DNA of 24,435 bases from NCBI GenBank assembly GCA_016840065.1, contig JAEOTB010000097.1, positions 1-24,435 on the forward strand. Reading direction: 5' to 3'. The stretch's first letter is position 1. Each line of letters starts with the position of its first letter. Below, one piece after another: positions 1 through 24,435 of this stretch. The notes under the pieces were generated by a model. The model had not been told where the DNA came from, did not search any database, and saw only the letters and a list, made by a program, of their open reading frames with translations. The DNA comes from Candidatus Hermodarchaeota archaeon (GTDB taxonomy: Archaea; Asgardarchaeota; Hermodarchaeia; Hermodarchaeales; Hermodarchaeaceae). The position numbers were made by a program, and so were the translations under genes.

Positions 1-39
1 GACAGGCAAAATGGTAAGTCCTCCAACACATGTGTCATT

Positions 40-153
40 TCAATTCCGTGCTCTGAGGATCTCAAAGCAGTCCTTCCAGGGGAATTCTCCGTTGATGGCA
101 GCTTCCAGGAAGCGGTCATTCATGTCCCTGCCTTCGGGCTTATCGTCGGTCAC
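40..153 (-). CDS. Possible 37-aa small ORF (MTDDKPEGRDMNDRFLEAAINGEFPWKDCFEILRARN), followed by a second ORF that runs off the left edge
   Basis: Translated by hand: GTG at 153, TGA at 42-40, next ATG at 38 (MTHVLEDLPFCL...). A TTTATA box lies on the minus strand at ~177-182. No recognisable homology. Confidence 0.3.
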   Translation of the reverse strand: MTDDKPEGRDMNDRFLEAAINGEFPWKDCFEILRARN

Positions 154-239
154 ACTCCTACCTTCGCCCCCCGCCCTATAAACCTCCTGACTCCTCGCCT
201 TGTCCAACCCCAGCGCCTTTAGGATAAGCTATGTCCTCG

Positions 240-292
240 TTCTAAGGACTGCTCTATCCCGCTTTAAGTGCGCTGGTGTTGGGGTGGCCACT
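240..292 (+). repeat. Bipartite cassette-boundary repeat, copy 1
   Basis: Core TTCTAAGGACTGCTCTATCCCG at 240-261, 13-nt linker, GGTGTTGGGGTGGCCACT at 275-292. Confidence 0.95.
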
Positions 293-365
293 TTTCCATA
301 ATCTTCTGTTGATTCAGAAGGATTCTTTAGTATCGGAGGGTTTGTAGCAATTTAGAGGTTATCTA

Positions 366-1244
366 GTGTTTTGGTGGCGACGGAAAAGTAAAGGGCAAAG
401 GGGTCAGAGCAGAATAGAAGAATTGGAGAGGGATATAGCTGCAATTAATGAACTCCTAAAACGATTGAAACAAAGGAGAAAGGATGGCGACATTTCTGAA
501 TCAACCTACCAGAGGTTATACGAACGGTATTCAAAGAGAAAAGCAGAAACTGAAACCCAGTTCGACGAAAGGCGTATCGTCACGAATGAGGTGCCTACTA
601 TAAGCCAGCCATGTTCCGTCTGTGGAATAGTAATACAGGAAGGGCAGGAAATGGTCTTTTGCCCAAAATGTGGCAAGCCCGCCCATTACGCTCATTTAAG
701 AGAATGGGTAACAGTCAAGGGTGTCTGTCCGGGTTGTAGATCACGTATACCACTAAAAAAGCTTCGACCTATACTGGCACCAAAACCAGCAGAGATAACA
801 TCTAGGCGAGAACCGCGTGTACCGCAGTATAGTGCTGAGGAGAGGGAGGAACTCCTCAAATTAGGAAAAATGAAAGAATCCCCTCACTCTGATGAGAAGG
901 ATTATTCTAGGTCACCTAAAGCGGATATGGTACTGGAAAAGCCGCAGCAGAGTCAAAAGGAGGTAAAGGCGTTTCGGAGGCGACGGCTTCAGCAGGTGCT
1001 GGAGCGGTATGGGCGACTCACCCTTACACGGATGTGTAAGTTGCTCCAGTTTCAGGATGTGGATCAATTAGAGGAATGGCTTCTCTCATTACCAAAAGGT
1101 ACTCCGCTCCGAATAGAGGGGGACGAAGTAGTGATTCGTAGTAGTACTACACCGGAAGAGCTTGACCAGCTAGTGGCAGAACTCACACGGTTAGAGGATA
1201 AACCTAAAACTCGTCGGACCCACAAAGTCGAAGACTCGTCATGA
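366..1244 (+). CDS. RING-finger-like zinc-binding protein with N-terminal coiled coil and C-terminal winged-helix-like domain
   Basis: CSVC-x11-CPKC-x4-HxxH-x3-W-x6-CPGC RING-like spacing. Heptad-rich N-terminus with DGDISESTYQRL. C-terminal segment LERYGRLTLTRMCKLLQF...LRIEGDEVVI. GAGGT SD before the GTG. Confidence 0.75.
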   Translation: MFWWRRKSKGQRGQSRIEELERDIAAINELLKRLKQRRKDGDISESTYQRLYERYSKRKAETETQFDERRIVTNEVPTISQPCSVCGIVIQEGQEMVFCPKCGKPAHYAHLREWVTVKGVCPGCRSRIPLKKLRPILAPKPAEITSRREPRVPQYSAEEREELLKLGKMKESPHSDEKDYSRSPKADMVLEKPQQSQKEVKAFRRRRLQQVLERYGRLTLTRMCKLLQFQDVDQLEEWLLSLPKGTPLRIEGDEVVIRSSTTPEELDQLVAELTRLEDKPKTRRTHKVEDSS

Positions 1245-1272
1245 ACTTCCACACTCCTCCTTTTTGTCCTCG

Positions 1273-1322
1273 TTCTAAGGACTGCTCTATCCCGCTTTCA
1301 GTGTGGTGTTGGGGTGACCACT
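1273..1322 (+). repeat. Bipartite cassette-boundary repeat, copy 2
   Basis: Core at 1273-1294, 10-nt linker, GGTGTTGGGGTGACCACT at 1305-1322. Confidence 0.95.
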
Positions 1323-1458
1323 CTTTTCTTCTCAAGTGGATGGTGCATTGAAGAACAAGAGAGATTCATCCGTACTCCCCATCCGCTGCGGTGGTTCCGC
1401 CACCACTTATTTAGGGAAGGTGAGATTATTTAGTGTACCTAATTTTAGGTGGGTAATT

Positions 1459-1914
1459 ATGGGAGTAGCAACAAAAGATACGGATTCAATTTTGAAGAAG
1501 TTAGTGAAGCGAATTCCAACGCTTATTGTGTCGTTTTACACAGGTATTCAAGTTTACTTGACACTAGGAGCCTTCCCAATTCCTATTCATTTGACCTATG
1601 CAAAGTGGGTGGTGTTCTATATAGCGTTGGTGGCGTCTCCTCTGGTAGTCTGGAAAATGAGGCACACTGAAGTACAGATTCATGAAAAGCAACGCACAAC
1701 CCTCACCGCTAAGGCGGCGATAAAAAGACTTGATAGTGACTTCAAAGAGAGGTACCCAGATGTCGGGATAAGGCAGTACATCCTTGTGATGGCGTCCTTT
1801 GTGATATGGGCTTTTGCTCTGGGAGGACCATTCTATGACATGTTTCCATTCCTTTACCCAGGATGGGCAGCGATAGCGGTGTACACCTGGACCCTTGTTA
1901 CGGCATTAATATAA
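1459..1914 (+). CDS. Hypothetical 4-TM membrane protein
   Basis: ORF track gives 1336..1914. The in-frame ATG at 1459 has an AGGTGG SD-like motif and is preferred. Four hydrophobic segments. The motifs KLVKRIPT..V..Y and Q...ASFVIWAFALGGPF recall a widespread uncharacterised bacterial membrane family. Confidence 0.7.
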   Translation: MGVATKDTDSILKKLVKRIPTLIVSFYTGIQVYLTLGAFPIPIHLTYAKWVVFYIALVASPLVVWKMRHTEVQIHEKQRTTLTAKAAIKRLDSDFKERYPDVGIRQYILVMASFVIWAFALGGPFYDMFPFLYPGWAAIAVYTWTLVTALI

Positions 1915-2017
1915 ATTGAAGCTGAAGAGACTGGTGCTAGGTTATCCAGAAGGATCATCAGTTAGACTAGTCCATTTTCGACGATTATCAAGTTGAACTC
2001 GAGATTCATCCACCTCG

Positions 2018-2071
2018 TTCTAAGGACTGCTCTATCCCGCTTTTGGTGGCGTAGGTGTTGGGGTGGCCACT
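2018..2071 (+). repeat. Bipartite cassette-boundary repeat, copy 3
   Basis: Core at 2018-2039, 14-nt linker, GGTGTTGGGGTGGCCACT at 2054-2071. Confidence 0.95.
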
Positions 2072-2137
2072 TCTTTTCTTGTTGTGTGGGTTCCTTTGTT
2101 TTTCCGTGGCTAGGGGATGGGGGTCAGACTGGGTTTT

Positions 2138-2659
2138 TTAGTATCTATATTTTGTTTTGAGATATTGATATAGTCCTAGGGAGATGAGGATGGCACCGAA
2201 ACCCATGACTATTACGCTGGGAAGTATTATGACTTTTCTGATGGTTTCGAACACGTCTCCAATGCCCCCTCCTTCGAGTAAGAGTGGGATGTTGAGGAGA
2301 TTCATTTGGATTCCCCACCAGAGATAGGGTATTATGCTAGCGGTTACGATGTAGGCGCCGGTGATTGCGATGATAAGCCAGACCCTATTGTATTGACTTG
2401 TTTTGGCTGAACTGGGTAGTAGTCCTGCTGTCAGAATCAGTGCTCCTATGAGCACAATCCCGGCTAGGAATTGGATAGAGGTTATTTTCGTCCAAATGAT
2501 CATTAATTGCCAGGTGCCGGTTACATCTATTAGGATCCAGGCGGTGAATACTACGCATCCAAGGAGTAGGAGAATGCCCCCGAGTGTAGTCATTCCGTAG
2601 TTGATTCGTAATTCTCCATCGCTCTTTGAAACCAGGATTTTCCTTGTTTGTTGAGTCAA
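2138..2659 (-). CDS. Hypothetical 4-TM membrane protein (paralog of 3190..4179 and 4459..4722)
   Basis: Four hydrophobic helices. Shared motifs D.TG.W..W.K..Q.L.G and YLWWGI...IPLL.E...ET. AGGAGGG SD before the TTG. Confidence 0.8.
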   Translation of the reverse strand: MTQQTRKILVSKSDGELRINYGMTTLGGILLLLGCVVFTAWILIDVTGTWQLMIIWTKITSIQFLAGIVLIGALILTAGLLPSSAKTSQYNRVWLIIAITGAYIVTASIIPYLWWGIQMNLLNIPLLLEGGGIGDVFETIRKVIILPSVIVMGFGAILISLGLYQYLKTKYRY

Positions 2660-2740
2660 TGTACACCCTCCTTCTGGAACTCAGTTTAGGTGTTGATTGA
2701 TTCGTGAGGATTGAGGTTGCTTAGAATATGGTTGCGCCCC

Positions 2741-2775
2741 TAAATAAAAGTTACTCTTTTTGACTCAAAAAGAGT
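2741..2775 (-). promoter_or_regulatory. TATA box plus palindromic operator candidate upstream of 2138..2659
   Basis: Minus-strand TTTTATTTA (2741-2749), preceded by the perfect inverted repeat ACTCTTTTTGA-C-TCAAAAAGAGT (2753-2775). Confidence 0.65.
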
Positions 2776-2787
2776 TAAATTGGTTTA

Positions 2788-2840
2788 TTCTAAGGACTGC
2801 TCTATCCCGCTTTGAGTCGCGTGGTACTGGGGTGTCCACT
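2788..2840 (+). repeat. Bipartite cassette-boundary repeat, copy 4
   Basis: Core at 2788-2809, 13-nt linker, GGTACTGGGGTGTCCACT at 2823-2840. Confidence 0.95.
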
Positions 2841-2872
2841 TTTCTTTGTTACCTAGAAATAGCTAATCGATG

Positions 2873-3088
2873 CTAGTCGTCTCGCTGGAGAATAGTTCGG
2901 TAACCACCTGTGAATCCATCAACATGGGCGAACCCCTGTATTTGGTAGCCGTGTTCGACTGCGATGTTGAGTGCCTCTGCTAGTTCTTGGTTAGTTCCTC
3001 CTTTGAGGATGATGATTCTGGGTGTGTGTTTCAGTGACACCTTGTCTTTGATGATGTCCCTTGGTATGTAGACTACTTCGGTTTCCAT
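2873..3088 (-). CDS. Small hypothetical alpha/beta protein (DUF1737/DUF4177-like pattern)
   Basis: Pattern II.L.....L.EALN.....GY.I.G.....Y..ILQR. GGAG SD upstream. Ends 32 bp from repeat copy 4. Confidence 0.55.
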   Translation of the reverse strand: METEVVYIPRDIIKDKVSLKHTPRIIILKGGTNQELAEALNIAVEHGYQIQGFAHVDGFTGGYRTILQRDD

Positions 3089-3189
3089 TCAAGACAGCTC
3101 CATCTTGTGTAGGGGACTACCGTATGAACCTTGGCTAATAGTGTTTTGTCCGGGTTCGCTATCTAGAAAGGAGGTTGGGGTTCTGGTGT

Positions 3190-4179
3190 TCAGACATCGT
3201 TTTGGAAATACCAGGAGGCTCCAAGGATGAGGAGGGCGAGACCAATGGTGAAGGTGAAGCCGTGAATGGTTATGAGGTCTCGGACGGTTTCCAATTCGTC
3301 GCTGTAGACGGGGAATTCTGCAAGGAGAGGGACTCTAGTGAGGTGAAAGTCGATGCCCCACCACAGGTAGTAACTACTCAGCGCGATTAAACAGATGCCT
3401 AAAATTGCGGCGGTGAGCCCATGCACCTTGCGGATGTTTGCGATATCTTTCGCTTCTAATTTGTAGAATGCAGGGATGAGAAGAATCGTCCCACCGAGGA
3501 TGACCGCTGACCAGAGAAATTCAACGAGTTTGTCAAATGGCGTGAACAACCAGAGGGCTGATGCATAGGAGTGCGTGGGATAGACCCAAGGGGTAAAGAA
3601 GAGGAAAATGGCGGCAAGGATGTGTAGGGCTCCCACAGCCAGCCATCCAGCTAGATGAATTCGATGAGGGCTAATCCATGTGAGGAGGGCGAGGATGATG
3701 GTGGGGATTTCGATGAGGATTGAGAGAAACAGATACTCTAGGGGGACGTGATGGCTGTATCCTGATGGTCCGCCGAGGATGTTGATGCTGTACCAGGTTA
3801 TGAAGTTCATCCCGAGGAGAACGGCAGCCGCGACACCTTGGATGAGGGCCCAGGCACGTAGGCTACTCGGTGGGTAATCGTATGGTTCTGAATCGACGGG
3901 TTTTGCTGGAGCGGTTCGTGCTGCGAGGTACAGGAGACTGGGACCTACCACGAGGAATATGGTGCCCGCTATTATGCTGCCTATAAGGATTTGGAGAACG
4001 AGCATTTTTATCCAGCCATCGGCGGATACCCACATGCCGGTAGTGTCGGTGGGGATCATGATAAAGAGGACGAATCCTGCTAGGAGTATGAAGAGGACGC
4101 CGAGGGGGATGAGGCTGATGGCTAAGCCTTTCTCAAACCTTCTTTCCAGTAGATGGGTTTGGCTTATTTGATACGCCAA
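3190..4179 (-). CDS. Hypothetical multi-pass (~8 TM) membrane protein of the local paralog family
   Basis: 329 aa and highly hydrophobic. N- and C-terminal modules align by eye with 2138..2659. AGGAGGG SD. Confidence 0.8.
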   Translation of the reverse strand: MAYQISQTHLLERRFEKGLAISLIPLGVLFILLAGFVLFIMIPTDTTGMWVSADGWIKMLVLQILIGSIIAGTIFLVVGPSLLYLAARTAPAKPVDSEPYDYPPSSLRAWALIQGVAAAVLLGMNFITWYSINILGGPSGYSHHVPLEYLFLSILIEIPTIILALLTWISPHRIHLAGWLAVGALHILAAIFLFFTPWVYPTHSYASALWLFTPFDKLVEFLWSAVILGGTILLIPAFYKLEAKDIANIRKVHGLTAAILGICLIALSSYYLWWGIDFHLTRVPLLAEFPVYSDELETVRDLITIHGFTFTIGLALLILGASWYFQNDV

Positions 4180-4253
4180 TGAAAACCCTCCTTGTTGATA
4201 CTCAATCGGTTGGTGTTATGAGGGGATTGGGTGTTTAATGTGGGAAGTGACGC

Positions 4254-4288
4254 TTAATAAAAGTTACTCTTTTTGAGTTAAAAAGGGT
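4254..4288 (-). promoter_or_regulatory. TATA box plus palindromic operator candidate upstream of 3190..4179
   Basis: Second copy of the 2741-2775 element: ACTCTTTTTGA-G-TTAAAAAGGGT (4266-4288) next to minus-strand TTTTATTAA. Confidence 0.6.
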
Positions 4289-4300
4289 TAAATTGGTTTG

Positions 4301-4351
4301 TTCTAAGGACTGCTCTATCCCGGTTCTAGTGGCTGGTGCTGGGGTGACACT
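4301..4351 (+). repeat. Bipartite cassette-boundary repeat, copy 5 (most diverged, rightmost)
   Basis: Core intact at 4301-4322, 12-nt linker, GGTGCTGGGGTGACACT at 4335-4351. No following T tract. Confidence 0.93.
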
Positions 4352-4458
4352 GATGCGATACGTACCGCTATCCCTCGGGTGGAACAGGGATAATCTATGA
4401 ACGAGGCTAAGATATTGTACTCCTCTACGCCTTTGTAAGCCAAGCATGTTTATGACGT

Positions 4459-4722
4459 TTAGGTTTTGTACCGAAGATACTGGAGTAGTCCAAGCGCGAG
4501 GAGGCTTGCGCCAATTAGTAGGACCAGACTTGATATTGACATGATGTCTGCGACGGTTTCTAGATTGTCTCCGTAAACGGGGAATTCTTCTAGGAGTGGG
4601 ATGTAGTGGAAGCGCATTTGGACTCCCCAACAGATGTAGGGAACACTAGCCATAATTAGGAAAGTGCCTGTGATTGCTAGGATAAGCCACCTAGTCGTGT
4701 TTTGATGTGATTCATCTTTCAT
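4459..4722 (-). CDS. Small 2-TM membrane protein, stand-alone C-terminal module of the local paralog family
   Basis: RWLILAITG...PYICWGVQM...IPLLEEFPVYGDNLETVADI matches the C-termini of 2138..2659 and 3190..4179. AGGAGGGG SD. Confidence 0.75.
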   Translation of the reverse strand: MKDESHQNTTRWLILAITGTFLIMASVPYICWGVQMRFHYIPLLEEFPVYGDNLETVADIMSISSLVLLIGASLLALGLLQYLRYKT

Positions 4723-4750
4723 TTACTGTACCCCTCCTGATTGATACCAT

Positions 4751-5392
4751 CTATGTTCTTAGTGTGAGCTGAAGTTCTAGCCTTGTTGCTCTCTTTTGGG
4801 CTTCAATCCGGATTTTCTGAAATGTGATCTGTTTTCCCTTCTGGCGAATGGTTCCTAGCAGTGTACCTAGGAGTGTGATCCGTTCAATTGCAATGGTTGA
4901 TATGAAGGCTATTCCACCCACACCGAAGGCTTGGAACAGGGTTAGTGATATGTTGTGAGCAAGCCAAGTTCCGACATAAGTAATAACGAGGAGGTATGTG
5001 ATTAACTCGGTGAAGGAGAAGAGGGTTGCCCAGCTTGTTTGGAGCTGGACCTTGTCCTTTTTGATGAGTTGGTTCGCCCAGCCGAGGAAAGCTAGGCTGT
5101 TTGGTGTGACGAGTGCTAGGAGGGTTCCTGCCAGGGCGCTGAGGAGCCCCAGTTGTATGTGAGCGGGTAGTGCCTGAGGATTGAGCTGAGCGAGTAGGAA
5201 ACCTTGACCTAGGAAGGGGAGAAAGGGGAGTATCGGGCTTGTGAGGAAATAGCAGATGATGGGGAAGAAATAGTCAATCATGAGCTCTGGCGGAAGAAAC
5301 ATGTGAGTTCTTGGAGTACTGGAGACTTCTGCGTCAATGCTGGGTTTTACTGGTGGTTCTCTTATTGTATCTGTTCCAGAGCTTTTCATCAT
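4751..5392 (-). CDS. Hypothetical membrane protein
   Basis: 213 aa, about 4 hydrophobic segments, co-oriented with its neighbours. Confidence 0.65.
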   Translation of the reverse strand: MMKSSGTDTIREPPVKPSIDAEVSSTPRTHMFLPPELMIDYFFPIICYFLTSPILPFLPFLGQGFLLAQLNPQALPAHIQLGLLSALAGTLLALVTPNSLAFLGWANQLIKKDKVQLQTSWATLFSFTELITYLLVITYVGTWLAHNISLTLFQAFGVGGIAFISTIAIERITLLGTLLGTIRQKGKQITFQKIRIEAQKRATRLELQLTLRT

Positions 5393-5449
5393 ACAGGATT
5401 TTCTGTTGGGTCTGATATAGTTTACTTTGACACTGGTTTTGAGCGGTTG

Positions 5450-6286
5450 TTATGCATTTTCCTTGATGCTAGCTGGTGACACTTCATAGAAAATCATAGC
5501 GCTGGGAATCGCGGCAAACCATAGAATGAACACTAGAACCCAGTAGATCATCCATAGACTTGTACCGGATGCAATCCATGGGTATTGACCCATTATCAGA
5601 AGGCCGAAGAGGGTATAGTATACAGGTAGATCACCGGGGAAAATGAGCCAGAGAATAAGTGTGGGTATGGGGAGCATAAGGTTGATGACAGCCCAGAGGC
5701 AAAATATACTGATTGCGATTGGAGTAAAACGGTGTTTAGGCTCTCTCGGTAGACTGAATGTGCCGATGGCCCAAAAGGTGATTGTGATGATAAGAGAAAC
5801 ATGGCACACAAGGGTAATGAGATTATTGAGGATATAGGGAGGCTGAACCAAGATGTCTATGACTAGTTCGATGGATTGTAGCAGCATGCCAATTACTGCG
5901 AACACGGAGATGAAGAAGGAAATGCTCACCACTAGTGCTAGCCTAGCACCTGTCTGGCGCCAGTAGCCATAGAAGGTTAATCCACTTAGGATGAACCCTA
6001 TTCCCATAAGCAACAAAGGAAGAACCATCATTATGAAATCGTATAGAAAGGCTGGAAGCCTTTGTAGTGCGTAAGCAAATGGAAGAGCCGTTGCTAGCGA
6101 GAAGCTCACCACTAATAGAATCATTCCCCAGAATCCTAACTTGAAAAAGGAACTTGGGGGCAGTGGGTCAAACCCTCGCGGAACTTGTGTGATATCTACT
6201 GGAGTGTCTAGCAGTTTTGGTGGGAAGGGGCAAGCCGTGGGCTCAACTCCAGCAGGTGATTTTGGTGCGCGTTTTCGTTTACTCAT
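5450..6286 (-). CDS. Hypothetical multi-pass (~6 TM) membrane protein
   Basis: 278 aa, Pro-rich N-terminal tail then alternating hydrophobic helices. GAGGG SD. Confidence 0.75.
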   Translation of the reverse strand: MSKRKRAPKSPAGVEPTACPFPPKLLDTPVDITQVPRGFDPLPPSSFFKLGFWGMILLVVSFSLATALPFAYALQRLPAFLYDFIMMVLPLLLMGIGFILSGLTFYGYWRQTGARLALVVSISFFISVFAVIGMLLQSIELVIDILVQPPYILNNLITLVCHVSLIITITFWAIGTFSLPREPKHRFTPIAISIFCLWAVINLMLPIPTLILWLIFPGDLPVYYTLFGLLIMGQYPWIASGTSLWMIYWVLVFILWFAAIPSAMIFYEVSPASIKENA

Positions 6287-6380
6287 GTTAATTCCCTCAA
6301 GAGGGAGGTGGTCCCCCCTCCAATTGAGTTGATAATTGTGAATTCGAAGGGTCTGGTGCCGCGCACGATTGATGGTATCG

Positions 6381-6875
6381 TTACTGGTCCTTTTGTGTAT
6401 TCCATTTTAGTCGCCTCTTAATGGTGGTGAACAGCTGTAGTGCTATATCGGTTGGGGGGCTGTCCTTGAGTACTTGGATCTCCCATTCCGTGGCGAGTTG
6501 GTGGAGGGTCTTTGTGCATTCGGAAAGTTGGGTGCAGCTGCCGCATTCGCCTTTGTGTACGAACCAGGTTTGCACGCCTAGTTTTGGTGAGTAGACGAGG
6601 TAGACTTCTGATTGGTGGGCGGGGCTGTAGCCTTCAGCTATCCCGTAGTAGGCGCTGAGGTGTCGTAGCTGGATGCGAGTGGTTACTGCTGCGTGTTGGA
6701 GAAGTTTCTTGATGCGTGCTTCGGCTATGCGCTGGGCTTTGCTAACGAAGGGTCTCGAAACCTTCAGTTCTTCTGCGATTTGGGCTGGACGAATTTTTTG
6801 GCGGCGTTTGAGCCAGATGATTCCCTGTTGTTTTGTTGGATAGCGGAAATGGGGGAACGTGATGGAACCCTCCAA
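6381..6875 (-). CDS. HTH DNA-binding protein with C-terminal H-x3-CxxC-x5-C putative metal-binding motif
   Basis: PAQIAEELKVSRPFVSKA helix-turn-helix; WFVHKGECGSCTQLSEC. Confidence 0.75.
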   Translation of the reverse strand: MEGSITFPHFRYPTKQQGIIWLKRRQKIRPAQIAEELKVSRPFVSKAQRIAEARIKKLLQHAAVTTRIQLRHLSAYYGIAEGYSPAHQSEVYLVYSPKLGVQTWFVHKGECGSCTQLSECTKTLHQLATEWEIQVLKDSPPTDIALQLFTTIKRRLKWNTQKDQ

Positions 6876-6888
6876 GCCATGGTGGGTT

Positions 6889-6959
6889 GTTAACCTGTTT
6901 ATGGCAACTCCTCCTTGAAGGCTAACTAGTATATAAGTTAACCTGTTTATGGCAACTCC
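6889..6959. promoter_or_regulatory. Two perfect 23-bp direct repeats flanking a TATA box; probable autoregulatory operators
   Basis: GTTAACCTGTTTATGGCAACTCC at 6889-6911 and 6937-6959. The 25-bp spacer contains minus-strand TTATATA. Confidence 0.75.
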
Positions 6960-7129
6960 CCACTAGGTGGAGAACTAACAGCACGGAACATTGATGAGAA
7001 AAATACGGAGTATTGATGAGGAAAATCACGATCGGGCAAGGTGAAGTCCTCATCTGAAGGAAGAGCTGAAGCAAACCCATCCAGAGCTGGTTCCTTGGTT
7101 TTGCCTCTATTTGGTGCTGGTTTGTGGTT

Positions 7130-8431
7130 CTAGGGGCCTATCTTGTGTTTCTCTATCATCTCTGGTGTGATGCGGGGTTTTAGTTTAGTTTCTAGTTCTT
7201 GCCTTTGTTCGGTTGGTAGTGTGAAGTCAAGGGTTTTGAGTTTCTCAATTGATCCGATGAAGTGTTGTGAGGCTTCTCCGACTGTTTCAAGGGAGTCCAC
7301 AGAAATTTGGGTTATGTCATCTAGGGGTGTGTGGTTGTAGAGGAAGTTGGATCCTCCTCCGTACCACCAGTGGATTGCGGGGATGCCGTGCCAGGCGAAT
7401 ACTTTGTTGTCACCGCCAGTGGGTCCCACCCTGAGCATCGGTTTCCACTCAGAGGTATTTTTGACCAGATGCTTCTGGAGTGGCTCGTTGGCTAGGATCC
7501 CGATGGCTAGGTTTCCTAGTTGAGTACCTTGTACGTCGAAGTTTAGGTTGAGTTTGATTTCAGAGAGCTGTTTCTCATGTTTTGTACAATAGTGTTGAGC
7601 TCCCAGGATTGCACCTTCTTCTGCGCCGCAGGCAAAGAATCGTATAGTATGCTTTATGCCGGATTTGGCTAGACTCCGTGCAAGTTCCAGAAGGATGGCT
7701 GTGCCGCCAGCATTATCTGTTGCTCCTGCCGAATAAGGAACAGAGTCATAGTGGGCAGAGATTAGAATAACGCCCTCTGGTTCGGTACCAGGTATCTCAC
7801 CAAGGACATTGTAGCTTTCTGACTTGTATGTTTTCACATCAGCATGGATGGCGGCTTGCCCTGCCTTTTCCTTGAGAATCTGCCCATCTCGATGGCTTAC
7901 AGAGACTATTGGTGTTACAGGAGTTTCTTTCCCTAACGACAGACGGAGATAGGTGAAGCCCGATGGAAGATAGGGAGGCGTTCCAGGATTGTAACTGATG
8001 TAGATGATTCCTTTGGCCCCTGCTTCGATCAGGGTTTGGTAGTTTTGTTCGGAGGCGTTCCGCGAATAGAATAGTACAATCTTGCCTTCTACTTCGGGGA
8101 GCTCCTTTGCGGATTGTTGCAGCTCCCAGGGATTAAGGTAAAGGAGGGGAGCGGATGTTCCACCTTCTTCTGAGGCCCCAGAGAGACCAAATGATAGCCC
8201 TGCGATGTTGTGTTTTCCTGTTGTGATTTGTACGAGGCTTTGCTGGCTTGTAAGGACTGGGAAGGGCTCCGCACTTATCTTCTCTAGCCCGAATTCCTTG
8301 AATTTCTCTAGAATGTAGTCTTTGGCTAGGTCTGTTCCTTCTTGTCCTTGGATTCGTTCACCGATTCTGTTTGTGAAGTGGGTACAGTACTCATAGGCTA
8401 GCTTACCAGAAAACTTGGCATCTAGAGTCAT
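7130..8431 (-). CDS. M28 family metallo-aminopeptidase with PA domain
   Basis: Zinc-ligand motifs SAHYDSV, GATDNAGG, AEEG, NFDVQG and HTPLDD. PA-domain segment VEGKIVL...AGAKGII. No signal peptide. Confidence 0.92.
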   Translation of the reverse strand: MTLDAKFSGKLAYEYCTHFTNRIGERIQGQEGTDLAKDYILEKFKEFGLEKISAEPFPVLTSQQSLVQITTGKHNIAGLSFGLSGASEEGGTSAPLLYLNPWELQQSAKELPEVEGKIVLFYSRNASEQNYQTLIEAGAKGIIYISYNPGTPPYLPSGFTYLRLSLGKETPVTPIVSVSHRDGQILKEKAGQAAIHADVKTYKSESYNVLGEIPGTEPEGVILISAHYDSVPYSAGATDNAGGTAILLELARSLAKSGIKHTIRFFACGAEEGAILGAQHYCTKHEKQLSEIKLNLNFDVQGTQLGNLAIGILANEPLQKHLVKNTSEWKPMLRVGPTGGDNKVFAWHGIPAIHWWYGGGSNFLYNHTPLDDITQISVDSLETVGEASQHFIGSIEKLKTLDFTLPTEQRQELETKLKPRITPEMIEKHKIGP

Positions 8432-8674
8432 ACTCCCAAGTTGAGGGTGCGGGGTTTAAATGCTAATCTAGTGTTTGCCCAGGTGTTGGGTTAGCGATAG
8501 AGTTATAGTTGCAGAACCCTATAGTCTAGATGGGAATTGGGAACTGCAGTTTCAAAGATGCTATTCTTCGACTTCACGTACCTTGTAGAATCTGCTTGTG
8601 GAAGGAAAAGCATTTCAACCAAGAGGACAGTAGGTTGAGTGGGATTTGTCAGGAGCCCTTAAGGTGGGGCTGTA

Positions 8675-9781
8675 TTGAAGTTTGAAGGATCAGTGTTAGA
8701 AGATCGTCGCACATGGTTGCTAATCAAGGAGTTACTTAGCGGAGAGTTGGGTAAGCTTGAGCCAGTGCTTGATCCTTCGTCGCCCCTTGGTTTTCGTTAT
8801 CTAGCTGCTGAGGGGCTGTTGGAGGCTGGTCCCCGTGAGACGGTGGAGATCCTGCAGAGACTAGAAGCTGCTGGGTTCCTTGAGGCCACGCTTGTTGATC
8901 TTCTTCTACTGTGTTCATCCTGTCATTCTCCCCAGATTAACCCTAGGTTTAGGTGCCCGAATTGTAGTGGAGGTCGTCTTCTACGCCAGGAAACCATTGA
9001 ACATTTTACTTGCGGTTATGTCGGTCCAAGGAAAGAATTTGTCAAGAATACAGACCTACACTGCCCTAAATGCGATAAGAGCTTGAAGGGACAGCAGCAA
9101 GATTTTCTTCAGCGATCATCTGTTAAGTGCCTTGATTGTGAAGGGTTGCGGGCTGAGCCACGCTTGGTTTACAGTTGTTCTCGCTGCCAGGAAATCACAG
9201 AAATCGGACAAGCCCCAGAAGTACCCTTGTATAGTTTCAGTCTAAACCAAGAACACCGAGGAGATATTATCCACTACCTAGGATATCATCCCAAACCTGA
9301 GGCTGAGCGCCCTGGGCGTCGAAAACACAGGACTAGCTTGGATTCTACTGACCGACGTATTCTGAACCTTTTACAAGCTGATAGCAGACTATCGTTTCGT
9401 GCAGTTGCTCGGAGGCTGAAGATAGGTGATGCTACAGTGCGAGAGCGAGTGGCACGACTCCAGGATTGTGATATAATCCATTCGTTTACCACTCTGGTGA
9501 ACCCGGAAAAAGCCGGGATGGATGTCATCGGTCTAATTCATCTTGAGGTAAACCCGAAAGCCTTACCAGTTGTAGTGGATGAATTGAAAAGTATGGAGAA
9601 TGTCAAAGCTGTGATGGAGACCGGTGAGCGTCTGAATCTCATTCTATTTGTAACATTCCCCACACGTAAGGCATTGAATGCGTTCTTAGATAAGTACATC
9701 CGGGGCCGGGACACCATTAGGCTTGACGCAATCACTCTTGTGCTTTCAGTCCACAAACTGGACTTAATTATCCGATTATAA
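8675..9781 (+). CDS. TackOD1-like multi-zinc-ribbon domain fused to an Lrp/AsnC transcriptional regulator
   Basis: CSSC, CPNC, IEHFTCGYVG, CPKC, CLDC and CSRC motifs. C-terminal LDSTDRRILNLLQADSRLSFRAVARRL...TVRERVARL...IIHSFTTLVNP Lrp HTH followed by a RAM-like domain. Confidence 0.85.
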   Translation: MKFEGSVLEDRRTWLLIKELLSGELGKLEPVLDPSSPLGFRYLAAEGLLEAGPRETVEILQRLEAAGFLEATLVDLLLLCSSCHSPQINPRFRCPNCSGGRLLRQETIEHFTCGYVGPRKEFVKNTDLHCPKCDKSLKGQQQDFLQRSSVKCLDCEGLRAEPRLVYSCSRCQEITEIGQAPEVPLYSFSLNQEHRGDIIHYLGYHPKPEAERPGRRKHRTSLDSTDRRILNLLQADSRLSFRAVARRLKIGDATVRERVARLQDCDIIHSFTTLVNPEKAGMDVIGLIHLEVNPKALPVVVDELKSMENVKAVMETGERLNLILFVTFPTRKALNAFLDKYIRGRDTIRLDAITLVLSVHKLDLIIRL

Positions 9782-9874
9782 CAAGGAATTTCCCCTCTAG
9801 TGGTACGCAGCAACAACTTTTTTAACCGCTTTTTTCTGAGAATCTACTTGAAACAACTATCTGAGGAGAAAGGT

Positions 9875-10660
9875 GTGACGAATCTTCGTAAACTTCTGGA
9901 AGACGGTGCAATCGCCGAAGCCATCGGGAAAATATCAAAGGATGAGGAACTGCTGGAAGATCTGATTAGCCTCCTTGAGGACACAGATGAGGATATTCAG
10001 CGTTCTGCCTTTGAAGTGGTATCCCAGACTCAAAGCATACAAACCCTGTTAGAGGCGATACCTACACTTGTCGGTGGATTAGAAAGTGAAAATGAGGAGG
10101 TCTGCCGTTTTGCTGCTGAAGCCCTCTACTACTTTGGAACTGATGCTGCTGAAGCGACCGAGTCTCTATCCATTCTACTAAACCATGATGACGATGACAT
10201 TCGACGGGCTGCAGCTCGGACCCTAAGGTCGATTGGGCCAGGGGCTGTTTCCGCCCTGCAGCACCTTGTTGAAGCCTTAGGAGATAGCGATGAAACGGTG
10301 CGGGGGGAAGCTGCTCTGAGCATCGGGAACATTGGAAGCGTGGATCCAGAACCTGTACCATTCCTTGTGAAGGCTCTAACTGATGAGGAGGAGTTTGAAA
10401 TGGATGGGAAACCCTTGGAGGTACGTCACGCTGCACAGCAGGCACTGGTTAAACTGGGGAGCACGGCAGTTCCTGGATTACTCGATGCTCTCCGCGATGA
10501 CCGGGCTGAACTAAGACTTATTGCTGTGACAACCCTTGCACGGATTCCATCGTTATCCGATGTTGCCATGGAACTACTCCAAGCCACGATTAATGACCCT
10601 GACACAACCGTGAGCAGCGCTGCTCAAAAGGCCATCAAAGAGGTAAATGCCCAGAAATAA
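9875..10660 (+). CDS. HEAT-repeat (PBS lyase-like) protein
   Basis: Repeated L..L.D.D..VR..AA.AL..IG units. ORF track start is 9800; the in-frame GTG at 9875 follows a GAGGAG SD. Confidence 0.88.
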   Translation: MTNLRKLLEDGAIAEAIGKISKDEELLEDLISLLEDTDEDIQRSAFEVVSQTQSIQTLLEAIPTLVGGLESENEEVCRFAAEALYYFGTDAAEATESLSILLNHDDDDIRRAAARTLRSIGPGAVSALQHLVEALGDSDETVRGEAALSIGNIGSVDPEPVPFLVKALTDEEEFEMDGKPLEVRHAAQQALVKLGSTAVPGLLDALRDDRAELRLIAVTTLARIPSLSDVAMELLQATINDPDTTVSSAAQKAIKEVNAQK

Positions 10661-10783
10661 CCAATCGACCAACGTTCTTCTTGAGTAGTTCACTAGAACA
10701 GCTTGTTAGTGAATTAATAAGGAAGGAGTTGCCATACCTTGTGATTAGTGACTCGGGAAAGAGTTACTAGTGAGGTATTCTTC

Positions 10784-11737
10784 TTGAAACAGAAAATCTT
10801 GATTGTCTCGCTTCTGGTTTTCGTTTTTCTACTGTTTCCCCATGCTAGAGCTAGCGCACAGACACCGCCCTTTCCGCAAATAGGGCAAACCATGACTTAC
10901 AGTATCACCGGTGACGCCAACTGGGATGCTCCTCTAGACGTTACGCTAGGCTTCACCGCTACAGCAAGATATACAGTGACAGGAGTGTTTACCGGCGAAT
11001 ATACTGTGCTTCAAGAGGTCTCTGGTACACCCGTGTGGCCAACTACTGCGGGAACTGGTGGAATAAACTACTACGATGTAGGTGGTGGCGGTTACACCTC
11101 TGAACCGACTAATACTAGCTTTGCTTTCACTACGTCCGGTACCATTGCTCAAGACGACTCTGAAGTCTCAAGCCTGAGTGGTGATGAGTACTCGAGCGTT
11201 GAACTAAACTGGACCGTTGGCAGTGATACTGTTGGAGCCTACGTTGGATTGCACAGTTGGTTGTGGTTCATTGCCTTCTTCCCATTCCCCTATCCAGCCC
11301 TCTTCCTAACAGATGGTGAAAACTCGATATTCTATTGGAACACATCTCTAGCGCCATGGGATATAGTTGAAGACCCTGGTGCTTGGACGGTTGAAACTGT
11401 GTCAACTTCACTTGGAGTTCGTAACGCTTTTCGAAACACAACAAGCATCACTGGAACCCTTGCCACCACAAGTGGAACCACAGTATTAGACACATGGATT
11501 GACCTAGACTCACGAATCTTGCTCAAACTCACTGATACAACGACCATTGACAATGACGGTCTGTTTGATGTCGTTATGACAACAAATATCGACCTCGTCG
11601 CCTGTGACTTCTTTGGAATCATCGGCTCACTATTGTACACAAAGATAGCCGGCATCCCGCTCCTCTATCTCATCATCGCTGTTATCGTCATACTCGTAAT
11701 CGTACTACTCATTATCTGCATCGCAAGACGGAAGTGA
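10784..11737 (+). CDS. Secreted, C-terminally membrane-anchored surface glycoprotein, paralog 1 of 4
   Basis: Signal peptide (MKQKILIV...ASA), Thr/Ser/Asp-rich beta-type ectodomain with N-x-S/T sequons, C-terminal TM helix plus RRK. TTG at 10784 chosen by alignment with the paralogs. Confidence 0.85.
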   Translation: MKQKILIVSLLVFVFLLFPHARASAQTPPFPQIGQTMTYSITGDANWDAPLDVTLGFTATARYTVTGVFTGEYTVLQEVSGTPVWPTTAGTGGINYYDVGGGGYTSEPTNTSFAFTTSGTIAQDDSEVSSLSGDEYSSVELNWTVGSDTVGAYVGLHSWLWFIAFFPFPYPALFLTDGENSIFYWNTSLAPWDIVEDPGAWTVETVSTSLGVRNAFRNTTSITGTLATTSGTTVLDTWIDLDSRILLKLTDTTTIDNDGLFDVVMTTNIDLVACDFFGIIGSLLYTKIAGIPLLYLIIAVIVILVIVLLIICIARRK

Positions 11738-11755
11738 TTTCTGCATCCAATACGT

Positions 11756-11786
11756 GAGGACGCCCAGCGTCCTCTCCTCCTTTTTT
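11756..11786 (+). terminator. Hairpin plus T-tract terminator
   Basis: GAGGACG-cccag-CGTCCTC, then pyrimidines and T6. Confidence 0.75.
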
Positions 11787-11895
11787 CTTCTAGAAGCTTT
11801 GTTTGAGGGGCTAGTTGTTCAATTAATAAGGGGTCAGCAGGTATTATCTCTGGAATCCGTAACTCGAGAAGAGTTACTTCATGAGGGTTTCCTTA

Positions 11896-12834
11896 ATGAA
11901 TCGAAAAATACTGTTTGCTTCACTTTTTCTGTTGGTCTTTCTGACGATTCCCATCAACCAAGCTAGCGCAACGGGAGTTTTCCCCGCCGTAGGGCAAACC
12001 TTTGCCTACAGCATTACTGGTAGCGCCGACTGGGAAGCGCCCCTCGATGTCACCATTGGATTTGCCGCCACAGCAACCCTGTCAGTGACGGCAGTTGGGA
12101 CTACTGATTTTACTCTGCAACAAGCGGTTTCAGGGTCAGTCACCTGGCCCACTACAACTGGGACAGGAGAGATTGCTCTTTGGACATGGACCGCTTCTGA
12201 TCCAGATATCGCCCCAAGCAACACCGCCTTTAGCTTCACTACTACGGGTGATGTTGACCTCGACAATTCAGTTGTTTCAAGCCCCAGTGGCGACGAATAC
12301 GTAGTGGCCTGGTTGAACTGGACTTCAGGCTCAGACGAGATATTCGCCTGGATTAGTTACATAGCTGCAGGAATGATAGGTTCAGCCGCCTTATCATTAC
12401 CGCTTCCGCCCATCTTTCTAACTGAAGGTCTTCCAACGTTTTTCTACTGGAATACATCCTATTCACCTTGGACTGGGACACCTACCACGACTGACTGGAA
12501 CGTTGAATCTGTTGCGACCCCACTCGGTGTTCGCAATTCCTATCGGAACACGACAGCCGACTCCCAATCTGACAGCGGTAATAGTGCGTCGCTAACCTTG
12601 GACACTTGGATTGACTTTGAGACTAGCATTCTGCTTAAACAAACTGAAACAGTGGTCATTGACAACAGCGGAGTAATGGACTACACTATGACGTTAAATA
12701 TCGACCTCGTCTCCTGTAGCTTCTTTGCTGCTCCTATACCCATCGTCCTCATCATCATTGCTGTCATCGCCATCGTCATCATCATAATCGTCATATTCCT
12801 CCTCTACTGGTTCGTGCTACGAAAACGGAAGTAA
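11896..12834 (+). CDS. Surface glycoprotein paralog 2 of 4
   Basis: MNRKILF signal peptide, YSITG.ADW.APLDVTIGF.ATA family motif, TM helix plus RKRK. Confidence 0.85.
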   Translation: MNRKILFASLFLLVFLTIPINQASATGVFPAVGQTFAYSITGSADWEAPLDVTIGFAATATLSVTAVGTTDFTLQQAVSGSVTWPTTTGTGEIALWTWTASDPDIAPSNTAFSFTTTGDVDLDNSVVSSPSGDEYVVAWLNWTSGSDEIFAWISYIAAGMIGSAALSLPLPPIFLTEGLPTFFYWNTSYSPWTGTPTTTDWNVESVATPLGVRNSYRNTTADSQSDSGNSASLTLDTWIDFETSILLKQTETVVIDNSGVMDYTMTLNIDLVSCSFFAAPIPIVLIIIAVIAIVIIIIVIFLLYWFVLRKRK

Positions 12835-12855
12835 CAAGTAATACTCTGATGACAA

Positions 12856-12887
12856 GAGGACGCCAGACGTCCTCATCCTTCTTTTTT
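12856..12887 (+). terminator. Hairpin plus T-tract terminator
   Basis: GAGGACG-ccaga-CGTCCTC...TTTTTT. Confidence 0.75.
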
Positions 12888-13094
12888 CCGCTAGAAGACC
12901 CGTATTAAAGGCTAGTCATACACTTGACAGGGAGAGTATGGGATAAATGAGGAAGTTGGGCTCGAAGATTGATTTTTCGAGAGGCTTTTTAAGCGGTCAG
13001 CGTGAGAGACTGGATGTATTTTAATACGGTGGGGGTTGATAGTAGTGCTGAATTAGTAGCTCTAGAAGGAGTTACTAGTGAGGGACTTATTAAC

Positions 13095-14027
13095 ATGAAA
13101 AGGAAAATTCTCTTTGTTGCGCTTTTCGCTTTTGCCCTTACCCTGTTACCAGTTACGCAAGCACAAACAGCCTTTCCGGCGGTTGGTGTAAGCTTTGGCT
13201 ACAGCATCACAGGTGAGGCAGATTGGTCGGCGCCACTCGATGTCACTATCGGGTTCACAGCCACAGCCATCTATCAGGTAACAGCAGTGGGTACTAACGA
13301 TTTCGACGTGTCACAAAGTGTTTCAGGTAGCCCAATCTGGCCTACCTCTGCGGGATCTGGTGATGTCAACTTCTTTGATTGGAGCAGTAGCGATTTCGTT
13401 ACTGCTGCATCAAACACAAGCTTCAGCTTCACCTCGAATGGTGAAGTGTCGACGAATAACTCGATGATGAGCAGTGTGACTGGCAGCGACTATACATGTG
13501 TATGGCTGAACTGGACAGATGGTGTTGACGAAGTCATAGCCTATGTGGGTCTACAAAGTGCCCTATGGCTCTTTGTCTGGTTCCCAATACCGTTACCAAC
13601 CAGCTTCATGAGCAATGGCAATCCCTTCTACTTCTACTGGAATACCTCATATACCCCCTGGGATATGCCTGCCGCTGCTGCCTCTGGAGAATGGACTGCT
13701 GCACCGCTAGCAACTTTCGCGGGTGTCCGCAACGCCTACCACAACGAAACCGACTGGTCTGGTGCTGTAACTACCACTAGTGGAAGAACTATCCTTGACA
13801 CCTGGGTAGATGCAGATACAGGTCTTCTGCTCTTCCTCAACGACACCACGCTCATCGACAACGACGGAGCATTTGACTGCCGAATGAACACACTGATCAC
13901 AATGACCTCCTGTAGCATCTTTGCCGCCCCCATACCAATCGTACTCATCATCGCCGTAGTCGCTGTAATAATCATCATAATCGTCATATTCCTCCTCTAC
14001 TGGTTCGTGCTACGAAAACGGAAGTAA
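13095..14027 (+). CDS. Surface glycoprotein paralog 3 of 4
   Basis: In-frame ATG at 13095 (MKRKILFVALF) follows a GTGAGGG SD. Same architecture as the other paralogs. Confidence 0.85.
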   Translation: MKRKILFVALFAFALTLLPVTQAQTAFPAVGVSFGYSITGEADWSAPLDVTIGFTATAIYQVTAVGTNDFDVSQSVSGSPIWPTSAGSGDVNFFDWSSSDFVTAASNTSFSFTSNGEVSTNNSMMSSVTGSDYTCVWLNWTDGVDEVIAYVGLQSALWLFVWFPIPLPTSFMSNGNPFYFYWNTSYTPWDMPAAAASGEWTAAPLATFAGVRNAYHNETDWSGAVTTTSGRTILDTWVDADTGLLLFLNDTTLIDNDGAFDCRMNTLITMTSCSIFAAPIPIVLIIAVVAVIIIIIVIFLLYWFVLRKRK

Positions 14028-14048
14028 CAAGTAATACTCTGATGACAA

Positions 14049-14080
14049 GAGGACGCCAGACGTCCTCATCCTTCTTTTTT
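14049..14080 (+). terminator. Hairpin plus T-tract terminator
   Basis: Identical to 12856-12887. Confidence 0.75.
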
Positions 14081-14286
14081 CCACTAAAAGACCCGTATTA
14101 AAGGTTAGTCGTACACTTGGCAGGGAGAGTATGGGATATATGAGGAAGTTCTAGCTCGAAGAGGTTTTTTCGAGGAGCCTTTTAAGGGGTCAGCGTGTGA
14201 AACTGGATGTATTTTAATACGGCGGGGGCTGATAGTAGTGCTGAATTAGTAACTCTGCAAGAGTTACTAGTGAGGGACTCAAGAAT

Positions 14287-15213
14287 ATGAAACGGAAAAT
14301 TCTCTTTGTAGCACTTTTCGCATTTGCCCTAGCGATGTTGCCAGTCACACAGGCTCAGACAGCCTTCCCTGCGGTAGGTGTAAGTTTTGGTTATAGCATC
14401 ACAGGTGAAGCTGATTGGTCTGCGCCACTCGATGTCACCATCGGGTTCACAGCCACAGCCAACTACCAAGTAACAGCCGTCACGTCTAACGACTTCGATA
14501 TATCACAAAGTGTCTCAGGTAGCCCAATCTGGCCCACCTCTGCGGGATCCGGTGATGTCAACTACTTTGACTATAGTGCGTCAGACTACGTCACTGCTGC
14601 ATCAAACACTAGCTTCAGCTTCACGACCACAGGTGAAGTGGATACCGATGACGGGACCATGTCGTCCGTGACAGGAGCCGACTACACTGTTGTCTGGCTG
14701 AACTGGACCTCAGGGTCCGACGAAGTAATCTGCTTTATCGGTATGCACTCCTGGTTCTGGTTCTTTGCCTTCTTCCCAGTACCGTTCCCACCGAGCTTCA
14801 TGGCCAACGGTGAATACTTCTTTGGCTATTGGAATGCCTCGTATGAGCCCTGGACTGCTACACCCACCACAACGTATTGGACCACTGAACCGCTGGCTAC
14901 AGCCTTTGGTGTCCGCAACGCCTACCACAACGAAACTGATATCCTTGGTGACTTACCCCCAACTATGGGAAGGACAATCTTTGACATCTGGGTAGACGTT
15001 GATACTGGTCTTCTGCTCTTTCTCAACGACACCACGATCATCGACAACAACGGAGTATTTGACTGCCGAATGAACACACTGATTACGCTGACCTCTTGTA
15101 GCATCTTTGCCGCCCCCATACCAATCGTACTCATCATCGCCGTAGTCGCAGTTATCGTCATCATTCTCATCATCTTCCTGCTCTACTGGTTCGTGCTACG
15201 AAAACGGAAGTAA
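14287..15213 (+). CDS. Surface glycoprotein paralog 4 of 4
   Basis: N- and C-terminal regions near-identical to paralog 3; middle region divergent. Confidence 0.87.
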   Translation: MKRKILFVALFAFALAMLPVTQAQTAFPAVGVSFGYSITGEADWSAPLDVTIGFTATANYQVTAVTSNDFDISQSVSGSPIWPTSAGSGDVNYFDYSASDYVTAASNTSFSFTTTGEVDTDDGTMSSVTGADYTVVWLNWTSGSDEVICFIGMHSWFWFFAFFPVPFPPSFMANGEYFFGYWNASYEPWTATPTTTYWTTEPLATAFGVRNAYHNETDILGDLPPTMGRTIFDIWVDVDTGLLLFLNDTTIIDNNGVFDCRMNTLITLTSCSIFAAPIPIVLIIAVVAVIVIILIIFLLYWFVLRKRK

Positions 15214-15233
15214 CAAGTTTCCCCAGTTCGCTT

Positions 15234-15265
15234 GAGGACGCCAGGCGTCCTCCTCCTTCTTTTTT
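15234..15265 (+). terminator. Hairpin plus T-tract terminator
   Basis: GAGGACG-ccagg-CGTCCTC...TTTTTT. Confidence 0.75.
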
Positions 15266-15285
15266 CTACACTATTTTTGAAACAG

Positions 15286-15780
15286 CTAGACATTATCGGT
15301 GTGGTCTAGCTCTTCGCCGTTGTGTTCACTGGTTTCAGGGGGTTTGGGGCGGCGGTCGATGGTGCTGAAGATTAGTATGAAGGCAAATATGGCAGCAAGA
15401 AAGAGTATCTTGTGGATCATATTGACAAAGGAAAGTAGATACCATTCAAGAGAGAATCCTCCGAGAATCGCGGTGAAGAACCGGATACGATTGGTGCTTT
15501 CTCGGAGAGCCAGCCGTTGAGTTGTCCAATCAAGCATAGTGGGGAGAGCCAAGCATAGACAGAACACGTCGGTGACGAGAGCATCGGTGAAGAAGAGTGG
15601 AGGAACGAAAAGATGCAAGATTAAAACCAGCGGGAAGGAAACCACTACACTTCCGTAGAGACCAGAGCAGCGGGCACACACAAAATATACGCGTTCTTCG
15701 AGGGTCACTTGGAAGGCGTGGGTTCTTTTATGCTCGAAGAAACGGAGGATTACTCCAGCCACACGCTTCAGGGGATTCAT
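15286..15780 (-). CDS. DUF2085 family membrane protein
   Basis: VCARCSGLY and LP..LDWTTQ....RESTNRIRF.T motifs are typical of DUF2085. Confidence 0.8.
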   Translation of the reverse strand: MNPLKRVAGVILRFFEHKRTHAFQVTLEERVYFVCARCSGLYGSVVVSFPLVLILHLFVPPLFFTDALVTDVFCLCLALPTMLDWTTQRLALRESTNRIRFFTAILGGFSLEWYLLSFVNMIHKILFLAAIFAFILIFSTIDRRPKPPETSEHNGEELDHTDNV

Positions 15781-15822
15781 GTATCTTAACCTACTTTGAG
15801 ATTATACAATGTTTGTCTCCAG

Positions 15823-16572
15823 CTAGAATTTGACTGGGCAGATGGGTGGGAGCATGATTTTGTGTTCGTTATCCCGTATCCTTTGACGGAGCTGTTCGAT
15901 TTTCTCCTCTGAGAGCCCTTCGGGTGTAGAACCAGAAACAAGGGTATCGAGCTGATCATAGGTGGCACCCAACTCACCCTCATCAGTTTGGCCCCGAAAG
16001 AAACCAGCACTTGGGGCCTTTTGGATTATGTGGTCAGGAATCCTGTGAAATTCTGCGAGTTCCCTAACTTCCCTTTTGAGAAGTCCTCCCAGGGGAAGGA
16101 TGTCCACGCCTCCGTCACCAAACTTTGTGAAGTAGCCTAGGGCCAGTTCGGTTTTGTTTCCTGTGCCAACGACTAGTCTGTGTTGTAGATTTGCGATGAA
16201 GTAGAGGGTGACCATGCGAAACCTTGCCTTCATGTTACCAAGAACGATAGGGTCGACTTCCTCCTTAGAAACCCCAAGTGTATTAACAAGGGCGTTAAAG
16301 GCAGGTGTCAAATCATAAGTGGCTGTTTCGAGATTCAGCTTCTTAGCTACGAGTATAGCGTCTTCAACCGCATCTGAAGGTGTATCCCCACATGGGAGTA
16401 ACAGACCCAGTGTATAGCTTGTGATTCGACGGCACAGCGACGCAACAACGCTAGAGTCCACTCCTCCCGATAAGCCGAGTACAAAGCCCCTACAACCGCT
16501 TTCCTCCAGGTAGTCGCTAAGCCACTGCTCAATCGTTTGGGTTACTCTTGCCAAGGGAAGAAGTGCATTCAT
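15823..16572 (-). CDS. nadE: NH3-dependent NAD+ synthetase
   Basis: LGLSGGVDSS PP-loop, GNMKARFRM, GTGNKTE...GYFTKFGDGG, KAPSAG...QTDE.ELG. No glutaminase domain. Confidence 0.96.
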   Translation of the reverse strand: MNALLPLARVTQTIEQWLSDYLEESGCRGFVLGLSGGVDSSVVASLCRRITSYTLGLLLPCGDTPSDAVEDAILVAKKLNLETATYDLTPAFNALVNTLGVSKEEVDPIVLGNMKARFRMVTLYFIANLQHRLVVGTGNKTELALGYFTKFGDGGVDILPLGGLLKREVRELAEFHRIPDHIIQKAPSAGFFRGQTDEGELGATYDQLDTLVSGSTPEGLSEEKIEQLRQRIRDNEHKIMLPPICPVKF

Positions 16573-17489
16573 TCTGTGGAAGAACCTCCTTTATCTAGGG
16601 AGCCTGTGAAAGGTATGAGGTCAACAGATAGATCCAGCGCTTTTACTGAATGTGTGAGGACACCAGCTGATATAACATCTACACCTGTTGCAGCATAGTC
16701 GGCAACAGTGTCTATTGTGATATTGCCTGAGACCTCAATGATAGGTGGTTTTTTGAGACGGAGCCTCTTGATTGCCTTGACAACCTTTGAGACGAGCCCA
16801 GGCGTCATGTTATCCAAGAGGATTGCATCAGCACCTGCTTTTGCGGCTTTGACAGCGTCCTTTTGGGTGCATACCTCAATTTCGATGAGCTTGGTAAAAC
16901 TGACTTGTTGACGAACAGTCTTGATGGCTTCGGTGATATCTTCTGTGATGGTAAGATGGTTATCCTTAATCAGAACTGCGTCATCTAGTCGCCAACGATG
17001 AGGGTCACCGCCACCCGCTATAACCGCAAGTTTGTCGAAGACCCGGAGCAGTGGTGCAGTTTTTCTAGTCGCTGCAATCCGTACATTGGGGTTAGATTTC
17101 CTTGCTGCTTTAATCATTGCAGCGGTTAGTGATGCGATGCCACTCATACGCATCAAGAGGTTGAGAAGGGGACGCTCCAAAGCTAGTAAAGACGCCGCTG
17201 GACCTGGAACCTCAAGGATAGTTGAATCCCTTTCGATTGCTGTGCCATCGGATAGGTAGCGGACCACCTCGAAGCCTAATTTACCAAGAAACTCAGCTAC
17301 AATTTCTGTACCAGCCACTACTCCTGCTTGCCGGCTCACGAATCGAGCTTGGGCCCAATGATTTGAGGGTATCAGTGCTTGTGTTGTTATGTCACCAAAG
17401 CCCAAGTCTTCTTCTAGCATAGCATGAAGGTGGCGGATTAGCAGCTGTTTCTGAATCGGATTTAGAGGAAATCTATTGTCTTTGCCCAT
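16569..17489 (-). CDS. nadC: Nicotinate-nucleotide diphosphorylase (quinolinate phosphoribosyltransferase)
   Basis: EDLGFGDIT, ATRKTAP, HR..L.DAVLIKDNH, IEIEV, ILLDNM, EVSGNI. ATG at 17489 preferred over 17528. The stop overlaps the nadE start. Confidence 0.96.
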   Translation of the reverse strand: MGKDNRFPLNPIQKQLLIRHLHAMLEEDLGFGDITTQALIPSNHWAQARFVSRQAGVVAGTEIVAEFLGKLGFEVVRYLSDGTAIERDSTILEVPGPAASLLALERPLLNLLMRMSGIASLTAAMIKAARKSNPNVRIAATRKTAPLLRVFDKLAVIAGGGDPHRWRLDDAVLIKDNHLTITEDITEAIKTVRQQVSFTKLIEIEVCTQKDAVKAAKAGADAILLDNMTPGLVSKVVKAIKRLRLKKPPIIEVSGNITIDTVADYAATGVDVISAGVLTHSVKALDLSVDLIPFTGSLDKGGSSTE

Positions 17490-17550
17490 GCGTATCCACT
17501 CACATCTAGTCTGGTTTTGTAACATCAAAAGGCTTGTGTAGCGACCTAAT

Positions 17551-18474
17551 TCATTGTGTTAGGTCTAGCATTCGTTGTAGCGCGGACCTAGCTCGCTTAG
17601 CTATGGGTTCGGACACGGTAACGACATGTTGTCCTTCTAAAAGGCTAGCTTTCACTTTCTCTAGGGTGATTTTCTTCATGGCTTTGCATCGGGCGTGGCT
17701 GAGGGCAGGAATGAAGGTTTTTCCGGGAATCTCTCTACGCATCCTAGTCACCAGATCGACTTCTGTCGCTATGATGAAGGTGTCGGCTGGGCTATCGCGA
17801 GCATATTTGATCATTTGGCTAGTTGAACCGATGTAGTCAGCTAATTCCTGGATTTTGGGTCCACATTCCGGGTGAACCAGAAACAAGGCATCTGGGTTCT
17901 CCCATAGGAGCTGGGGGAGTTCAGGGGAGAAGGAGAAAGTGACGTGGACGTGACAGAATCCATGTTTAGGTATGGGAATTACCTGCTTTCCACAAGTTTT
18001 CTGTGCATAATATGCGAGGTTGGCGTCTGGACCAAGGATGACAGTGTCGCCTTCTAGTTGGTTGATGATCTGGCAGAGGTTAGAAGAAGTACAGGTTACA
18101 TCTGCTTCAGCCTTTGCTTCTGCGGTTGTGTTCACATAGAGTACTACTGGAACTCCTGGGTACTTGGCTTTGGCTTCACGGATTTGTTTCGCGGATAGCT
18201 GTGCAGCCATTGGGCAGCGGGCTTTCGGTTCAGGGATTAACACTCTCTTCTGTGGGTTTAGGATAGCTGCTATCTCTGCCATGAACCACACACCGCAGAA
18301 GAGGATGATATCTGCGTCAACTTTCTGGGCTTGTCGACTGAGACCAAAGCTGTCACCGACATAGTCGGCGATTTCCTGGATTTCAGAAATCTGGTAGTTA
18401 TGTGACAGGATTACGGCATTGCGCTCCTGGGCTAGTTTTCGTATTTCCTTCTGCAGAGCCTTCACCGAATCCAT
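17551..18474 (-). CDS. nadA: Quinolinate synthase A
   Basis: SHNYQ, GDSFGLS, FCGVWFMAE, CPMA, YVNT, CTSSN, PDANL, GFCHVH, VHPEC and C..MKKITLE; three Fe-S cysteines. Confidence 0.96.
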   Translation of the reverse strand: MDSVKALQKEIRKLAQERNAVILSHNYQISEIQEIADYVGDSFGLSRQAQKVDADIILFCGVWFMAEIAAILNPQKRVLIPEPKARCPMAAQLSAKQIREAKAKYPGVPVVLYVNTTAEAKAEADVTCTSSNLCQIINQLEGDTVILGPDANLAYYAQKTCGKQVIPIPKHGFCHVHVTFSFSPELPQLLWENPDALFLVHPECGPKIQELADYIGSTSQMIKYARDSPADTFIIATEVDLVTRMRREIPGKTFIPALSHARCKAMKKITLEKVKASLLEGQHVVTVSEPIAKRARSALQRMLDLTQ

Positions 18475-18690
18475 CAGTTGTCTGTCTCCTCATCGCGTTG
18501 CATTCAGTTCGATAGTATTGAGAACCTGTGAACCGCTTCATTTTACCTTTTAGCTTTTCCTACTTTGTTCAAATTTTACCCAAGCATGTGAAATGACAAC
18601 TGCATCTTTTCCCGTTGGGGTCTGCCTTACAGAAACTATTTGTGTTCATAGAGCACATGCTAGTTGTAACGATATCGAGGGAGTTTTCAA

Positions 18691-19251
18691 ATGCCAAAAC
18701 AATCAAGGTCTCAAGAAAAAGACATGTTCAATGTAGATCGTCTCTTCTCTGCAATGACTACTGCTACTCTTGTTCTTGAGATACTCGCATTAATCGTACT
18801 CGTTGCTGCAGGGGTTGGATACCTGCTAGTTTTGACCGGTTACTATGATCTCATAATCACTAGCCTTGACCTTACGGTTCTTGTGTTTCTTTTTGGGGGC
18901 GGAATCACCTTCTTTGTCCTCATCGGCTTCCTAGGATTCTTCCTGCGAATCCATAAAGGAGTAAAGCGTTTCGTGTTAGGTGATGGCGTCGGTCATGTTG
19001 TAACGGCTAGCCGGGAGGGAAGAACCATACTGATTCTTTACGCTGGTTCAATCCTCTTCTTCTTCATCGCCAGTGGTTATGGGTTCTATCTGCTATGGAA
19101 ATACTATGTCAAAATTATCTTTGTGACCGAGTCTATCTTTGTACCCTTAATAATCGCGGCTGTTGGGTTAATCGTTACATGTCTTGTGGCACAGGTTATC
19201 TCTGCTGGTGTGAGCCGCTATGCCGCCCGCGTCGCCCGAGACATCCAGTAA
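18691..19251 (+). CDS. Hypothetical 4-TM membrane protein
   Basis: Four long hydrophobic helices, GAGGGAG SD, divergent from nadA. Confidence 0.75.
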   Translation: MPKQSRSQEKDMFNVDRLFSAMTTATLVLEILALIVLVAAGVGYLLVLTGYYDLIITSLDLTVLVFLFGGGITFFVLIGFLGFFLRIHKGVKRFVLGDGVGHVVTASREGRTILILYAGSILFFFIASGYGFYLLWKYYVKIIFVTESIFVPLIIAAVGLIVTCLVAQVISAGVSRYAARVARDIQ

Positions 19252-19356
19252 GAAGGATTGAAGTTGAAAGAGTTAAAAGGCGAGAGCCCGAAGGAAGCTA
19301 CAATAAACTGACTCTTGTATTAGAGTCCCTAGTGGAGAAGAAGGAGAAACTAAAGT

Positions 19357-19965
19357 ATGCCGCTTCGAATTTTCTTCAAATCTTGGCGTATCGCATTTCG
19401 AACAAAGAAACGATTCATCGCATTCACCTTAATGTATTCCATTCTGTTGTTCTTGATAGCTCAAATCGTTAAGACCTGGATGGGTAATTTCGCTGAAGAC
19501 CCATATTCACCGTTAACTGTTAATGCTATGGGCAACTTCCTTTATGCTCTAGCGGGGGGTGCTGTCCTGGGATTGTGTATTGCGTGGATTCTTGCTCATA
19601 GTCGACGAGATGACATCTCTATCCTCAAGTGTATCGGCTGGGGCAATCACAACATACGAGAACTAGTGTTAGGTGAGATCGTATTCGTAACCGGTGCAGC
19701 ATTAGTTGCACTCACATTGATTGCCATTGGCATGTCAGGTATATGGTACACAACCTATGCTGGCCTAGTCAACACAATCACTCCCGATAACCCCTTTGAG
19801 GGTTACGTCCCAGCTCACCCCTGGCTCAACTTCTGGGTCGTTCCACCCGTACACATGTGGATTGCCTTCGCCACTGTGATGGCTTCGCAAATCCCTGGAA
19901 TCATAGTGCTGATGTGGCGTGTTCTCCGAATTAGCCCCATGCGTGCACTTCGCCGCACCGAGTAA
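19357..19965 (+). CDS. FtsX/MacB-like ABC permease, minimal form
   Basis: SRRDDISILKCIGWGN..IRELVLGE and terminal RISPMRALR are FtsX-family signatures. Confidence 0.85.
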   Translation: MPLRIFFKSWRIAFRTKKRFIAFTLMYSILLFLIAQIVKTWMGNFAEDPYSPLTVNAMGNFLYALAGGAVLGLCIAWILAHSRRDDISILKCIGWGNHNIRELVLGEIVFVTGAALVALTLIAIGMSGIWYTTYAGLVNTITPDNPFEGYVPAHPWLNFWVVPPVHMWIAFATVMASQIPGIIVLMWRVLRISPMRALRRTE

Positions 19966-19976
19966 ACTGAGAGGAA

Positions 19977-20678
19977 GTGAAAAGACAAATGGTTGATGAA
20001 ATTATTGTTGCACAAAACGTTGAGAAGGAATACAAGCGCGGAAGAGAGAGTGTACACGCTCTCCGGAACATTCAGCTGACCATCAAGGCTGGCGAGTTCA
20101 TCATCATCGAGGGGCGGAGTGGCTGTGGAAAATCCACTCTGCTTAATGTCCTCTCAGGTCTAGAGCGCCCCACAAGTGGTCGGGTTATCCTTAACCAGTT
20201 GGACATAACCATAGTTGATGAGAGGATTCTGCCTAAATTCCGGCGAGAGAATGTTGGGTTCATCTTCCAGCTATTCAACCTGCTACCAACACTAACAGTC
20301 TTTGAAAATGTAGCCGCAGCTCTGTGGCCAACCAAGTTTGACAGCAGTGAGATTGAGCAGCGGGTTATGGAGGAAATTAGGTCCGTTGACCTAGTTGAGC
20401 GAAAGGACCACCTTCCACGTCAGCTCTCTGGTGGTGAACAGCAGCGTACTGCTATTGCTCGAGCCCTTGTCGGTAAACCCAAGGTCATCTTTGCAGATGA
20501 GCCTACTGGTAACCTCGACAGTAAAACTGGCGAGACAATTATGCAGCTCCTAAAGACCTTGAACAAGCGGGAGAAGGTCACACTCATCTTGGTGACCCAC
20601 GATAAAGGACTCGTGAAATTCGCTGACAGACACTTCACCATGAGTGACGGTGCGCTACAGTCGAGACGGTCGCAATAG
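19977..20678 (+). CDS. ABC transporter ATP-binding protein (LolD/MacB type)
   Basis: GRSGCGKST Walker [34 protein letters not shown]. Confidence 0.95.
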
Positions 20679-20842
20679 GTGTAGGATCCGCTGGCAGTGG
20701 ATGAAAATTCTGGCTGCCATTCTGATACTAGGTCACCCTAGTGGATTCTATCTCAAGTCTCAATAGTGACACGGTTGCCATAAAGAAGCACACAATAAAT
20801 GGCCCTGAAGGCTACATGCACCCAGCAACATGAGGAATTGCA

Positions 20843-21529
20843 ATGAGTGCTGATGAACTACGTGATCAAGGTATCCAGCATTTTGATGACGAAGAATATC
20901 CAGAAGCTATCGAATCCCTACGCAGGGCAACGGAACTCGAACCGGACGACTTTCGCAACTGGTACTGGCTGGGTAAGACCTATAATCGCATCGAGGATTA
21001 CACCCAGGCCATAGAATGCCTACGAAAAGCCGCCGACCTCGAACCCGACAGTGACCTTCACTGGCACTGGTTGGGTAGTTCTTATCACATGAATGAGGAG
21101 TATGCTCAGGCCATAGAATGCCTACGAAAAGCCATCACCCTTGACCCCAAAGCAGAACTCAACTGGGTCTGGTTGGGAATCGCTTACTGCAAAAATAAGG
21201 AGTATGCTCAGGCCATAGAATGCCTACGAAAAGCCATCACCCTCCGTCCTTCCAGAGACCGTACCTGGTACTGGCTAGGATTAACCTACTTTGAAACCAA
21301 AGAATACCTCCAAGCAATCGAAAGTCTCCTCAAAGCCACAGAACTCAACCCAGACTTTGACCTCAACTTTTACTGGTTAGGACGCGCCTATCTAGAGGGT
21401 ATGGAGTTCAGTAAAGCGGTTGACGCTTTCCGTCGAGCTCTGGAAATCGACCCTGAATCCGAATCAGCGAAGACGTATCTTCGATTGGCAGAGGAAGCAT
21501 TGAAGGCAAAACAGGCAGCGGACGCCTAG
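20843..21529 (+). CDS. Tetratricopeptide-repeat protein (6 TPRs)
   Basis: 34-aa periodic W.WLG..Y....Y.QAIE.L.KA..L.P units. Confidence 0.92.
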   Translation: MSADELRDQGIQHFDDEEYPEAIESLRRATELEPDDFRNWYWLGKTYNRIEDYTQAIECLRKAADLEPDSDLHWHWLGSSYHMNEEYAQAIECLRKAITLDPKAELNWVWLGIAYCKNKEYAQAIECLRKAITLRPSRDRTWYWLGLTYFETKEYLQAIESLLKATELNPDFDLNFYWLGRAYLEGMEFSKAVDAFRRALEIDPESESAKTYLRLAEEALKAKQAADA

Positions 21530-21557
21530 TGTCAACTAGTGAAGACAAGTAACTGAT

Positions 21558-21596
21558 AAAAAAGGGTTGAAGAGGGGAGGCGCCTTGCCACCCCTC
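21558..21596 (-). terminator. Probable hairpin plus T-tract terminator between the convergent TPR and dodecin genes
   Basis: GAGGGG...CCCCTC stem with A6 on the + strand (T6 on the - strand). Confidence 0.5.
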
Positions 21597-21652
21597 GCTC
21601 AAGACGGAGAACGTCTGGTTCTGGCTAGCTATTCACTACGAACTGGTAGTGA

Positions 21653-21868
21653 TTAGCCGAGGTCCTCTTCCTCGATCCGGAAGGCAACCTTCACGGTAGC
21701 CCGGAAAACGGTGATTTTTCCGTCCTTGACCTTGCCCGTCATCGATTTGACATCGACACCGATTAGGTTCCGAAGCGAGGCAGAGGCGATGCTCACTGCC
21801 TTCTGGCAGGCATCCTCCCAGCTCTTGGTCGACTCGCCGATAATTTCAATAACTTTGACCACTGTCAA
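21653..21868 (-). CDS. Dodecin family protein, copy 1
   Basis: VVKVIEIIGES.KSWEDA...AV...LRNL...VKVAF. TTG at 21868 after a GGTGA SD aligns with the other copies. Confidence 0.9.
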   Translation of the reverse strand: MTVVKVIEIIGESTKSWEDACQKAVSIASASLRNLIGVDVKSMTGKVKDGKITVFRATVKVAFRIEEEDLG

Positions 21869-22005
21869 TTTATTCACCAAGTGATGTTATGATTCTCTCC
21901 GCCTTTCTGATATTCTCAGCTTAAACTTTTCTCTTGCTACGCCTAGCCGAGTTAGACCAAGGCATAGTCTAGTAAAGGGTGCGTGTTGCAAGGGGAGAGA
22001 GGAAT

Positions 22006-22209
22006 CTAGCTTTCGAATTTGAACGCGATTTTAACCGTTGAGCGATACTTGACGATTTTGCCATCCTTAATCGTGGCAGTCATACTCACGACATCAATGC
22101 CGACGAGGCCCCGTAGGGTTTTCGTCGCGGTCTTTACGGCGTTCTTGGCTGCGTCCTCCCAGCTCTTAGTCGACTCACCGATGATTTCAATTACTTTTAT
22201 TACAGACAC
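22006..22209 (-). CDS. Dodecin family protein, copy 2
   Basis: Same motifs; GGTGA SD. Confidence 0.9.
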   Translation of the reverse strand: MSVIKVIEIIGESTKSWEDAAKNAVKTATKTLRGLVGIDVVSMTATIKDGKIVKYRSTVKIAFKFES

Positions 22210-22300
22210 TTTATTTCACCAAAGAGGGGTCTTCGGTTCTCCCCCGCTAATCGGTTGGCTTCCAGCTTAAGCCTTTCCATACCTAGACGATGATTTGTAG

Positions 22301-22335
22301 AAAAAGGAAGAGTAGGAGGCGGACATGCGCCTCCT
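22301..22335 (-). terminator. Hairpin plus T-tract terminator of dodecin copy 3
   Basis: AGGAGGCG-gacatg-CGCCTCCT with A5 upstream on the + strand. Confidence 0.65.
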
Positions 22336-22371
22336 CCTTGGAAAGAGGGAATGATGCCCTAGCCGTGGGAG

Positions 22372-22587
22372 CTAGCCGAGTTTCGATTCTTCGATGCGGA
22401 AAGCCACTTTCACTGTCGTTCGGTACTGGACGATCTTGTCATCCTTGATTGACCCTGTCATGCTGACAACATCAACACCGATTAGATTCCTCAGAGACTT
22501 CCGAGCAACCTTGACGGCGTTCTGGGCGGCTTCTTCCCAAGACTTTGTGGACTCGCCGATAATCTCAATCACTTTGACAACTGTCAA
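22372..22587 (-). CDS. Dodecin family protein, copy 3
   Basis: Same motifs. Confidence 0.9.
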   Translation of the reverse strand: MTVVKVIEIIGESTKSWEEAAQNAVKVARKSLRNLIGVDVVSMTGSIKDDKIVQYRTTVKVAFRIEESKLG

Positions 22588-22798
22588 TATTCACACCAAG
22601 AACTGTTAGGTTATTGTAGTCATCCTTTCTGCTGGTTTTCAGCTTAAACCTTTCCTACCAGCAGCCCCGTACAGGAAAGGGGGTTTACAAATGCAAACCC
22701 AACACAAGGAGAGCGTTTTTAAAGAGAACACCATCCATCGACAAACACCTCAAAGACACACCATTATGGGAATTACGTAATTTCCGAGGTTAATCAAA

Positions 22799-24406
22799 AT
22801 GGGTGATTTATCAGATAAGGGATTAAACTCACGTACCTCAGCCGGCACAGCTATCCGGCTTGGTCGTGACCCGAACCCGCAGAGCGGCATGTGCAGCATC
22901 TGCATCAGAGACTGCAAAGTCATGTGCACGATCAGCAAGGCTGCTTTTCGAGGCCATGAAGTTATCTACCCCGAGCCCCAAGCCTTCGGCGCATCAACCG
23001 CCTCCGGCAACAAGGACTACGGCATCGACTGGTCACACTTCCAGCTGATGGCATCACTCCAGGGAGCAGAGGGCATCGCAGCAGACTCAGACAAGGCACT
23101 CTTCACCAAAGTCGACACCAGCACTGTAGCAGGTGGCGTACTATTGAAGGTCCCCATCGTCATCCCCGGTCTCGGTTCAACAGCCGTCGCCAAGAGGAAC
23201 TGGGAAGGTCTCAGCATGGGGGCATCACTAATCGGTGCAATGCAAGTCGTCGGTGAGAACGTCTGCGGCATGGACGGCAAGAGCAAGTTCACAGGCACCG
23301 GACGCAAGACGAAGGTAACCTCATCGCCTGACATGAAGTTCCGGATAGACTCCTTCCGTAAATTCTGGGACGGAAAACACGGCACTATCGTGGTCCAGAC
23401 AAACGTCGAAGACCAGCGACTCGGCGTCGACGAATACGTCATCTCCAAGCTAGACGTCACTGACATCGAACGTAAATGGGGACAAGGCGCAAAAGCCATC
23501 GGCGGAGAAGTACGCCTCACAACCCTAGAGCGTGCTAAACTGCTCCACAAACGAGGTTACGTCGTCCTCCCCGACCCTACCGACCCTAAAGTCGCCGAGG
23601 CCTTCAAGGATGGCGTCTTCCAAAGCTTCGAACGTCACAGCCGCGTCGGCATGCCAGAGCATCCCGGCATGATGGAAGACTTTGACTGGCTTCGAGACCG
23701 AGGCGCCAAACGTCTCTTCCTCAAGACAGGTGCCTACCGACCCGAAGCAGTAGCCTTCACACTAAAAGTCGCATCAGACGCCAAGGTCGACATGATGACC
23801 TTCGACGGCGCAGGCGGCGGAACAGGCATGAGCCCTATCCCCCACATGTGTGATCTGTCAACTCCGACCATTTACCTGTTTGCTCAGGTGTTGAAGGGTT
23901 GTGAGATCTTGAAGAAGAAGGGTCGTCATGTGCCTGACCTAGCTATTGCTGGTGGTATGATTGCTGAATCGCAGATGGTCAAGGCTTTTGCCATGTCCAA
24001 CCTTGGCGAAGGCCCGATTGTGAAAGCAATTGGTATGGCTCGTTCACCCCTTACAGCAGCCATGAAGTCAGACTACTTCGTGCAGTTGGCTAAAGAAGGT
24101 GGACTTCCGAAGAGCTTTGTCAAAGAGTATGGTGATGACCCTGAGAAGTTCTTCATCGCCACCACCGAGTTGAAGCAAAAACTTGGTGAGCGCTATGATA
24201 GCTATCCGAAGCCGGCGATTGGTGTTTACACCTACTTCCATAAGCTTCAGGTGGGTATGCAGCAGCTAATGGCGGGTATGCGTAAGTGGAAGGTAGACTT
24301 GCTTGACCGTGATGGTCTGGCGTCTCTTTCTCCGCTGGCTGAAGAGGTCACGGGTATTCCGATGCCCCACCGAGACGTTGAGGATATTCTCGAGCGGATT
24401 CTATAG
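22799..24406 (+). CDS. FMN-binding glutamate synthase family protein (stand-alone archaeal-type large-subunit domain)
   Basis: KWGQGAKAIGGEV, LKTGAY, DGAGGGTGMSP and AIAGG motifs. N-terminal SGMCSICIRDCKVMC putative Fe-S motif. GAGGT SD. Confidence 0.88.
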   Translation: MGDLSDKGLNSRTSAGTAIRLGRDPNPQSGMCSICIRDCKVMCTISKAAFRGHEVIYPEPQAFGASTASGNKDYGIDWSHFQLMASLQGAEGIAADSDKALFTKVDTSTVAGGVLLKVPIVIPGLGSTAVAKRNWEGLSMGASLIGAMQVVGENVCGMDGKSKFTGTGRKTKVTSSPDMKFRIDSFRKFWDGKHGTIVVQTNVEDQRLGVDEYVISKLDVTDIERKWGQGAKAIGGEVRLTTLERAKLLHKRGYVVLPDPTDPKVAEAFKDGVFQSFERHSRVGMPEHPGMMEDFDWLRDRGAKRLFLKTGAYRPEAVAFTLKVASDAKVDMMTFDGAGGGTGMSPIPHMCDLSTPTIYLFAQVLKGCEILKKKGRHVPDLAIAGGMIAESQMVKAFAMSNLGEGPIVKAIGMARSPLTAAMKSDYFVQLAKEGGLPKSFVKEYGDDPEKFFIATTELKQKLGERYDSYPKPAIGVYTYFHKLQVGMQQLMAGMRKWKVDLLDRDGLASLSPLAEEVTGIPMPHRDVEDILERIL

Positions 24407-24435
24407 CGGTTCGTTCCTATAGGCTGAGGCCCCGC

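Follow-up and report, generated by a model that had tools for sequence, protein, structure and literature searches.

Repeats downstream of a small RNA gene in a Hermodarchaeota genome are copies of its 3' end and may record serial DNA insertion

Small RNA genes have a well-described history as docking sites for foreign DNA. An island that integrates into a tRNA or tmRNA gene splits its target and makes it whole again, and a displaced piece of the gene is left as a mark at the far end of the island, as set out for Islander (PMC4383910). Integration can also be serial, and the tmRNA gene of Dehalococcoides is followed downstream by tandem islands flanked by direct repeats of its 3' end (PMC3146451). 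The insertion point of these ssrA islands lies in a loop, and 15 of the islands carry no integration genes (McMurdie et al., 2011, PMC3146451). In this study, we examine a locus of similar anatomy in the genome of a Candidatus Hermodarchaeota archaeon, located on a 24,435-nt stretch of DNA hereafter called the window. Here too the direct repeat is one end of an RNA gene, and the intact gene stands at one end of the inserted DNA. A first-pass annotation had taken the repeats for an independent new kind of recombination site, a view that did not hold up: judged by sequence comparison, they are duplicated 3' ends of a small RNA (sRNA) gene rather than a free-standing element.

A six-copy array and its parent gene

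The core of the repeat, the 22-mer TTCTAAGGACTGCTCTATCCCG, is found exactly at positions 240, 1273, 2018, 2788 and 4301 in a scan of the window, always on the + strand and always intergenic, with spacings of 1033, 745, 770 and 1513 bp. All of this agrees with the first-pass annotation, as does the absence of the core from the remainder of the window, where no further match exists at up to three mismatches. The chance expectation for the 22-mer is 0, and none of 100 shuffled windows contained any match. The earlier count of five copies is correct for the window but short for the array. The last 127 nt of an adjoining contig, C112 of the same assembly (G000), are the first 127 nt of the window; with this overlap, a sixth copy, r0, at G000:C112:10584, joins the other five in a single array, r0-r5. 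Across the 2.59-Mb assembly there are six direct copies, all within one 5.7-kb stretch and none elsewhere, so that a genome-wide search found clustering in this array only and no scattered REP/MITE pattern. A dispersed repeat of the REP/MITE kind is ruled out by this distribution and by the lack of inverted termini on the repeat, and a CRISPR array by spacings of 745-1567 bp that hold whole genes rather than short spacers.

The repeat had been described as bipartite, which stands (an invariant 22 nt, a variable linker, the semi-conserved GGTGYTGGGGTGRCCAC and then a T-rich run), but the unit extends beyond the 22-bp core and measures about 50-89 nt. Homology to r0 begins 27 nt before the core in r2, about 10 nt before it in r1, 5 nt before it in r3 and at the core itself in r4 and r5, and it ends at about +60, which is the end of a terminator. 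The core is 100% identical in 6/6 copies and the tail averages 67% (53-86%). The hairpin and T-rich run are retained in r0-r4, the T-run being gone only in the outermost copy, r5, which also has one changed base in the outer helix strand (CCCGG). The features of the locus are listed below, with window positions unless a contig is named.

G000:C112, about 10455-10643, + strand: sRNA gene, just left of the window
1-222, + strand: end of segment A, which spans 1567 bp from r0 to r1; doubtful ORF
230-296, + strand: r1, core 240-261, then a terminator-hairpin variant and T-rich run; 87.5% to r0 over 64 nt
366-1244, + strand: B, 292-aa protein with a RING-like zinc finger
1246-1330, + strand: r2, the longest copy, core 1273-1294; 86.5% to r0 over 89 nt
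1459-1914, + strand: C, 151-aa membrane protein, strain-specific; one distant family match at 38% identity
2013-2080, + strand: r3, the copy closest to r0, core 2018-2039; 94% over 68 nt
2138-2659, - strand: D, 173-aa c16-family membrane protein, paralogous to E2 and F
2740-2787, no strand: D promoter block, 48 nt, palindrome-bearing, joined to r4 by GGTTTA; 89% to 4253-4333
2788-2852, + strand: r4, homology beginning exactly at core 2788-2809; left flank is the D promoter block
2873-3088, - strand: E1, 71-aa protein, strain-specific here; distant paralogs on contig C108 and in genome G017
3190-4179, - strand: E2, 329-aa c16-family membrane protein
4253-4300, no strand: E2 promoter block, linked to r5 through GGTTTG and also present upstream of the ortholog in sister species G016
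4300-4351, + strand: r5, the last copy, core 4301-4322; hairpin without T-run, abutting the fixX stub
4352-4410, + strand: fixX remnant, 59 nt of 3' sequence from a fixX-type ferredoxin gene, with 1 nt deleted
4459-4722, - strand: F, 87-aa c16-family gene, 28 nt downstream of a conserved 213-aa gene

The r0 copy is the genuine 3' end of a CU-rich sRNA gene that is both conserved and structured, and it extends upstream into a unit of ~190 nt with the BRE/TATA-like CCTTTTAAAAGC. Roughly 105 nt of this unit are 85-91% conserved in 13 of the 18 sister genomes of the family, and the gene is single in 12 of the 13 carriers (G016 and 11 genomes of genus g2), with two copies in the remaining one, G018. 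Compensatory changes affect three pairs in the closing helix of the sRNA (TAGAG/CTCTA versus TGGGG/CCCCA). This helix has the 22-nt core as its 3' strand, perfectly complementary to the 5' strand, and the variable second half of the repeat is the terminator hairpin. Only the tail of the gene (the last ~60 bases) is copied in r1-r5, and the left edge common to the copies lies within the 7-nt loop of the GTCCT-CGTTCTA-AGGAC hairpin. Moreover, the orthologous genes of G000 and G016 agree at 22/22 positions of the core and 29/37 of the tail, the same profile as is seen among the array copies.

A covariance model places the gene in this family only among 151 Asgard genomes, together with weaker paralogs of the same build. 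Known RNA families, tRNA and tmRNA are ruled out for the r0-bearing gene, which has no credible match in Rfam 15 at E up to 10 and no tRNA or tmRNA match with ARAGORN. These comparisons define a predicted, previously undescribed and lineage-specific family of CU-rich sRNAs with a covariation-supported fold, a definition that stands independently of the array. This genome encodes at least four members of the family, whose exposed pyrimidine loop is complementary to GGAGG-type ribosome-binding sites; global regulation of translation is a candidate role that could be tested.

Segments, sister genomes and the search for a recombinase

The array segments are gene-sized (0.75-1.6 kb, the upper limit including r0-r1), and their GC content of 0.44-0.50 is no different from that of the genome (0.47). 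Segment B is compact, comprising an ORF, ~70 nt of upstream sequence and the repeat; the remainder of segment A, on C112, holds two small membrane/zinc-ribbon ORFs. The cargo had been described about right, with the proviso that the zinc finger of B matches Prok-RING_1 at an E of 1e-5, below the Pfam cut-off, and that the other products match no family. No full-length relative of B was found anywhere searched. Ortholog searches also upheld the earlier view that the repeats bracket small gene-sized segments, several of them strain-specific: A2, B, C and E1 have no orthologs among the 18 sister genomes, and relatives in which the single target is uninterrupted do not have this inserted DNA. Conversely, D, E2 and F are members of a family of membrane proteins (c16) that is native to the locus, with relatives there in sister species.

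In G016, r0 stands alone and is followed by an LRR gene, intact fixC and fixX, and E2, with segments A-C absent; the E2 ortholog (66% amino acid identity) adjoins the 213-aa gene and has no repeat alongside. G000 retains no fixX ortholog beyond the stub next to r5. In G018, r0 and a c16 gene align contiguously with r3 and the downstream D (68% over 382 nt), and a 94-aa gene directly 3' of the sRNA resembles F. In relatives from the same samples, D-like and E2-like genes stand side by side with no r4, and the E2 promoter lies beside the 213-aa gene with no r5. The gene content downstream of the sRNA differs in nearly every genome of the family. Arrays had been anticipated in related genomes, and none comparable was found: the array occurs in 1 of 19 family genomes, and G018 has one extra copy.

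A conserved recombinase had likewise been anticipated nearby. The joined 36 kb around the array encodes none, and PF00589, PF00239, PF16795 and PF01548 have no match in the metagenome-assembled genome (MAG), which is 84% complete and of a kind in which mobile elements bin poorly; neither the surroundings of the array nor the MAG thus yielded a tyrosine, serine or IS110 recombinase. No segment contains an integrase or recombinase domain (Pfam, PHROGs) or a mobile-element hallmark gene, and no virus contig carries the site. Logan contigs from three runs yielded no excised circle or repeat-to-repeat deletion, with unitigs breaking at the repeat.

Serial insertion and competing explanations

A recombinational origin is the best reading of repeats that bracket partly strain-specific segments. 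By analogy with tandem tmRNA-gene islands, we see about an even chance that the repeats arose from serial Campbell-type insertions of small circular DNAs into the sRNA gene, insertion being the mechanism that we infer as most likely. The incoming DNA would bring its own sRNA tail, which would begin within the small hairpin loop, continue through the 3' strand of the closing helix and finish with the terminator hairpin and T-run. Crossover in the shared core would then join this tail to the resident 5' part in a functional sRNA, each insertion would displace the previous tail downstream, and repeated rounds would stack r1-r5 with inserted DNA in between; r5 is probably the original, displaced 3' end. 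Recombination may have been carried out by a site-specific enzyme supplied in trans from an unbinned element, or by homologous recombination over 22-34 identical bases, and the small segments may be integrase-less passengers comparable to the cis-mobilizable elements of tandem islands. Imported tails would have to pair with the 5' strand of the resident sRNA, and the invariant core beside a divergent tail is consistent with the import of tails from functional genes in related lineages but not with in-place decay. The c16 promoter block meets r4 and r5 at one and the same junction, which would therefore have arisen once and been copied afterwards, either by a related cassette or by local duplication. 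Several observations count against insertion: no recombinase, site-bearing virus contig or excision product came to light, the segments are far below known integrative elements in size, their composition is that of the genome and D, E2 and F are native, and the array, whose mobility is putative, is seen in one genome. Because same-sample relatives lack r4 and r5 at D and E2, the right half of the array, at least, may stem from local rearrangement.

Local rearrangement alone is, in our estimate, rather unlikely. On this view no mobile cassette took part, and a hypervariable sRNA-adjacent region gave rise to the copies through unequal crossing-over, illegitimate recombination or duplication of segments; it would suit the missing recombinase, the native segment composition and a locus that is rearranged between all sister genomes. 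The 48-nt promoter-block junction shared by r4 and r5, which flank the paralogs D, E2 and F, also favors it; given the single alignment of r3 and D with G018, a unit of tail plus c16 gene could have duplicated. However, A, B and C are not paralogs of each other or of anything at the locus, and duplication therefore cannot account for r0-r3. Duplication followed by decay should, moreover, have mutated the core like the tail, and copies that all end at the terminator, several of them starting within 10 nt of the same loop, are unlike the products of random breakpoints.

The first-pass annotation had proposed an undescribed integron-like platform, in which the sRNA tail would serve as the primary site, the copies as cassette sites and a recombinase would move single-gene cassettes. 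We consider this improbable, and give no better prospects to its fullest form, in which an Asgard genus would possess a cassette-capture system whose housekeeping sRNA tail docks ~1-kb cassettes, each with a functional replacement tail, and an unrecognised recombinase or short-homology recombination would excise and reinsert them and so stack genes at one locus. Compact segments such as B, most of them holding one gene without known relatives as integron cassettes do, are consistent with such a platform, as are the uniformly direct copies and the perfectly conserved core; integrase-less attC clusters are, in addition, the commonest archaeal form of integron and are enriched in Asgard MAGs (PMC9668308). 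The proposal is not supported by a linked recombinase or a sister array, its cargo lies on both strands and is partly native, and the conservation of the core is accounted for by its role in the sRNA helix. The site itself lacks attC character. No RYYYAAC...GTTRRRY pair (40-130 nt apart) occurs on either strand of window positions 1-5000, the left-edge sequence GTTCTAA has C where the attC core requires a purine, and five units folded on both strands (z -1.7 to +0.8) gave no attC-like single-strand fold, showing only a 5-bp hairpin and a weak terminator stem. With no IntI-type recombinase found in the joined 36 kb or the 84% complete MAG, attC sites and CALINs are ruled out, and the original judgment that the repeat is neither CRISPR nor attC is sustained, also by the lack of an Rfam match. 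Because serial integration into the 3' ends of small RNA genes is known, the anatomy is explained without a new platform.

It is more doubtful still that the copies were retained for a function of their own, whether as terminators of the + strand genes A, B and C or as decoy or target sites pairing with the sRNA 5' strand. The first three copies do lie 20-100 nt after a + strand gene, with hairpin and T-rich run, and the core is complementary to that strand. Yet r4 and r5 sit upstream of minus-strand gene promoters and would be outside their transcripts, a terminator has no need of an invariant 22-nt core, the hairpins are weak and fold no better than shuffled sequence, and the origin of the copies would be left unexplained. 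Least probable is an assembly artefact in which strain variants downstream of the sRNA were misjoined through the shared repeat: one or more close relatives arranged differently do occur in the sample and the array crosses a contig break, but independent Logan unitigs, including one of 1570 nt spanning r0 to r1, reproduce r0-A-r1, r1-B, r3-D and r5-fixX stub-F without mismatch, and with exact repeats of at most 34 nt against a 127-nt contig overlap, every junction is crossed by k-mers with unique flanks.

Relation to known systems

Should the insertion reading be true, small RNA genes beyond those for tRNA and tmRNA would dock foreign DNA in Asgard archaea, gene-sized integrase-less pieces could stack at an sRNA gene, and the lineage closest to eukaryotes would have a simple route of gene acquisition. 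A practical lesson is that the end of an array should be checked for an intact parent gene before its repeat is declared a new recombination site. Williams is said to have set out, in 2002, sublocation classes for integration within tRNA and tmRNA genes. The putative crossover point, in a loop of 7 nt bounded by an inverted repeat of 5 bp, recalls an anticodon or T stem-loop. With tRNA and tmRNA islands, as treated for Islander (PMC4383910), the locus shares an intact gene at one end, a probable displaced fragment at the other and a 3' end that the element would supply; it differs in that the target is neither tRNA nor tmRNA, no integrase gene is adjacent and the segments are cassette-like in size.

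Integrons and CALINs, including those of Asgard archaea (Ghaly et al., 2022, PMC9668308), similarly have small, mostly single-gene segments and direct site copies, and CALINs likewise have no integrase beside the array. In contrast, the site here has neither R''/R' boxes nor an imperfect-palindrome fold, there is no attI or intI, the site is a gene tail conserved via RNA structure, and the cargo has its own promoters and is encoded on both strands. Streptococcal cis-mobilizable elements formed by accretion (PMC5704250) share tandem att-flanked segments without recombination genes and a possible integrase in trans, but arise beside a complete integrase-encoding element, which is not present here.

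The Dehalococcoides ssrA islands (PMC3146451) are several kb long and about half have a serine recombinase module (dsiA/dsiB), whereas the segments here are 0.75-1.6 kb with no recombinase known. The target here is a lineage-specific CU-rich archaeal sRNA rather than a tmRNA gene, the repeat is 50-89 nt and includes a terminator rather than 20 bp, and the array is confined to one genome. Both systems nevertheless present a single-copy small RNA gene, downstream of which direct repeats of the 3' end alternate with strain-specific DNA, an insertion point in a hairpin loop and a region that is the most variable part of the genome, and many Dehalococcoides segments without integration genes have been read as cis-mobilizable passengers, to which the segments described here may be likened.

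The repeat array and its parent gene

The 22-nt core TTCTAAGGACTGCTCTATCCCG occurs exactly, and always on the + strand, at window positions 240, 1273, 2018, 2788 and 4301 (copies r1 to r5), as the first-pass annotation had it; a window search tolerating up to three mismatches returned no further match, with 0 expected by chance. The bipartite build it described also stands, and the whole unit extends beyond 22 nt: after the invariant core come a variable linker, then the motif GGTGYTGGGGTGRCCAC, then a T-rich run that is present in r0-r4. One additional copy, r0, lies in the whole assembly of the source metagenome-assembled genome (MAG; 2.59 Mb, 131 contigs), at C112:10584 on the contig to the left of the window. 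The last 127 nt of that contig are the first 127 nt of the window, and an independent Logan unitig of 1570 nt spans r0 to r1; because overlap and unitig together join this copy to the others, the array has six copies. Its spacings are 1567, 1033, 745, 770 and 1513 bp, the r0-r1 interval being an addition to the four already reported. Independent unitigs match the junctions r0-A-r1, r1-B, r3-D and r5 onward (letters denoting the segments between or beside copies) without mismatch; the contigs kept for the three DNA runs break at the repeat. The array is real and non-random.

Two other features of the window deserve mention. The Logan unitig at 243-671 (r1 and the start of B, sediment run X1) has a depth of 4.8, vs 9-12 in its same-strain neighbours, which weakly suggests that some cells lack segment B. 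At 10748-15213 four paralogous genes, each ~320 aa long, stand in tandem with a period of ~1.19 kb and share a leader, a terminator hairpin (GAGGACGCC-N-GCGTCCTC) and an acidic C-terminal tail; this family is separate from, and unrelated to, the r0-r5 repeat.

Copy r0 is part of a small RNA (sRNA) gene on the + strand, so that the core, previously taken for an independent new recombination site, is instead the tail of that gene.

Genes of the sRNA family in the source MAG (G000)
G000:C112 ~10455-10643, + strand: sRNA gene carrying r0 (outside the window)
G000:C52:3983-4122: sRNA paralog
G000:C11:9918-10060: sRNA paralog
G000:C38:~7011-7105: sRNA paralog

G016, a genome from the same genus, has a single copy of the 22-mer, and a stretch of ~115 nt made up of this copy and the sequence upstream of it matches the r0 surroundings perfectly, while the syntenic flanks reach only 74-77% identity. 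BLAST with the r0 region found a ~105-nt block at 85-91% identity in 13 of the 18 other genomes of the family, single-copy in 12 of the 13. In the alignment a closing helix pairs GGCG..GGAUAGAG with CUCUAUCC-CGC, and three of its pairs are changed on both strands in the sister genus (UGGGG/CCCCA), that is, in compensatory fashion. The helix is accompanied by an invariant pyrimidine tract of ~45 nt, whose CCUCC motifs are complementary to GGAGG ribosome-binding sites, by a small hairpin (GUCCU-N7-AGGAC) and, at the 3' end, by a terminal hairpin and U-run; a single-sequence fold is consistent with this structure. A BRE/TATA-like element, CCTTTTAAAAGC, lies upstream and is conserved between G000 and G016. 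Between this promoter and a ferredoxin gene, ~650 nt (L006:690-1330; G000:C112:~9770-10410) hold no convincing gene, and the short ORFs there do not look protein-like; the stretch is ~75% conserved with G016, and either another non-coding transcript or a gene in decay could account for it.

The parent gene is previously undescribed. Rfam gave no credible match at E up to 10 in window 1-5000 and C112 8500-12038 (chance matches only), and ARAGORN found no tRNA or tmRNA. Among 151 Asgard genomes a covariance model (R1) detects the sRNA only within this family, together with weaker full-length paralogs built alike, of which G000 has three. The model is blind to partial tail copies and was therefore left out of copy counting. 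The result is a CU-rich sRNA family of Hermodarchaeota, absent from Rfam and with at least four members in G000, which we regard as a solid by-product of the array analysis; no tail copies of the paralogous sRNAs occur in G000.

The tail copies and their neighbours

The core comprises the 3' half of the small hairpin (loop and stem) together with the 3' strand of the closing helix, and the semi-conserved second part of the repeat is the sRNA terminator. Copies r1-r5 reproduce the sRNA tail only. They become homologous to r0 from -27 (r2), ~-10 (r1), -5 (r3) and 0 (r4, r5) onward; the left limit common to all copies falls between CG and TTCTA, within the small hairpin's 7-nt loop, and the right end lies past the terminator, at ~+60. 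The outermost copy, r5, has lost its T-run and differs at one position of the outer helix strand. Core identity is 100% in all six copies, whereas the tails average only 67% (53-86%), and between G000 and G016 the orthologous sRNA genes likewise agree at 22/22 positions in the core but at 29/37 in the tail. Decay of duplicates in place does not fit this profile, because core and tail would then mutate alike. The profile fits tails that would each derive from a working sRNA gene of a related lineage, in which the core would be kept by pairing with the 5' strand and the terminator constrained only to remain a hairpin.

The surroundings of the gene differ among relatives. In G016 the order is sRNA, LRR gene, fixC and fixX (both intact), E2 ortholog and 213-aa gene; to the right of r5 in G000 a fixX stub is followed by gene F and then the 213-aa gene, and no fixC or fixX ortholog is left anywhere in the MAG.

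Features adjoining the copies
4352-4410: 59-nt remnant of the 3' end of a fixX-type ferredoxin gene, adjoining r5 (84% identity, 1-nt deletion)
2740-2787 (D) and 4253-4300 (E2): 48-nt palindrome-bearing promoter block, 88% identical between these diverged paralogs

In the sister genome G018 a 94-aa gene of the c16 family directly follows the sRNA, the whole aligning contiguously with r3 plus D of G000, and one extra tail copy sits on a separate small contig. Eleven genomes of the sister genus have no extra tail copies near the sRNA, and the genes immediately downstream of it differ in almost every one. No orthologs of A2 (an ORF of segment A), B, C or E1 occur in 18 sister genomes, and B has no full-length relative in a collection of 5.8 billion proteins. 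D, E2 and F, on the other hand, are paralogs in a membrane-protein family (c16) native to the sRNA locus; protein searches gave for E2 only its G016 ortholog, found in three assemblies with identical gene order. Copies r4 and r5 have an identical junction with the 48-nt block. In G016 the block stands before the E2 ortholog too, with no repeat after it, and it probably serves the c16 family as a conserved site for binding a regulator. Three arrangements appear in contigs of a co-occurring relative: a repeat and then a D-like gene, a D-like gene adjoining an E2-like gene directly, and the E2 promoter adjoining the 213-aa gene. The right half of the array (D, E2, F; r4/r5) may thus have arisen by copying of the tail with a c16 gene and promoter, and not by independent imports.

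Searches for sites and recombinases

Genome-wide, the core clusters at one locus, as had been anticipated; arrays in relatives did not materialize, matches in the genome collection being confined to two sister MAGs. IMG/VR scans with the core, the sister-genus version and the conserved sRNA loop gave no match, and no virus contig there carries the site. In metagenomes, 25 nt identical to the core as it stands in r5 (L014:5645-5669; L015:1313-1337) fall within codons 6-13 of a glycosyltransferase-like gene in an unrelated organism, with no similarity otherwise; the match is probably due to chance.

The conserved recombinase expected to accompany the repeats did not appear: PF00589, PF00239, PF16795 and PF01548 have no match in the MAG (84% complete), the 36 kb surrounding the array contain no tyrosine, serine or IS110 recombinase, and Pfam and PHROGs returned no recombinase or mobile-element gene among the segment proteins, 10.5 kb upstream and 20 kb downstream. 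An integrase-like ORF of G018 (281 aa, 2.7-kb contig C359) was rejected as a partner, having no copy of the site nearby. XerA-type tyrosine recombinases (~314 aa, E ~1e-50) are matched in 13 of 15 sister-genus genomes and in none of the four MAGs of the source genus, a difference due either to incomplete MAGs or to an Xer system that has diverged or been lost.

Proposed serial insertion, its rivals and its parallels

The array has the layout of integration into tRNA/tmRNA 3' ends: an intact RNA gene stands at one end with displaced tail copies downstream, the copies share a limit within a hairpin loop and stop where the gene stops, and the DNA between them is strain-specific. We therefore favour, with moderate confidence, serial Campbell-type insertion of putatively mobile DNA into the sRNA gene. 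The integrase might be provided in trans, or homologous recombination might act across the 22-34 identical bases.

Purely local duplication, which would account for r4 and r5, seems unlikely as the origin of all copies, leaving as it does both the unrelated A, B and C and the contrast between core and tail unexplained. A dedicated integron-like platform, as first proposed, is more doubtful still. The segments are of cassette-like size (0.75-1.6 kb), but there is no recombinase in the searches described, no second array, and native genes are among the cargo; attC boxes and attC-like single-strand folds were negative, in keeping with the original statement that the site is not attC. That the copies serve as terminators or sRNA-pairing sites is improbable as a full account: such a function may add to retention for A-C, but it is inapplicable to r4 and r5 and silent on how copies arose. 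An assembly artefact is barely credible, because the exact repeat (at most 34 nt) is far shorter than the 127-nt assembly overlap and independent unitigs reproduce the junctions, with unique flanks.

Insertion of this kind has described parallels, though aloposons, which are large tRNA-targeting elements (PMC8813620), were rejected as not comparable. In tRNA/tmRNA islands the element restores the gene, and the far end is marked by a displaced fragment (PMC4383910). The nearest published counterpart is the series of tandem islands behind the Dehalococcoides tmRNA gene, which are inserted in the T-loop and separated by direct repeats of the tmRNA 3' end, and 15 of which are devoid of integration genes (PMC3146451). 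The array is best placed with small-RNA-gene-targeted integration or accretion, as a new form of it in an Asgard archaeon whose segments are unusually small and integrase-less.
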